Source: Mytilus californianus
Lineage: Eukaryota
NCBI RefSeq assembly: GCF_021869535.1
Contig: NW_026262581.1
Span: 54,746,001 to 54,810,000, forward strand
DNA: 64,000 nucleotides
Reading direction: 5' to 3'
How positions within the stretch are numbered: position 1 is the stretch's first letter; each line of letters opens with the position of its first letter. The notes under the pieces were generated by a model. It searched no databases and was not told the origin of the DNA. It saw nothing but the letters and a program-made list of their open reading frames with translations. The translations under genes were made by a program, and so were the position numbers. Positions 1-64,000 of the stretch are shown here, piece after piece.

Positions 1-584
1 GACTTAACGAAGGCGGATATCATTGATTACAGATGCAAAAGGGAATATCATCCCAATCGTCATTACAATCTATGATATCATAGCCTTCCTCAATCAACAG
101 TTGTCCATGTGCACCAAAAACAATTCAAGATGGTCTGTGCCTGTCAATTTTGTCTTCTGGTTATAACTTATTTGGTTTTAGTCAATTTTCTGTAGCTGAC
201 ATGCCCTTGTATATATCTGACATTAATGTAAACGAGGTTGCTAAGCATACTCCTACTCGTAATTCAAATGATCAGAAAACAGAAAGTTGGCGTTCAATAG
301 ATCCGATTAGGGTACGCAACTTACAACTACTAATGTTGCGCTGCTGACAAATATAAAGTCATTATTTTCATAAATGTGAAGGTAAAGAAGAAAACAGTGT
401 CCCATGATGACGTTTTTGGTAACAAAAAGTACCAGTCAAAATGTGTCTCGGTACCAGAACACTTATGTCAGTATTAGGTAAAAGTCAAAACTTTTTTTGT
501 TGAAAATTCAAAGGCTTCTGCTAGCGCGAAAATGATCTTGATATTCTGTTATCATAAAACACGGGATAAATACTGACTATGCCT

Positions 585-1065
585 AATCAATTAAGCAAAG
601 CCAACGACGAATATCTCTATATATTAGGCAAGACGTCCATGATGAGATTCAAAGAATGCTTGGAAATAGGATCATTCTTCCTTCTATTTTCCTTGGAGCT
701 CACCAATAGTTAAAGTTCGTAAACGAGACAATTCAATTCGGTTATGCATTGGTTTTCGCCGGGTAAATGATTCAACTCCTATTAAAGCCAGCTATTCATT
801 ACTGACAATTTATGATATTTGAGAAGCATTAAGGGGGATACTAGGTTTTTTAAGTGGGGATGGACCCTAATTATGCTTGTAAGACATCACTTGTCACGAG
901 TGGAGGTTTTTATGAATTCACTCGTATGCATTTTGGCTTTTGCAACGCTGGAGCAACGTTGCCATATTAATGTAATACGCACTTTCAGGATTGCAATGTA
1001 TATCTAGAAGACATTATTGTATTTTCTAGGTCTTTTGAAGCGCACATTACCAAACTTCAAACAAA
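585..1065 (+). pseudogene. pol: Decayed Ty3/Gypsy reverse transcriptase fragment
   Basis: Hand translation across frameshifts gives DEIQRML, PWSSPIVKVRKRDNSIRLCIGFRRVND, GGFYEFTRMHFGFCNAGAT and VYLEDIIVFSRSFEAHI (a YLDD-like motif). Confidence 0.75.
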
Positions 1066-2060
1066 TCAGAGGACTGTTTCTGGTTAGTAAAGATTGTATT
1101 GTTCAACCAAGTCGTAATTATGAGCGTAAAACTTGTTAAGTGTCGATTTCAGTCATTATTCTGTTGGAGCATTTTAGGTGTAAAAGAGACCAGTCCGTAA
1201 AATACGAACATAACGTATCAATTAAACTATGTAAACGTCAAACAATGAGGGAAAAGTGTATGTTATTGCTAATAAATGCTTAGATGACAGTTGGGAAGTT
1301 GATATCACGTTTGTTATAGATTGTAATCGTCTATCTGTGTAAATAACGAGGAAAAGATCAAGACATAAAGCAGACCTTCTAGTTTCGGAAGTATGCTTAA
1401 ACTAAATTTCACGGGGATATACAAGATGCGTACAAACACTGACATGTCATTTATTTAGTGACATGACATCATTGCACACATCTAAAGTGTTTTTTCCACC
1501 CTTGATAAGAGTCTGTAATTGTGCTCTAAATATTTCCGATTTATTTGCTGAACTAAAACGGTTATTTGACAAAACTATTGTAATATCTTCGTTATTGCAA
1601 AGGGAGTTTATTTGAAATAAGTTTAGCCTCAGCTTTCAATCTGCAATGTGAATCGGAATAACCCTAAGTGGTTTATTTCAGAAAGAATCTCAAATTGATG
1701 TCAAAGTTTTTCAATATCTTCAGTGCCACCATAATATTGTCTTATGATATCTTAAAAAAAGTACTCAGATTTACTTTGATGAAGATGTCTATCCTATTGT
1801 GGGTTAAATTGAAATCATTCATTAATTTGTGACTATGACTAGTAGATTGCTTATTAGGGTAAATTTGTTAATTTTGTCTTGTCATGTTTTCATCTACATG
1901 TATTTTGGTATTTCTTTTTAAACGTTTTCAGAGAACAAGAGTGTTATTTTTGTTACAAAGTGATTGAACACATTGGTTGAAAATTGATATTCAGCAAGTA
2001 AAATACACATGTATAATTCAGAATATACATGGTCCTGACAGTAGTTGAAATATTAATTAT

Positions 2061-2220
2061 AGAATAACTAATCGAAGAATTAAAATAGAGAAAAATATTC
2101 AACGAGTGACCGAACAACACATTAATTCACGAATGCGCTACGCGCATGAGTTAATTATCAGTGTTGTTCGGTCACGAGTTGAATATTTTTCGATATTTGA
2201 ATTCTTTGATTAGTTATTCT
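2061..2220. repeat. ~160-bp long hairpin (foldback) repeat, probably the core of a non-autonomous DNA element
   Basis: agaataactaatc pairs with gattagttattct (13 bp) and gtgaccgaacaacac pairs with gtgttgttcggtcac (15 bp). Apex is atgcgc-tac-gcgcat at ~2133-2147. Confidence 0.8.
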
Positions 2221-3263
2221 TTTTATTACATTGGCAAATGGCTTTTTTATGAAATTAAAGTAGCAAACGTAAGGAACTATATCTTTTTTCTACGCATTCA
2301 CAATTTGTTTTGATCCGACGTTATCGACGTCTTGACAACGCCGATTGTTGTAGACGTCAGAGGAGTGAAATAACCACGTTTATTTCACATGTGAAATTAT
2401 CGGTTTTTATTTCACTGGGAAATCAATGTAATTCATTGCAACCAATGTAATAAATATGGTTATAAAGATTTTTCTTTTTTTAATTGGTGGTATGACACTT
2501 TGATTGTTGATTTCGTATTAAAGCATGCAGCGAAAGAAAGACAACTGTAATGCACAAAAATAATAGACAATTTCTATTGAAGTAGATGAAGTCAGTATTT
2601 ATATATCGTCGTCTTTCAAGGGTATATAATTGAAATATCATGGTTTATAGAATATATTGTCTTTCTATAGAATATCTTATAATTAATATTCAATTACACG
2701 ATACTTTCAAAGGATATGGTTTAATGACGCCTCTGGAATTAAATTTTTTTTTTTATAAATTAATAATAGTTGTTTGTGTTTCAATATCAGTGTTGTATGA
2801 AAACTATTCTTTCCTATCAGATAAAATTGAAAATTTCAAAAGATAGAGAAAAGCACCATTTCTGGTGTTTTAATGAGGCCGTAGAATTCATTTTAAAGAC
2901 CAAGTGTGGACCAATTGGCATGGTTTATTTTTCTTTCCTGTGTAAACATAAAACCACCACCTCTTAGCCTTATTTACCGAAAGGTCAACAACACATGTAT
3001 TTAAATGGTATCAATCTGTTGTGAAAGTACATATTAAGCTCAGAATAGTAAGCAACGTAACGTTATATATCTTCCCGTACTTTCACTTTCCCATTGTCGA
3101 CGTCAACTTCCGCACAAGTTTTGTTTACTTTAAATCTACACGTTGACGCTGTGTTTCGAAATAGGAATCATTCACGACTTTTCACGGCGCTGCGGTTCCA
3201 TAAGTGGTTACTTGAACGCTTCAATCACGTAAAACGCTTGCATCTGTATTTACAACGTAAACA

Positions 3264-3355
3264 ATGGCATCCGATGATTACAATACCTGGTCTGTTCCAG
3301 AACTAACGTTACGTGGAGCTGTCACAAGAGACAGACATATAGATCTTATAGAAAG
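3264..3355 (+). pseudogene. Isolated first exon encoding a degenerate SAP-domain-like peptide
   Basis: ATG at 3264 reads MASDDYNTWSVPELTLRGAVTRDRHIDLIE(R), followed by donor AG|GTAAAC at 3356. It resembles the SAP pattern (W.V.EL...L..RG......DLIERL) with a short deletion. The upstream sequence is CpG-rich. Confidence 0.5.
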
Positions 3356-5254
3356 GTAAACGATGTATTTAAAAAATATTGAGATTTCTTCTATTATACA
3401 AGCGGAAACGCCGCTACAGTACATTGCCAAAAAGCTTTCGTCACCAACAAGGCAACATTTTTGGGCTATATTTTTCATATAAAAAGACGTTTGTTGGAGG
3501 CATTTATGGTTGTATTTTTACAAATAATGTGTTGAAAAACGCTGAATTGTATATAAAGAGTATTTGTTTGTTTTGTCATAGCTCTGTCATCTGTCAATAC
3601 ATGTCTGTTGTTTTTATTTTCTCCTGATGTGAACACATATACTATTTTTTACAATTTAATTTGGTTGAAATATAAATATATAGCAAGATTGTTCATAATA
3701 GACAATAATATTTATGTTTATCTCAGAAGAAAATGAAAATAAACAAATAATTATTCTGCTGTTGGTACCAAGTTGCATAAAATCAAATCAGAAATGTCCC
3801 CTAAATAATCTTTTGAAATGCAATTTTATATGAAATATTTAGTGTGAAATACCAAGTGACAAATACATGTACCCCAAGTTAGAAAAAAGCAAAATAAAAA
3901 CCCCACTGAACATATAAATAGTCATGAATATATAATTAAACTTTCTAGGATACATTTAAATGATTTTGTATAATAATAATTAAAAATAGGGGTTCTATAC
4001 AGATATTATCTGTTGGCCATGAAATGTGATACAGACCATGCAGACTGGGCAAGGGAAAATTAAATTTAACTTGTTATATATACTGGGACTATTATACTTA
4101 TAGTCTATTAGTCCCAGTTATATATAAACAATTAATTACTTTTGAAAATGGGACAATTACACAAGGAAAGTATTAAATCCTCCCAATACCACTTTTAAAC
4201 AAGACATGATTTTACATTTTTAAGCTTTAAATCTTTTAATATGTCTCAGCTTCATCAACTTAAAAAAAAAAAGACACTGTAAAAAAAATATAAAGGCCCT
4301 TCTCTGCAAACTTTTTATATATAACATGATGGGGCCATTTTTGGAAATTTTAAAAGATATGTACATCTATAATGAAGTTTTATTTGCAATTCAAGTTCAA
4401 ACAAGGAATTATTTAAATATGGAATAATTTCAAATTCTGCAAAATTGATTAGAACATAATTATGAAAACTGACCCAACTAAATATTTTTTAAACTTAGAA
4501 ATGTGGTCCCTATACATGTAGTTCTACGTCCTTTTTGAATCCTATCTGTTCTTGGCAGATAATCTTATAAGATTCTAAATAGTTTTCTAAACTACATGTA
4601 TTATACTCTAGAAAAAAATGTTCCTAAACTAGTAAAAAGGGTTATACCTCTGTTGTTTGAAGGGCTGTTAAAACATCTTCCTTTGAATATGGGTTAAATA
4701 AATTTTCTCTCCAATAAGAACGTCTTGCTAGAGAGAAAAATTTATTAATTTTTAAGAAAAAAGTAGTGTTTTATAATTTTATATACATATCATGCCCAAC
4801 ATTCAGCATACAAGAATTTTTCAAAATTTCATTAGTTATACCATTAAATCTACATGATATTTTGTTTTTCAAATATTTCATGGCAAGCAGAATTTAATCT
4901 ATGTAATAGTACTTTAAAAAATCTTTACCTACATGTTTTAAAAAAATTCAAACCATTCCTTAGCTTGTTTAATTAAACTTTGGCTTGAACATGCATTAAA
5001 TATTTGTCACTGGACATTACGATTCCAACAATCAATCAATATATTTGAACTTGAATCATTGATTTCTTTCCTTTTTGTCTTGCCTTGACAGAGTCCAAAA
5101 GCAAGACATAGCATATATTAGGTATGCTGTTTTCAGCGTCATCAACAATGTATTAGTTAGTAAAGTAATATAAAATAGTGAAATATTGCAGACATTTTCT
5201 ACTGGTAGATATTTGTAACCATGAAAGACAATATATTCATTATACAGTTTTCAT

Positions 5255-5358
5255 GATTAATCGCACAGGCACTTGTCTCAAAAAAAAATTTCCTATATAC
5301 CTTAATATAACACGTGTTATAGGAAATTTTTTTCTGAGACAAATGCCTGTGATTAATC
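5255..5358. repeat. Hairpin repeat with ~43-bp arms
   Basis: gattaatcgcacaggcacttgtctcaaaaaaaaaatttcctata is nearly the reverse complement of tataggaaatttttttctgagacaaatgcctgtgattaatc. Confidence 0.8.
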
Positions 5359-6385
5359 GCTAGCCCTTCAAGGCCTGGCCAGATATATTTTTTGTAAGTA
5401 TAGATAATTGTTAATGTTTCAAACTAATTTAGTAGTTATAGTTGGTTAATTTCTGATATATATACATATATATTTGTTTTTTTATTGTCTTATTTTATAA
5501 TTTAAAATCAAGCCATTAGTTTTCTTGTTTGAATTTTCTTTCATTTTTGAATGTTGTGACCATTGTAGCTGATTAGTACTATGTGATTTTTTCTTGACTG
5601 TATTTTATTTAATATTTTGACTTTTTTTTTATCTTTTGTAGAATCAATTAGAAGAGCCAAAATTTATAAGCTTAGATTCAAAACATTCTGGAGGAGCAGA
5701 TTGTGTGAAGGTATTTATCCTTTTATAGCCTCAATCTATATCACAAAAATGTATTTGTGTGAAAATATACAATTACCATTAAGAGAGTTGATTTTTTGTA
5801 AGACCAAGTAAAGGTTACAGGTCCTAATCTCAGTTGGGAAAATGGTACTGTACAGTTTTATTTTAGTACTGGTGAACTCTACCGTTACAGACTCGTATGA
5901 TAATAATACACCTGAAACTCCACAGATGTACGTGTATATCTTCCGAATCCAGCCACACTGATTAGATGTTGCTTTTCAATATAAATTTTTATGAAACCAG
6001 ACTGGATTAAAATAAAATTTTCTTGTGTAATTTGATGAAATTTAAATTATCTCCACTAGTTTACTCACTATACAACAGGACTAATCTGTTAACATTTTCT
6101 TTACAGAATCCAGCAGAAGTCAAGAGAAATAAAAAAAAAAGGAACAAAAGAAAAATTAAAAAAGAACAGTGAAATGACAAAATTAAATAAACATTTTGCA
6201 TTTCTTATTGTTGTTATCTTGTGTATTGTTGACCAAGACAGCTAAGAAAACCATCGAAAAGCTGTTCAGACAGAAAATGACAGTTGCTACACAATATCAA
6301 ACAAAAGATAAAAAAACACTTCTAAGAAAAAATTTGTTCAATGCTGGACCAAATGAAATGCATGAGGATATTTATAATCTGAAAT

Positions 6386-7355
6386 AAAATGCTTTGCTGA
6401 GCGCAGCCTGATACGACAGCAGAGGTCGAACCCTATACAGTTGGGTCAAATTTGGACACAATATTCAAGCTTGATATTGTCTGAATTTGGATTGTAATCA
6501 AATTTTTGACATAATATAGGTTTCTGACACAAAATAAATGTGGTCAAAGATCTTATAAGTCTATTGCGTAATACTGTGCAATTGAAGATTTCTTCTTGAA
6601 ACTTTTCAAAAATTCGAAATTTTAAAAATTTTGAAAAAAAAAATATGAATCCCTTAAAAAAAAATTGTGAAAAAATTCCCCCCCCCCAACTTTTTGACCC
6701 CCCCCCCCCCCCCATTGGAGCAATAACCCCAAAACTCAATCCCAGCCTTTCCTTTGTAGTATGGAACCTTGTAGTACAATTTCAGAAAGATCCATACACT
6801 TACACAAAAGTTATTGTCTGGAAACTAGAAAAATGCTTGTTTTTGGCCCCTAATTCCTACATGTTTGGGGCTATTAACCCAAACCTCAATCCCAGCCTTA
6901 CCTTTGTTATATGGAACCTAGTGGTACAATGTCAGAGAGATCCATACTTACACACAAGTTATTGTCTGGAAACTAGAAAATGCTTGTTTTTGGCCCTTAA
7001 TTCCAAAACTGTTGGCCCTATAACCCCTAAAATGAATCCCAACCTTCTACTTGTGGTATTAAACATTGTGGTACAATTTTAGTGCAGTCGATATACTTAT
7101 ACACAAGTTATTATTCTGAAACTAAAAAAATGCTTGTTTTGGGCCCCTTTTTGGGCCCCAATTTCCTAAACGGTTGGGACCATCATCCCCAAAATCAATC
7201 CCAACCTTCCTTTTGTGGTATTAAACCTTCTTAAAAAATTTTATAAAGATCCATTCACTTAAACTAAAGTTATTGTCCGGAAACCAATGTTTTCGGACGA
7301 CGACGACATCATACCATTATACGATCCCAAAAATTTTTTTGCGCTCGTATAAAAA
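6386..7355 (+). mobile_element. Helentron/DINE-1-like non-autonomous element (HINE) with a ~150-bp tandem array
   Basis: The 5' part is homologous to 12873-13060. About 4 units of ~150 bp start near 6727, 6878, 7024 and 7187. The 3' end has (gac)n followed by the stem-loop tatacgatccc...gcgctcgtata and an A-run. Confidence 0.65.
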
Positions 7356-7829
7356 TTAATACCTCTTTGTAAGTGAAACAAATTATGCGGTATGGGCTTT
7401 GCTCATTGTTGAAGGCTGTACGGTGACCTATAGTTGTAATTATTTCTGTGTCATTTGGTCTCTTGATGAGAGTTGTCTCATTGGCAATCATACCACATCT
7501 TCTTTTTATATGTGTTCAGTGCAAAATACCAAAAAATGGACTATTCAATAAAATTGATATCTAAGACAGGAAATATTGGGGTTTGTCAATGAGACATTAA
7601 CCCGACAAAAATAGACAAAATATATATAGATTTAGCCGGCATCAACAGCATGCAGACAAATGTAAAAGGAGATGTGGGGTAAAGATCAGTATGACGGCAG
7701 TTTTTTTCTCAAATGTGGATCCAGGATTTTGAATCTAGATAAAGTGACCCCCCCCCCCCCCACCCCACCACTCCACTCTGAAGTAACTGTATTAAAACAA
7801 AGTCAATGTAGGACTTTCTTTGAGATATT

Positions 7830-8152
7830 ATTGTGTCTGGGAGACACAATTGATGCCCCTATAGATGCAAAGTGTTATTTTAAAATAACTATAACATTTA
7901 ACCGCTTATACCCCAAAAATGACAAAGTTCAACTATCTCCCAAAAGGGCAAACATCAATAAAAATGAAAACCATAACCACATGCACATCTTCAATATATG
8001 TACAAACAGACAGCAAAGTGAACACTTCCTAGGATTCTAACTGTAGGAGGAGTTGTGCTGAATAATTATATACCCATAATGGGACGAACGGACAGAAGGA
8101 CAGACAGGGGTAAAATAATATGCCCCCAACTTTCAGTTGCGGGGGCATTAAA
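7830..8152 (+). mobile_element. HINE-like element (different family)
   Basis: Subterminal gatgcccc near 7852, a ggac/agac microsatellite near 8085-8108, and the terminal hairpin atgcccccaac-tttca-gttgcgggggcat. Confidence 0.55.
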
Positions 8153-9939
8153 AGGGGTCATCAGGCCCCAAACTAGACAAAGTTTTGAGAGTAATAAAAA
8201 AATCTGGATTTACCATAAATGTAGCTCCATAAGGGCCATAAAGGGGGGACCCAGGCACCCCACTCCTAAATCTGTCTCTGATATTAAACATTGTTTATAT
8301 GTTTCTGAATATTTTATAAAAAGACTTGAAAGATTATGTTAGAAAACATTTTTATAATGATATTTCGAATAACATTTAAATGTTTTTTTAATGATTTTTT
8401 GAGAATATGAAGATTATTAAAACATTTTGTTGAAAAATATTTTTTGAACTCTTTCAAAACATTTTATCCTGCAGAAATGAATTTTTATATGTTTTAAAAA
8501 TGTTTCAGGGATATTTGATTAACAAGCACATTCAAATCATTTATAAGACATTTTACAAACATTGTCGTCAAAATTCAGTAACATTTTAATGATGTTTTAA
8601 AAGTATCATGAAAATGTTTTGAAAATATTTTTAACGCCATACATTTGTGCATGATTTTGATATTTTTCTACAATATTTTTTCAACATTTTTCTATTTTTT
8701 TTGGTGCTAACTGGGAAAGCAGTGGTGAAACAGCACCACATTAGAACAAATAATAAAATCAATTGCATGTAAATCCATTTCATCTTTTATGCATAATTTA
8801 TTTACAATGTATTTTTATGAAATTAGAAAGAACACAGCAAACACAGATAATTCTGGAACCAAGTTGAATTAGAAGTTTCCACGTGGAATTACATGTTTCA
8901 GATTGTTTATTCCCCTGCCACAGCAGAGGAGAGGCATTAAGTTTTACCCTTGTGTAACTTTTAGACAATACAAGGACTCTTTTAATGTGAATTCGGTTGG
9001 ACAACACTTTTCTATCACAAACTACTTTCTTCTGATCTAGTTGGAATTTCCCTTTCAGAAAAGTTTGTGTGTTAATATAAGGAACTGTCTTGACTAGTAA
9101 ATAAATCCTGTTCCATAATTCCACTATTTGCCATTTGTTGTCACCTTTGTCAAATTTTTTTTTACATCTGGTTCTGACAGAAGTATTGATCCTCGCACTT
9201 GCAGCCACTTGGATTTTAACCATGAATTCATTTCAAACATAAAGATGTATCCCATTCATCACTTCATGGTTGGGTAAAAAGTCTGTTATCCATGATGGCT
9301 TCTGAAATATTAAAACAGGAAAACACAAAGCATCATGTTATTTAATAAACTGCAGGTTCAGAAATTTTTCTTATCATTCATAAAGGACAAGCGTTTAATG
9401 CAGGGATGTGTGTGATGTTTTTTTCTAAAAAAAAATACTCTTGATTTCCAACTTTGAAGAATTAAAAAAAAAATGTTCTGACAGCTTTTGCCATAAGTTT
9501 AATGTAAAGTCCTTAGAAAATTCAGACTTTATTGCGACAAACAAATAGAAAAATTATGCTCATATGTACCATGGTTTTTTTTTAGAATGCAATATAGGGA
9601 TTGTCATATTTCCCAATACATGTAGTTCTCTTCCTTTCATGCATTGTTTTGTCAGGGAAATATATTTCACTTGCTATAATTAAGTGCACAACATAATTAT
9701 TATTTCTTATTTACAATGCAAACAAACGTAAAAGGGTGAAAAAATGTGAAGACTAGGAAAAAACTTACAAAGTGTGAGGGTATATTTGAAGAATAAAATA
9801 CATCCCTGTGTCATCCCCCTATTTTAATAAATAATAACCTGTCAAATTATTGGGCTGTTTAATCGAGAAAAAATAAAACAAAGAGGTTAAATACTGTACT
9901 AAATATAAGAAAAATATAAATACATAATAACCTAATCCT

Positions 9940-10145
9940 GTTGTTATATAATCTCCTGGCATGACATGGTTATCAGCTGGTTATGGCAAACTTGGTCGAA
10001 TATTTTCCGCCGGGTTTCCCTAGATATTTTTGAATGGTGGATCAACTCTCTTGATGCCTTTTCTCCATTTTAAAAGAATTTCATGGTCTTTTGGGAATCT
10101 GTGGTCCCCCTTCAGAATAATTGCAGCCGGGGATACAACAATTTT
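9940..10145 (-). pseudogene. Frameshifted THAP zinc-finger exon (transposase-type N-terminus)
   Basis: Minus-strand translation gives QNCCIPGCNYSEGG / HRFPKDHEILLKWRKGIKRVDPPFKNI / KPG / DQVCHN. This matches the THAP C2CH signature (CxxxxC, HxFP, W, P, VCxxH). Confidence 0.7.
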
Positions 10146-10886
10146 GGAGCTTAGTTTGGTGAAATTAGCGAGTGTCGATTGTGGTTACTAATGTAAACAT
10201 GTGCAACGTAATGCGATTCAAGCGTCAAATTGATTAAAACGTTTCCGACAACCGCTTATGGAACACCAGCGACGTCTACAGGAAGAAATATTACGAATGA
10301 TCCCTATTGGAAAAAAACTTAAAAGAAGCTTATTGGAAATTGAAAGTAAACTTAAAATTTCTTTAAAAAAAAACCTTCATCACACTTTTACAAAAATAAG
10401 GAAATTAAGTATGATTGCCAATGAGACAACTTTCCACCAAAGTTGCATGTTACTTCCCGAATTAAGTACTTTAATTCGTATCGTACTATTTATATAATGA
10501 AGATTCCCAATTTCAATTTTAGCGTGATCGGCAAATTTGAGTAACGTGCCATTGTACATTTATTCTGATCGTACGAGTATACATATGTAAATAAGTTATT
10601 GTGTATTTATTTGTGTTATAATTTAAAGATATGTATTTTTAACATGTTGTTTATTATACAAGTATACGATTGCGTTCCAGTAAACGAAAGTGAGACAAAA
10701 TAGACACTCTTTGTTGTGAAAACCCATGCAAAGCCGTTCGGACCCATTGTGATTTATTGAGAATTTGTTCACAACAATTGGTGATAGCGTTGGCATGTTG
10801 TGTAACTTTTCAAAGTAGTTTTCAGCTTTTGGGTTTGCTATCATCGCTCACAAAGTTCTTGGAACGTTCAAACATCTTTAACCCTC

Positions 10887-10950
10887 TTACTGCGGGAAGG
10901 ACATTAATGTGTCCTCCCCTGGCTTACTGCGGGAAGGACATATATGTCCT
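10887..10950. repeat. piggyBac left subterminal direct repeats containing palindromes
   Basis: ttactgcgggaaggacat occurs twice (from 10887 and 10924). aggacatatatgtcct (10935-10950) is a perfect 16-bp palindrome, and aggacattaatgtgtcct (10898-10915) is an imperfect copy. Confidence 0.8.
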
Positions 10951-11084
10951 TTGTGTATGCAAATACGGCTGTTTTTCATAGCATGTGCTAAACTATACCC
11001 CTCCCTCCTTTATTGCATAGATTATAAATATTAGAATTATTAGAATATTTGTTTTTTTTTTATTCTTCTTTTTCTTAAAACGTC

Positions 11085-11122
11085 ATGATTACGTCATAAC
11101 TTATATGACGTCATAAGACGTC
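11085..11122. promoter_or_regulatory. Cluster of CRE-like (TGACGTCA) motifs upstream of the transposase ATG
   Basis: Perfect palindrome tatgacgtcata at 11104-11115, flanked by ttacgtca and agacgtcg, ~50-80 bp upstream of ATG 11164. Function is inferred only. Confidence 0.35.
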
Positions 11123-11163
11123 GCAATCGAGTTGACGGTAAAATAGAGCTAAAAAATTTAGCA

Positions 11164-11786
11164 ATGAGCGATTTTGAATCCGAAATGTCCGAAATTGATA
11201 CAGATACAGATTCAGATTTAGAGAATGAAACGTTGAATCCTGGTCCATGGTTTCCAGTATTAAACACTGAAGAGTTTTATATGCCAGAAATGCAGGAATT
11301 TCGTGGAAATCGTTTTGGACCAGTAGACATTCGGCCGGATGATAAACCACATGAAATATTCCTATCCATGTTGACGGACCTAGAAAATGTAGAGAACAAT
11401 GTGGTGGGCGTTCTTGTAAAAGAAACAAACAGATACGCTGAACATCGGATATCAATGGGAAATCTGAAACCACGATCAAGGCTTCATATGTGGCGTCCAG
11501 TCTGTAATGAAGAAATGAAAGCTTTCCTCGGACTCTTGTTGCTAATGGAAATAATTCAGAAGCCAACATTAGCTTCGTATTGGGAAACTCAGGACAAGTT
11601 GTGGTTGAGAAGAACTCCTTCCTTCCGTTCTGTGATGGCAAGGGACAGATTTTTAGCCATTCTGTCTAATCTACACGCAAATAATAACCAGACAGCACTG
11701 CCAAGGGATCATCCACAATATGACCCAATGTACAAAGTTAGACCAGTTATTGATGTATGCAACACAGCATTTAGGAAGAATTACAG
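11164..11786 (+). CDS. piggyBac transposase exon 1
   Basis: Acidic N-terminus, then LVKETNRYA, EEMKAFLGLLLLM, YW, MARDRFLAILSNLH and KVRPVID. Ends at phase-2 donor AG|GTACAG. Confidence 0.88.
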
Positions 11787-12150
11787 GTACAGCATTAATG
11801 TTTCTTTAATATGATCTAATTTACATCCGATGAAAAAGTACGTTTATAAATTTCCAGTGGCAAATATTACATACACACCCGGACAAAAGTCGATTGCAAA
11901 AGATTAACATAAATAGTTACTTTTCGCATCGCTTTTTCACGCACGTGCAATATATCTATCTATTTTTGTCAAATACGCGTGTAAATCATGTATATTTTAA
12001 AAAATACCATCCTCTTTTCTTTGCTGTTTTTTAAAGTTTATAATTAATTAGACCACGACATGTAACTTTATTGAACTATGTAATTCAAAATACTAAAAAA
12101 AGTCGATTGAAAAATATAGTGATTTTTATTAGAAATATTTTCTCCGTCAG

Positions 12151-12636
12151 GTTAGGAAGAGATATTTGTGTAGATGAACGAATAGTAGGATTTAAAGGTA
12201 GACATAATATCGTCCAATACATTTCAAAGAAAAAATCTCATCAGTGGGGAGCCAAGGTATGGGTTCTTAGTGAATCTGATACAGGATATACTGAGCACGT
12301 ACAGTTATACTATGGAAGACGTAACCGTCAGCAGCCATATCCTCATGGAGTTGGCTATTCAGTTGTAACAGAGTTAATAGAGCCTCACTATAATAAATTT
12401 CATCATGTAACAACAGACAGTCTCTTTACCAGTCCAAAACTCACTCACGACTTACTTGGTAATGGCACTTACTCGACCGGAACAGTCATAGCAGGCAGAA
12501 AGGGAATGCCATTGAGTTTCAAAACCTTAAAAACCCCTGAAGGAACGGTCAATGCTAAGAAGCAGGGAAATGTACTGGCAATTCATTGGTCTGATCGTCG
12601 ACAGGTGCGATTTCTTACATCGTCTGATCATTGCAG
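12151..12636 (+). CDS. piggyBac transposase exon 2 (first two catalytic Asp)
   Basis: Acceptor ttttctccgtcag|G in matching phase. Reads LGRDICVDERIVGFKGR...QYISKK...WGAKVW and VTTDSLFTS. Donor CAG|GTTTGT. Confidence 0.9.
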
Positions 12637-12872
12637 GTTTGTTATGTTCATTTAAGCTATGTTTAGATAGGCTGCCTAAGAACCTTTGAATTCATAATTG
12701 AAGTTTTAATAACTTTGTAATTTGATGTATAGAGTGTTCAGAAAATACCAATGGTAATAGTAATAAGAATAATATTAATGATAAAAGTAATAGTAATAAA
12801 AGAAATAGTAAACAACAACAACAACAACAATAACAATAATGATAATTGATGATGATAGTTATAAATTAAAAT

Positions 12873-14802
12873 AAAATGCTCCGCAGGGCGCAGCTTGATA
12901 CGACCGCAGAGGTCGAACCCTGAACAGTTGGGTCAAGTATGGACACAACATTCAAGCTTGATACAGCTCTGAATTTGGATTGTGATTAAATATTTGACAC
13001 AGCATAGGTTTCTGACACAGAATGAATGTGGTCTAAGAACTTAAAAATTTTAAATTGGACATTCACCTATTATGGTCCAATATCCAAAATCTATACATGG
13101 TTAGATTCAGCATATCAAAGAACCCCAAGAGTTCAATTTTTGATGAAATCAAACAAAAGTTTAATTTTGGACCCTTTTGACCTCAATGTGGACAAAGTTG
13201 ATAACGGGGCCCAAAAATCAAAAATCTAAATACATGATTAGATTCAGCATATCAAAGAACCCTATATATTCAATTTTTGTTGAAAACAAACAAAGTTTAA
13301 TTTTGGACCCCGATTTGGACCAACTTGAAAACTGGGCCCATAATCAAAAATCTAAATACATGGTTAGATTCAGCATATCAAAGAACCCTAAAAATTCAAT
13401 TTTTGTTAAAATCAAACTAAGTTTAATTTTGGACCCTTTGGACATTAATGTAGACCAATTTGAAAACGGAACCAAAAATTAAGAATCTAAATACACGGTT
13501 AGATTCCGCATATCAAAGGACCCCAATAATTCAATTTTTGAAGAAATCAAACAAAGTTAAATTTTGGACCCTTTGGACCTCAATGTGGACCAATTTAAAA
13601 ACGGGGCCCAAAATCCAAAAACTTAATACACAGTTAGATTCAGCATATTAAAGAACCCCAAGAATTCAAGAATAAAACCCCATTGAAATTGATCAAGAAA
13701 TAAGCAATTTATACGAAGTATCTTCTTTTGCACAATACTGTGCAATTGAATATTTCTTGCTATTGCGCAATACTGTACAATTGACAATTTCTTGCTATTG
13801 CGCAATATTGTGCTATTGGATATTTCTTGCTATTGCGCAATACTGTGCAATTGAACATTTCTTGCTATTGCGCAATACTGTGCAATTGAACATTTCTTGC
13901 TATTGTGCAATACTGTGCAATTGAAAATTTCTTGCTATTGCACAATACTTATTATATAATAATTTACACATCCTGTTTGGTGTGTATCTCCTACCATATC
14001 ATTATTATTTGCTTTTAAATATAAATCAGAAATAACCAACTTAAAATGGAAAATTTTAAAAGAAAAAAAAAGGAAAAAAACAAAAAAAACAACAAAAAAA
14101 ACAAAAAAAAAAACCCAAATTTTTTGAACCCCCTTATGATTCATCATCCCCAAACTCAATCCCAGCCTTCCCTTTGTGATATGGTACCTTGCAGTACAAT
14201 TTCAGAGAGATCCATACACTTGAACACAAGTTATTGTCTGGAAACTAGAAAAATGCTTATTTTTGGCCCCAATTCCTAAACGTTTCGGGCAATTACCCCC
14301 AAACTCAATTCCAGCTTTCCCTTTGTGATATGGAACCTTGTAGTACAATTTCAGAAATATCCAAACACTTACACACAAGTTATTGTCATGAAACTGGAAA
14401 AATGCTTGTTTTTTGCGCCTTTTTTGGCCCCTAATTCCTAAAATTTTGAGGCAATTACCCCCAAAATCAATTACAGCCTTCCCTTTGTGATATGGAACCT
14501 TGTGGTACAATGTCAGAGAGATCCATATACTTACACACAAGTTATTGTCTGGAAGTTACAAAAATGCTTATTTTTGGCCATTAATTCCTTAACTGTTGGT
14601 ACCATAACCCCCAAAATCAATCCCAACCTTCCTTTCGTGGTATAGAACCTTATGGTAAAATTTCATGGAGATCCATTCACTTAAACAAAAGTTCGAGTGC
14701 GAAAACCAATGTGTCTTCGGACGACGCCGGACGACGACGACGACGCCAACGTCATACCAATATACGACCAAAAAAATTTTAATTTTTGCGGTCGTATAAA
14801 AA
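12873..14802 (+). mobile_element. HINE nested in piggyBac intron 2, carrying three different tandem arrays
   Basis: Subterminal inverted repeats atacgaccgc (~12899) and gcggtcgtat (14788-14797), with 3' stem-loop tatacgacc...ggtcgtata. Arrays: ~135 bp x4+ (13085-13660), 35 bp x6 (13733-13945), ~150 bp x4 (14149-14700). Confidence 0.7.
13733..13945. repeat. 35-bp minisatellite, ~6 units
   Basis: Unit caatactgtgcaattgaa(t/c)atttcttgctattgcg. A single copy also occurs at ~6562-6597. Confidence 0.9.
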
Positions 14803-14962
14803 TTAAAACGAAGATAATTTATGATGATAACAATAAATAAAGAAAAATAAAAATGGTGATGATGACGATTTTCTGTTGTAGCATATACAGGCAAATCTGA
14901 AATATGAAAGTAAAGTTATAGTCTATCATGAATCTGATTTGATAAGTTATTTTTATTGCAAG

Positions 14963-15143
14963 GTTGGAAACTGCTTCAAATTCTAAGGGAAAGGAAAAAG
15001 TCGCTCCGGGAGTTGTCCATACTTACAATGAAAACATGGGGGAGTAGATTTAGGAGATCAACTTATCTCAGTTTATGATCCAGACATACATTCAGTGAAA
15101 CTGTGGAAACAGATTCTTGTTAATCTTTTATTGACTGCTTGTG
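14963..15143 (+). CDS. piggyBac transposase exon 3 (third catalytic Asp; 1-nt deletion in a G run)
   Basis: Not in the ORF track. Acceptor tttttattgcaag|G. Reads (R)LETASNSKGKEKVAPGVVHTYNENMG[G]VDLGDQLISVYDPDIHSVKLWKQILVNLLLTAC once one G is restored at 15038-15042. Donor G|GTTAGT is phase 1. Confidence 0.85.
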
Positions 15144-15645
15144 GTTAGTATTTTAGTTATTTATAATACAATTATTTTTTCAATAATAAAATGTGCCATC
15201 TAACAAGAAAAAAACGAATGGCAATTATTTATTGTTCATATATATATACGTATACAAAGTGATTCAGATAACCAATCGTCAATGAATTTACGACTACCTA
15301 CTGCATCTGCTCAAATGATCATTGCGGTAGAATACCAACGTCCGTCTTATTAGCAAACATTTCAACAAACATGCATATGCTATTTTATCCTGCAATCGAC
15401 CTTTCCATTATTCTAATACAGGTGTACAGACAACACGAAGCGATATACGTATACTAGAACTATATAGTCTCCTGCTTCTGTTGCGAGCGAACGGTTATGT
15501 CAAATTACTGTTTACGTCACAGTTCAATTTAGGGTCCTCATTCCGGTCCACGTTTAAGTCATGTCGATTTCTTTCAAAAAAAAATTCAACGATTGGGATG
15601 GGAAAAAAAATGAACAAAATTAATTGCAGGATAAAGACAATAACG

Positions 15646-15769
15646 GTTTAGTGTCTTTAAATATCAGCTGTATTTATACTCGGCTCGAAACAGGAGTAAT
15701 AGCTCGCTTAAGCATTACACCTCTTTCTTAGCCTCGCACAAATACAGCTGATATTTAAAGACACTAAAC
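15646..15769. repeat. Hairpin element in piggyBac intron 3
   Basis: The 30-bp arm gtttagtgtctttaaatatcagctgtattt has its exact reverse complement at ~15740-15769, with a decayed, partly pairing loop between them. Confidence 0.85.
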
Positions 15770-15864
15770 AGTTAATGTTTATACATTCGTTATCCTTATC
15801 ATTAAAGTAGTATCTTAATTAGCTGAGTTCAGGATGCCAAAAATATAACGTAACTGTATAATAT

Positions 15865-16185
15865 AAAAAATAAGGAGCTGTGTTATGATTGCCAAAGAGA
15901 CAACCATCCACAAAAGTTCAAATGAAGTGGATGTACTAAGCAATCATAGACAATCTTAATTCCTTCAACAATAAGAAAAACCCATACCGTAAGGTCGGCT
16001 GTAAAAGGCCCCGACAAGAAAATATGAAATAATTCAATTGAGAAAACTGTCGGCCTAATTTATAACAAAACAGTTTACGAAAAACAAATATGAAAAACAT
16101 GAACCAACGACAACCACTGAACTACAGACTCCTGATTTGAGCAGGCACAGGAAGAATGTGGCAGGTTTAAACATGTTTAAGAGCG
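15865..16185 (+). repeat. Abundant interspersed repeat (…gtatgattgccaatgagacaac… family) in intron 3
   Basis: Homologous to 7385-7510 (minus), 10405-10440, 60535-60825 and 61295-61590 (minus). Confidence 0.7.
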
Positions 16186-16402
16186 CTTTTTATGATATAA
16201 AAAATTGACAACTAAGATACATTTCATGTACGAACTACAATATTGTTATTGCTCATAAAGTCCAAATGTCGCTGCACGACAGTCACACAATGACGTAATC
16301 ACTGAAACGATTTTGGACGAAACTTAATGATGTAAAATATTTCCAAAGAATTCAAAACTATTATTTAGCTATATATATATATTATACTATTCCTGCTTAC
16401 AG

Positions 16403-16725
16403 TGAATGCATATATTTGCCACAAGAGATCATTCCTTTTGGGGAAAAAGTTAACCCATCTCCAGTTTCAACAGGAAATTGTGACTGGCTTAGTTGGGGAG
16501 CATAACATTCAAAGTCGAGTTTTGGGTAGGAATGGAGAAGAAATGGCTCGTAGAGCAACATCAGAACATTTCCTGTTTGAAATCCCTCGAAGAAAGAGGA
16601 GGAATTGTGTTTCCTGCCATAAACGGAAGGTTAGAACTTGGTGCCAACAGTGCAGAGAAGGTCTCTGTCTAGGAAAGTGTTTCAAGGACTATCACAAACA
16701 CAAGCAACGTCAACACGAAGAGTAA
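16403..16725 (+). CDS. piggyBac transposase exon 4 with C-terminal cysteine-rich domain
   Basis: Acceptor ttcctgcttacag|TG completes the V of LLTAC-V-NAYI. Ends with CVSC...TWCQQCREGLCLGKCFKDYH and TAA. AATAAA at 16868-16873. Confidence 0.9.
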
Positions 16726-17689
16726 AATAACTTGTGAAATTCATTAACTACTGTGTTGTTTGCTGTATTACTAGATGTATATATACGATGTGTTACGATT
16801 GGTGATGTGAACTATCATTGAACCGAATTAAAAATTTGGAAAAATGTATGTTTTTTTCTGTTGACCAAATAAAGATACAGCGACATGCCCCCATCTTAAA
16901 ATCATGACATAAGAAAGATAAATTGTATAGGGTTCAAATAGTTCTTTTAACGCTTTCGTAAGTGAACAGAATACGTTTCTTGTGGTTGCATTATGTTCCG
17001 GAAAAAAAGTTCTATTTTTCTTCTTAGCATTGCAAAGTGCTTGACGTTATTTAATTGAAAAGCGCCAAACTTACTGAAGACGTAGCGTTCTTACCTTATG
17101 ACGTTAAATGATGTCATATTAGGAACGTTATTTTTAAAAAAATAAACGTGATTACTATATATCTTATTATGTCATTAATTATCCATTGAAAATACAAGAT
17201 TTTATAACAATTGACTTAAAATGTTATTTGATACTGAAATTGTGCCGTTTCTGGACAGTGTTTTGTAAAACGGACCGCACTAAGAGGGTTAAAACTTAAT
17301 TAAGCTGTTTTGACTTTTCATTTTGAGGTGGAGCGTCCCTAAATTTCGAGACTTTTTAATGCATATTTTGCTTTTGGTCTCTGCAGTGCATTTCCAGCTT
17401 ATCAAAACGTTTCAAAGCATTGTTTTGCTTTTGACTTTGTCCCTCTTTCCCTTTATTCACGCTAGTTTGATTTCAGAACTTTTTAGATTCTGGTTTTAAA
17501 ATTTCGTTTTGGTTGTCATCACGTTTCCATATTAAGTCTTTGGCGCAATTATTTCCAACTTTAATAGCTGATTTAGAAAAAAAAAGAAATTCGCTATTTA
17601 ATTCAATTATTTAAATCCTTTCAAGGCTGGTCAGCATTTAGGTTTAAATTTTCGTGAATAAGATTGAGTAAATCAAACTTCAATATCGA

Positions 17690-18344
17690 AATAAAGAGCT
17701 GCGCCATGAGCGCATGATACGCCCGCCGCTTTTTCAAAGAATAAAGTTCAATAACTCCTCGGTGTCATATCAGAAATTTATAAAACAAACTAAAGGGGGG
17801 TTATTTTTATGGATATAAACCGGTCCCCAAAGTTTCATGAAAACTGCTCAAAGCACTTTTGAGTTGTTGTCCAAAAATTGGAAAATCACCCCTTTTTATG
17901 AATAAAATCCCACAACGCGGAAACGTAAAATCTAAAATTTATAAAAATCGAAAGGGAGCTTACGTCAATAGATCCACCTTTTTTATTCAATATACCCAAA
18001 AACTTGGAAACATATAATCTAAAATTCATAGGAATCGAAAGGGAGCTCACATCAATAGATATAAAGAATTCACTAAAGTTTCTTGCAAATTGAAGTAAGT
18101 GTTTTTGAGTTATTGTCCGAAAACTGGAAAATCCTCCTTTTTTAATGAATGAAACCCCATAACTCGGAAACGTAATATCTAAAATTGATTAAAATCGAAA
18201 GAGAGCTCACGTCAATATATATGAACAATTCACAAAAGTTTCATGAAAATTTGTTAAAACGTTTTTAAGTCATTGTCAGACATGTTGACGACGGACGGAA
18301 AACGGTCAACCATAATACGTCCCGTAAACGGGCGTATAAAAAAA
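17690..18344 (+). mobile_element. HINE-like element
   Basis: Subterminal inverted repeats atacgcccg (17717-17725) and cgggcgtat (18329-18337), gacg/gacgg microsatellite near 18285-18300, internal duplicated units, and a terminal hairpin plus A-run. Confidence 0.7.
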
Positions 18345-18902
18345 TTAAAACTTTTGTATAAATTTAAAAGGTGAGATTTTATTCTCTATGCGACACATTT
18401 CAAAATTTATATAGACGGAGAATTTATTTTCAAGATATAAATTAATTTCATCTGACAAATTCTTTTTCCTCAGTTGTTACGTGTGCAATAATTTAGATTT
18501 TATATAAATAAAATGATGCTCAGAAATCGTCAATTACCTACCATGCAAAGAGCTTAAAATTTATATGAACCCAAAAGGTATTAAGGTTCATTTCTCGGAT
18601 TCAGATATATTGGAAGACAATGGGGAAATGTACCACCAAATTCGGCAATAGACGAGGAAATTCGCTAAACTGTAAATTAACCTTGTTTCGGGGTTGATAC
18701 ACCGGATGCAAATTATGCTGAACATGACAATCTTGTGCCAAGACAGAATAACTCATATGATAAAAAAAAAAAGAAAAAGACATAAGGGGACATGGTGTGA
18801 TGGCATTCCTAGAAAATGATAAATGTCTCAGACAAAAGGAAACAGATAGTGAAAGAGTGTACACGACAAAGATGGAGTGAACAGGCTTACCAAAGTACCT
18901 TA

Positions 18903-19272
18903 CACACATCATCAAAGTACATGGAATACGACTACTCTGACAACGGAAAACATCATCAAAGTCATGAAATAAGGACCACGGGACACATCATCAAAGTACT
19001 TGGAATACTGATCACAACGGCACACATCATCAAAGTCATGGAATAAGGACCACAGAACACATCATCAAAGTACATGGAATACTGATCACTCTGAGAAAGA
19101 AACACATCATCAAAGTCATGGAATAAGGACCACAGAACACATCATCAAAGTACATGGAATACGACTACTCTGACAACGGAACAAATCATCAAAGTCATGG
19201 AATAAGGACCACAGAACACATCATCAAAGTACATGGAATACTGATCACTCTGACAACAGAAAACATCATCAA
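18903..19272. repeat. Higher-order minisatellite of alternating A and B monomers (~75-80-bp dimer)
   Basis: catcatcaaagtacatggaatac+spacer alternates with catcatcaaagtcatggaataaggaccacagaa: 5 A units, 4 B units and a partial unit. Confidence 0.9.
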
Positions 19273-19379
19273 ACTATCTAATACTATCAATTGGAAAATC
19301 TATGATGGAAAATCAATATTTCGTAAAACAAATGACAATATGTTGGGACATGACAATTTTATTGATGTTAAAATGATAC

Positions 19380-19530
19380 ATCATACAATAACAGACCACA
19401 AGTTGATGGTAAAGCAGATACACAAGTCTTTTACATAGCTTGCTTGTAGAATAACATCATACAATAACAGACCACAAGTTGATGGTGAAGCAGCTACATA
19501 AGTCTTTTACATCGCTCGCTTGTAGAATTA
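19380..19530. repeat. 76-bp tandem duplication
   Basis: tcatacaataacagaccacaagttgatggt... starts at 19381 and again at 19457, with few mismatches. Confidence 0.9.
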
Positions 19531-20390
19531 AACAATACAAGAAAGTTGACATTAGACTTGGACGTTAAAGATAAATTGTCGGAAAGAAAAAAATAGCCAT
19601 GAAAATAACAAATGTAATACAATGTGTTGTACCAACGAGTCCATCTCTTCTAGCAAAGCCAAATCTGTCAAATTAAAACTACAAAAGGTTAATTCGGGGG
19701 CTTCTGATGTTAAACGCTGTCACATGTGATGGTAGTACTAAACTTTCAAAATCAATCCTTGAAACATCTAAAAACTTTTGAAACACCGTACGGCATTATA
19801 CCCGTCTTGTTCATCTGATGAGCACTGTTAATAAATGTAAAAAGTGTGAAACTAAATAGCAATTCTTCCCATACAAACCGATCAATATTTTTACAAAGAT
19901 TAGCTAATTGTGTTCGGACAAGGTGCTTTTAGAAATAGTGCACATAATATAAAAGCTTTCCATTACTGGAAACTTTTTCTGAAAAAGCGCCGACAGTAAT
20001 GACATATATAGTGTCAGTATTAGGTATACAATCTGTAAGATGAAAAGAACAACTAATAAACATATAAATATTCTTGGTCTTTTAACACATTCATGATGTG
20101 TAACTGTATAAAATGCATTTTTTATAGCTTGTGTCAACAAATATTTCTTGATTCATTAAAGGAGAAGAAATATCAATTGTACATGTGTAATGTAATGGTA
20201 TATATAATATATGTTCTATTTAGATAGTAATAAATCATCTTGTCTCGTTAAAACAATGTCAGAAACCTATATATTTAGTATACTAAAATAAACCATTTAA
20301 ATTTTTGTGTCACTTCTTCCATTCAACATTCGATAACGCAACAATATCAACAAACGTCAAAATACGAAAAAAAAAAAATATTCACCAATT

Positions 20391-20592
20391 TGTAGCAGTT
20401 GACAACTTGGGTTCATTTCTATATAATTTTGAATCAGAATATACTGTAGAAGAAAAGAACACTCCGAACAATTCCGAAGCCGAGCAAGCATCACAGTCAT
20501 CCAGATTTTGGTAGTATGGTATGATTGTTGAAAATGCCAGCAAATGCCGTCGACTGAGGAATGTGTTTGTTGCAGACATGCAGAGCTTGTCT
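20391..20592 (+). pseudogene. Decayed KolX / P2X7 C-terminal (ballast)-like Cys-rich exon
   Basis: Reads DNLGSFLYNFESEYTVEE...SSR, then after a frameshift WYDC*KCQQMPSTEECVCCRH. This fits the pattern PYxFEPEY...WCxCGxCxxMPTxxECxCC. Confidence 0.65.
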
Positions 20593-23500
20593 AACCAAAT
20601 TAAGAGGACCACCAGGGCATCAAACAGGCTTATCTACTGCCTTAAAATTCTGATTTAGTCGCTTTTCAGTATGATGTTGATGTGCTAAAAAACAATTACT
20701 GCATAGTCTGAACAGATCTAAATTAACTATTAAAATATTCGGTGGTAGTAGGTTCCAATCTTTAATTGTTTTTGGTTTTGTTTGCAGTCTCAAGAAATGC
20801 TGGCCATAAATTCATAATGCATGTTCTTGGTTGTATAAGATGTTTTTTTTTCAGTTGATCAGATCATCATAAACAGATGGTACGTTGGCTTGACCATGTA
20901 TGCCTTTGCAGAAGAGGATAAGTCTGTTTTGGGTTCGACGATCTTTTAGGGATGGTAACTGCAGCAGGTCAAAAAATTGCTGTCATATTTCCTGGTCGTA
21001 ATTGTAGGATCTTGTGCAAGTTGTGGTCTTGCACGGAGCACTTCCAACAAATCGGTAAAAGAATTGCCCAATCATATTCTACTGATGTGTTTGCCTGTGT
21101 TACCACTGTAACTAGTTATAATCCACTCATGTGTTACGTTAAGAATGTTTATCATACTAAATTTGGCATTTATATTGTAACTACAACGTTTTTTATGTCG
21201 ATTTCCATGTTTGTATAAAGGGTAAAAAAGTCAGATAAAACTTCACACACTCTGAGGCGCAGAAGCATGTAAAAGTATGTACATCCTAATTACACCAAAA
21301 TCACAAATCTATTTCTTATGAAGCGTTACTTTTAGTTTTAAACTGTATGAGAAGCAAATCTATTGGCCGCCGTCTAAATCAATAAAGTTACTTTCATTTT
21401 ACTTACAACGCAAGCAAAAGCAGTGCATTGCCAAAAAAATCAAACATCCATTTTATGTTTGTAATATTAAGTTCAATACACTGCACATCTTACTGTTTAT
21501 AAATAATCATTGAAATGTATGTAAATGTTTCATTTAATACTGCTGAACATAGTTAGAAATTACCTTTCTTATCCTTGAATGTAGAGTCTAGCTAGGGTGA
21601 GATGCTGTTTTCAACCAGGTAATTAAGCAATCAGATTGCAAGATGAATTAGAATCAAAATAATGGTTGTTGTAAATTGTTCAGGGATCCTATGGAAAATA
21701 ATCTGCAGCTTGTGCATATTGGAGCAGTGAAGACCAAAGTAACTATAATGAGCATCAGGGATCTAGAGTATTATGTTGGAATATTCCAAAACTTTATTGA
21801 AAGAGATTAGTTCAATCTACAATGTCATTATTTCTTTTAATACACTATTCCACTCCATTTTATACCTTTTTTTTCATAACATGTATGTTACATATCATTT
21901 ATATATAAATGAGTAGTTGTTTAAAAGTTACTATTTTAACATGTATCTTAGTTGAACTTAAATTAAACTATATATTCAATGCATTTGTGTAATATGTATT
22001 AATGTAGAAAAGAGTTAATACAGGTACAGAGTAAATTATGCTTTTAATTTGAAACGTTCCAATTAAAAAATATATTCAATGCATTTGTATAATTTAAATT
22101 AACGTAGAATAGAGTAAATACATGTAGAGAATTTTTTGCTTTTATCCTAAAATATCTAATAAAAAATATTGATTTGCTAAAAATGTTGTTCATTGTTGTC
22201 CTTGGAATGCCAACATTTAACTTATTTATTCCAGAACTATGGATCAAGTCATGTTGGTATTGATTTTTGGATAATACTAATCGAAATAAGTAATGACTCT
22301 TTCTTATATTATCACTGAAATGTCAGTACCGGACAGTCTTTCATGTTATAACATTGATTTAGATTGAATTATCATGACCTACATTTCATAGTTAGTCAAC
22401 TTTTTAGTTTGCATAACACATGTAACAGGTGGGCACCTACAATTCCAGAACAATTAGACATATTGTTTATTATATAAAGAGAATATAGTAACTTCTGTAA
22501 GACATCATCTAGAAGCTAGAAACTTGAAACTATTTATTTATGAAAGAAAGATAATATTCAGGATTTGAAACATAATTCTTTTCTTCATATTTTTAAAATT
22601 TACGACAGTAATCATAATTTATAATATTCTTTTTTCATATTTTTAAATGTAAGACAATAATCAGAATTTATATAATACAATTTTTCAAATAAAATACTGA
22701 AAGTGCAAGATCATATTTAGAATTAACAAATGAGAATAAAAGAAAAAACCTATATGATAAGACAACTTTTAGAACAAGCAAGAACGAATTGAGATTTATC
22801 TTTTTGGAAGCTGAAATTTAGCCAATTAGAAAATTACTCTTAATATTCAAGAAAGACAATATACATACATGAAAACATCTATAAGTCAGTATTAAGACAT
22901 CTTTAGGTCATTTTAAGACAGAAATCAGAAAGAAAAGTTCATGCGGGCATGGCTATTCCATCCAGTGTTGTTACAAAAATAAGAGAAATGATTTCGATTA
23001 TACAGGATTCCAGTAGACTACTGATGATATTCATGACTTATTTGTTTAGCATGCAAACTGTCTTTATCAAGTTCGTCATTGTGAATTTGTTCCGGAAGAT
23101 TTTTTTGTATTCGAGTATATTTATATATTTTATATACCTATGCAGTCAAGTTATGAGCCTATTATTCATTAATTGGCATTAGTAGTAATCTGATTGAAAT
23201 ACAGATGGTATGTCCACGCTTCGCTTACAAGATTACATTGTAAGCAAAGCTTGGACACATGATATGCATTTCAATCAGACTGCATAAGTAGCTGTTTGCA
23301 ATACTTGTCTTTTGTTCATTCTTATTAGCAGATCGCTAGCTGTTAGTTTTCTCAAACCAAGCCTTTTACAGCCTACGATTATGTATAGGTTTTGCTCATT
23401 GTTGAAGGTCCTATGACGACCTACACGTATGGATTGTTTACTTTTCCGTTGTTTCTGTCGGTCATCTTTATTTAATAGTGTAGGGGGAGGAAGGGATTGG

Positions 23501-23880
23501 GGTGGTTTATGGTTTTTTTCCCCTCTAGCCATTTATTTTTTTCTTTGGACCAAGAACTTTAATAGAAACTCAATATCATATTTATTTGTTCCTAAAAGAA
23601 AAACTTCGCTTAACAAATATTTTTTTTTTTTATAAGAAATAAAGAATGAAAAAATGTAATAAAATTGCCATGCCCTCAATTTTTAAGTGTAAATTATGTA
23701 GTTCATACGTTGAAAAATAAGGCTGCATGAAGATATGGTAGACTTCCCAAACACCTTTTTCCTTTTACTGCAAGTTTAGAAAATTGTGTAACGTTTATAT
23801 TATTGCTACAGTTATGACAGAAATATGTTTCGGAAAAATAAAAAATGCATTTTCATTTTCACCACCGCCCCATCTCTCTC

Positions 23881-24163
23881 CCTCCAAGGGTGACTGGGGA
23901 ATAGAAATATGGTCACCATTGGTCTTCCTCGACCAAAGTGGAGCGTCCATTGGCTGTACGGGATGTATAAGTTCGCAGCTATGTCCGGTCAGAATGCAGA
24001 CGTCAAATTCGATGCCACGCTCTTGGCACGTTAAGAACCTTTGCATCAACTCTTTGAGGGGTCCGTATCTTATATACCCTAATTGTATTTATTGTTAATT
24101 TGTCCTCGTCCTGAACCTGCATGAAATATTTGCCTCTAGACGTTAAGCAACCAACAATCAATA
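23881..24163 (+). mobile_element. SINE-like retroposon copy (internally deleted)
   Basis: Starts ccaagggtgactgggga and ends gacgttaagcaaccaacaatcaat, like the copies at 26193 and 45584. Confidence 0.8.
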
Positions 24164-25087
24164 AATTTCACAGCATTATTTGTACGCAGCATTTTTGAAA
24201 TCGCGTTTTAATTCATTGTATAACAATAATAAATGCCCGCCAAAAATTCTCAATTTGCAGTACTCTGATTCTTACACTATTAATTGTTCTTTCTTTGAAT
24301 TGGTAAGATTGGCAATCATACTTATTGCTACACCTAATTTTAGTATTTACAATAAGTTTGACACAAAAAACCTACACCAAGCTGTTCCATCTAACACCAC
24401 GTTCTGCTCAAATACATATATTTTGAAACTAATCTTGAAATTGAGACAGGTTGTTTAAACACATTCATTTTAAGTATTATGTTAACAATAGTAGCTGCCC
24501 ATTAAAATACAACATGACTTGACCATTGTGTCTGCAGACAGGGTATAAGGACTAAAAATTACTTTTCTTAATGCTAATTCTACTTAATATTTTGTTGTAA
24601 TTTTTTACTATTAAAGGCAGTTTTTACTGTTTAACCCAGTCAAAAACTTTTAAAAAAAATTGCCTGCTTTTTTAGCATGTTTGCGGGAAACACTGATGTT
24701 ATTTTTTAGGGTATCAAATCAAATTTCAACCAGGTTCATAATCTATATGATGATTTGTTAACAACCCTGCAGCAAATATACATTGTATTGTTTATTTTCA
24801 CAGCATTATTTGTATGCAGCATTTTTGTTGAACAATAATAAATGCCCGCAAAAATTCTAAATTTGCAGTAATCAGATTCCAAGACTTATTTTTTCTCTGA
24901 CATTTTCATTTGTTCTGATTTAGCATGTTATCATTGAATAATTTAATTTTGGATGTAACGCGTCTTCTGATTGGCTGACGTTGTTTTGTTTATCAGCTCA
25001 TAGACATAATTTTGTCATGTGCCCTCATCAACGTTTTTTCATGGTTTACTCCGGTTAAAAATGGAATTTAGAATTAAATTATAAGAA

Positions 25088-25230
25088 ATGACTGTAATAT
25101 TTTTTCTGTCTATTCGAAATAACATAAAAAATGTGGTGCACACTTTAAAATAACCCGCTACGCGGGTTATTCAGTGTGCACCACATTTTTGATGTTATTT
25201 CCTCATAGACAGAAAAAATATTACAGTCAT
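25088..25230. repeat. ~143-bp long hairpin repeat
   Basis: atgactgtaatattttttctgtctat...aaaaatgtggtgcacact...aataacccgc-tac-gcgggttatt...agtgtgcaccacattttt...atagacagaaaaaatattacagtcat. Confidence 0.88.
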
Positions 25231-26192
25231 TCCTTAAATAATTACATTGTTCTGATGAAATATATTTTTACTAGGCCAACCACCCGGATTGCAAACATAT
25301 CCCCCAACATGAACACATACAGTCGCCGAGTCTTTGCACTAAATTGTAATTTAAAATGCAGAATGTCCGGGAAATAACAAAACCTTACCTTTAAATATTT
25401 GGTTATACCAATAAAGAACCTGGGATCAAACAAAATGCCTTCAGCTTTTGAGACGATAATGCTACCTCAAAGACAGTTGTATATATTGTAATAAAGTTTC
25501 ATAAGTTCATTTTGAATTATTAAGTTTTCGATGCGCAGTCACAATGAATTTCAGTACGTATGTTGATGACAAAGAAATTATTTTTGAAATTGATCTTAAT
25601 AAGTTCGAAGATTTTGTTTTTTGTTATTGAAGATAGATATTCCGTCGTTTATGTATATACTTCTTGTTAATGCCGATCTGAATCCTGGTGTTGTTCCAGT
25701 TACGACTTCGGTTTCAGTCTTAACAAGGGATTCTGCTTTGCTTTTTTTTTGTTTGATCGACAGTACGCAGATTTACTTGGAAAGTGTTGAGCCTCCAGTA
25801 AACATATACGCGCGATGATTGATTGATATGAATGTTGGTTGCTTTACGTCCAGTGACAAATATTTCATGTATGTTAGCGACGCCCTTGTCGAGCTCAAAG
25901 TAGCACAGTTGTTTCCCATGGGAATGCAGAGAGTTACCTTCAATGGTGCAAGCTCCAGGGTAGATTACTTGCGGACTTTTGGGACAATGTCAAGAGTGCT
26001 AAAATACGAAAAATGTATGACAAATAGTAACACTTGATAAAAGAAACAAGTTTACATACCATAAATACTTGAACGCTGTATGTAAACTCATATTAACAGT
26101 AGGAATCCATTGCAGACGGAGTTGTGGAAATCTTGAGTTTTCATCAGTAACACTATTTTACGGAACGTGAAGTTTCTACGGTAAAACGTAGA

Positions 26193-26623
26193 TTGATTGA
26201 TTGATTGTTGGTTGCTTAACGTCCAGTGGCAAATATTTCATGCATATTCAGGACGAGAACAAGTTCACAATAAATACAATAGGTAGGTTCTGTAATAGAT
26301 TAAGGGATTAAGGTCGGAGAAATTTAGACTGCCACGGGAAATGAGGGTATATTGGATAGGGACAGAAATTTAGCCTTGCAACAGGTCACCTACGGACCCC
26401 TCAAAGAGTTGTTGCAAGGGTTCTTAACGTGCAAAGAACGTGGCACTTTCTTTACACGAGGCATCGGATTTAACGTCCCCATTCTGACCGGACGTGGCTG
26501 CAAATTTGTACATCCCGCACAGCCAAACGGACGCCCCACTTTAGCACGGGTTTTACTGCCGGTCGGAGGAAGACCAATGGTGACCATACTTCTATTCCCC
26601 AGTCACCCTTGGGGGGGGGGGGG
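26193..26623 (-). mobile_element. Young full-length SINE-like retroposon with (TCAA)n tail and 13-bp TSD
   Basis: TSD ggtaaaacgtaga at 26180-26192 and 26624-26636. About 4 substitutions relative to the 45584 copy. Confidence 0.9.
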
Positions 26624-28389
26624 GGTAAAACGTAGAAGAAATGAATTTCTTATATCGGTAAAGATTTGACACTTAGAATTACATTCTCTTATGTAATTGA
26701 GGTTTACTGATTTGTTTTTATTTTCTTGGTTCTTCCAAGTTACAATAAGTACAGTGTTACAGCTTGTGAATTTTCCAAGTACACTATCTATCTATTTTCC
26801 ATTTCTGTTTCATTTGATTGTGAATATGTCACATGATGAAATATTTGCCACTGGACATTTATCAAGCAAAAATCAATAGATCATTTATTTTGTATATTCC
26901 TAAAACTTGATGATACCATAGTCTAATGTACATATTCTTTTTGCACAACAAGATATGTTCACCTCAGTTTCGGAATTTTTAGTTGAAAATCGGACTAAAA
27001 AATCGTTCAAATAATAAAGGGGTGATGGTTAATTAATGAGGATATTTCTTATGGTGCCGTAATTTACTGAACATTTATTAAGGCAGTGACAAAATACTCA
27101 TGTAATTATAAATATTAGTTTGATAGTCCTAGAAGTGATGGCCAACCATAATAACTTTCCATGTTTACAAGTGTGAATTTTTTTTTTACCTAACTGTCAA
27201 TTATACTGGAGGAAGAGGGCCTAATTTGGAAATTCAACTCGTCAAAACAAATTCTCAATAAAGATTTTACAATTTCGTTACATATGGCGAGAAAAATGAC
27301 GGACGAAACTATTGACAGACACAGGAAGATACATGTAGTAAGCGGACTGAAAAATGAGATTAACGGAATATATGACACCATAACAGGCCAAGGAACATGA
27401 CATGCAGCGGGGAGTTGTAATAAAAGACGAACGGACCTACTTACATCTTATAATTCATTTAAAGAAAGAAGAACTGTTTAATCATCATGGAAGTCGAACT
27501 TGTAAATCATTTCAGAAATTTACTTTAAAATTATGTAATTCAATTGGATCAATGTAACAAAATTAAAAGATTGTAAAAAAAAAAGAAATAAGAAGGAAGC
27601 GTATTTATAAATTCAATTCTATTGACTTTATGATGTATTGTTTATTTTTAATTGTTACACCGAAGAAGAAAAAGGCCCTACAAGTCGGCATATATATACA
27701 TTATCTGACTGAATTATAAACATCAATGCATCAAAGATTAATAATGATAAAAAAAAAAAAAAAAAAAAAAAACAAACGAAAAATCGTCGACAGAAAGGAT
27801 CATTATAGATGGAAAGGTTAAAACTGATTTTGTTTCTAACCCTCCTCCTTGTTTAAACAAATAGAGCAAAAGCGCCTAATAGTCATTCAATTTACAAGGA
27901 AATAAACTTGAAAAATCTGGAGTAATTAAAAGTTAAGAAAGTATTCAACATATAATTTACCAGCAACATTCAGTGCAGGTAAAGTCCGCGTACAAAAAAG
28001 GATGAGGTACAAAATTGTTGATTTAATGAGTTTGAACATTGAAAATTCGGTTCGTCTACATTTTATCGGAAAAACGTCACGTTTCTTAATATAGCATTAC
28101 TGTTGTAAGATTAAAACAAGATTTCCACAACTCCGACTGCAAGGGATATCCTCCTGTTAATGTGAGTTTCCATACAGTGTGCAAGTATTTATGGTATGTA
28201 TATTGTTGATTTTATCAAGTTTTACCATTTGTTATACATTTTTCGTATTTAAGCACTCTGACATTGTCCCAATCGTCCCCGGGTAATCTACCGTGAGCTT
28301 GCACCATGGAAGCTAATGGAGAACGAGCTGCAATCAGTGACAACAGAAAAAAAATGAAAATAAGTCATTACGGCAAGGGCTGGACTAGG

Positions 28390-30280
28390 GTATACATGTG
28401 TAAAGGGTAGAAAAGTTTTAATACTATTGCAAGGGGAGAGACTCGGACTATATGAACTCTTATCAGATCTTTGGTATTCTTTAGTATCCAAACGAGTCAT
28501 GCTGCCCCTATAGTATGTAGTTTCACAATAACTTTGAAGCCAAGCTTTGATTGCTGATACATTTGATGTTAAAGAATTCGAAATAGGTTTCGTGGAGCTC
28601 TTGGAAGACACAGCAACGTTGTTTGTAATGCCATTTATTTAATTTAGGTATCCAATACAGTGAAGGAAGATTTAGTTTTTCATCTTTGGTTGACATAGCA
28701 AAGGAACATTGAACAGACAGGATTTCCTCCTCGAATTTCCAAGTGAGTTGTCGATATCTAATTTGTTATCAAGTTGTTTGTTTACATTGTTTACAGAATG
28801 CGATTTACACACACAACGATATTTATTGGGGCTTGGTTTAACTACGGGGACAATTACATATTTGCCATGGAAGTAGGACAGGTGTTTAGCATAATTTGAG
28901 TCTTAAAGATCTCTGTAGCATGTGAATTAATAGACTTATTCTGTTGTAGTGTTCTACTGTGTATGAACGACCTCGCAACCTTAATTCACGCAAATTGTGT
29001 AGGTCTTTTTCGAGCTTGGCATAATCTACGACTGAATACATCAATATTTTGAAGTAGTGCTTCCAATTGATGGATTTATTGATTGATTGTTGAATGCTTA
29101 ACGTCCAGTGGCAAATACTTAGTATATCATGCATGTTCAGACTGCCACCGGAAAAATGAGGGTACATCGGATAGGGACAGAAATTTTGCCTTGCAACAGG
29201 TCCCTCAAATAATTGTTACAAGGGTTTTAAACGTGCAGAGAGCATACACTCTCTACGCAAGGCATCGTATTTAACGTCCCCATTCTGACCGGGCGTGGCT
29301 GCATACTGGTATATCCCGCAGAGCCAAACGAACGCCTCACTTTGGCAATGGTTTTACTGCCAGTCAGAAGACCTGTAGTGACCATGTTGCTATTCCTAAG
29401 TCACCTTTGTGGTTATGATGTGATGGATTTTGACTCACGATATCCCAGGCCTGGATTCTGCAACACGTGCTTGTAATTGAAATTTTCAGTTGCATTCGGT
29501 TTTGTATAGGTATGATAGGTACAGATTGATCTTTAAAGTAGGAAGGTATTTTCCGAGTGGACTGATTTATGATGAAGGGTATTGCCAAAGTTGATTGCAT
29601 AGAGACCTTTGTTGGCAAAGAAATAGTTTAGAAAGAAACTTTTCTCCTTTTATAATGCAAACCGGTCCAAAAAGTCTATGACTGGCACTATGCGAGATTA
29701 TAGCTGTAAGATTGAATTCGTTTGAACTGGGGGTTGTAACGGTGATTTCCAAACATACGTTGTATAGATAATGAAGTTTTGAAAGGGGGTAGTGAATGTA
29801 ATAAATACCCAACAGCTCTTGTATAAATGGCAGAAGGTCATTAATAGAGATCATGGCGAAAAGGTAATGTAAAATGACGATGACCATGACTGTGTCTACG
29901 TCGAGGGGCGGAGCGGAGCGGAGTTGAAAATATTGCTCACATTCACCGAGCTACATGAAGGACTAGATATATATTTCGTCATTGAACCCATATGATGTCG
30001 CAGTTCCCAATTCAAGTAGTCTTCCTTTTGTCTACGGAGAATAGCAGTAGCATTTTGAGGACTATTAGTCCTGTGGAATATGATGAAAACTCGTATAGAA
30101 AGGATTAAATGATAAAAATGATTAAAATACTGGTAAACAATGACATTTCCACTGCTGGAAATGCCCAATGTTTGGTCGAGCAAAATTTTATTTCTCGCGT
30201 TTAACCGACATATACAAATCCGCAAAGGTTACAATCTAATCCAGACGATATTTGTTAATTTAAAAAATATAATCATCGTA
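28390..30280 (-). mobile_element. Decayed Penelope-like element with N-terminal GIY-YIG endonuclease followed by RT
   Basis: Minus strand reads CNLCGFVYVG*T (~30200-30235), GNVIVYQYFNH...FHRTNSP...RRQKEDY, the linker LPLSKLH / KIPSYFKDQSVPII, and RT N-terminal LPSLYWIPKL...STKP...SAIKA.LQSYCE...SIKTF. Interrupted by a SINE-like copy at 29068-29410. Confidence 0.75.
29068..29410 (-). mobile_element. SINE-like retroposon copy (older, with deletions)
   Basis: Homologous to the 26193-26623 copy, including the gattgattg tail and ggtgac...gtcac head. Confidence 0.8.
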
Positions 30281-31239
30281 GCTTCAGGTAGAGTTAGGTG
30301 TTCTTGTAGTAGGACTGTACACAGCTGGGTGCGAACAATATTGCTTTTGTTATTGGTGTGCCGATATGATTATGTCGTATTCGATGTATTTGTCATATCT
30401 GGTGATACCTGCCATATTAGAAGACAGTGAGTCAATGATGACAACTGTTTCGGACCTTTTGCTTCTGGACGACGTCCGAGCCAGTATTTAGATAGATTTT
30501 CGGACTTTTATGCATTGAATGGTACTGGGCGGATACGTTCCCGGGGACAAGATAATACAGTTAATTTGGTGGTAACTTGCATGTCGTTTGGTACTTTGTG
30601 ATTGTTTATCTAATTTGCCATACGACTGAAAATTCAGTCATAAACTTAATCTAAATCTTGAAATTTATACATTTAAAATGAGTTTGTTTAAACGCAAGAA
30701 AATTTCTTATCCATATCCTTAACACTCTTTCTGCCTGAGGAACACATATGTCTATATTTTTAATTATGAAATTTTCTATTTATTGCTTTATCTCTTCCAG
30801 ATAAAACACATTAAAGGGAAATCACACTATTGTTTATACGCATCGCTCTCGGCGCCGCTATAGTGTCGTGACCGTATTATGACGTCGCCGTTTCGAGTCC
30901 GTCGTAAAGGTTGCTAATTTCTAAAATGGCGGCCCGCTCAAAGGGAAATGCAAATGACGTTTTGATTTAAGTGCAAAAAATGAAAATGCTACTCGAAACG
31001 GACAAAATGTATGGCAAAAAAATAGCCGAAAGTGGTCTTGATATGGTCTTGAATTACCTTACGATTTGGTTTAATTCAAATGAGTTACTCTTTTTAAATA
31101 AAGATATTATTATTATTATTATTATTGCGTTAGTATTTACATACAATACCATTTATACAATTATTTTTCTTAAAGGTTTATTAATTTCACCGAAAAATAT
31201 TGTTAGATATGAGAAATATCAACATTTTTTGTTGATCTG

Positions 31240-31690
31240 GTCTTTATTATTTGTAGCGAAATCCGTCAGCTCAACTTTTTTTTGTAGAAAAACTTTTTTT
31301 ATTTACTGTAAAGTTTATATTTTCATATATTAACAAATTTTTTGATCTCGCAGATTTCTTAGTTTCACGAAGAAAAAAAATATTTAAAAACAAAAGAGAT
31401 ATTAATAACACTTTTTATCGATAATTTCAGTATAATCAAAGCGTGCATCGGCGAATGTGAAATCCGTCCGGTCAACTTTTTTTTTTAGAAAAACATTTTG
31501 TTTTACTATGAAGTTTAAATTTTCATAAAAGATAACTATTAATCTCGCAGATTTCTTAGTTTTGGAAAAAAATATTGTAAAACAAAAGAGATATTACTAG
31601 TAACATTTTTTGTCGACCAGTTCAATATTGTAAAGCGTACATCAGTGAGTGTGAAATCCGTCCGGTCAACTTTTTTTTGTTAGATTTTCA
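31240..31690. repeat. ~200-bp tandem repeat, ~2.3 units
   Basis: gaaatccgtc(c/a)g(g/c)tcaacttttt at ~31259, ~31460 and ~31653. Confidence 0.8.
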
Positions 31691-33249
31691 TAAAATATAG
31701 TCTAATAACAAAAAAGTTCTGACTATTTATATCGCATCCGGTCAATACGGGCAATTGTCCTGTCATTAGTGTAACCCAACTGTTGGCAGCGTATCGTCGC
31801 GATGCGATATGTTGGAATATACTGGTAAAAATAACAATATACCAGGAGTAACAGCATGTAAGCGTACAGCTTCCGGAATTTGTAGTTTTCTGTCCAACAG
31901 AGGGATGTAAATAAGAACAATGAGTTTCGATGTTCCTTTGGTGTCAAACGCCCCTCTCTCTCTCTATCTCTGTTTCTTTTTTTTTTTGGGGAAGTGGGGT
32001 ATGGGGGGCACAAACACATGAACACGAGTGATTCGTAGAGTAATCATATTTGTTGAAATATCAAACGTTATTTAAGAATAACGCCAGTTAAACATCACTG
32101 TAAAAGAAGCATACAAAATTTTACATCGGTTTCTGGCTGTCAAAATCAAAGAAAATTTAGCACCGTATTATATAGTACATTATACGCAATCTTCCTTTAA
32201 TGCTTTGTACAGGCTTACATAATTTGGGCACCAAAAAAAATCATATTTTGTAGTATTTCTTTATACAGTCAATTATAGCGAACTGTACGATCAGCAAGTT
32301 AAAAAATAAGGCCGCTAGACGTCAGAGCAATCTGGGAATATCAAACACTATGCCTAGTTATTTTTGTACTATTGATGACCGTACTGCCTACAACAACAAC
32401 AAAAAATCCACACTGTATATTTGGCTTTACAAGACTCCAACAAGAGAAATATTTAACACATACACATGTATTTATGTAGAGTAACATGTCTTTCAGAGTG
32501 CTAATCTGTAACCATCACATTAAGGTCCGTCTTATGAAAGAGTATTCATCTCATATAGAAAAAAAATTTGTGCTGATATTCATGTAATATTTGCCACTGA
32601 AAGTTTTGCAAAAATCAAGAAAAAAACGAAAACAACAACAAAACAAAAACTAGTAATTCAGATGTAGGTTCGTGTTCAGATCACTCAATGTGATCACTTA
32701 CCTGTCAACAAACAGTGATATAGGGAGATTCTCAGATTCCGAACATGACTGTAAAGGACAACCATTTGTTTAATACAAAGGTAGCTGATTTACTCTTGAT
32801 ACCTTGGTTCTTTAAAAAAAAACGGCCAACATCATATAGCAGAGTGCTGAAAGTGGCACACACAATCAATCAGTTATTTTCAAATTACCTATCATTTATC
32901 AGTTTTGGCAAAAAAAGTATATAGGCTATACCATACTGAAACATAAATGTGATAAAAGAATATACAACTCAAGTAAGAGAGGTGCACCAACAGAATATAG
33001 AAACTGCAATCTTTCTTTTAATTTCATCCGATCTCAGATCTCAAAATTTTAACTCTTACCAGAATTTATTCTATCTTACAGTATAACTCGGAAGTTTCTA
33101 AGTGGAACTCGAGCTTTAACTAGAACTCTTACTCGAATAAACATTCGAACTAAAAATAAAACTGGAACTTTAACTCTAAATTTAGCTGGAACTGGAACTC
33201 TTATTCTACATCAAAGGTTATCCACACTCTTATTTGTCATCTGATAAAA

Positions 33250-34110
33250 AAATTCGTAAGGGTTCCACGGAACCCAGTGTCTCGCCTACTTTTGCTGTTA
33301 ATCGCAGGCTCAACAAAAATGAGGAAAAAAATCAATAAAAATATTCCTCTCGATACTATCTTTTGATTATAAGAAGCTTCTGTCCAAGCCGTTTGGTATA
33401 AACCTAGGATAGTTTATGGATCTAAAAAATGTTTTAAAAACTTTAACTGCATACTGTATGTAATGTTAACTGGAAGAAAAACTAAGTCCATTTATAAGTA
33501 AAATACGGATAAACAGGTACAAAATTTTGACAAAATTTCCTTCGAGATACAAGCTTTTGATCATAAACAAGCTTCTGTCCAAGTTTGGTACATATCCAGG
33601 ATAGTTTAAGAAAGTTATTGAAATCTTAAAAACTTTAACCACAGAGTGAATGTATTGTTTCCTGGCAGAAAAACTAAGTCAATTTATAAGTAAAAAACGG
33701 AAAAAATAGATTTTTTTTACAAAATTTACTTCTGGATACTATCTTATGATCATAAACAAGCTTCTGACAAAGTTTGGTACAAATCCAGGATAGTTTAAGA
33801 AAGTTATTAAAAATTTAAAAACTCTAACCACAGAGTAAATGTATTGTTTCCTGGCAGAAAAACTAAGTCCATTTATAAGTCAAATATGGAAAAACAGGAA
33901 TTTTATTTTTACAAAATTTACTTCTGGATACTATCTTGTGATCATAAACAAGCTTCTGTCCAAGTTTGGTAGAAATCCAGGATAGTTTAAGAAAGTTATT
34001 AAAACTTCAAAAACTTTAATCACAGAGTGAATATTTGTGGACGACGCCGACGACGGAATGTAGGATCGCTATGTCTCGCTTTTTCGACTTTAGTCGAAGG
34101 CTCGACAAAA
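33250..34110 (+). mobile_element. HINE nested in the Kolobok-like element, with a ~190-bp array
   Basis: Units cataaacaagcttctg at 33562, 33751 and 33943 (degenerate at 33368). gacgacgccgacgac microsatellite, then terminal hairpin ttcgact-tt-agtcgaa and an A-run. Confidence 0.7.
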
Positions 34111-36681
34111 AAACTAGAGTTAGATAAAATATATCGACATGTCCACAGAAACACGGATAGATGTAGCAGAACAAGAAAAAAAAAACTAGATCCGTTTATT
34201 ACAAATTAAAAGATTTTTTTAAATACATCAACTGGGAACATTATATGTTCCTGATTTCAATATGGCGATGTGTATTTCACTGTCAATTAACTCTAAATTA
34301 TCAGATTCATTGTATTTCTCATAACATACCAACGTTGAGCGATTAATCGAACGGTAATAAAATATACGTAATACATAAAGTTTTAATACACAGGCGATGA
34401 ACGTTGAACATATTATGTACAATGAACATGAAACGATGTATGAAAAATGGGTGCGGGTTGATAGAACTCAGAAAAAAATTTGGTTTCCACAGTTCGAATA
34501 AATTATGAAGCGTTGTGTAATTACGGAACCAATTTTAAATTCCTACCGAAAATAGGTTTCTTTTAACGTGCTGAGTTTGTGGCATTTTTAACACGGCATT
34601 TCAGGTTTTATCTTCCCGGTGCGAATGTGAAATTATGGTAACGAAATTATTCTGCCTGCAGTCTAAAAGGAACGTGTTACTTTTCAGCCCGGATACCCTC
34701 AGTCTTCCGAGGTAGAAGATTCTTTATCTGGAAGCCGAAAATTATTTCTATAATACGGCATGAAGCAAACATTCGTTTTCCCCATACAACAAATGCAATT
34801 TAAAAAATGAGATGACTTTATTACTTTTATAATAAACTGTTCAGTATTGTATCTATGTTTAACGATTCGATAGATTGATAAAGATATCAATGAATAATCA
34901 AAATACCTTAAAAAATTTTCAAAAATGATATTATATTTTGTAGTGAAAAGGTTTAATTCAACCCAAGCGTTGCAAGAAATGCTGTTATGCCAGCAACGTC
35001 GTTCTATAACGTTAAAAGGTTATAGTTCCCGCCAAAATTCAATAATAAAGATTATTTCCGTTTTAGCGGATTTAAAACATCGGTGACCCCCCTTTTTTAT
35101 TTATGCTTTTAAAATCTTCCCTGAAGCTACAACTTATGCAGAAGTTTGAAGGGAAAAATATCAGTAGATTTTTTTTATTTCAAGAAAAATCTATTATAAA
35201 TAGCAATTAAAAATGGCGGGAAATGTTCAAATGCCTTCAAAAATAAGGAAACCGAGACAAATAAATGTTAATTAGGTACAAGTTACATTTGACTGTTTTT
35301 GTTATTCCAGTTAAACATGGTTTTTCAATAAGTTTGTCTTTTCTTAACAATTTAGAGCGGTATTTCTATATTTCGTTATAACGCGATTCTTTAAGTTTTG
35401 ATGACGTCATATCTCTAAAACAACATTGGTGACCCCAATTTTTTTTTCGCCTAAAATATCTTAATAAGTATGATCTGTCTACATGCAAAATTTCAATGAA
35501 TTATTATTAGTAGTATAAATAGTGTGATTTCCCTTTAAACCGTAAAATATTTTTCTTCAAAGGGTCCCCAATGCAACGTCATTAAGTCGTCAGTGCTGGA
35601 GTGTTGGGCATGTGACGTCACAAAAAAAGAAAACAACACTATATAAATTTAATGCGTCCGAAGCGCTTTCCATGTTATCCATTCGTTTGATGTGTTTGAG
35701 CTTTTGATTTTTCCATTTGATTAGGGACTTTCCTTTTTGAATTTTCTTCGGAGTTCAGTAGTTTTGTGATTTTACTTTTTCCTGGATTTACATTTATCAA
35801 CTTAACGTGAGGGTACCCAAATTGCACCTATTTTGACAGTTTTTCCACCTACGTTTTTTTATGATCCAGACAAAAGTTTCCATTATGTGTTTATTTTGTA
35901 GATGTATCCTTATTTACTTTATAAGTTACACCAATTTAATTTTGAATCCATTTTGAATCATAGAAAAAAGGGTGTGAACCGACCTCCAAACGATCCGTGA
36001 TTCTGTAATGAGGAGTACCCAAATTGAATAACAGATGTTTTGTCTTATTTCTTGAAATATTTAGAACAATTTGACAAGTCTTGTGAACGTCGCATGCATG
36101 GCGACGTTCATTAGATTTTACTTTTTCCAGTGATTACACCATCTGTTGATATATACTGGAACGCTTTGTGTATTTTTAAATATATCTACCTATATTAAAA
36201 GATGTGTATAATGTCAAATCATAAAAATACAAAGTGTTTAGTCTCAAAGAAAACTTGTAAGATTTCCGCTGCTATTTTTGCTAAATAGGTGCAATTTGGG
36301 TACTCGGTGCAATTTGGGTACTGTGACGTTAAATCTTGTAAAACATTTCCGATGTACCCTTGTGCATGGGTCAATACAATAAGTTCACAAGATCTGCCTT
36401 AACTATTGATGCAATTTTTAATTTATCTCATTACATTCCGTTCTTTTAACGAATCCATTTTTAATTGTTGATAATTTTTTTGTGTTATACTGGTTTACCT
36501 CAAATGACTGTACTTGTTTTATACTCATTGTTACAGTTCTCTGTTATCTAGTTTGCCTATTCTCTGTATTTTTAAGACGATCAGCTAGTATAGACGTGTC
36601 GAGTATACCTATAACTTAAAATCTATGGGTAACTACATGAAAGCAAAATTAATTTTTACCACTTAGGTTGTTTTTTTCTAG

Positions 36682-36799
36682 AGGGGTAACCGCGGTGGAT
36701 CAATTGTTTCTGTCAGTAACAGAGAAATATCTGCCCAGCCACAGAACAACTGCTCAAACGATCAAGTGATCATTCAACAGAAGGATCAGTATGAAACTT
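36682..36799 (+). other. Candidate orphan host exon (118 nt)
   Basis: Acceptor gttgtttttttctag and donor GTAAGT. Exactly one frame is open: RGNRGGSIVSVSNREISAQPQNNCSNDQVIIQQKDQYET. Confidence 0.35.
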
Positions 36800-37119
36800 G
36801 TAAGTTAAATAACCATTTACTTTTGTATCCAGATTTCACTTAGCTTAATTCATAAATGAAGCATACTCCACATGGCAAATATTTATTTATACATACCATA
36901 AAATCAATTCTTCTATATAGTACAGAAATCCATTAAATTCTTCTCTATATGTATAACTGTACACCCCTGGGTAGGCTTTGTGTTAAGTATATGTAGTTTG
37001 GGGCACCTAGAGTCCTGATGTATAATTGTGACGGCACATCCAAATAACTATTATTCAAACCTGACTGCAATTATGTTTTATTTTTAATAAAAGTCTTATT
37101 TAGTGGTCCCTTGTTATTA

Positions 37120-37780
37120 TACCACACGGAACGGGAACATTGTTACGTAGGGTATAATATTTTTGAGTTATGCCCCTTTGAACATAGAATTTTGATCCTA
37201 ATATTCTACTGCAACAGTTTGTCATTTCAACTCCTCTGAAACCACAACAGAATTTCATGAAACTTTATAGATAGTTAGGATATACTATGAAGATGGGCCT
37301 ATCGACAGGAAATTATGATTCAATATTTTTTCTAGGGGTTGTGATTCTTAACACTTAAAAGTTTTGCCTGAATATAATACTGCAACAGTTTGTCATCTCA
37401 ACTCCTCTGAAAACACAAAACAAAATTTCATGAAACTTTGTAAATAATAAGGACACACTATATTGATGTGCATATTGACAGGAAATTATGAAATTATGAT
37501 TCATTTTTATGCATCTTTGAATTTACAAATTTGGTCTGAATATATTACTGCAACAGTTTGTCATCTCAACTGCTCTAAAATCATGCCACAGAGTTTCATG
37601 AAACTTTGTAGATAATAAGGACATAATATGTAGATGTGCATACCCACAAGAAATTTTATCAGTAGACTTTTGTAGTAATTATCAGTCTTTTAACTTGGGA
37701 ATATGGTGAGATTATGTTTGCCAAGTGACAATGTGGGGACGTGGGGTATGTAAGCGTGCTCACAAAGGTTCTTTAATTAT
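37120..37780 (+). mobile_element. HINE-like element with a ~170-bp array
   Basis: Units tactgcaacagtttgtcat at ~37207, ~37378 and ~37546. 5' tatacc...ggtata and 3' gtaagc-gt-gctcac hairpin-like end. Same family as 59608-60040. Confidence 0.6.
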
Positions 37781-38801
37781 CCTTGTTATAAATGTCGATG
37801 TGATGGGGAATAATTGCATATTTACAATAAAAAAATACACCGGGCCAACTGGTATCCGTTTCTTGTCCTTATTTCCCATATAAATTATGTTCGTTCATTT
37901 GCTAAGTATAAAAATATAATAAATCTTCACACCTTAACTGTTTTGACTTTTCTTTTGCAAATATATTCTGGTGAATAGTTTGGTATAAGTGTAATTACCC
38001 GCCACTGCAGCCATTCGCCATATTACTGGTGTGGCGATTTCCTCGACTTGTATATAATATATTTAAATAACGACGAAACGCCATAGCAGACGAAATTCTC
38101 AGTCAGTCAGGTGACTTTGTTTACATTGGTGATCGATATCGATCATTCTGAAAATCAATAAACTTCGATTAACTTCTGATGATTCACTGAGAACATAACC
38201 AATGCTTCATGACGTTACACGTTAAAATTGAGGCATTCTGTTTAACTTTGACTAAATTCTCCAATATACCAAACACTCTGCAAAATAGTTGGTTTTACTG
38301 GCTGACTTGGTAACTAATGTAACTACGGGTTCAATTAAGGTACTATGAACTCCTCCTACATGGTGGGTAATCTTTCCAAATAATTGGCCCCTTGCAGTAG
38401 ATACCTTTTGTAAGAATTGCTGACAATTAACATCATCTTATTTTTCAAGAGCATCTTCAAAGATTGTATCGTCTTTTTAATATAACCAGGGATTGGACTA
38501 TTGTGACGCTCCTGTTCGAGCATTATGAGGCTTAAATATTGTTACTGTGTTAACAAGAGATACAGGATCAACCTTGGTAGCAGGCCTATTAATAACTGGT
38601 AATTGAACTGCAATGGCAACTTGCAAAAAACCTGGTAGCCTAACTGAGCAATGTATACACTGGTTTTCGTAGCAAAATAAATTATAACAAAACAGTTATT
38701 AGTTTCAACAATGCCTATTCAGTAAGTCATCAATATCAATACACATAAATAAATGCCCCCAGATCGAGAAAATAGTACAGGCGTTTTTCGTTGTGTGTAT
38801 G

Positions 38802-39003
38802 GTCTGTTGCAAGGCTAAATTTCTTTCCCTATCCAATATACCCTCATTTTCCCGTGGTAGTCCAAATTTTCCCGACCTGCAACCCAGTTGACCTGTATTA
38901 CATGACCTACCTATTGTATTTATTGTGAATTTGTTCTCGTCCAGAACATGCATGAAATATTTGCCACTGGACGTTAAGCAACCAACAATCAATCAATCAA
39001 TCA
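38802..39003 (+). mobile_element. SINE-like retroposon, 3' half
   Basis: Ends atatttgccactggacgttaagcaaccaacaatcaatcaatcaatc. Confidence 0.85.
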
Positions 39004-39194
39004 TTCGTTGTGTGTAAACATATAGAAATTTGTAGTTTCTTGGTCAGGTCATAAACGTATAATGGGGTTTCTATTAACCAGGTAATGGTTGTATGTTGAA
39101 CGATCCAGAGGTGGGCTCTATTTGGTCAAGGTTTTGGAACTAATAGAATTGTCAAAGGTTCCGTGAGCTGTGGACTGCTAGAATCATCTGCTTC

Positions 39195-41130
39195 ATCAAT
39201 CGTTAAAGACTAAATTGTTGCAAAACACTTGTCCTACCTCCTTGAAAAATATTTTGTTGTCCCCGCAGTTAAAGCCCCTAACAACATCTTGTTTGTGTGT
39301 AAATCACATTACATAAACTGCTTGATAAATGAATTAGGTATTGACAATTCACTTGGAAACTCAACATATACCCCCACGACACTATCGAAATCCTGGATAA
39401 TCATAGGTCTGTTCTCTGTTCATTAGGAATCTCAACCAAAGATGAAGAACTGGATCTTCCATCACTGTATTGGATACCTAACCTACATAAGTGTCCTTAA
39501 AAACAACGTTATATTGCTGGGTCTTCCCAAGTGCTCCACAAAACCTTTTTAAATAGTTAACATCAATTTTATCAGCAATCAAAGCCGGGCTTCAAAGTTA
39601 TTGTGAAAACTACCCATTCCACAGGTGGCGTGAATCAGATGTGGATACTTAAAAAAATTCCAAAGATCTTTTAGAGTACATACAATCTAAGACTTTTTCA
39701 TCATGCAGTAGTATTAAACATTTGTCTTTTCATCTTCATTTTTTTTTCCACCTTCAAATATTTTTTTGCACTAATAGTTGTGAACAATGTCCCTTAGCGC
39801 TACAATAATGACGCTAAGGTTCCTCCCTGTCTTGTTAGTTACTAATGAAACCAGGGGATTCAAAATCATCATACATTTATAATATTCTGTGATAGTTGCA
39901 TTTTACAAAATATTTCTACGAGCACACATATATATATATACATATTTGACTTTTCTACACAAGTATTCCCCATTTCATACTAAAAGACAAATTAAAAGAT
40001 TTGGTCCTGCTTTGTTTCATATAAAAGAATGGCCACCGTAGATACAAGTATCTTGTCTTAGGGAGGGATAAAACCTACTTTGTAAAAATTACTCTGATAT
40101 TCAAACAAAAAATTCTCTGAAACAACTGACATGATCAAGACGCATGAATTCTTGATATTTGTTACGTTTGGAGGACGTGTTTTTCAACAAACAATCTGCA
40201 TTCCCATGGGAACCAACTGTGCCTCTCTTCTTGCCGACTTGTTTCTTTATTCATATGAGGCTGAATTTAAACAGCAACTTCATTTTATTTCAAAATTTGG
40301 TGACTATGTTGAACCCATCTACCCTATTGAACTTGAGATAAAGTATACAACAGATAAAGTTAAGTCTGCCTCATATCTTGACTCACATCCAGAAATTGAC
40401 CATAAGGGTCGGTTGAAAACAATACTTTACGACAAAAGAGATGAATTTAGCTTCCCAATTGTGAACTTTCCATTTCTAGGTAGCAACATTCCAGCAGTGC
40501 CTACATACGGAGTATATATCTCCCAGCTTTACGACAAAAGAGATTATTTCAGCTTCCCAATTGTGAACTTTCCATTTCTATGTAGCAACATTCCAGCAGC
40601 GCCTGCATACGGAGTATATATCTCTAAGTTGATAAGATATTCTAGGGCTTGTATTTCCTATCATGATTTCCTTTATAGAGGGTATCTGCTCACAAGGTAG
40701 CTATTAAACCAAGAGTTTCAAGTGGTGAAGTTGAAATCATCCCTTCCAAAATTTTACGGACGCAATCACGAGTTGGTTGACCGTTATAGAATATCCGTTT
40801 TACAGATAATAGCGGATATATGTTCCAATTGTCGTAACTACAATCCAGTCCCCTTTACCTCAAATGTAACCTACTGAATTAAGACTTATTACCGGGTTTG
40901 TACTAACATGAGCAACACAACGGGTGTCACATGTGGAGCAGGATCTGCTCACCCTTCCGGAGCACCCAGTTTTTGGTGGGGTTGGTGTTGCCCAGTCTTC
41001 AGTTTTCTATGTTGTGTTTTGTGTACTTTTGTTTGTCTGTTGGATTTTTTCTTTTTTAGCCATGGCGTTGTCAATTTATTTTCGACTTGTAAGTTTGAAT
41101 GTCCCTTTGGTATTTTTCGCCTCTCTTCTA
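39195..41130 (+). mobile_element. Decayed Penelope-like element RT region plus 3' tail
   Basis: Reads VVPAVKAPNNILFVCKSHYINCLINELG, LPSLYWIP, GGRVFQQTICIPMGTNCASLLADLFLYSYE, YDKRD.FSFPIVNFPFL.SNIPA.P.YGVYIS and LIRYSRAC. There is an unrelated insert at ~39730-39945. Confidence 0.85.
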
Positions 41131-42699
41131 CCTCCGTATTTAAATACGGAAATGCGCGGACACAGAAAGCTTGTCCGTAACTTAAGGACTTAGTATGTCT
41201 GTCAAACTAACGTAGTGATTGGTTGTAAAGATACATATACATAGTACGGGGTTATGGAAAATGGCGCAAATGCAAATAGAAATGTACAACTGACAAGGTG
41301 GAAGGAAGATATGGGTTTATCAACAATAACCCTTAGGGAAAACAGTTTTTTGTTACAATATAGACCCTTATCGAAAATTCAGCAAACGATAGATAGGTCA
41401 CACTAAATCAGGGATTATTTCAAGGTAGCCCTTCTGGTCAAAAAGAGAAAAAGAACCCTGTTCTAGCTAAATATCCCTTAAAGAATAATATACATTCAAA
41501 TTCAATAGCATGCGGTCGCGCTACCGGAAATAGAAAAAGTTCATGTTCACAGTCCTTTCGTTCATACAAGTGCAGCTCAGAGTAGCGGAATGCGAAAGTG
41601 AAAGTAGAAATTAAGCAACAAAAGAAAAGAATGAAACATCAGACATAACTCTTACTCTAAATCATAACACTCCCCAACCTATGGGGAAAAAGGTACGTCC
41701 TTGAACTAAAAAAACGTAGGATACATACCTACCAAGAACTTATCTACTTTACTATTAATAAATCCTTGTTCCAATGTTGGTGTTGATTCATATGAAGTCC
41801 ATATTTCCAATACGGGATCTTGATATCGCGATGGGGCCATACATACTTCCTAGGGTCGGAACAGGTTTATCGTTATGTTGAACAGGTTTAAATCTGGCTC
41901 AATATCCTAATGGACCTTGAGATGCGGAATTACGTAATTAAATAAAAATATCAGTCCGCCATACAACTGTGGATGCTGTGAATTTAAAATTGGAAATAAT
42001 TGTACGATCAAAAGTGTTTTATGGAGAAAAGAAATATGTAGATTTTACCTTAAATAAATGATTAGAAATGACAATATTCAGAATTTTGGGATTATTTTAT
42101 AGAGGAGTGACATTTTTTCACATTCATTCGGGGTCAGGCAATTTGTAGGAAAACTAATCTAACTTGCCAACCCGAAAAATTTACCCAGACATGTATAAAT
42201 GTCTCAGATTCGATATGAGTCATAATACGTATTCAATATGGACTGAGCAACAGAAGAAAATGTTACCATTATCGCCTATGGGAAATGTATTGGGCATCTT
42301 GACAAAATTGGTAAACTTAATTTCAAAGGTGATGGAGTATTTCGTGGTTCGATGGCCGTAATTTACGATGATAGCTGGTGAAATCAAGGTTATTTTAACT
42401 CTTTTAAGTGTTAATTGAAAACAATACAAAATGCCTTCCAAAAGATTGATTTTTATCTAAAATAGAACAATTATGTGCCTTTTAAAAGTGAGGAAGCAGG
42501 AAATGGGACACGCAGAAGAGAAAAAAAATATTTTAGGGATGATCAAATTTCTCTACCCAAATGAAAAAGAACAAAAGTGAATATAGCACATTTCACAAAA
42601 ATTTTGCAGTCGAAAAATATGTGTAGCTTCAAAATAATGTACCACACGTATTTTGCATGGCTCAACCTATACTTACTGCATGCTGAATCTAAAAAAGCA

Positions 42700-43072
42700 C
42701 CCAAGGGTGACTAGAAAAAAGAAATATGGTCACTACAAGTCTTCTTCTAAATGTGGGGCGTCCGTTTAGCTGTACGGGACGAACAAGTACGCAGCCACGT
42801 CTGGTCAGACTAGGGACTTTAAATCAGAGGGAATGCACGTTAAGAACCCTTGCAAAAACTCATTGTGGGGTCCGTAGGTGGCCTGTTGCAAGGCAAAATT
42901 TCTGTCCCTATCGAAATTACACTCATTTTCCAGTGGCAGTCTAAATTTCCTCGACTTTCATCCCGGACGGCCTCTATTATAGGACCTACCTATTGTATTT
43001 ATTGATAATTTGTTCTCGACTTGTACATGCATTAAGCATTTGCCACTGGACGTTAAGCAATCAACTAATCAA
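42700..43072 (+). mobile_element. SINE-like retroposon copy (older)
   Basis: Starts cccaagggtgact and ends ccactggacgttaagcaatcaactaatcaat. Confidence 0.8.
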
Positions 43073-44049
43073 TGAATCTAAAATTGAGGCTTGTCATATT
43101 TTTAATTTAAGAAATGTGAGTAAACGTACAAGTAGGTCTTGCACTTTTTACCTCCACATCAATCATTTGAGAAAACACGAGTTTTAAACACAGGTAAAAA
43201 AATGAAAATGGGATAAAAGCTTCCCCTCAAAAACACTAAAACAAACATGCTTGCATGATTTTGTAGTTAATAAGCTCAAGGACAAACATTTATGTGTTGT
43301 TTTACCTGTGTTTTATCAATATTTATAGTGCAAGGGAACTTACTCTTGAAGGTTTCATTTCATTGCGTAAAAAAATTGGGACATTCAATCAAATAAAGTA
43401 AACATGCTAAACTAACTAAAGAAAAGTGAAACACAGAGACAAATAAATGAAAAAAATACAGTAATTGTTAGAATTAGACATCAAATGACAATAATTGCAA
43501 ATATGACTTCAGTTACAAAATGTAAATGTTGTAATTTTAATTTCACATAGTTTTATTTTATTTCATTGTTTGTCTTTTCAAATGAATACATGTATTGTGG
43601 ATGGATGGATGCATTGGGAAATTTTGTGTCTGATGCAAGGTTTATTTCAATATCTTGGACCATTATCCCATTTTCATAATTATTCAAATAAAAGAAAGTT
43701 TTTATTATAAAAAAAAACAACTAACTCAAAACATGCACATACAATACACTCTTGGAAAAGTGGGATTTGTTTTAATGATAAGATATATTTATCACTAAAT
43801 AAATGCAGTAGATTCATGAAAGGCTGTAAAAAGCAAATTGGATAACCTTTTAATAAGAATATTAACATGTTCAAAAACTAAACCTGGCTGTAAAACGAAT
43901 TCTTTGTGACTTGCATTCTGACATAGCTTAAGCTTTTTATATCCGTTTTTTGCGAGCCTGTGACCTGTAAAATTTGACTCTCAAACTTTTTTTTATACGT
44001 ACTATCATATATTTCATATTTACGTACTTAAAAAGTATTTCTTTCAGAG

Positions 44050-46060
44050 CCAATACAGCACGAGACTTTTTACCTAAAGCTTTCAAAGTCTTAAACCAAT
44101 GAAACATCACTTTTATTGTTGACTATCAAGACTGCTGCAGATGCACAGCCTATAGCATCGCGTGAAAAATTCTTATTTTTAGTTAGGCAAGTAGAAATTG
44201 TTCTATTACGGACCCGCACTTGTTTATATAGCTGAAAATTTGCATCTTATTCAAAGCAGTCTGAGAGAGTTTCATTTCCAAGAATGATTCTATTAACATT
44301 TTTTTTTCTCTGTCACCATTTTATTAAGAAAGTAAGAATTTCATTATACCGTGTTACCATCACTTTAAATCATTGGCAAAAGCTATTTTAGTATCATTTT
44401 ATTGGCCTTTGTAGCTTCAGGGAACATACCGACACTAAATTTGGCTCTGAGTACTTCTCGGAACTGACTTTCACCCATATGTATAGTATCTGCAAGTCTA
44501 TTTACTGACTATAAGGGATCAATATTTCTTGCATTGCTTCTTGTAAACCTTGTACACTTTTCCATCCCGATCAGTAGTTCAATAATGCACACAAGTAAAT
44601 CAAGTTTGGCAATTGTTTTACCTATTTCATTCCCAAGATCATTCTCATTCAAAGGATTATATACCTATTAGTGTTTGCTGTGGGGTATACATTATCAGAA
44701 CATTCAACCTCACAACCTTTACCGCGTAACCATGCACAAACCAAGCATAGTTTGTTTATTAAGTGAATACCTATGACATCATGATTGTCTGTTTCATTTG
44801 CAAAGGCAATACCAGTTACTTTTGATGCATTTTGTCCCATTTTATGTCTACTTTGTATATAAATACTCTGCTAGGTACCATCCATTTTTAATTTTACAGG
44901 ACTAATTTTATTTAAACCTAAGGTTTGATTTCTCCTAACATTATCAACCACTTGTTATCATTCTTATCAAGTTTTACAAACTTGTCACAACCATTATTTG
45001 TTATTCTCTGCATTGTTGTGTTTGCCATAAGAGGAATACATGAACTAGTCAAAAGTACTCGCGCGCTATCATTACCAATATTAGAGTTCATCACGCCAGT
45101 CTGAAACACGTAGTTAATTGTAGCACTCTTGCAACAAGGACGCCCTTTGTTAATTTCTCTAAGCAGTTTATATTTTTCTGAAATGAATGTACACTTGGCA
45201 TTTCCTAAATCCAACCGAGACCCCATTTAGTTTCTTGTATCAGTTCAAAATGTGGAACATCACAATTTGGACTTTTATTTATATGACAAATTATAAGATT
45301 ATAATCATAAAAAATGTTCAGATCTCTATCTACTGTTATGTTTTCTGTATTTTTCTCCACTAAATATTCATCTAGATAATCATCAGGCAATTTACGGGGT
45401 CGTACATAATATTTCTTATCAAAACTCTTTTGAGTAAAACTTAAACTCCATTTCAGTAAGTCCGGTTAAACAGACAGATACTGTGATGGTTTTAGGTGTC
45501 ACATTTGTAGTTGAATAAGAATATTCAAAATTAGGTGATGCCGGTGCAACTTGCTTTGATAAAGTTTTTAAATCTGTGTAGATTGATTGATTGATTGTTG
45601 GTTGCTTAACGTCCAGTGGCAAATATTTCATGCATATTCAGGACGAGAACAAGTTCACAATAAATACAATAGGTAGGTTCTGTAATAGATTAAGGGATTA
45701 AGGTCGGAGAAATTTAGACTGCCACGGGAAATGAGGGTATATTGGAAAGGGACAGAAATTTAGCCTTGCAACAGGTCACCTACGGACCCCTCAAAGAGTT
45801 GTTGCAAGGGTTCTTAACGTGCAAAGAGCGTGGCACTCTCTTTACACGAGGCATCGGATTTTACGTCCCCATTCTGACCGGACGTGGCTGCAAATTTGTA
45901 CATCCCGCACAGCCAAACGGACGCCCCACTTTAGCACGGGTTTTACTGCCGGTCGGAGGAAGACCAATGGTGACCATACTTCTATTCCCCAGTCACCCTT
46001 GGGGGGAAATCTGTGTAGATGGAGCAACACTATTAATAACACCACAATGTTGATTTGTTG
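44050..46060 (-). pseudogene. Unidentified ~2-kb decayed, apparently intronless coding region
   Basis: Four track ORFs (44649-44840, 44918-45226, 45205-45390, 45419-45631) plus further open stretches join end-to-end with frameshifts and stops. A SINE-like copy interrupts it at 45584-46006. No family recognised. Confidence 0.45.
45584..46006 (-). mobile_element. Young full-length SINE-like retroposon with 14-bp TSD
   Basis: TSD aaatctgtgtagat at 45570-45583 and 46007-46020; (TCAA)n tail. Confidence 0.92.
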
Positions 46061-46883
46061 CTTATGATTCATAACGCAATAGATATGCTTGGTTAGCAAC
46101 CTTATATTGGTTTCTTATCCTTTTTCCTTTCATTTTTCAAAAAATATTCACTCTGTCATGTGTGTAAAATTCTAAGTTATGACATCATAAGGTCATGACG
46201 TCAGGTAGATTTTATGTAAAAAAAAAAAACAAGATTTTCATGATTTATCAACTAAACATGATGATTTCTACAAAGTCAGTAAGGTAATAGAGGTTTATGA
46301 AAGGTTTTAAATGTGATTTGATAACACATGGTTTTTGAGTTTTTTTTTTCCATAAAAAGAGATAAGAGAACAGTAATTAGCATGGTTACTTTAATATATA
46401 AGAAATGAGTATTTTATTTCAGATGAGGATAAAACTTTACAGAATTGTTAGAAAAAAAGGTGTACTAAAGGAATGCATACTGCAACATAAGTGGAATCTG
46501 ACATTAGTTGATCTAATATGGGTCAATATCCCTTATGGACCTTGAGGTGAGAAAATCAGATCACGTATATAAATAAAACTATCAGCACGCCATACAATTG
46601 TGGATGCTTTAATTTTAAAAATTGGCATAAATGTGTTATAAGAACTGCTTTATAAAGCTGATAAGATGAAAAAGGAAATATGTAGATTTGACCTTAAATA
46701 AACGATTAGAAAGGACACATTTTTTAGTGAAATACATGATCAAGGTATTTGTGATTATTTCATGAGGAGATTGACATTTATCACCATCTTTCAGGGTAAA
46801 TTTATGGGAAAACGAATCTCAGTCCAAAAGGTTAACCAGACATGTATAAATGTGTAAGCTTCGGTATGAGTCATCATACATAT

Positions 46884-47405
46884 TGTAACGATTTCGCCCC
46901 TTAAACCGAGTGGATAGGATTAAATAGAATAAGAGGCTTGACCGAACATAATTTGCATGGATCCTTTGAGTTGGTATAATGTTGAAATAATAACTAAGTC
47001 AGGTATAACTTTCAGCTGTACTTTATGTAGCATCTATGAAATCAAATATTTACAATTCATTGACAAACTATATATTTATATCTATATACAACATGTCGTA
47101 ATCATCCAATGTATATGTCAGGAAGGTTGATTGTTTCCGATGGTTGATTCGGTAGAAGGTTGAATTTTTCAACCTTCCGTTACCGATATCATAAAATACT
47201 TATCTTATTTCTTTCTGTTAAAATAAAACTAGATTTCCAGAAAAACTCTCATATTACGATAGAAGATTGACTAAGTGGAACGAAGGTTGACTGGGAATTT
47301 CCCATAGGTTGAAGGTTGACTTATGCAAAACCGACAATAGCCATGTGAAAGCCTTAACGTTAGAAGGTTTAGTTTTCTTACAACATTTAAGACCTGCATA
47401 CCATA
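46884..47405 (-). repeat. 3' LTR of Gypsy copy 1 (inner boundary uncertain, possibly ~47710)
   Basis: Homologous to 54490-55055 and 59390-60198 (gagaataagaggc, gcatggatcctttgagttggtataa, gaaggttgac, ccatgtgaaa blocks). Confidence 0.8.
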
Positions 47406-48258
47406 TGACTGCTCGAGTAAATAGACTATGTCACTGTTAGGATTTAGATGATCACGGCTAAATCACAAGTTATATCAAGAAAATAGGTTAGTTAAAAAGG
47501 TAAACACATTCCAGCATCATTTATTATAAACATACCTGCCAACCAACCGTAAATATTCTGTACCAGGTGAAATTCCATCGTAAAAAATCGATGTGAAAGC
47601 GTTAATAAAACCGCTGATTCATAAAATTACTACAATAAATTACGGACAAATGTGGTTCTAAGCACGAGAGTCATTAATTAAATCATACGATTACTAAATC
47701 ATAATACAGACCCCCGACAACTAGGCGTTTGTCCTCAAATGCACAGAAATTTATCTATACATGTATTAAATTAATCAAGTAATTGATTGGTTGGCTCAAA
47801 TGTTGAAAACAAAATTCAATAAGACAAACTGTCTTACAATGCCAAATTCATCCTATGCACTCTAACTTAAAACTCATCTATTCACATACAAATAAATGGG
47901 TTCATTTCAACAACATTCAACAAGTGTCAAATAACATTATCAATGGATATAAAATCCACAAATATAAGACAAACTTATAAACTACCTTCTACTATATATG
48001 AATAGTGAGCCAATACTGAACAGTAAAACCTGAGAAAAGAAAAGGATAAAATATACTTCATCAGTCATAAAGCCATCATAGGGCTTTTCTAAGGTAATTC
48101 TGTACAGCATTAAGAATATCTATCATCATTAAGCATAGCAAAATATATTAATAACACACAATATATATATACAACATGATCCTGTAAAATAAATTGTCCT
48201 AATAAAGTCCCCCCCCCCCCCCCCCCCCCCCCCACCCCCCCACCCCAAATGTTCATTT

Positions 48259-49430
48259 CTAAATTAAACTAAGTTGTTGGAGATCCAAAATCTTCTTCTC
48301 GACTGTGAATTCCGGTTGTCTCAACTCATAAAAATTGCACTCCACTTGCAACTCACGTCTCTAGGGAGCATGTCAGAATGGATACGGGCCTGATTTCTTA
48401 AGTAGTTAAGTATAAGGGGAAAGTGTTTAGCATCTCTGTCCAAAAAAATAGTTGTGACGTCCATCAAATATATATTGCTTCATTGGAGAGTCGACCTCAA
48501 TCGGATAAAATTGATTCTGGATATGACTGTAGAACTGTTGCAGAGATTTCAAACCTGGTACCACCAATATTTATTATGAACCGGGACTTCTGGCTCTTCT
48601 GAATCTGCTCTAGCTTAAGCTTCTTAACTGGGGTAGGGATATATGTAGCTGCAGGTTAACTTAATGGTGATGGTGAGGTAGCTTCCAGGGTTGGTGAATA
48701 GGTAAGGCAAGGTTCTGTTGAAAGAGGTAGGCATAATGATGTAGACATCACGGGTGACTCTGTTGCAGGGATCTCATTTGAAGAGATGGTTATATCAGCT
48801 GGGAGAGGAGAAATAGATTCCACCACCGCTGTTAGCATCTCGATCTTATAAAAATTTGTTTTCCCCAAAGTCACAGAGGGATACACCCTCAATACTTCCC
48901 ACTGAGGAAGTTTCCAGCTCTTTTAGTAGGTCTGTAAGGACTTCCTTCATTCTTGATCTCCTTCTCTTTTCCTTTACTCTTGTTCTCCTTTCCTCCTCTT
49001 TTTCTCCTTCCTCTTCTCTTTTCTCGCTTTCTTCTCTGGAGTCCTCTATTTCCTCTTTCTTCTCCTCTGGAGCCTTCTTTGGCTCCTTCCTTTTCTTCGG
49101 TTTCTCTTCCCCATATACTATCCTATTCAGCGGATAAAGGGCCTCCAACACCGCCCTAGATGTTGCCGACATCGTGTCCTTGTGCGAATTCCTTCTGTTG
49201 TTTTTCTGTCTCTCTTCTTTTTTCAACTGCGCTACCTTGTCCACCACTAATTTACCATCCCTCTCCTTTTGGAACTTTCTGTATTGCGATTCTTCTTCCT
49301 CGTTTAAAGTCATGGTCAGGCGACTTACCATCCTAAATTTGCTCTCACAGTTCTTATGAGCTTGTTGCCTGCTTACTACCACTTTCCACTCGTCGCAACG
49401 ATAGCCAAAGCCGCTATGTTGGTCCGACAT
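48259..49430 (-). pseudogene. Gypsy accessory ORF (~390 aa reconstructed): putative zinc finger, charged region, S/T/P linker and KCTD/T1-type BTB/POZ domain
   Basis: BTB part (48280-48589) reads KSRFIINIGGTRFEISATVLQSYPESILS..EVDSPMKQYIFDGRHNYF(L)DRDAKHFPLILNYLRNQARIHSDMLPR..RELQVECNFYELR. One premature TAA and several frameshifts. Confidence 0.85.
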
Positions 49431-49739
49431 GTGCCTCTTACAAATAATAGATTGGTCGAAGCTGAAGTCATGGCATATACTACATGCGTATACTGTGACC
49501 TATAATTATGAAAAGGAACATTTCCTTTAAAAATTTTGTGATATAATTTTATCTTAACTGATAAAATATATGATATGAAATATTTCTATAACTGTACTAT
49601 GCTGGGTAGACTATGGATATTTTAGGGTTCAGCTTCCCCTTATAACCCTAATTACTATTTAAACCAATCGGGAACATTTTCTCCAAGATGGGGCTTCAAC
49701 CTGTCTTTGTGCATCACTTTAAGCTTGGTCTTTGGACCT

Positions 49740-51400
49740 TTCTGGGTGCACTACTTTATGCTTGGTTTTTAAACCTTTCTGTATACGATAATTCACATCG
49801 TGAAGTGTATTTATGACAATATATGGACCCTCCAAATTATTTTGTAGTTTTGGACATAACCCCTTTACACGACGAGGATTGTGTAACCACACTGGATCTC
49901 CTGTATCAAATATGTGCATTTTAGTCCCAATGTCATAATTTCTTTTCATCCTGTTGCTTGACAGTTTAAATTTATTTCTTGCAAATTGCTGAATTACCTC
50001 TGACTTTTGAGATAATTCATATGCATAAACAGTTTTTAAATATGAAGGTGACTTTTCAGTCTCTGGTCTCCCCAGAATAAAATCTACTTGTAAATTAACT
50101 TATCTTCTAAATAACATGGAACATGGAGATGTGAAGCGCCAAACTGATACTATAAATTGTTGGCAGATATTATGCAAATATCAATGATAAAAGTCACAGT
50201 ATTAAACTGTTTTGAAAGTCCAAACTTTGTAAAACTAGAAACAAGATTTGTTTAGATAAATAAAAGCAGCTTTATCAAAAGCTAATATCATTAATAATAG
50301 TTATCAATTAATACAAATAAATTGCAATGTATTTTATATAACTTGCAGTGTGTGCAAAAGTACCTGAATAACAAAATACTGTAAACTGTCAAAATCAGCT
50401 GTTCACTCTGGGCTCTAATTTGAAACTGACAACACTTTCTGAAAACGTTTGTTAGACGACGTCACTCAATACACGCTTAAAATAGTACATGTACTCACAA
50501 ATGTGAAAGTAAACCAACGTGGCCTTCTAGTTGACAATTAGGATTTGGGATAATTCTAATTTTATAAAAGGATAAATATGGATTAAATAGGATGCATTAA
50601 TAACGTCTAAATAAGGTAATTATGTTGTAACTATGAAAGATCATTCCGCATAACAAGCAAGTGTGCAAAAGTGAAAATAAGTATGACCTAGTTTCGCAGA
50701 AAATATACGCCAGGAAATACAAATAAAATGAATGAATGAAGGCTATTACTTAAAGAATTACTGTCAATAATTGTGGCACAACAAGATGTACCCAAACTCT
50801 CATGTTCTGATGACCGATAGGCACACCATTAATAAATAAATATCTTCATCCAAATCTCTTTGGTGTTTGCTTAAAAAAACAGATAACATAGTTTCTATAG
50901 TAAAATTTGACTTTTCAACCATACCATCCGATCCAATATTGCACATTTCTTTAATTACACGAGACTCAAAGTTAGACCCTTGGTCTGAGTGAATAGACAG
51001 TGGAATCCCAAAAATGGTAACTATTATTTTTACAAATTTCTTAGCTACTGTAGTTGCTTCAGTGTCTTGAATAGGTATGGCTTCCGTCCATTTGGAAAAA
51101 TAGTCTTGAACTACCATCAAATGGCGATTATTATTTATACTACATGGTAAAGGTCCTAAAATATCAATGGTCATTCTTTCCCAATGAACACCCAAAAGAT
51201 ACTTTTTCATTGGGACCTTGGGGTTTTTTACAAGGTGCTTTCTTAGAAGCTCAAATATCACATTTGGTACACCCAAATTTAACATCTTGTCTCATTGTAT
51301 ACCAAAAATGTCTGTTTAATTTTTTACAGAGTTTTCCTAACACCAAGATGACCACCGGTCACTGTGTTATGAACTTGGTTCAACAGGAACCTTTTAAAAT
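49740..51400 (-). pseudogene. pol: Gypsy integrase (HHCC, core and GPY), split by an insertion at 50133-50783
   Basis: Reads HNTVTGGHLG...CTKCD, WERMTIDILGPLP, QDYFSKWTEAIP, SDQGSNFES, GMVEK and LEGPYIV. Confidence 0.9.
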
Positions 51401-51989
51401 TAGCTGGAAGAACAATGTGTAGATCATAACGTTTTCCGTTATAGCTTTCCCATTTTCTATACAAGATTCCATTGACCAGTATTAAAGAATTAAACTTGAA
51501 CAATAAAATTTAACTTCAGGACTCATATGGGATACATCTGCCCATGTAGGTTTAGCTTCATCTATTTTCCACTGTATAATTATACTGATTATATCATAAG
51601 ATAACTGAGATGTTGAAACATTTTCAGAATATATCTCTTTAGTTGGAGTGTCTTTATCAAAATTCTCATTCTGTTTATTATATAGACTGCAACCATAATT
51701 TTTTGATCTGGTACAAACTCTTTCTATTTTAGAATGTTCAGGGAGTACATCAGGGTTTTTCTTTGGACCCTCTCTATTAAATTTATTATGAATGTCGTGA
51801 CTTTTAGATTTGTGGCACGATTCATCACTTGTCATGTTTGTTCTCATGATTTCATTTGAACAGCTTATACTAGGTTTTACACTTGACTGCTGATCAGCAC
51901 TGACATCTTGAACAATTTTGCAAGATTCACGTACAGTGACATTAGAATTTTCAACCTTAGAATTGTCAGATTCTTTATGAGTTGGACAA

Positions 51990-53260
51990 AGTTCATAATT
52001 CATTTCTGCTCTAGCACAATGAGGGCATTCTTTATTATAGCAAGGACGTCTACTTAGGGCGTCTGCATTATTATGGGACCTTCCAGCACGGTGCTCAATT
52101 TTAAAATCATAGGATGATAGGACCTCAAACCAACGAGCTAACTCGCCTTCCGGATTCTTGAAATTAAACAACCAACTTAATACACCATGGTCACTTCTAA
52201 CTTTGAAGTATTCACCATATAAATAATGATGAAAATGTTTAATAGAGGTCACTACTGATAGTAGCTCTCTTCTAGTAACACAATATTTTCTCTCAGATCT
52301 ACTGAAAGTTTTACTAAACTAACAAATCTTGGAGTTGGGATAGCACTGCTCCCATACCAACATTACTTGCGTCGGTATCTAATATAAATAAATCCTCCCT
52401 TGTGGGTAGGCCAAAATAGGTGTTCTAATTAAGGTATTCTTTAATTCCTCAAAGGATGGTTGACAATCGTCTGTCCTGACAAATTTCTGGTTTTTCTCAG
52501 TAGCCTTATAAAAAAAATCTATAATAGGATGTTAATCCTAGAAAACTTCTTACATCTTTGATACTCTTGACCACTGGCCAGTCCTTAACTGACTGAATTT
52601 TATTTGAGTAAGTAGCTACTCCACTTTCACTAATGACCTAAAAATATAACTTCTGTCTTTAAAAAGTTACATTTCTTGGGATTCAGCTTTAAATTGGCTG
52701 CTTTTAATCTTTGAAAAACTTCTTTTAAGTTTTTCATATGCACCTCAAATTATTTTTGAGAAAATAACAATATCTACGTAAACTAGACAGATTTTCCAGG
52801 TCAAATCTGATGAAACTGTTGCCATTAATCTTTTAAATACAGGGGCACTATTACATAGATCCGTTGGCATTCTTTTGAACTGCCATAGACAACCTCCAGG
52901 AAAGGAAAAGCTGTTTTTCGTTTATCTTCTTTGGCTACTGGGATCTGACTATATCCTGACTTTAAATCGACAGTTGAGAAGAACTTGGAGCCTGACAATG
53001 AACCTATAGTGTCATCTATACGAGGTAATGGGTAAGATGGTCGTAAAACCAGGAAATTTACGGAGAGAAAATCAATACAGAATCGCCAACTGTCGTCTGA
53101 CTTCTTCACGATAACAATATTGGAGTTCCAGGGACTTGTTGATGATTCTATAATATCTTGCTTAACCATCTTCTGAATCTCAGCTTCATCATTTTTTATT
53201 CTAGCTAGGGGTATTCGTCTGGGTCGCTGACGTACTGGAAGGTGATTTCCAGTATTTATG
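51990..53260 (-). pseudogene. pol: Gypsy RT and RNase H
   Basis: Reads SPWNSNIVIVKKSDDSWRFCIDF, YPLPRIDD, FSTVDLKSGY, CLVYVD-IVIFS (one Asp deleted), ERKYCVTRRELL, SDHGVLSWL, LARW and NADALSR. Confidence 0.92.
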
Positions 53261-53647
53261 GAAAAGATTATTTTATACTTGCAGTATTAGTATAGTACTA
53301 GTAGTGGTTACATCTAATATTGATAAAGTGTCTGTAGGTATTGATGAAGAGTCTGTAAATTCATGAATACTGGTTGTGGTGAGATCTAATGTTGATGGGG
53401 TGTCTGTATGTTTTTGAGGGCAAATGGTTGTGGTAATTGAAGAAATTATAGGTTGGATGATGTCTTGTGTGATGGTTCCATATCAATTGCGAAGGTGTCT
53501 GGAGAATCAACGGGTAAAAGATACTTAGCGAAAAGTTCATCGGATGGTATTATAGCTTCAGTTGGTGAGTCATTCAAAGATTGTTATTGGTGATGGTGTA
53601 CGAGGTTCCACACCCAACAGGTCTATAAATTCAGGCCTGTTAGCATT

Positions 53648-54245
53648 TAAAAAATGGAAACAACACGTTATATAAATTTCATGCGTCCGAAGCGCTTTTC
53701 TTAATTTACCTTAATAAGGAACGCTCAAAGCCAAATATTTGCAAGCCAAGGATTTATTAGAACCGAAACAATTGAAAAGTAATATATATGACCAAAAATA
53801 ACCTAATAAAATAGCCAAATCCATTAAAGGCCAACTTTGCCGGAGAGAGTTGAAACCTTAGTTTCTTTATAATTTCAAAACTTATAAACGGACAATTTTA
53901 GAAAGGATTGTTATAAATCATATCAGTACCGAAGTACTGACTACTGAGCTGATGATACCTTCGGGGACTGATAGTCCACCAGCAGAGGTATCGACCCAGT
54001 GATGTAAAAAATGAAAACAACACGTCATATAAATTTTATGCGTCCGAAGCGCTTTTCTGGATTTATCTTCATCAGGAACACTCAAAGCCAAATATTTGAA
54101 AGGCAAGGATTTATAAGAAACGAAACAATTGAAGAGCTATATATATGACCAAAAATAACCTAATGAAATAGCCAAATCCATCTAAGGCCATTTTTGCCTG
54201 AGGGAGTTGAAACCTTAGTTTCTTTATAATCTTAAAAGTTATGTC
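53648..54245 (+). repeat. Tandem pair (~358-bp period) of an abundant interspersed repeat
   Basis: aaaaaatg.aaacaacacgt.atataaattt.atgcgtccgaagcgctttt... at ~53648 and ~54006. A related fragment lies at ~35625. Confidence 0.8.
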
Positions 54246-55207
54246 AACAATAAATTGAGCAGGTACTCAAAATAAATAATCTTGCATACATACAAACATC
54301 TCTGACATCCTAACCCCTCAACTGTTACACTAGCCCTACCCAGGGAGAAGCGTTCGTCTCGAACTAATATTAAGTAAAATATCTACCAAACAAAAAGCCT
54401 ACCTAACCTGTATTCAAACATCATCACTGGTCCAAATGTCTAAAAGTTCGTGCATATTTCCATCTGGGCGGTCGCAATGTTCTTTGTATAATAACGGTTT
54501 CGTCCCTTAAACCGAGTTGATATAATTATTGAGAATAAGAGGCTTTACCGAACATAATTTGCATGGATCCTTTGAGTTGGTATAAGGTTGAAATAAAAAC
54601 AAAATCAGGTATACATTTCATATGTCATCAGTAAAATCAAATATTAACAATTCATTGATAAACTATATATTGATATCTATATACAACATGCAATTAACAT
54701 TCGATGAATAGGTACTTAAAATTGAACAACAAATAAGAGAAGGTTGACTGTTTCCGAAAGGTTGATTCGGTAGAAGGTTGAAAGTTCCGTTACCGAAGTC
54801 TTAAAATATAAAAGTTGCTTTCATAAAATAATCATTTATTTTATTTATTCCTGCCAAAACGAAAGTAGGTTACCAGGAAACCTCTCTCATAATATTTTAA
54901 CAATAAAAGGTACACCAAGTGGAACGAAATTTGGCTGGGAAGGTAAAAGGATGACTCATGCAAAACAAATAGCCATGTGAAAACGTTAGAAGGCTTAGTT
55001 TTTCTTAAAACATAAAAACTGCATACCGGACATGAAGCAGATTTTGGTTCAGACAAAACAGCTGAACTAAAGTTGAAATTAAAATTACTGCAATAAATTA
55101 CTCACAAATGTTTGTTCTAAGCACGAGATACATAAATCGTAAGACCCCCCACCCCCACCCCCAATGTTCATCACAAGATCGTGAAATTGTCCTTATAAAG
55201 TCCACCC

Positions 55208-56185
55208 TCAAATGGTCATTCTTAAATCAAAGTAAGCTGTCGGGAGATCCAAAATCTTCTGTACAGCCAGTTCTAGGTGCCTTAACTCGAAAAAATTACA
55301 CTCAACTTGTAATTCACGTTGAATACGGATATCTCTGGGGAGCATGTCGGATTGTATATGTTCTTGTTGTCATAAATAGTTGAGGATGATGGGGAAAATG
55401 TTTAGAACCTCTTGCCAAAAAATAAGTATCCATCAAATAAGTATGGTTTCACTGGTGAATTAACTTCGATCAATGCAGATAAATATGAATCGGGATAAGA
55501 TTGTAGAATCTTTGAACAGACGTTTCAAAATATTGCGCCTCCAATATTTATAATTAACCGGGATTGCTGGCTTTTTGTATTTGTTCTAACTTAAGCTTTT
55601 TTACTGGAGTGGGGATATAGGTGACGGCAGATTGACTCAATTCTTTTGGTGAGGTAGGATGATGTATTAGGGAATAGGTAAGGCATGGTTCTGTTACTAT
55701 TGAAGGTGGTATATAAATAGATGTATTCCAGATCGCATAGTGACACACCCTCTATACTTTCAACAAATAAAGTCTCCAAATCTTTGTTAGAATTTCTTTC
55801 TGTTGACTCCCCTTTTCCTTTTCCTCTTTCTAGTATATGCTTTCTCTTTCTTATCCTGTACCGTCCTGTTCTGTTATCTGCTTTTAATACCATCCTATTA
55901 GGTGGATAAAGAGCTTCTAGAACAGCCGTAGGCATTGCTGACGTCTTATTTCTCTTTCTTATATGAGTTCCTTTTATTATTTTTCTGTCGTTCTAATAGT
56001 TATACCTTCTCTACTATAATCTTCCCATCCCTATCGTCCTGAAATGTCATGTACTGTATCTCCTCTTCGTGAGTGAAGGTCATAGTCGACTCGCTATCCT
56101 AGGTCTGCCCTTACAATTATTGTGATCTTGTTGGCTACTCGCTACTACCTTGCATTCTTCACTCCAATAGCAAATCCACTATTTG
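55208..56185 (-). pseudogene. Second copy of the BTB/POZ accessory ORF
   Basis: Reads SRLIINIGGAIF..ILQSYPDSYLSALIEVNSPVKPYLFDG..YFLARGSKHFPIILNYL*..SDMLPRDIRIQRELQVECNFFELRHLELAVQKILDL. The N-terminal part is homologous to 49430-49130. Confidence 0.85.
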
Positions 56186-56194
56186 TAAAGAATT

Positions 56195-57000
56195 GACAAT
56201 CGTCTTCTCAGTAACCTTTTACAAAGGTTTAGCTTTATAAGCAAAATTTATTACACATTTTCTATAGTGGGATGTTAATCCTAAGAAGTCTCACATTTTT
56301 GACACTCTTGGGCACTGGCAAGTCTGATCGTATTTTATTTCGGTCAGTAGCTACTCGACTTTCGCTAACAATGTGACCTTAAATGTAGCTTCTGTCTTTA
56401 AAAAGTTACAATTTTTTTATTCATCTTTAAATTAGCTGCATGTAATCTATAAAATTTTGTTCATATGCTCCTCAAATGATTTTGAGAATATAGATTAATT
56501 TCATCTAGGTAAACTAGACAACTTTTGCAGGTCAAACCTGATAAAACTAGTTCAATTAATCTTTCAAATACAGGGGCACTATTACAAAGACTCATTGGCA
56601 ATCTTTTGAACTGCCATAGACCACCTCCTAATAAGAAAAAGGCTAATTTTGTCTTTCCTTTTTTTGGCTATTGGAATCTGATAATATCACGACTTTAAAT
56701 TGACGGTGGTAAAGTATTTGGAGCCTGACAAAGAATCTATAGTGTCGTCTTTTCGAGGTAATTGGGATGAGGGGCGTAAACCTGCAAGTTTACCGGGCGA
56801 AATTTTTACAAATTCGGCAACTGTTGTCTGACTCCTTTACGAGAACAGTATTTGAATTCCAGGGACTTGAGGGTTCTTTGATATCATACTTTGCCATCTT
56901 CTGAATTTCAGCTTCATCTTTTATTCTAGCTAGGAAAATTTGTCTGGGTCGCTTACGTACTGGATGGTGATTTCCAGTATTTATTGTATGTTCCATTAAA
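56195..57000 (-). pseudogene. pol: Gypsy copy 2 RT remnant
   Basis: Reads HTINTGNHHPVRKRPRQI, SPWNSNTVLVK and CLVYLDE. Collinear with 52460-53255. Confidence 0.85.
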
Positions 57001-57577
57001 TCTGTTACACCAATGTCCTCAGAGGACTGTTAAAATATACTACATTGTCTTTATTTTTTCTTCTTTGATCCTCATCAAGATTAAGTTGACTAGATTCTTA
57101 AGCTTCCTGTAAATAATCAGGTAATTGTCTCCCTTTAATTATTGAAGCTTGACAATGACAAACTCAGAAGGTTGAATATCATCTTTCACTTTATTGCATG
57201 TAGCAATAAGTGTACCCTTTTAGAAAGTGCAGGGCGCATTATTTACATTTTTTATTTCTAAAAGGGATATTTTACATCTCTGGGTGGCACCAATGAACAA
57301 TTTGTGTCCATAAACTTTTAATTGTATTCTATTAATCCAATTAAACCTCTAAAAATAGGTTCATTTGACTGTCCCGAAACAATTATTTCTGAATAAGGAG
57401 GCACATTTACTGTCTCTTGTATAGCAACTATATAACAAGATTTAGCCCTACTTGCATAATGAAACCATTGAATTATATCCCCTTTAATTTTCGACTTCTT
57501 TGACTTAATAAGACATGACCGTCCTGAGTCACACGACAATTACCTGTGATTCTTTCAAAATGTCTGTCCCTATCCAA

Positions 57578-57742
57578 TATACCCTCATTTTCAAGCAGCA
57601 TTCCAAATTTCCCCGACCTTCATTCCGGACGGCCTCGGTTACAGGACCTACCTATTATATTTATTGTTAATTTGCTCTCGTCCTGAACATGCATGCAATA
57701 TTTGCCACTGGAAGATAAGCAACCAACAATCAATCAATCAAT
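57578..57742 (+). mobile_element. SINE-like 3' fragment inserted between gag and the protease/linker region
   Basis: Ends atatttgccactggaagataagcaaccaacaatcaatcaatcaatc. Confidence 0.8.
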
Positions 57743-57842
57743 CTTAATTGACTGAGCCAACTCCGGTTAACTTTCTACTTTCCCTTTGATACGGGTCTGG
57801 TATTTTGCCTGAAATAGTTCTGCTTTTTTCAGGAGAACATAT

Positions 57843-58060
57843 CTATTGATCAAAACTTACTAAACTTTCATAATCTTTCCTAGACTCTTTATCTAGTTCA
57901 TTTAACAGAGCTCTAGCTCCCCCTTTTAAGCTACAAGCCAAATCAAATGACTTGGTTGCATAATTCCAACCATTTATTTCAGCTAAAATTTCAAATTGAG
58001 CTAAATATGTACTGAAATCTTTATCGCCTTCACACAATTATGGTTTCATTGTAACATTGC
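57843..58060 (-). pseudogene. gag: Gypsy gag fragment
   Basis: Reads EGDKDFSTYLAQFEILAEINGWNYATKSFDLACSLKGGARALL, matching the Gypsy gag pattern DG..DW..Y..QFE..A..N.W....K...L...L.G.A. Confidence 0.75.
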
Positions 58061-58762
58061 CAGACTTGGGTGAATGGATATCGGAATTGGCCAATCTTGG
58101 AACCTGAGATCTATCCACTACGGCATAGTTTTGATTTATATTACATATTTTGTCTTTATCAAAAAAATATACATTATCCGTGTTCTGTTGTTGTTATGTT
58201 TGCACCAGGAACTGCTTGCCTAACTACTGATATCACTTTTGATATGTTTTCAGTGTTTACAATTTCACTCATGTAATCATTATAATTAACTAAATCATTA
58301 TTGTGTTCCATCATTTTGTAAGTGTTAGCGATAGTTTTCATCTTCAATTTTCATTATACCGCCCTTAATAAAGAAATTTCTTGTTCGAATCATGTCTTAT
58401 ATGTTTAATAGCGCAAATAACTTCTTTTTTGTAGTTTGAAAAATCATTAATTTTCTCCCTTGGTGGAATAAAGTTATTATGGTTTTTTTTAACACTGTTA
58501 AAAATATATCTTGTTCTTTATCATGGCTAATTATCTGCCTTGCAGAGTCAACACTATCAACCTTCTGATCATCATAAGGAATGGTTATTTCACAATCATT
58601 TTGCTCTAGGAAAGAATCATTAATAGCTATAATTACTTCTTCAGAATCATCCAAGATTGAATAAAACCTCTATTCCAAACATCTTCTTTGGGTTTATAAA
58701 CATTTTTAAAAGCCTAATATCAATAAAATTTACCAAAGCTTCCCCAGTAAAATTGTACAGAT

Positions 58763-59343
58763 AAAGGACAATGTACGATAAGGCCTGTTTTTAGCCCCCC
58801 TATTTTCTCATTTTTCAAATTCTGTTTTGGAAAGTTACTTATTATGTTAAAATATTCCCTGAGGTTTGAAGTTTGTTTGGATGAACTTCAAAACCACTAA
58901 TTTTAGCAACTGGGTGAGGTGAGGGGGGTAAACATTCTGTAATCATTCAAATATTGTAATTATTATTCACTTTGCAGGTGTTCCGTACAACTAATTTTTA
59001 GTTTTTAAGTGCCTGCGCCAACGTGACCCAAGAATTTTTTTATTCCAAGGTCATGAGAATTGTTTTTGGTGTCTAAATCGCCATAATTTTCTCCGGGTCA
59101 CGTAGGCGCACGCTATTAAATGTTAAGAAACAAAGGCCAAAAATCGTACTTTTTCCTTCTTTTGGCGTTTTTAATGCCCTTTTACCTCCCTGACTTCACC
59201 CATTTTCTGAAATTAATGGTTTTGAAGTTCATCCAAACAAACTTCAAACCTGAGGGAATATTTTAAAGTAGCTTTCCAAAACAAAATTTAGAAAAAGAGA
59301 AAATAGGGGGGCCAAAAACGGGCCTTATCGTACCTTGTCCTTT
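58763..59343. mobile_element. MITE/foldback element with ~170-bp TIRs in the Gypsy leader
   Basis: Left aaaggacaatgtacgataaggcc...gaggtttgaagtttgtttggatgaacttcaaaacca mirrors the right end ...ggccttatcgtaccttgtccttt. A second inner inverted pair is acgtgaccc/gggtcacgt. Confidence 0.85.
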
Positions 59344-59372
59344 CAACCACCACATTCAAAGTTTATAAGAAA

Positions 59373-59388
59373 CCCACTTCTGACACCA
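59373..59388 (-). promoter_or_regulatory. Primer-binding site complementary to the tRNA-Leu 3' end
   Basis: Minus strand reads TGGTGTCAGAAGTGGG one nt after the LTR end (...CGTTACA). The plus strand cccacttctgacacca equals the recalled 3' end of metazoan tRNA-Leu including CCA. Confidence 0.8.
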
Positions 59389-59607
59389 GTGTAACGGTTT
59401 CGCCCCTTTTACAAAGTTGATATAATTTATTGAGAATAAGAGGCTTTACCGAAAATAATTTGCATGTATCCTTTGAGTTGGTATAAGGTTGATGACATAA
59501 AAACTAAGTCAGGTATAAATTTCAAATGTACTTTATGTAGCATCTATAAAATCTAATATTTACAATCCATACGTACTTTTTGTAGCATCTTTACAATCCA
59601 TTATACC

Positions 59608-60040
59608 CAACGCAACAAACTTGCGAACGGTATAATGTTTTTGACCCGTCTGTCAGTCCTGTTCTTGTCATCGCAATTCCTCTGAAACTACAAAAGAGAA
59701 TTTCATAACACTTTGTAGATAATAAGGGCAAACTATGTATGTGCATATCAACAGGAAATTATGATACATTTTTTTTTTTTTGAGTTGTGTCCTTTTGAAA
59801 TTTATCCTAGATATACTACTGCAATAATTTGTCATCGAAACTCCTATGAAACCATACAATAGAATTCATGATACTTTGTGAATAATAAGGGCATACCATG
59901 TTGATGTGCATATCGACAGGAAATTATGATTCAATTATTTTCTAGAAGTTATGCCGCTTTGAGCTTAAAATTTTTGCCTAATTATACTACTGCAAATGTT
60001 TGTAATCGCAAATCCCCTGAAACCAAGAGCACACAACTGA
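59608..60040 (+). mobile_element. Truncated HINE inserted into the Gypsy 5' LTR
   Basis: tataccc..cgca-aaac-tgcg..ggtataa head, gtctgtcagtc microsatellite, and ~170-bp units as at 37207. LTR homology resumes at ~60045. Confidence 0.7.
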
Positions 60041-60534
60041 ACAATAGACTAAGTGGGACGAAAGTTGACTGGGCATTCCCCGAAGGTAGAAGGTTGACTC
60101 ATGCTAAAACCAAATAGCCATGTGAAAGCCTTAGATGGTTAAGTTTTTCTTAAAACATATAAAACCTGCGTACCAGACAGTAGATTTTGGTTCAGACACC
60201 TCATCGAAGGTTGACTATTTTTTTCGATCTCAGGGATTGTTTTATCTGCTCTTGCAGACGTGAGAATAAATCTAAAGATGTTTTGTAAACATTGCACAAG
60301 TCATGTCTTCTTTGACTGTCCATGACGTTAAAATACTAAATCCCTGGGATGTGTTTTAGTTGATTTTAGTCTCTGATGCATGATTTTTTATTATTAATTG
60401 TTTTTGGCTTTTAACTAGCTGCCAGTAACTGCTAGTACTCTCAAATCGTACTTTCTTGTTTATTTGACCTGTTGATACTAATTGTAATGCTTTTTTGTTA
60501 TTTAATGTTATTCAGGGTTATATCTGGTCTATAT

Positions 60535-61590
60535 ATAGATATAAGAAGATGTGGTATGAGTGCCAATGAGACAACTCTCCATCCAAGTAAAAATTTATAA
60601 AAGTAAACCATTATAGGTCACAGTACGGTCTTCAACACGGAGCCTTGGCTCACACCGAACCGTAAGCTATAAAGGGCCCTAAAAAATTACTAGTGTAAAA
60701 CCATTCAAACGGGAAAACCAACGGTCTAATCTATATAAAAAACGAGAAACGAGAAACTCTTATGAACCACATCAACAAACGACAACTACTGAACATCATA
60801 TTCCTGACTTAGGACAGGTGCAGGGTTTAAACGTTTTAATGGTATATACCAGCTTTGATAAGTGTTTGGAATTACTATACATTTTCACTTCTTCGTACTA
60901 TGAACATCAAAATTATTTATTTTGTAAATATATTTCCTTTCTCTTTTTGAACTGTACACGTATACCTAACAACAAAATTATTTTCATTTACCTGTGTTTA
61001 AAGTAATTGCAAATGGTTGATATTTTTGTTCAAGCATATTGTTTTTCTTACAATGTTTAACATTTCACAGCGGTATAACATGTTACTTTTATTATTCTTC
61101 CCTTAATTTATTTATTTTGTATTAACATTGTTTCATAGATCAAATTTATTTGTTCACTGGTGTTAATATGTCTTTTGATTGAGTTAAGCCATTTCAATTG
61201 ATATTTTATAGTGTGTCTTTCTATGTTGTGATGTTACACAATTGTTTCAGATAAGGGTAAAGGTTTGGTACCATTAAAACGTTTAAAGCCGCTGCAATTG
61301 TTTACACCTGTGCTAAGTCAGGAATCTGATGTTCAGTAGTTGTCGTTATTTGATGCGGTTCATAAGTGTTATTCGTTTTTCGTTTTTTATATAGATTAGA
61401 CCGTTGGTTTTCCCGTTTGAATGGTTTCACACTAGTAATTTTTTGGGGCCCTTTATAGCTTGCTGTTCGGTGTGAGCCAACGCTCCGTTTTGAAGACCTT
61501 ACTTTGACCTATAATGGTTTACTTTTATAAATTTTGACTTGGATGGAGAGTTGTCTCATTGGCACTCATACCACATCTCCTTATATCTAC
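60535..61590. repeat. Inverted pair of ~290-bp interspersed repeat copies
   Basis: 60535-60825 (plus) is the reverse complement of 61295-61590, with scattered mismatches and a ~470-bp spacer. Confidence 0.85.
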
Positions 61591-61599
61591 TTATTTTGC

Positions 61600-62590
61600 T
61601 GAACATTTTTGCTGTTTACAGTTTTTTTTCATTAATAATATTCAAGATAATAACCAAAATCTGCAAAATTTCCTTAAAATTACCAATTAAGTGGCAGCAA
61701 TCCAACAATGGGTTTTTAAATTCATCTGAAAATTTCAGGGCTGACAGAGCTTGGCCTAATAAACATTTTGACATCCATCAGATTAGCTCTAAATGCTTTG
61801 GTTTTTGAGATATAAGCCAAAAATTGCATTTTACCCCTACGTTCTATTTTAGCTATGGCGGTCATGTTTTTTTACGAAACATAAAATAAAACACAAACTT
61901 TATTTTAGATACCCTTAGAATCATTCAGCTTAAGTTTGGTTGGAATTGGTTCAGTAGTTTCAGAGAAGGAGATTTTTTAATGTTAGAAATAAATAAAGGC
62001 AACAGTAGTATACCGCTGTTCGAAACTCATAAATCGATAGAGATAAAAACAAATCCGGGTTACAACATGAAACAATGTAAATACAAAATAGATAAACTAA
62101 GGGAAGAATAATAAAAGTAACATGTTATACCGCTATGAAATGTTAAACAATTTAAGAAAAACAATATGCTCGAACAAAAATATCAGCCATATGCAAAAAA
62201 GATCTACAAATAAGTTTGTATGACCAAAATTGTCAATTGTCCCCTTAAGGAGTTATTGCCCTTCAAAATCAATTTTTCACAATTTGTTTATTTTGTTTGC
62301 TTACTTTAAAAAATATTCTCCTCTGAAACTGCTGAATCAATTTCAGCCAAACTTGGGCTGAATGAGTTTCAGAGTATCTAGTATAAATTTTGTATTTTAT
62401 TTTCTTGTACGTCAAGAAACATAGCCACTATGGCTAAAATGAAACATAGGGGTAAAATGCATATTGAAGAAAATAGGAAGTTTTAAGCCATTGATTAATA
62501 TATATTGAAAAGCAAAAATAATCATTGATGAAAGATTTAAGCAAAAAATTACAGGTGAGCGATTCAGGCTCTTGAGAGCCTCTTGTTTAT
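61600..62590 (+). mobile_element. Fragmented HINE-like sequence with an intact 3' end
   Basis: 3' end caggtgagcgattc-aggctct-tg-agagcct-cttgttt (perfect 7-bp stem). Internal segments at 61810-61870 and 62420-62465 are inverse-related. Confidence 0.5.
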
Positions 62591-62676
62591 GAATGTTAAA
62601 ACATTATAACTAATAATACGTTTATGCTACAGTCAAAGAATAGAAAAGTTCTAATACACATCAGAGGATGTTATCA

Positions 62677-62969
62677 TTATACCCCCGCTTTAAAAAAGTG
62701 GGGGTATACTGTTTTACCTCTGTCTGTCCGTCCATCCATCCGTGAGTCCATCCGTCAGTTCGTCTATCCGTCCCATGAATATTTTTCGTCGCATCTTTCT
62801 CAGGAACTACATTACAAGGATTTCTGAAATTTGGTTTCAGGGTTTATATGAGTCAGCTATACCGTGTGATGCGTTTCCAGATTCATCACTTATCAACTTC
62901 CTGTTTGCCTTATACTTTTAGCGGGGCGGGAGTATCATTAGTGAGCAGTAGCTCACAGAATCACTTGTT
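62677..62969 (+). mobile_element. Short canonical DINE-1/HINE-type element
   Basis: 5' tatacccccgc-tttaaaaaa-gtgggggtata inverted pair, gtccgtccatcc microsatellite, 3' gcggggcgggagtat, hairpin gtgagc-agta-gctcac, and terminal cttgtt. Confidence 0.8.
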
Positions 62970-64000
62970 ATTGATGATATAAGTTATGATATTTCATTCA
63001 TTGTTTGAAACATTATATACTCGGGAACATAGAACACCCGGCTTATTTTTAGTAATCGTCAATTGACTGAAATCTAATAAGATAAATCTCTCATGAATAT
63101 CTATGTATCCTACCGGAGTCTGTAATCGGTCATTATGTCAGTTCGGTCAGACTTTTTTATTATGCTTATCGCGTGAATAAACACCGCCATTGACGTCACT
63201 ACGCTAGTACAAACGTATACAATTAGTGCAGAATACGTTTTTTCAACATTTCTAAATAAAATGAGATTTCTAAAGATATGTTTTCAGTATTATTCTTAAA
63301 TATTGTAAAAAGATGCAGATTTGCTTATGGCCATTTGAAACTTGACTTTCGAATGCCTAAAAAACATTTCAGAACTTCAGAAAACCCCTCGTTCGGCCTC
63401 CATCGCTTTGTTTACATTCCATTACACACAAGTGGTTAAATTTGTTTATAAAATAATTTTATTCATATTCAGAAATTTATATATCTGATTTGAAACATGC
63501 AACATTATTGAGTACTTATATTTAGAAGTTATATTCCTACAAATATATAGCATGCATTGCCAAATTGGGCACTATGTGATAGCATTGGGTACATTTGTAA
63601 AATACTTACTTTCTTCTAAGGAAGTTCCATAGGTAGTGAGAAGAGGTGGCAACTTTCATAGTGTACATTATTAGAGTTTTGATGATTATAGATGCTAATT
63701 TGTTTGTTTCTATAATTAATATGTGTTATATATATTTTTCTTGGGTTAATTTTGGTATTTACTGGTATATGAACATGCTTCCCAACCTCAGTATTTTATC
63801 TATTTAAAAAAAAACTTTTGGTTCCGTGTAAAGAGATCAATACACTGAAGATTTAACATTCATAAAACTTCCATTGCTGTCAAATTTCGTGGTACATAAT
63901 GAGGTTTCTGGTTGAATAAACCCCTAAATTTAATTGCAAAAAATTTCAAAGCACTATCATACAAACAAATAACATAACTGCCTCAGACTGAAAATTCCTC

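What the first reader, a model, noticed from the sequence alone, without database searches (positions are those of the whole stretch)
10882..17288. TIR-bounded piggyBac whose transposase is split by three phase-consistent spliceosomal introns
Seen: TTAA TSDs, a 13/14 TIR match, and four exons (11164-11786, 12151-12636, 14963-15143, 16403-16725). The GT-AG introns are 364, 2326 and 1259 bp in phases 2, 2 and 1. All three catalytic Asp motifs (VDE, TDSLFTS, GVD) and the Cys-rich C-terminus are present. Known: well-studied mobile piggyBacs have single-exon transposases, and introns are typical of domesticated, end-less derivatives such as PGBD5. Intact ends together with introns is therefore unusual.
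Basis: partly seen in the sequence, partly recalled or inferred. Interest (0 to 1): 0.75.

Follow-up and report, generated by a model that had tools for sequence, protein, structure and literature searches.

The report
Intron-bearing mussel piggyBac, one frameshift
This is a real piggyBac DNA transposon of a Mytilus-type mussel whose transposase gene carries three genuine introns that related mobile copies in mussels and an oyster share, but this copy is broken by a one-base frameshift.

Summary
The anatomy is confirmed. There are TTAA duplications, 13/14 CCC..GGG inverted ends, four exons and three GT-AG gaps at the stated coordinates.

The gaps are real introns, not junk:
- All six related copies fetched from M. 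coruscus, M. galloprovincialis and M. edulis keep the same splice sites. They lie at loci with different flanks, and where the ends were captured they show the same TTAA and ends.
- Two distant families (47-50% protein identity, one from an oyster) are also TIR/TTAA-bounded. Both share the second and third intron positions and phases around an invariant 182-nt exon; the mussel one shares the first as well.
- Ka/Ks in the spliced frame is 0.125, against 1.2-1.9 in wrong frames and 0.7-0.9 in introns.
- An RNA-seq contig joins exon 1 to exon 2 exactly.

'Phase-consistent' is wrong for the sequence as assembled. Exon 3 is 181 nt against 182 nt in intact relatives. The missing base lies in a G run just before the GVD aspartate, so the exons sum to 1613 nt. 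This copy is defective, or mis-assembled at a homopolymer.

Introns 2 and 3 are inflated by nested repeats. Relatives have introns of about 530, 360 and 890 nt.

An intact four-exon 545-aa copy exists in M. galloprovincialis.

Papers I could search describe mobile piggyBacs as intronless. I rate it a new variant of a known kind, of moderate interest. The scan noted similar elements elsewhere in this genome (unchecked).

The parts
10878..10881 (.). Left TTAA target-site duplication
10882..10895 (+). Left terminal inverted repeat CCCTCTTACTGCGG
   Evidence: (I14). It is identical in L001 and L003-L006.
10886..10947 (+). Two subterminal direct repeats, each holding a GGACAT..ATGTCC palindrome. 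Probably transposase-binding sites (inferred).
   Evidence: D10. The first ~80 nt are near-identical between subfamilies. A GACATnnnATGTC palindrome also sits beside the TIR of distant families L007 and L008.
11080..11113 (+). Four ACGTCA/TGACGT half-sites 50-80 nt upstream of the ATG. Candidate internal promoter elements (inferred).
   Evidence: RNA-library contig record 9 covers 11042-11184.
11164..11786 (+). [quoted passage not shown] It ends in phase 2.
11787..12150 (+). Intron 1, GT..AG, 364 nt (about 530-610 nt in the other copies)
   Evidence: RNA contig X19 record 12 joins 11783 to 12148, which equals 11786|12151 given the shared CAG. Conserved sites are shown. Database gene models read RKNYR|LGRDICVDE.
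12151..12636 (+). Exon 2: catalytic core with VDE (D268 equivalent) and TDSLFTS (D346 equivalent). It ends in phase 2.
12637..14962 (+). Intron 2, GT..AG, 2326 nt. It is 364 nt in the intact relative L003.
12870..14803 (.). Nested, hugely abundant non-autonomous repeat with three internal tandem arrays. It is a secondary insertion specific to this copy.
   Evidence: depth 4e5-1.4e6 against about 20; loose ends at 12870 and 14803; empty site in L005, L006 and L003
14963..15143 (+). Exon 3, 181 nt here and 182 nt in intact relatives. It carries YNENMG/GVD, the third catalytic Asp.
15038..15042 (+). G5 run where the reading frame breaks (one base short). It is the only frame-breaking lesion in the four exons.
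   Evidence: Relatives read GGGAGG (L001) and G7 (L002). P0005 reads YNENMGGVD.
15144..16402 (+). Intron 3, GT..AG, 1259 nt (888 nt in L003)
15389..15781 (.). 393-nt nested insertion with 54-nt inverted arms, found only in this copy
   Evidence: (I1)
16403..16725 (+). Exon 4: C-terminal region with the Cys-rich domain and the stop codon
16868..16873 (+). AATAAA, candidate polyadenylation signal (inferred)
   Evidence: RNA-library contig record 15 reaches 16787.
17275..17288 (-). Right terminal inverted repeat (CCCTCTTAGTGCGG on the minus strand)
   Evidence: The same C/G mismatch is seen in the other copies whose right end was captured (L002-L006).
17289..17292 (.). Right TTAA target-site duplication

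Best explanation
The stretch is one copy of a low-copy, recently mobile piggyBac family of Mytilus mussels whose transposase gene is normally built from four exons.

Shown:
- The element has piggyBac ends and TTAA duplications.
- Related copies lie at unrelated loci in three Mytilus species.
- All of them keep the three GT-AG introns.
- The spliced frame has evolved under strong purifying selection.
- Intron 1 is removed exactly in a contig from an RNA-seq library.

Inferred mechanism:
- Transcription starts from the 5' subterminal region.
- The host spliceosome removes three introns in phases 2, 2 and 1.
- The mRNA encodes a transposase of about 540 aa with a DDD catalytic core and a C-terminal Cys-rich domain.
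- The protein binds the asymmetric ends and cuts and pastes the whole DNA, introns included, between TTAA sites.

This copy cannot make that protein as assembled, because exon 3 is one base short in a G run just upstream of the third catalytic aspartate. With intact ends it could still be moved in trans by an intact copy. Since insertion it has also collected two nested repeats inside introns 2 and 3.
For: Ends and duplications.

Transposase identity:
- Pfam DDE_Tnp_1_7 on exons 1 and 2.
- PDB piggyBac 6x67 alignment of D268 and D346.
- The intact relative P0005 aligns to piggyBat 9c0f (E 7e-43) and piggyBac 6x67 (E 1e-27), including GGVD.

Other copies:
- L005 and L006 (M. coruscus) are about 91-96% identical to the window by BLASTN. 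L003 (M. galloprovincialis) and L004 (M. edulis) are about 82-89% identical.
- Each of these four has both ends, TTAA and different flanks.

Splicing:
- All three GT..AG pairs are kept in all 7 copies.
- L003 has exons of 641+486+182+329 = 1638 nt that thread exactly onto the 545-aa database protein P0005.
- L007 (M. galloprovincialis, 50% identity) has introns at all three positions and phases. L008 (Saccostrea echinata, 47%) shares the second and third. Both have an identical 182-nt exon, their own perfect TIRs and TTAA.
- RNA contig X19 record 12 (520 nt, 9 mismatches) skips exactly 364 nt. X19 depth is 4-6.5 on exons 1, 2 and 4 against 0.5 on intron 1.

Selection: window versus L003 gives Ks 0.355, Ka 0.044 and Ka/Ks 0.125. 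Wrong frames give 1.2-1.9 and introns 0.7-0.9.

Frameshift.
Against: - Removal of introns 2 and 3 in RNA was not seen. X19 has no depth on exon 3.
- Two raw RNA runs (about 6% of each sampled) gave no reads on any exon, so expression is at best very low in those samples.
- The spliced contig comes from a 'mollusc metagenome' RNA library that may hold some DNA.
- The frameshift lies in a homopolymer, and run length differs among assemblies (5, 6 with an A, 7). It may be an assembly error rather than a mutation.
- No transposition assay exists. Mobility is inferred from copies at different loci.
- Most sampled copies carry frame-breaking indels. Only L003 is intact.
Confidence: 0.85

Rival explanations
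1. The element is as described, but the exon-3 frameshift is a homopolymer error of the assembly. In that case this copy encodes a full transposase and is autonomous.
For: - The break is a single base in a G run.
- It is the only frame-breaking lesion in the four exons.
- G-run length is unstable across assemblies.
- A DNA contig of run X1 ends exactly at 15042, the end of the run, as happens at a branch point (record 6).
- Ka/Ks of the window against its nearest copy L005 is 0.20, so little neutral decay is visible.
Against: - No read-level evidence for an extra G was shown (table 4 lists nothing there, though rows were cut).
- Most other copies carry real-looking frameshifts elsewhere, so dead copies are the rule in this family.
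Confidence: 0.25
2. It is a domesticated host gene of the PGBD type that happens to keep transposon-like ends. The introns would then mark domestication.
For: - Strong purifying selection on the coding frame.
- Low copy number.
- Database names such as 'piggyBac transposable element-derived protein 4-like'.
Against: - Copies sit at loci with unrelated flanks within and between species, each with TTAA and both ends.
- Most copies are broken.
- The cis ends are more conserved than the UTRs and introns.
- Two further families show the same design with their own perfect TIRs.
Confidence: 0.03
3. The three gaps are not introns. They would be insertions or junk that split a dead single-exon transposase, with GT-AG ends by chance.
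For: Introns 2 and 3 of this copy are largely made of nested repeats.
Against: - After removing the nested repeats, gaps of about 360-890 nt remain at the same codon positions in every copy.
- The same positions and phases occur in families whose introns are not alignable.
- The frame is continuous only after removal of the gaps, and selection acts on that frame.
- An RNA-library contig lacks intron 1 exactly.
Confidence: 0.03

Closest known systems
Mobile piggyBac-like elements (T. ni piggyBac, bat piggyBat, Xenopus Uribo2)
   Same: - TTAA target duplication and short CCC..GGG terminal inverted repeats with asymmetric subterminal repeats.
- DDE_Tnp_1_7 core with the DDD aspartates and a C-terminal Cys-rich domain.
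- Best solved-structure matches are piggyBat (9c0f) and piggyBac (6x67).
   Different: Those elements encode the transposase in one uninterrupted ORF. Here the gene has three conserved spliceosomal introns, so transposase production depends on host splicing.
Domesticated intron-bearing piggyBac derivatives (PGBD5, ciliate PiggyMac and TPB2)
   Same: The transposase domain is split by spliceosomal introns at positions conserved between relatives (PMC3902484, PMC5381638).
   Different: Those are single-copy host genes without TIRs or TTAA duplications, and PGBD5 has lost most catalytic aspartates. Here the ends, the duplications, several copies at different loci and the catalytic motifs are all kept.
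TLEWI, Tc1-like elements with introns in pteriomorph bivalves (Puzakov et al. preprint, 10.1101/656579)
   Same: - The same host group (Pteriomorphia) and low copy number.
- 2-5 GT-AG introns at conserved positions in a DDE transposase.
- Identical exon-intron structure among copies is taken as evidence of transposition after intron gain.
   Different: It belongs to a different superfamily (Tc1/mariner). TLEWI lack terminal inverted repeats and are discussed as possibly co-opted, whereas these piggyBacs keep perfect functional-looking ends.
P element, Tol2 and Ac: DNA transposons whose transposase gene has introns (own knowledge)
   Same: They are cut-and-paste elements that carry introns along in DNA and need host splicing. 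In the P element, splicing of one intron limits activity to the germline.
   Different: They belong to other superfamilies. No tissue-specific splicing has been shown for the mussel element.

Membership tests
piggyBac superfamily, mobile element | TTAA target-site duplication | tested here: met
   TTAA lies at 10878-10881 and 17289-17292. It is also at both ends of L003-L008, apart from L002, whose right-hand copy reads TTCA.
piggyBac superfamily, mobile element | Short terminal inverted repeats starting CCC and ending GGG | tested here: met
   13/14 match, with 0 matches expected by chance. The same single C/G mismatch occurs in the other copies whose right end was captured, so it is a family trait.
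piggyBac superfamily, mobile element | Transposase with the DDE_Tnp_1_7 (PF13843) domain | tested here: met
   Exon 1 E 9e-26 and exon 2 E 1e-29, covering adjoining parts of the profile.
piggyBac superfamily, mobile element | Three catalytic aspartates (T. ni D268, D346, D447) in one reading frame | tested here: not met
   D268 and D346 equivalents are in frame in exon 2. The GVD aspartate is present but shifted out of frame in this copy. It is in frame in relative P0005.
piggyBac superfamily, mobile element | C-terminal cysteine-rich domain | tested here: inconclusive
   A C-x2-C...C-x2-C...C...C...H pattern is visible in exon 4. Pfam zf-Tnp_2 scores 18.8 bits, below the 24-bit cut-off.
piggyBac superfamily, mobile element | Copies at different genomic sites (evidence of transposition) | tested here: met
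   Six related copies in three Mytilus species have unrelated flanks.
piggyBac superfamily, mobile element | Excision and integration activity | not testable with these tools
   This needs a transposition assay.
Spliceosomal introns | GT..AG boundaries kept in relatives | tested here: met
   All three pairs are kept in all 7 copies and in L007 and L008.
Spliceosomal introns | Same position and phase in distant homologues | tested here: met
   Phases 2, 2 and 1 fall at the same alignment columns in L007. L008 shares the second and third positions, and its first junction is unclear because the gene model lacks most of exon 1. The 182-nt exon is invariant in all three families.
Spliceosomal introns | Removed from RNA | tested here: inconclusive
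   Intron 1 is removed exactly in one RNA-seq contig. Introns 2 and 3 were not observed either way. Two raw RNA runs had no reads on the exons.
Domesticated PGBD-type gene | Loss of TIRs and TSD, with a single syntenic locus | tested here: not met
   Ends and TTAA are present, and copies lie at non-homologous loci.

The most novel reading that the evidence does not exclude
A clade of still-mobile piggyBac transposons in pteriomorph bivalves (mussels and at least one oyster) has carried introns at fixed positions while keeping working ends. The second and third, in phases 2 and 1, bracket an invariant 182-nt exon in all three families. The first, in phase 2, is shared by both mussel families. 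These introns predate the split of families now only 47-50% identical in protein. Introns in a piggyBac transposase would then not be a mark of domestication. Intron-bearing mobile ancestors become a plausible source for genes such as PGBD5. Host splicing may gate transposase output, as it does for the P element.
Probability: 0.55. Interest if true: 0.6.

Novelty: new variant of a known kind. Interest (0 to 1): 0.5.

Why it matters
- Reviews of the piggyBac superfamily treat an uninterrupted ORF as the hallmark of mobile elements and introns as a feature of domesticated genes (PMC3902484, PMC5381638). A TIR-bounded, multi-locus family under purifying selection with conserved introns shows that the two features can coexist for a long time.
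- This bears on an open question raised for PGBD5: whether its introns existed before domestication.
- Surveys that look for single ORFs will miss or mis-size such elements.
- The naturally intact M. galloprovincialis copy (L003) is a candidate native transposon tool for bivalves. It also offers a way to test splicing-dependent control of a piggyBac.

Tried and rejected
- Programmed frameshift or transcriptional slippage at the G run: rejected. Intact relatives read straight through with one more base, and run length varies between copies.
- Gaps as nested insertions: rejected (see rivals).
- Direct RNA support for introns 2 and 3: not obtained. Two raw RNA runs gave zero reads on the exons and X19 has no depth on exon 3. 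A protein word search with the junction-spanning part of P0005 found only genomic gene models, no cDNA-derived ORFs.
- Exact look-up of the window's exon-1 ORF in public assemblies: not on record, so the window's species was not pinned down beyond Mytilus-like.
- PDB search with the 37-aa exon-3 piece: no hit.
- Flanking ORFs of 90 aa or more on both sides: no Pfam family.
- Literature: seven searches on piggyBac and introns found no description of intron-bearing, TIR-bounded bivalve piggyBacs. My recollection that a lepidopteran element (CsuPLE1.1) has an intron was not borne out by the paper I could read. Repbase could not be consulted, and from memory it may already list multi-exon piggyBac families.
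- The four exons of the window copy were never joined. All searches were exon by exon or used database proteins.


Full report
**1. Observation**

The sequence shows TTAA at 10878-10881 followed by CCCTCTTACTGCGG. At the other end the reverse complement CCCTCTTAGTGCGG is followed by TTAA at 17289-17292. The repeat finder reports this pair as 19 nt, 95% complementary (I14). A pattern search finds exactly these two sites in 64 kb, with none expected from shuffles.

- Exon 1 and exon 2 are open. They hit Pfam DDE_Tnp_1_7 at profile positions 2-122 and 125-279, so junction 1 is seamless.
- The aspartates of VDE and TDSLFTS align with D268 and D346 of the solved T. ni piggyBac transposase.
- Exon 4 is open to a stop and carries the Cys-rich tail, though the Pfam zinc-finger match is below its cut-off.

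Exon 3 is the exception. The frame inherited from exon 2 reads LETASNSKGKEKVAPGVVHTYNENMGE and then stops. GGVDLGDQLISVYDPD...LLTAC lies in a different frame. The exons sum to 1613 nt, so as assembled the phases are 2, 2, 0. The third catalytic aspartate is out of frame. 'Phase-consistent' is therefore not correct. Another first-stage note (s1-335435) made the same point, and I verified it independently.

**2. What the gaps are**

A word search with exon 1 found annotated Mytilus proteins. A second search with one of them (P0001) found a 545-aa M. galloprovincialis protein, P0005. It reads straight across all three junctions: RKNYR|LGRDICVDE, SSDHCR|LETASNS, LLTAC|VNAYICH. It also contains YNENMGGVD.

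I fetched the encoding loci.
- L003 (M. galloprovincialis), L004 (M. edulis), L005 and L006 (M. coruscus) are complete elements of about 4.2-5.0 kb.
- Each has TTAA on both sides, the same left and right ends (including the same C/G mismatch) and flanks unrelated to each other or to the window.
- L001 is cut by a contig end, and L002 is a degenerate copy.

A seven-way alignment shows GT and AG kept at all three introns in all copies. Threading P0005 onto L003 gives exons of 641, 486, 182 and 329 nt (1638 nt) and introns of 532, 364 and 888 nt in phases 2, 2 and 1.

The window's large introns have a simple cause:
- 12870-14803 is absent from every other copy, and L005, L006 and L003 show the empty site.
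- 15389-15781 is also absent from every other copy.
- Read depth confirms that these stretches are very abundant repeats. Depth is 4e5-1.4e6 for the intron-2 repeat against about 20 on the exons.

**3. Are they introns in the functional sense?**

Four lines of evidence agree.

(a) Selection. Between the window (subfamily A) and L003 (subfamily B), Ks is 0.355 and Ka 0.044, so Ka/Ks is 0.125 over 532 whole codons. I counted exon by exon and skipped split codons. The two wrong frames give 1.2 and 1.9, and intron pseudo-frames give 0.7-0.9.

(b) Deep conservation. Two further elements are each bounded by TTAA and their own perfect TIRs.
- They are L007 from M. galloprovincialis (P0008, 50% identity) and L008 from the oyster Saccostrea echinata (P0011, 47% identity).
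- L007 has introns at all three alignment columns and phases. L008 shares the second and third, and the exon between them is 182 nt in all three families.
- Each also has one further intron at a non-matching place. The first junction of L008 is unclear because the gene model lacks most of exon 1.

(c) RNA. In an RNA-seq library labelled mollusc metagenome (X19), a 520-nt contig maps 11568-11783 and then 12148-12451. It skips exactly 364 nt. Given the shared CAG, that is the junction 11786|12151. Depth is 4-6.5 on exons 1, 2 and 4 and 0.5 on intron 1.

(d) Cis conservation. The first ~80 nt of the left end, with a duplicated unit holding a GGACAT..ATGTCC palindrome, are nearly identical between subfamilies, while the 3' UTR is about 80% identical. 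A similar palindrome sits beside the TIR in L007 and L008.

Limits:
- Exon 3 has no depth in X19.
- Two raw RNA runs, sampled at about 6%, gave no reads on the exons.
- Removal of introns 2 and 3 is therefore inferred, not observed.

**4. State of this copy**

Relative to L003, the window has in-frame differences (-15 and -3 nt in exon 1, -6 in exon 4) and one frame-breaking shortfall of a single base at the G run 15038-15042. Relatives read GGGAGG (L001) or seven G (L002) there. The lesion is therefore specific to this copy.

The site is a homopolymer, and a DNA contig of run X1 stops exactly at its end. I cannot exclude an assembly error, and I give that about one chance in four.

Other copies carry their own frameshifts. 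Only L003 is intact. L003 and L004 lie at different loci in different species and differ by Ks 0.012, which points to recent movement. DNA contig depth on the exons (16-31 summed, 7-11 per contig) indicates a low copy number.

**5. Mechanism**

Shown: piggyBac ends, TTAA duplications, copies at independent loci, conserved splice sites, coding constraint in the spliced frame, and one exact junction in RNA.

Inferred:
- Transcription starts in the 5' subterminal region. Four ACGTCA/TGACGT half-sites lie at 11080-11113, and an RNA-library contig begins at 11042.
- The host spliceosome removes three introns.
- The mRNA encodes a DDD transposase of about 540 aa.
- The protein binds the asymmetric ends and cuts and pastes the whole DNA between TTAA sites.

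Because the DNA itself moves, introns travel with the element. This copy is non-autonomous as assembled but has intact ends.

**6. Comparison with what is known**

The protein is closest to piggyBat and piggyBac among solved structures. The literature says the following.
- Pavelitz et al. 2013 state that, apart from ciliate piggyMacs, piggyBac transposase domains other than PGBD5 are single uninterrupted ORFs (PMC3902484).
- Bouallegue et al. 2017 list introns only for domesticated members (PMC5381638).
- A 2023 mining study reports single ORFs, including for mollusc genomes (PMC10813416).
- The nearest parallel is TLEWI, intron-bearing Tc1-like elements of the same bivalve subclass. These lack TIRs (10.1101/656579).

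I found no paper describing this architecture for bivalve piggyBacs. I could not consult Repbase, where multi-exon piggyBac entries may exist (own recollection, unverified).

**7. Verdict**

The structure is real and the introns are real. This copy is broken or mis-assembled at one base. The interesting point is not this locus but the lineage: mobile piggyBacs with anciently conserved introns.

I class it as a new variant of a known kind, with interest 0.5. The scan's own notes list further intron-bearing piggyBacs elsewhere in this genome (s1-328185, s1-314024). I did not check them.

Noticed in passing
window 12870-14803: A 1.93-kb nested element lies in intron 2.
- It has three internal tandem arrays: 135/261 nt x4.5, 35 nt x6.6 and 162 nt x3.6.
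- It has a 3' hairpin at 14761-14798.
- It is extremely abundant in DNA contigs (depth about 4e5-1.4e6) and heavily represented in RNA libraries.
- Its architecture resembles tandem-repeat-bearing non-autonomous elements of bivalves (pearl / MgE / Helentron-derived HINEs; PMC7492417). Sequence identity to MgE was not tested.
   Followed up: partly
window 15389-15781: A 393-nt insertion in intron 3 is present only in this copy. It carries 54-nt inverted arms (15632-15685 / 15730-15783) and is moderately repeated in the genome (depth about 2-6 thousand).
   Followed up: partly
window 15860-16259: A repeat inside intron 3 has depth 1.4-2.1e5. All family copies but L002 carry it, so it was already part of the transposon when it spread.
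   Followed up: partly
window 10886-10947; L007 4309-4345; L008 4713-4749: A palindrome of the form GACAT(n)ATGTC sits about 20 nt inside the left TIR. It is duplicated in the Mytilus family and recurs in two distant bivalve piggyBac families. It is a likely conserved transposase-binding site.
   Followed up: partly
L003 5706-9983 (M. galloprovincialis UYJE01005576.1): This is an apparently intact member of the family: both ends, TTAA, and four exons totalling 1638 nt that thread exactly onto the 545-aa protein P0005. It is a candidate active element.
   Followed up: partly
L005 about 9995-10576 and L006 about 9925-10683: The two M. coruscus copies share a different insertion of about 580-760 nt in intron 2, near the equivalent of window 14826-14839. 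It is unrelated to the window's nested element.
   Followed up: no
window 12860-14859, run X21: RNA reads on the nested repeat are strongly strand-biased in run X21 (about 40:1) but not in X22. This suggests directional transcription of that repeat family in some libraries or tissues.
   Followed up: no

Follow-up and report, generated by a model that had tools for sequence, protein, structure and literature searches.

The window analysed here is a stretch of 64,000 nucleotides of Mytilus californianus DNA. It contains a decayed Ty3/Gypsy element, of which the third open reading frame (ORF3) lies at 48262–49499; this and the other element features given below are on the minus strand. Comparison with a natural relative showed the element to be one of two copies in tandem, in the order LTR, primer site, gag, partial pol, ORF3 remnant, partial LTR, RT-RNase H-integrase, ORF3, LTR. 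The pol remnants of copy 1 (49722–53286) keep the order RT, RNase H, integrase, with gag and protease absent; the integrase remnants at 49722–51291 matched Pfam Integrase_p58_C (4e-8) and rve (6e-10). On the other side of ORF3 are a polypurine tract (47707–47726) and the 3' LTR (46884–47706), in which an internal deletion has taken out the TATA and ATG region and five TCAACCT family motifs are left. ORF3 is in the same sense as pol, and its position between integrase and the 3' LTR agrees with that given in a preliminary description of this DNA. The two copies are separated by a partial middle LTR (54492–55135; four TCAACCT). Copy 2 comprises an ORF3 remnant (55211–56226) whose decay is further advanced than in copy 1, remnants of gag and part of pol (56205–58754) with RNase H and integrase deleted, a primer-binding site complementary to the tRNA-Leu 3' end (59373–59389), and a 5' LTR split by an insertion (59390–60277). 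No target-site duplication was found in the window itself, and the window copy of the element is dead.

ORF3 of copy 1 was delimited by tblastn with the natural pieces of a relative, and is a pseudogene for a protein with a zinc-finger pair, a charged low-complexity linker and a C-terminal BTB_2 domain. The preliminary description had read a KCTD/T1-type BTB signature from a reconstructed, frameshifted peptide, and the signature is real: the BTB domain occupies 48262–48577 in pieces, and the piece at 48324–48479 matched BTB_2 with E 6.5e-6, over the cut-off, a second piece at 48500–48655 giving E 1.3e-3 (under cut-off). The breakage is equally as claimed, since the BTB motifs are interrupted by stops and frame changes across all three frames. 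That account located the region correctly and missed its start: the coding exon opens about 70 bases further upstream, at an acceptor-like site (49500–49520) consisting of a T-rich tract ending in YAG, in phase 0, which is found in 9/9 listed copies. It also overlooked the conserved N-terminal part of the protein, a C2H2 plus C2HC finger pair and a following helix (49245–49499; 59% identity to the relative's piece), which in copy 1 has lost one Cys that is otherwise invariant in the alignments.

We examined if other copies of the gene exist within the same genome. There were at least 40 matches for the BTB half, and at least 33 and at least 49 for the N-terminal part; among 40 fetched loci, both ORF3 domains were present at 36, and RT and/or integrase lay within 9–10 kb at 37. 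Among 20 loci taken as 20-kb stretches, ORF3 was fully open in 6, and gag, pol and ORF3 were all open in 2 (391, 1376 and 409 codons), the LTRs of these two elements being 99.9% and 100% identical with 4-bp ATAT flanks (by eye). The intact Gypsy copies that the preliminary description proposed to look for thus exist, some with LTRs 99.8–100% identical. The natural 1376-aa frame has the domain order protease-RT-RNase H-integrase; paired LTRs (TG...CA), a primer-binding site matching tRNA-Leu and a polypurine tract are present, and by structure the element is a Ty3/Gypsy LTR retrotransposon. The clades named in the part of PMC6238403 covered here are MolGy1-16, C-clade, CsRN1 and others.

The association of ORF3 with pol is regular. 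For family A, an ORF3 match was located directly downstream in 19/19 loci with an integrase end at least 55% identical (coordinates by eye); for family C, to which the window copy belongs, an ORF3 match lay downstream in 7/10 loci with an integrase end at least 80% identical (by eye). One of the three family C exceptions runs into an unrelated element, and two are ORF3-less copies with a common junction. The latter (L182 and L183) are 90% alike; at the one junction, about 75 bases of unrelated sequence separate pol from the 3' UTR. As a separate observation, the locus L092/L091 (G000:C154, ~88.334–88.338 Mb) holds a 4.3-kb deletion derivative, LTR-gag fragment-ORF3-LTR without pol, with LTRs 97.5% identical. 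Two sister families were also found. One has an ORF3 of 275 codons without BTB (L186:19-843, with the LTR from ~L186:1442; G000:C57:30911830-30914329), comprising C2H2 finger(s) and a Pro/Ser-rich tail, with a conserved motif at the C-terminus; it has 10 database relatives, and at least 8 loci appear to belong to it. The second sister family has neither ORF3 nor an LTR array.

Beyond this genome, both domains with the BTB C-terminal were found in 49/173 protein clusters compared. The named two-domain members are from the bivalves Mytilus, Pinctada, Crassostrea, Pecten, Mercenaria, Ruditapes and Dreissena and the gastropod Gigantopelta, most members being unnamed, and the named relatives of the window ORF3 are Mytilus proteins. 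Retroelement context outside this genome was direct in one locus only (L181), and indirect in gene models of Mytilus in which ORF3 is joined to integrase. A contig scan for related loci gave one metagenome contig (L180, 1 kb, without context) and one genome contig, L181. The L181 contig is filed under a Sedimenticola genome bin and carries, in permuted order, integrase, ORF3, LTR, gag and pol; it is likely to be animal host DNA within that bin. Public annotations list these ORF3s as host genes with misleading names.

The model of the ORF3 protein consists of fingers, disorder and BTB. Open ORF3s matched Pfam BTB_2 (PF02214) with E values of 2e-16 to 4e-19, over the curated cut-off, and the BTB model matched KCTD BTB structures (Foldseek E 8e-7, TM ~0.8 by target length). 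No transmembrane segment was detected, as had been noted for the window copy: a 19-residue hydrophobicity window above 1.6 occurred in just 1/50 family proteins. The preliminary description had suggested that ORF3 may act as a CUL3 adaptor or decoy on host silencing or restriction proteins; with the finger pair included, this would mean that the finger end selects such a protein, to be degraded, while the BTB brings in Cullin-3. Many KCTD BTBs do bind CUL3, according to the part of PMC10856315 consulted, and the closest folds to the ORF3 BTB include the CUL3 binders KCTD13, 17, 10, 5 and 9. The top sequence matches were KCTD1 and KCTD15. In the same portion of PMC10856315, the alpha2-beta3 loop is the site of most KCTD-CUL3 contacts, and loop rigidity given by prolines is the likely cause of CUL3 non-binding in KCTD1 and KCTD15. 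This loop is proline-rich in ORF3, mean proline numbers being 2.6 for 14 elements of this genome, 1.8 for 44 relatives and 0.3 for 22 host BTBs. The loop and the finger-only sister gene, which has no BTB at all, weaken the CUL3 reading, and with the finger pair now in evidence we consider it rather unlikely. A complex prediction with two BTB copies and the N-terminal part of CUL3 (from a close relative, ~91% identical to this genome's exons), run without alignments, scored 0.00 in two runs and counts neither way.

The N-terminal 100 residues of ORF3 were predicted as a confident domain (pLDDT 94.7) composed of a C2H2 finger modelled as beta-beta-alpha, a shortened C2HC finger, and a helix. Of the zinc ligands, five are invariant in 37/37 sequences; Arg occurs at finger-1 +6 in 35/37 and at finger-2 -1 in 34/37, positions which, as a rule, read adjacent guanines. 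At finger-1 +2 and +3, bulky or hydrophobic residues are frequent, an unusual feature in fingers that read bases. The Pfam matches of the fingers were under cut-off, and the fold matches were weak (best Foldseek E 0.33, rmsd 1.6 over 44 columns; best Z 4.8), with nothing at E 0.001 or Z 5; the weak best matches were mostly DNA-bound tandem C2H2 fingers. ESM Atlas returned generic C2H2 or unnamed clusters only for this domain. The linker is charged and disordered in the model, with a basic run in 21/49 proteins. The fingers of BTB-bearing and finger-only ORF3s aligned weakly (probability 41%), and a common origin does not follow from the alignment.

Both ORF3 domains are under strong purifying selection. 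For pairs with measurable dS, and with columns below 55% local identity masked, dN/dS between subfamilies was 0.03–0.16 for the fingers and 0.04–0.18 for the BTB, compared to 0.13–0.41 for the linker and 0.15–0.69 for pol in the same pairs. The window BTB differed from its relative at 21/219 non-synonymous and 43/57 synonymous sites, showing that this lineage was under selection before the copy died. Close dead copies of family D gave values of 0.34–1.3. One could regard ORF3 as a captured piece of a gene that evolves neutrally, or as sequences fused by chance in decayed repeats, considering that the window copy is dead and that ORF3-less copies have spread; dN/dS values of 0.03–0.18, open frames in young elements, and the same two-domain layout in 49 clusters refute this, and we accord it next to no probability. 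Selection, unbroken copies and the KCTD/T1-type BTB together bear out the earlier proposal of an accessory gene in the env position of a Gypsy element.

ORF3 of the window copy was only 71–77% identical to that of its relative (L079/L080), compared to 88–92% for LTR, RT, integrase and 3' UTR, and the divergence was mostly at synonymous sites. The dip in identity was limited to the ORF3 exon, with a right edge that varied among copies (also L081, L083 and L085). From these alignments, ORF3 may have been exchanged as a cassette between elements, with alternative alleles kept over long times. Divergence much faster than that of the rest of the element is also as expected in a host conflict, and speaks for the CUL3 reading. 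An editing-type cause of the fast divergence was without clear support, the substitutions being spread over all six pair types (undirected counts).

The preliminary description had suggested looking for a spliced subgenomic transcript, and the splice anatomy agrees with this. Of the database relatives, 15 have at least 8 residues ahead of the first Cys, and 12 of these showed the read-through signature of the acceptor, which occurred in 107/1605 background windows; in 11 other relatives the start was a nearby Met. Soon after the LTR TATA box (chosen by eye), families A, B, C and D have an ATG followed by 6–12 codons and, in phase 0, a donor-like GT; this ATG comes first in A, B, C and 1/2 D copies. 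This LTR mini-exon was open in 9/13 further copies. The finger-only sister family, found later, provided an unplanned check: mini-exon donor and acceptor are both phase 2. Phase-matched mini-exons are therefore present in 5/7 LTR families, and are missing from family E and L181. Database gene model P0032 opens with eight residues encoded in the family A LTR, and gene models with a near-identical start were found in a second Mytilus species. As for RNA, 4 runs yielded no joint between LTR and ORF3. Contigs of two runs (RNA nature guessed) covered ORF3, not gag-pol, and a third run covered 30/30 bins; the runs were chosen with ORF3 as the query, and their ORF3 coverage is by choice. One contig begins exactly at the acceptor, but carries 29 letters absent from the element; raw RNA run X21 gave 7 reads in total, with 0 on ORF3. 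Use of the acceptor in RNA is suggested by these data. ORF3 is likely made from a spliced message starting inside the LTR, in which the LTR mini-exon would supply the start codon.

The LTRs carry tandem motifs. Each of families A–E has 8–10 copies of its own 7-mer, a count reached by 0/200 shuffles; no 7-mer array was found in the L181 LTR, where 167/200 shuffles reached the count. GGT[GT] is common to all family motifs, two families having it on the sense strand and three on the antisense strand, and a GGT core on either strand suits double-stranded DNA as the target. One-strand GGT[GT] clusters per 300 bases were 13, 30, 10, 8 and 9 for families A–E and 16 for L181, which was not among the elements used to derive the core; 125 background tiles had 8 sites or fewer, and the window's shortened LTR had 7. 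The core was picked after the arrays were seen; its rank was only 2nd to 29th among 384 patterns of its type. Counted for GGT on both strands, families C and D were not above background. The LTR of the finger-only sister has a GGTA/TACC array; its one-strand GGT[GT] count of 6 was not above background, and its both-strand GGT count was 25 (0/125 tiles). The ORF3-less sister-family LTR, the sole such control (n = 1), scored 3 for GGT[GT]. Families with related fingers share LTR motifs: the A and B fingers are ~60% identical and have CGGTG in common; those of D and E are ~49% identical and have CACCAA in common.

These arrays bear on three readings besides our own. The CUL3 reading leaves them unexplained. 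A Rev/Rex-like factor whose fingers bind RNA repeats, controlling export or splicing of the full-length message, would fit the layout, which resembles that of a spliced accessory gene, and the location of the arrays of families A–D, which for the most part closely follow the donor, where the LTR is transcribed. The GGT core, however, is on opposite strands in different families, and in the finger-only family part of the array is upstream of the TATA box; we consider an RNA factor quite unlikely. ORF3 could instead bind DNA of host genes or chromatin, the arrays being bound by transcription factors of the host. The motif of family C resembles nuclear-receptor half-sites, arrays persist in ORF3-less copies, and host BTB-finger factors could be mimicked or poisoned by such a protein. 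That the motifs track finger relatedness (A/B, D/E), and that the sister family without ORF3 is also without an array (n = 1), argues otherwise, and a host target of this kind appears improbable.

We favour, with a probability of roughly 55%, an oligomeric DNA-binding regulator, made from a spliced message and acting on its own LTR, as the ORF3 product, over a CUL3 adaptor. The spliced message with its start codon in the 5' LTR would give a nuclear ORF3 protein; the BTB, by likeness to its family, would form an oligomer and so bring several finger pairs together on the repeated GGT-core sites of the LTR; and occupancy of the LTR may then activate the element or protect it against silencing. 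This reading draws on the presence of both domains beside pol in most loci, the lower dN/dS of the ORF3 domains than of pol, the confident finger domain with its conserved Arg, the own-7-mer arrays, the array in the finger-only sister vs its absence in the ORF3-less sister, and the LTR-encoded start of P0032. Counted against it are the missing RNA joint, the 29 foreign letters on the contig that begins at the acceptor, the post hoc choice of core and its rank, the counts not above background in C and D (both strands) and in the finger-only family (one strand), the weak fold matches, the bulky residues at finger-1 +2 and +3, the dN/dS of 0.34–1.3 in family D, family E and L181 without a mini-exon, and the single ORF3-less control.

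If the ORF3 product acts in trans on the LTR, ORF3-less copies would be able to spread. The two with the common junction, L182 and L183, retain the LTR mini-exon and motif array, as expected for trans action; array retention in such copies also fits host factors binding the array. A more elaborate version of the LTR-regulator reading would be a self-specific transcription or anti-silencing system, in which an LTR-started, spliced finger gene coevolves with the LTR arrays, received in one lineage a BTB upgrade that would make its binding avid, swaps as a fast-diverging cassette, and is exploited in trans by ORF3-less copies. We put this forward tentatively, as possible and still doubtful as a whole; if true, it would be the animal retrotransposon counterpart of plant VANC.

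We examined the origin of the BTB with a FastTree tree of 211 BTB rows and 126 columns. The ORF3 BTBs stood apart (support 99) from 30 host BTB_2 domains, which were the best 30 of 113 BTB_2 matches of this genome, lower-scoring host BTBs being left out. The ORF3 BTBs did not form one clean clade, as tandem-BTB proteins nested among the ORF3 rows with weak support; these proteins (some with TLDc) and cnidarian-like look-alikes had been retrieved by the same profile. That the BTB is a captured host domain, as proposed in the preliminary description, is plausible; its donor was not found among the 30 best-scoring host domains in the tree. Among the tandem-BTB proteins, P0224, P0230, P0235 and others have 2–8 tandem BTB_2 domains, some with TLDc, and score highly against the ORF3 profile.

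The env gene of Drosophila gypsy is expressed by splicing, and a spliced subgenomic layout is likely for ORF3 too. Errantiviruses, the env-bearing Ty3/Gypsy elements, also place a third ORF downstream of pol and ahead of the 3' LTR, in the same sense, in the part of PMC13524379 available, and neither "BTB" nor "zinc finger" occurs in its main text as far as covered. ORF3 differs from errantivirus env in that it has no transmembrane segment or fusion protein, has a finger pair and BTB, and has its predicted start codon inside the LTR. VANDALs are plant DNA transposons. VANC of Arabidopsis VANDAL, as described in the portion of PMC5735166 seen, is likewise an extra transposon protein with family-specific tandem motifs within the element, varying between related families; no homology is claimed, and the function of VANC is experimental (PMC5735166), whereas DNA binding and anti-silencing by ORF3 are our inference. 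ORF3 is a real and selected third gene of mollusc Gypsy elements that appears not to have been described; it is not env and not a KCTD gene, and the retroelement accessory gene, as a kind, is already known. Complex retroviruses carry 3' accessory transactivators, such as foamy virus Tas/Bel1 and HTLV Tax. Retroviral transactivators and the additional ORFs of plant LTR elements (PMC7264820, in part) share with ORF3 a 3' accessory gene for which element regulation is thought or shown, and "BTB" and "zinc" are absent from the main text of that paper, as far as covered. Tas/Bel1, Tax and the plant ORFs are unrelated to ORF3 in sequence, ORF3 being a C2H2/C2HC pair plus KCTD-type BTB in an animal Gypsy element.

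The host proteins Tramtrack, GAGA factor and ZBTB are BTB-zinc-finger transcription factors that combine a multimerising BTB with C2H2 fingers. The best Foldseek row of the ORF3 finger domain (below significance), 2DRP, is the Tramtrack finger pair. In comparison with these factors, ORF3 has the reversed domain order, a BTB_2 rather than PF00651 domain, and is encoded by a retroelement. The ORF3 BTB shares with KCTD and Kv T1 domains (Pfam PF02214) its sequence (E down to 4e-19) and fold; it is C-terminal, usually 10 residues or fewer from the end, behind the fingers and disordered linker, and inside retroelements at the loci checked, whereas KCTD proteins have an N-terminal BTB (PMC10856315, part covered). 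KCTD1b, described in the part of PMC3212892 consulted, is a host KCTD gene joined by a Crypton transposon domain; both cases link a KCTD-type BTB with a transposon in animals, in opposite directions. The word "BTB" is absent from the available main texts of PMC6238403 and PMC10294476. In agreement with the preliminary description, whose author knew of no precedent, we found no description of a finger-BTB Gypsy ORF3 in the main texts of the open literature, and an entry in Repbase, Dfam or GyDB may exist.

In animal Gypsy elements, a third ORF is usually taken for env; ORF3 points to a regulatory accessory gene instead, in bivalves and a gastropod. As the candidate target can be read from the LTR of each family, the families offer a natural series of finger-motif pairs, and ORF3 a testable case of an animal retrotransposon perhaps controlling or protecting its own transcription. 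A sizeable part of the BTB_2 matches of this genome are these ORF3s, which could inflate KCTD gene counts in molluscs.

Other repeats were observed within the window and the genome. A dispersed repeat of ~300–400 bases occurs in both orientations at 26188–26487, 45578–45877, 38817–39002, 42750–43081 and 57558–57743; two of its copies are 99% identical, and one splits gag-pol of element copy 2. Inverted-repeat, MITE-like elements lie at 60531–61594 (290-base arms, 93%) and 58763–59343 (78–86-base arms, ~90%), and a frame at 40098–40700 resembles, by eye, a non-LTR (Penelope-like) reverse-transcriptase remnant. Elsewhere, contig G000:C26 (L109–L114) carries a long tandem array of tRNA-Leu(CAG) genes in units of ~400–460 bases, a pattern with 461 genome matches; the arrayed genes match the primer-binding site of the element.

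Follow-up and report, generated by a model that had tools for sequence, protein, structure and literature searches.

Two decayed copies of a Ty3/gypsy retrotransposon

The window (the whole stretch of 64,000 nucleotides of Mytilus californianus DNA analyzed here) contains two decayed minus-strand copies, in tandem, of a single Mytilus Ty3/gypsy LTR retrotransposon family, designated family A (Table 1). The assignment to Ty3/gypsy is based on the order of the element's parts, with LTRs, a primer-binding site (PBS), gag and a pol running from protease through RT and RNase H to integrase, and the closest named proteins were Mytilus entries at 76-97% identity (9 of 11 matches). Copy 1 (~53261-46884) lacks the 5' part of the element and retains RT, RNase H, integrase, an additional gene (ORF3) and the 3' LTR. 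Copy 2 (~60277-54492) retains an interrupted 5' LTR, the PBS, gag, protease and RT; its RNase H and integrase have been deleted, and a deletion near 56205/56184 has removed the splice acceptor and first ~26 codons of ORF3, so that the start of RNase H now runs directly into codon ~27. The 12-nt PBS is identical to one listed as a tRNA-Leu PBS in the accessible part of PMC8905726. It is also the PBS of Steamer, from which family A differs in its LTRs (~1 kb, versus 153-219 bp in Steamer).

Table 1. Features of the two family A copies in the window.
Feature	Position	Strand	Basis or remarks
Copy 2 5' LTR remnant	59390..60277	-	476-bp insertion at 59571-60046; splice-donor motif near 60174
Copy 2 primer-binding site TGGTGTCAGAAG, just inside 5' LTR	59377..59388	-	
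Copy 2 gag remnant	57742..58754	-	79% to younger copy L055
Copy 2 protease and RT remnant	56205..57557	-	Alignment
Copy 2 ORF3 remnant (second half of zinc-finger domain, linker, BTB)	55225..56184	-	Stops and frameshifts; 5' end deleted
Copy 2 helix before BTB (first block of the first-pass annotation)	55575..55619	-	Codon comparison
Copy 2 BTB_2 (KCTD/T1-type) remnant	55225..55562	-	Weak piecewise PF02214 match (E 0.079); alignment to L055
Copy 2 BTB C-terminal helix (second block)	55280..55318	-	Codon comparison
Copy 2 3' LTR remnant	54492..55056	-	Mini-exon/donor remnant 55056-55025; 4 TCAACCT copies (54586-54776)
Copy 1 pol remnant (RT, RNase H, integrase)	49650..53261	-	651-bp insertion at 50133-50783
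Copy 1 predicted ORF3 splice acceptor	49500..49530	-	T-rich tract, TAG, phase 0
Copy 1 ORF3	48259..49499	-	Finger and linker open for 217 aa (49499-48849); BTB frameshifted
Copy 1 3' LTR	46884..47704	-	Donor motif near 47402; 6 TCAACCT copies (47125-47314)

Other repeats occur in the same region. A SINE/MITE-like dispersed repeat is found in both orientations (57558-57743, 38817-39002, 42896-43081, 26188-26487 and 45578-45877), one copy being inserted between gag and protease of copy 2. Nested inverted repeats at 60531-62461 and 58763-59343, with arms of 78-290 nt at 78-93%, are probably non-autonomous DNA transposons, one of them within the leader of copy 2.

ORF3 encodes a zinc finger and a KCTD-type BTB domain

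ORF3 lies on the sense strand between pol and the 3' LTR. In younger copies its product has a C2H2-type finger with a second Cys/His cluster at the N-terminus, then a stretch rich in Lys, Arg and Glu, then an acidic Ser/Thr/Pro stretch, and at the C-terminus a BTB_2 domain. The latter was matched with E-values of 2e-16 to 4e-19 in families A, B, D and E (2e-16 in younger copy L055), with PF02214 scores of 60-69 bits against a curated cut-off of 21.4 that identify it as a KCTD/T1-type BTB; two matches persist in copy 1 (E 4e-6 and 5e-4). The nearest solved structures are KCTD15 and KCTD1, followed by other KCTD/Kv T1 domains, and the fold matches of the BTB model were all KCTD-type BTB chains, at a loose fit (rmsd about 7.5). 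Like other KCTD/T1-type BTB domains, that of ORF3 is presumably a homo-oligomer (tetramer or pentamer). The finger conforms to the classical C2H2 pattern, with residues C4, C7, H21 and H26 invariant in 9/9 sequences; the second Cys/His cluster departs from this pattern. The finger model (pLDDT 91) consists of two strands and a helix, has C2H2 clusters among its Atlas neighbours and superimposes on DNA-bound C2H2 fingers over ~44 residues with an rmsd of 1.8-2.0 A; a Foldseek search of the finger against PDB and BFVD returned no match below E 0.001. An env-like identity was considered for ORF3 and rejected: the Pfam scan yielded only BTB_2 and weak finger matches, with no env match, and neither a hydrophobic leader nor a membrane span was visible by eye.

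Five families (A to E) carry this finger-plus-BTB ORF3, and they fall in one RT clade (45 rows, SH-aLRT 99). In sister Gypsy families (L234, L235, L236, L241, L246, L250, L261, L263), ORF3s of 180-400 aa encode C2H2 fingers without a BTB domain; several of these are rich in Lys/Arg at the N-terminus and have a C-terminal tail that looks conserved. Within the finger-ORF3 clade, a divergent member (L251:7505-9900) has a GC-rich ORF of 581 aa after pol, without a Pfam match and overlapped by other long frames. A separate Gypsy clade (L237, L239, L242, L245, L247) carries ORF3s of ~830 aa with hydrophobic leaders and, by eye, an env-like appearance; none of the 3 that were scanned had a Pfam match above cut-off.

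ORF3 has been maintained by purifying selection

From a codon comparison of the two copies, the first-pass annotation of this locus had concluded that the BTB accessory ORF was under purifying selection and its protein functional in the active lineages. Its counts were reproduced exactly: the YIPTPVKKLKLEQIQ block (48643-48599 vs 55619-55575) presents 9 synonymous and 0 replacement differences in 15 codons, and the RELQVECNF(Y/F)ELR block (48357-48319 vs 55318-55280) presents 6 synonymous differences and one Y/F codon (2 nt). The pairs of stop and sense codons that it described were also recovered, TAA (near 48658) facing CAA and TGA facing AGA. ORF3 is indeed an accessory gene, but in copy 2 it is no longer an ORF, given at least 7 frameshifting indels in the helix and BTB, plus stops. 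The two blocks had been chosen by eye, as that annotation itself cautioned; the excess of synonymous differences, however, does not arise from this choice, because alignments made by nucleotides only still yield omega values of 0.13-0.22. In these alignments, each copy was placed against the frame of a younger natural copy, codons beside gaps were masked, and the Ser/Pro stretch of copy 2, which is unalignable, was left out of dN/dS. Between copies 1 and 2, omega was 0.17 (0.08-0.32) for the BTB core (78 codons; dS 0.97, dN 0.16), 0.13 for the BTB with its preceding helix (94 codons) and 0.22 for the 118 codons of the N-terminal half, read in the frame still open in copy 1. For the BTB core and the helix plus BTB, four of the five other frames gave 1.9-3.8, and only the antisense frame that shares wobble positions was low (0.2). 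Neutral simulations (150, with indels and the identical pipeline) had a median omega of 1.08 (0.70-2.02) and a minimum of 0.54. For RT, the same pair of copies gave an omega of 0.70 (0.43-1.09), a value dominated by post-insertion decay.

The comparison was extended to further copies with a codon likelihood model, implemented in a custom script, that assigns tip and internal branches to separate classes; the finger and BTB were represented by 8 copies and the pol domains RT, RNase H and integrase by 7, with more decayed copies set aside. Omega on tips and internal branches, respectively, was 0.163 and 0.03 for the BTB, 0.123 and 0.046 for the finger, 0.414 and 0.041 for RT, 0.34 and 0.002 for RNase H, and 0.404 and 0.085 for integrase, and a likelihood-ratio test of the BTB against omega=1 gave p of about 1e-47. 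The model thus supports the earlier conclusion: BTB and finger are as constrained as pol, and ORF3 is kept by purifying selection as strong as that on pol, with the proviso that the omega values of ORF3 and pol are not strictly comparable, since synonymous sites in pol are possibly constrained. Within families A and E, a given pair of copies shows a dS 3-6 times as high in ORF3 as in pol, and GC3 is 0.24-0.31 in pol vs 0.38-0.59 in ORF3. The low GC3 of pol suggests that its synonymous sites are constrained, and the higher ORF3 dS may reflect either such constraint or recombination. Recombination as the source of the deeper ORF3 divergence receives weak support from tree tests, in which the pol, Ser/Pro and BTB trees agree and reject the finger tree (p-AU about 0.01), while the finger data do not reject the other three trees (p 0.21).

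Constraint varies along the protein and among families. The linker is less constrained (pairwise omega about 0.15-0.5 in divergent pairs). In family E, both divergent pairs gave omega values of 0.05-0.15, near-identical pairs being uninformative, and between families D and E the dN of the BTB (0.15) is close to that of RT/RNase H (0.16). The four copies of family B show recent, neutral-looking decay, with omega about 1 in both pol and ORF3, and are uninformative on selection.

The first-pass annotation had also argued that ORF3 is not inert transduced DNA, and this holds. Both window copies are broken, and the elevated ORF3 dS lowers omega arithmetically, yet the idea that ORF3 is inert captured host DNA, or that block choice or alignment created its low dN/dS, is refuted by the frame controls, the simulations, the likelihood-ratio test, the match between BTB and RT dN across families D and E and the uninterrupted ORF3s of young copies, as well as by the absence of a donor gene among 23 host BTB_2 domains, and retains practically no probability. 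Both window copies are dead, and ORF3 served the element in its active lineages. Purifying selection is to be expected on a real extra ORF and would be ordinary alone; the protein and its context are less so. The first-pass annotation did not notice that ORF3 has a zinc finger at its N-terminus, is likely expressed by splicing from the LTR and belongs to elements whose LTRs carry motif arrays.

Predicted expression from an LTR mini-exon

In family A, ORF3 is preceded by an in-frame stop, its first Met lies inside the finger and no ATG precedes the finger. The 23 codons before that first in-frame Met nonetheless carry 15 synonymous vs 4 amino-acid variants among 6 copies. In all five families a YAG in phase 0, behind a T/A-rich tract, is located 4-5 codons before the first finger cysteine; it is present in 17/18 copies among those listed (L058 is decayed, and one L054 copy is offset by a 1-nt indel). 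At the protein level, [FLYP]Q occurs 4-7 residues before this cysteine in 26/42 homologs vs a 3.3% background, the 42 being those with at least 8 upstream residues among 65 single-finger matches. The RefSeq M. trossulus protein P0014, from a sister family, begins with 8 residues that are encoded, 7/8 identical, in the family E LTR directly before GTTAGT, and the donor GT is intact in 22/22 LTRs. An equivalent candidate mini-exon of 10 codons in the family A LTR is conserved, in the manner of coding sequence, across 17 older LTRs (ATG 0.96, GT 0.94, codon positions 0.85/0.95/0.73); in the LTR remnants of the window its start reads TTG or GTG (TTG in the 3' LTR of copy 2). A scan for donors picked up the family A candidate but not the family E donor, and returned nothing convincing in families B, C and D.

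From these sequence features, the ATG of ORF3 very probably comes from a mini-exon within the 5' LTR, of 10 codons in family A and 8 in family E, that is joined to the ORF3 acceptor by a phase-0 splice, with gag-pol as the intron. Spliced messages are the typical route of ORF3 expression according to the accessible part of PMC5408684. Against splicing, no LTR-to-ORF3 joint was detected in two read sets (6 distinct runs; 59 and 18 true RNA reads; one true RNA run sampled at ~6%). Unspliced contigs cross the predicted acceptor in family A (run X4) and family E (run X8), and the predicted donor in both families (run X4). In run X4, which is RNA by guess, depth is ~22 over L055 6431-8885 and 0-4 over most of gag-pol; the contig starts inside integrase, not at the acceptor. 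A single X4 contig on L069:3073-8539 (family E) has a GT..AG joint that leads from the boundary of gag and pol into the 3' LTR, possibly a gag-only spliced RNA.

Family-specific motif arrays in the LTRs

The LTR of each finger-plus-BTB family contains its own 7-mer 7-11 times. In family A, TCAACCT occurs 11 times vs 0.16 expected; the corresponding 7-mers are CACCAAA in family B, GCACCAA in C and CGTCACC/GTCACCG in D and E. The motifs are family-specific and resemble one another where the fingers are alike (B with C, D with E), and they are rare inside the elements, where 7-8 kb contain 0-3 copies. Part of the array in families B, D and E lies within tandem repeats. The LTR of the finger-only sister family L241 presents CACAATG 10 times.

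Control loci were obtained from 150 RNase H matches as 40 other Gypsy loci with long pol frames, 29 of which had an LTR pair; removal of 10 near-duplicates left 19 families, some with partial LTRs. An array was detected at p 0.005 in 5/5 finger-plus-BTB families, and at p<0.05 in 5/8 finger-only and 0/11 finger-less families (Fisher 1.5e-4; 0.007 with control LTRs of at least 750 bp, control LTRs being shorter on average than those of finger families). All finger-bearing elements belong to one RT clade, so the contrast amounts to one phylogenetic comparison, and motif bases show no extra conservation (0.87 vs 0.85 for the rest of the LTR); for both reasons the pattern is suggestive only. With this reservation, the arrays suggest that the family-specific motif marks the target of ORF3.

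A possible regulator of its own LTR and alternative functions

ORF3 may be an oligomeric zinc-finger/BTB regulator that binds the repeated family-specific motif of its own LTR, a reading to which we give an even chance. Through the BTB, several subunits would come together and bring multiple fingers to the clustered LTR motifs, the charged or acidic linker would recruit host factors, and the element would more likely be switched on or shielded from silencing than repressed. Oligomerising BTB domains that bring fingers to clustered short sites are known from GAGA factor and ZBTB proteins, although the ZBTB-type BTB is N-terminal and belongs to a different Pfam family (PF00651). Foamy-virus Tas, a virus-encoded LTR transactivator translated from a spliced mRNA, offers another parallel, without a BTB.

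The reading finds its closest analogue in VANC of the Arabidopsis VANDAL elements, likewise an element protein associated with dense short-motif arrays in non-coding DNA that differ among families and are often tandem repeats (PMC5735166, accessible text). Finger-plus-BTB elements share with it the dense family-specific array in their non-coding DNA. The two are compared by description: VANDAL is a plant Mutator-like DNA transposon, and binding and demethylation by VANC have been shown (PMC5735166, same text), whereas for ORF3 the corresponding activity is proposed from the arrays. It is the LTR array pattern and this resemblance to VANC targets that favor an LTR-binding regulator over RNA export, cullin-3 and tethering roles.

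The main rival, which we consider unlikely, is a Rev- or CERV-like RNA factor in which a BTB ring would bind the motif in element RNA and export or protect unspliced gag-pol RNA. With gag-pol as an intron, export of unspliced RNA is required, and the family A sites mostly fall downstream of the likely transcription start and in one orientation (11/14 sites in one orientation, 9 downstream of the donor), which fits RNA binding equally. Precedent exists in CERV of the C. elegans element Cer1, which in the available text of PMC10309623 is an accessory protein of an LTR retrotransposon, is made from a spliced mRNA, bears a cysteine finger and is predicted to assemble into a ring of at least 5 subunits, and for which export of genomic RNA has been shown. 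CERV, however, shares exons with gag and has H/M/G domains (PMC10309623, same text), while ORF3, as far as a comparison by description goes, lies after pol, would draw on an LTR mini-exon and has a BTB domain. Against this rival, if the motifs share an ACC core, those of D/E run opposite to those of A/B/C, and A, C and E each contain some sites in reverse; the weak fold matches of the finger are mostly to DNA-bound C2H2 arrays; and sites in the R region would also occur at the 3' end of the spliced mRNA and would therefore fail to mark unspliced RNA.

A role as cullin-3 substrate adaptor, with the BTB binding CUL3 and the finger delivering a host silencing or restriction factor for ubiquitination, appears improbable. 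KCTD13, KCTD10 and KCTD5 are among the close structural matches, and many KCTD BTB domains bind CUL3 according to the accessible part of PMC10856315. The top matches, KCTD1 and KCTD15, are nonetheless validated CUL3 non-binders there, perhaps through a proline in the alpha2-beta3 loop, and alignments inspected by eye show a proline in this loop in most ORF3 BTBs. An adaptor role would also leave the LTR motif arrays unexplained. Modeling of three BTB copies with the N-terminal domain of cullin-3 (close homolog P0233) scored 0.00 without alignments, which is evidence neither way. Slightly less probable still is an integration-targeting or particle-scaffold protein tethering cDNA ends or integrase to chromatin, a reading that fits the concentration of motifs in LTRs, which are the cDNA ends, and the multivalency conferred by the BTB, but has no link to integrase here and sits poorly with a separate spliced mRNA, more typical of regulators and env (PMC5408684, accessible text).

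Relation to described accessory ORFs

Precedents exist for accessory ORF3s, for accessory regulators made by splicing and for anti-silencing proteins with motif arrays. The ORF3s of other Ty3/gypsy elements (env; GDSL and DEDDy in bdelloid rotifers) are alike in their sense-strand position between pol and the 3' LTR (PMC5408684, accessible text), while the Mytilus product combines a finger with a KCTD-type BTB and has no Pfam match to env or to these enzymes. The BTB_2/T1-type domain is held in common with host KCTD proteins, the nearest being KCTD1 and KCTD15, from which ORF3 differs in being element-borne and in placing the BTB C-terminally, after a finger and linker. The literature searched contained no description of an LTR retrotransposon whose ORF3 pairs a finger with a KCTD-type BTB, Repbase/Dfam and subscription journals lying outside the search. 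The term BTB is absent from the accessible main text (supplements excluded) of PMC5408684, PMC6238403, PMC8905726, PMC8220671, PMC10294476 and PMC6338049, and in that of PMC3212892 it is mentioned only for host KCTD1. Within that scope, the finger plus KCTD-type BTB ORF3, fed by a predicted LTR mini-exon, is apparently undescribed. If ORF3 binds its own LTR motif, each family constitutes a matched protein and site, which would make retrotransposon self-activation or evasion of silencing directly testable in animals.

Distribution and origin

A search with a finger profile returned 242 clusters at 50% identity, including, among the 150 listed, some unrelated multi-finger proteins. BTB_2 was present in 30/54 hand-chosen longer matches (28 above cut-off), and among 30 clusters looked up, those with an organism name belong to Pecten, Gigantopelta, Crassostrea/Magallana, Dreissena, Pinctada and Mytilus. 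Scallop, oysters, Dreissena and a gastropod thus also have finger-plus-BTB proteins, known there as protein sequences, the retrotransposon context coming from the Mytilus genome only. A tentative possibility, somewhat short of an even chance, is a mollusc-wide Gypsy clade with its own BTB-multimerised finger regulator expressed from an LTR mini-exon, in which finger and motif array would co-evolve by family, as an animal counterpart of VANC and of complex-retrovirus transactivators.

In a tree with 23 host BTB_2 domains, the ORF3 BTBs form their own radiation and none pairs with a sampled host domain; their monophyly is not rejected (p-AU 0.11) and appears in 0% of bootstrap trees. An earlier BTB tree contained only Kv-like hosts and was thus an unfair test of host origin. 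The M. californianus genome also harbors a large expansion of short single-exon Kv-like T1/BTB_2 ORFs (open frames of 160-230 aa), many of them clustered. Among 20 mid-ranking BTB_2 loci inspected in the genome, 4 proved to be element ORF3s rather than host genes, and public gene models of ORF3s carry misnomers such as KCNC4 or potassium channel regulatory protein.
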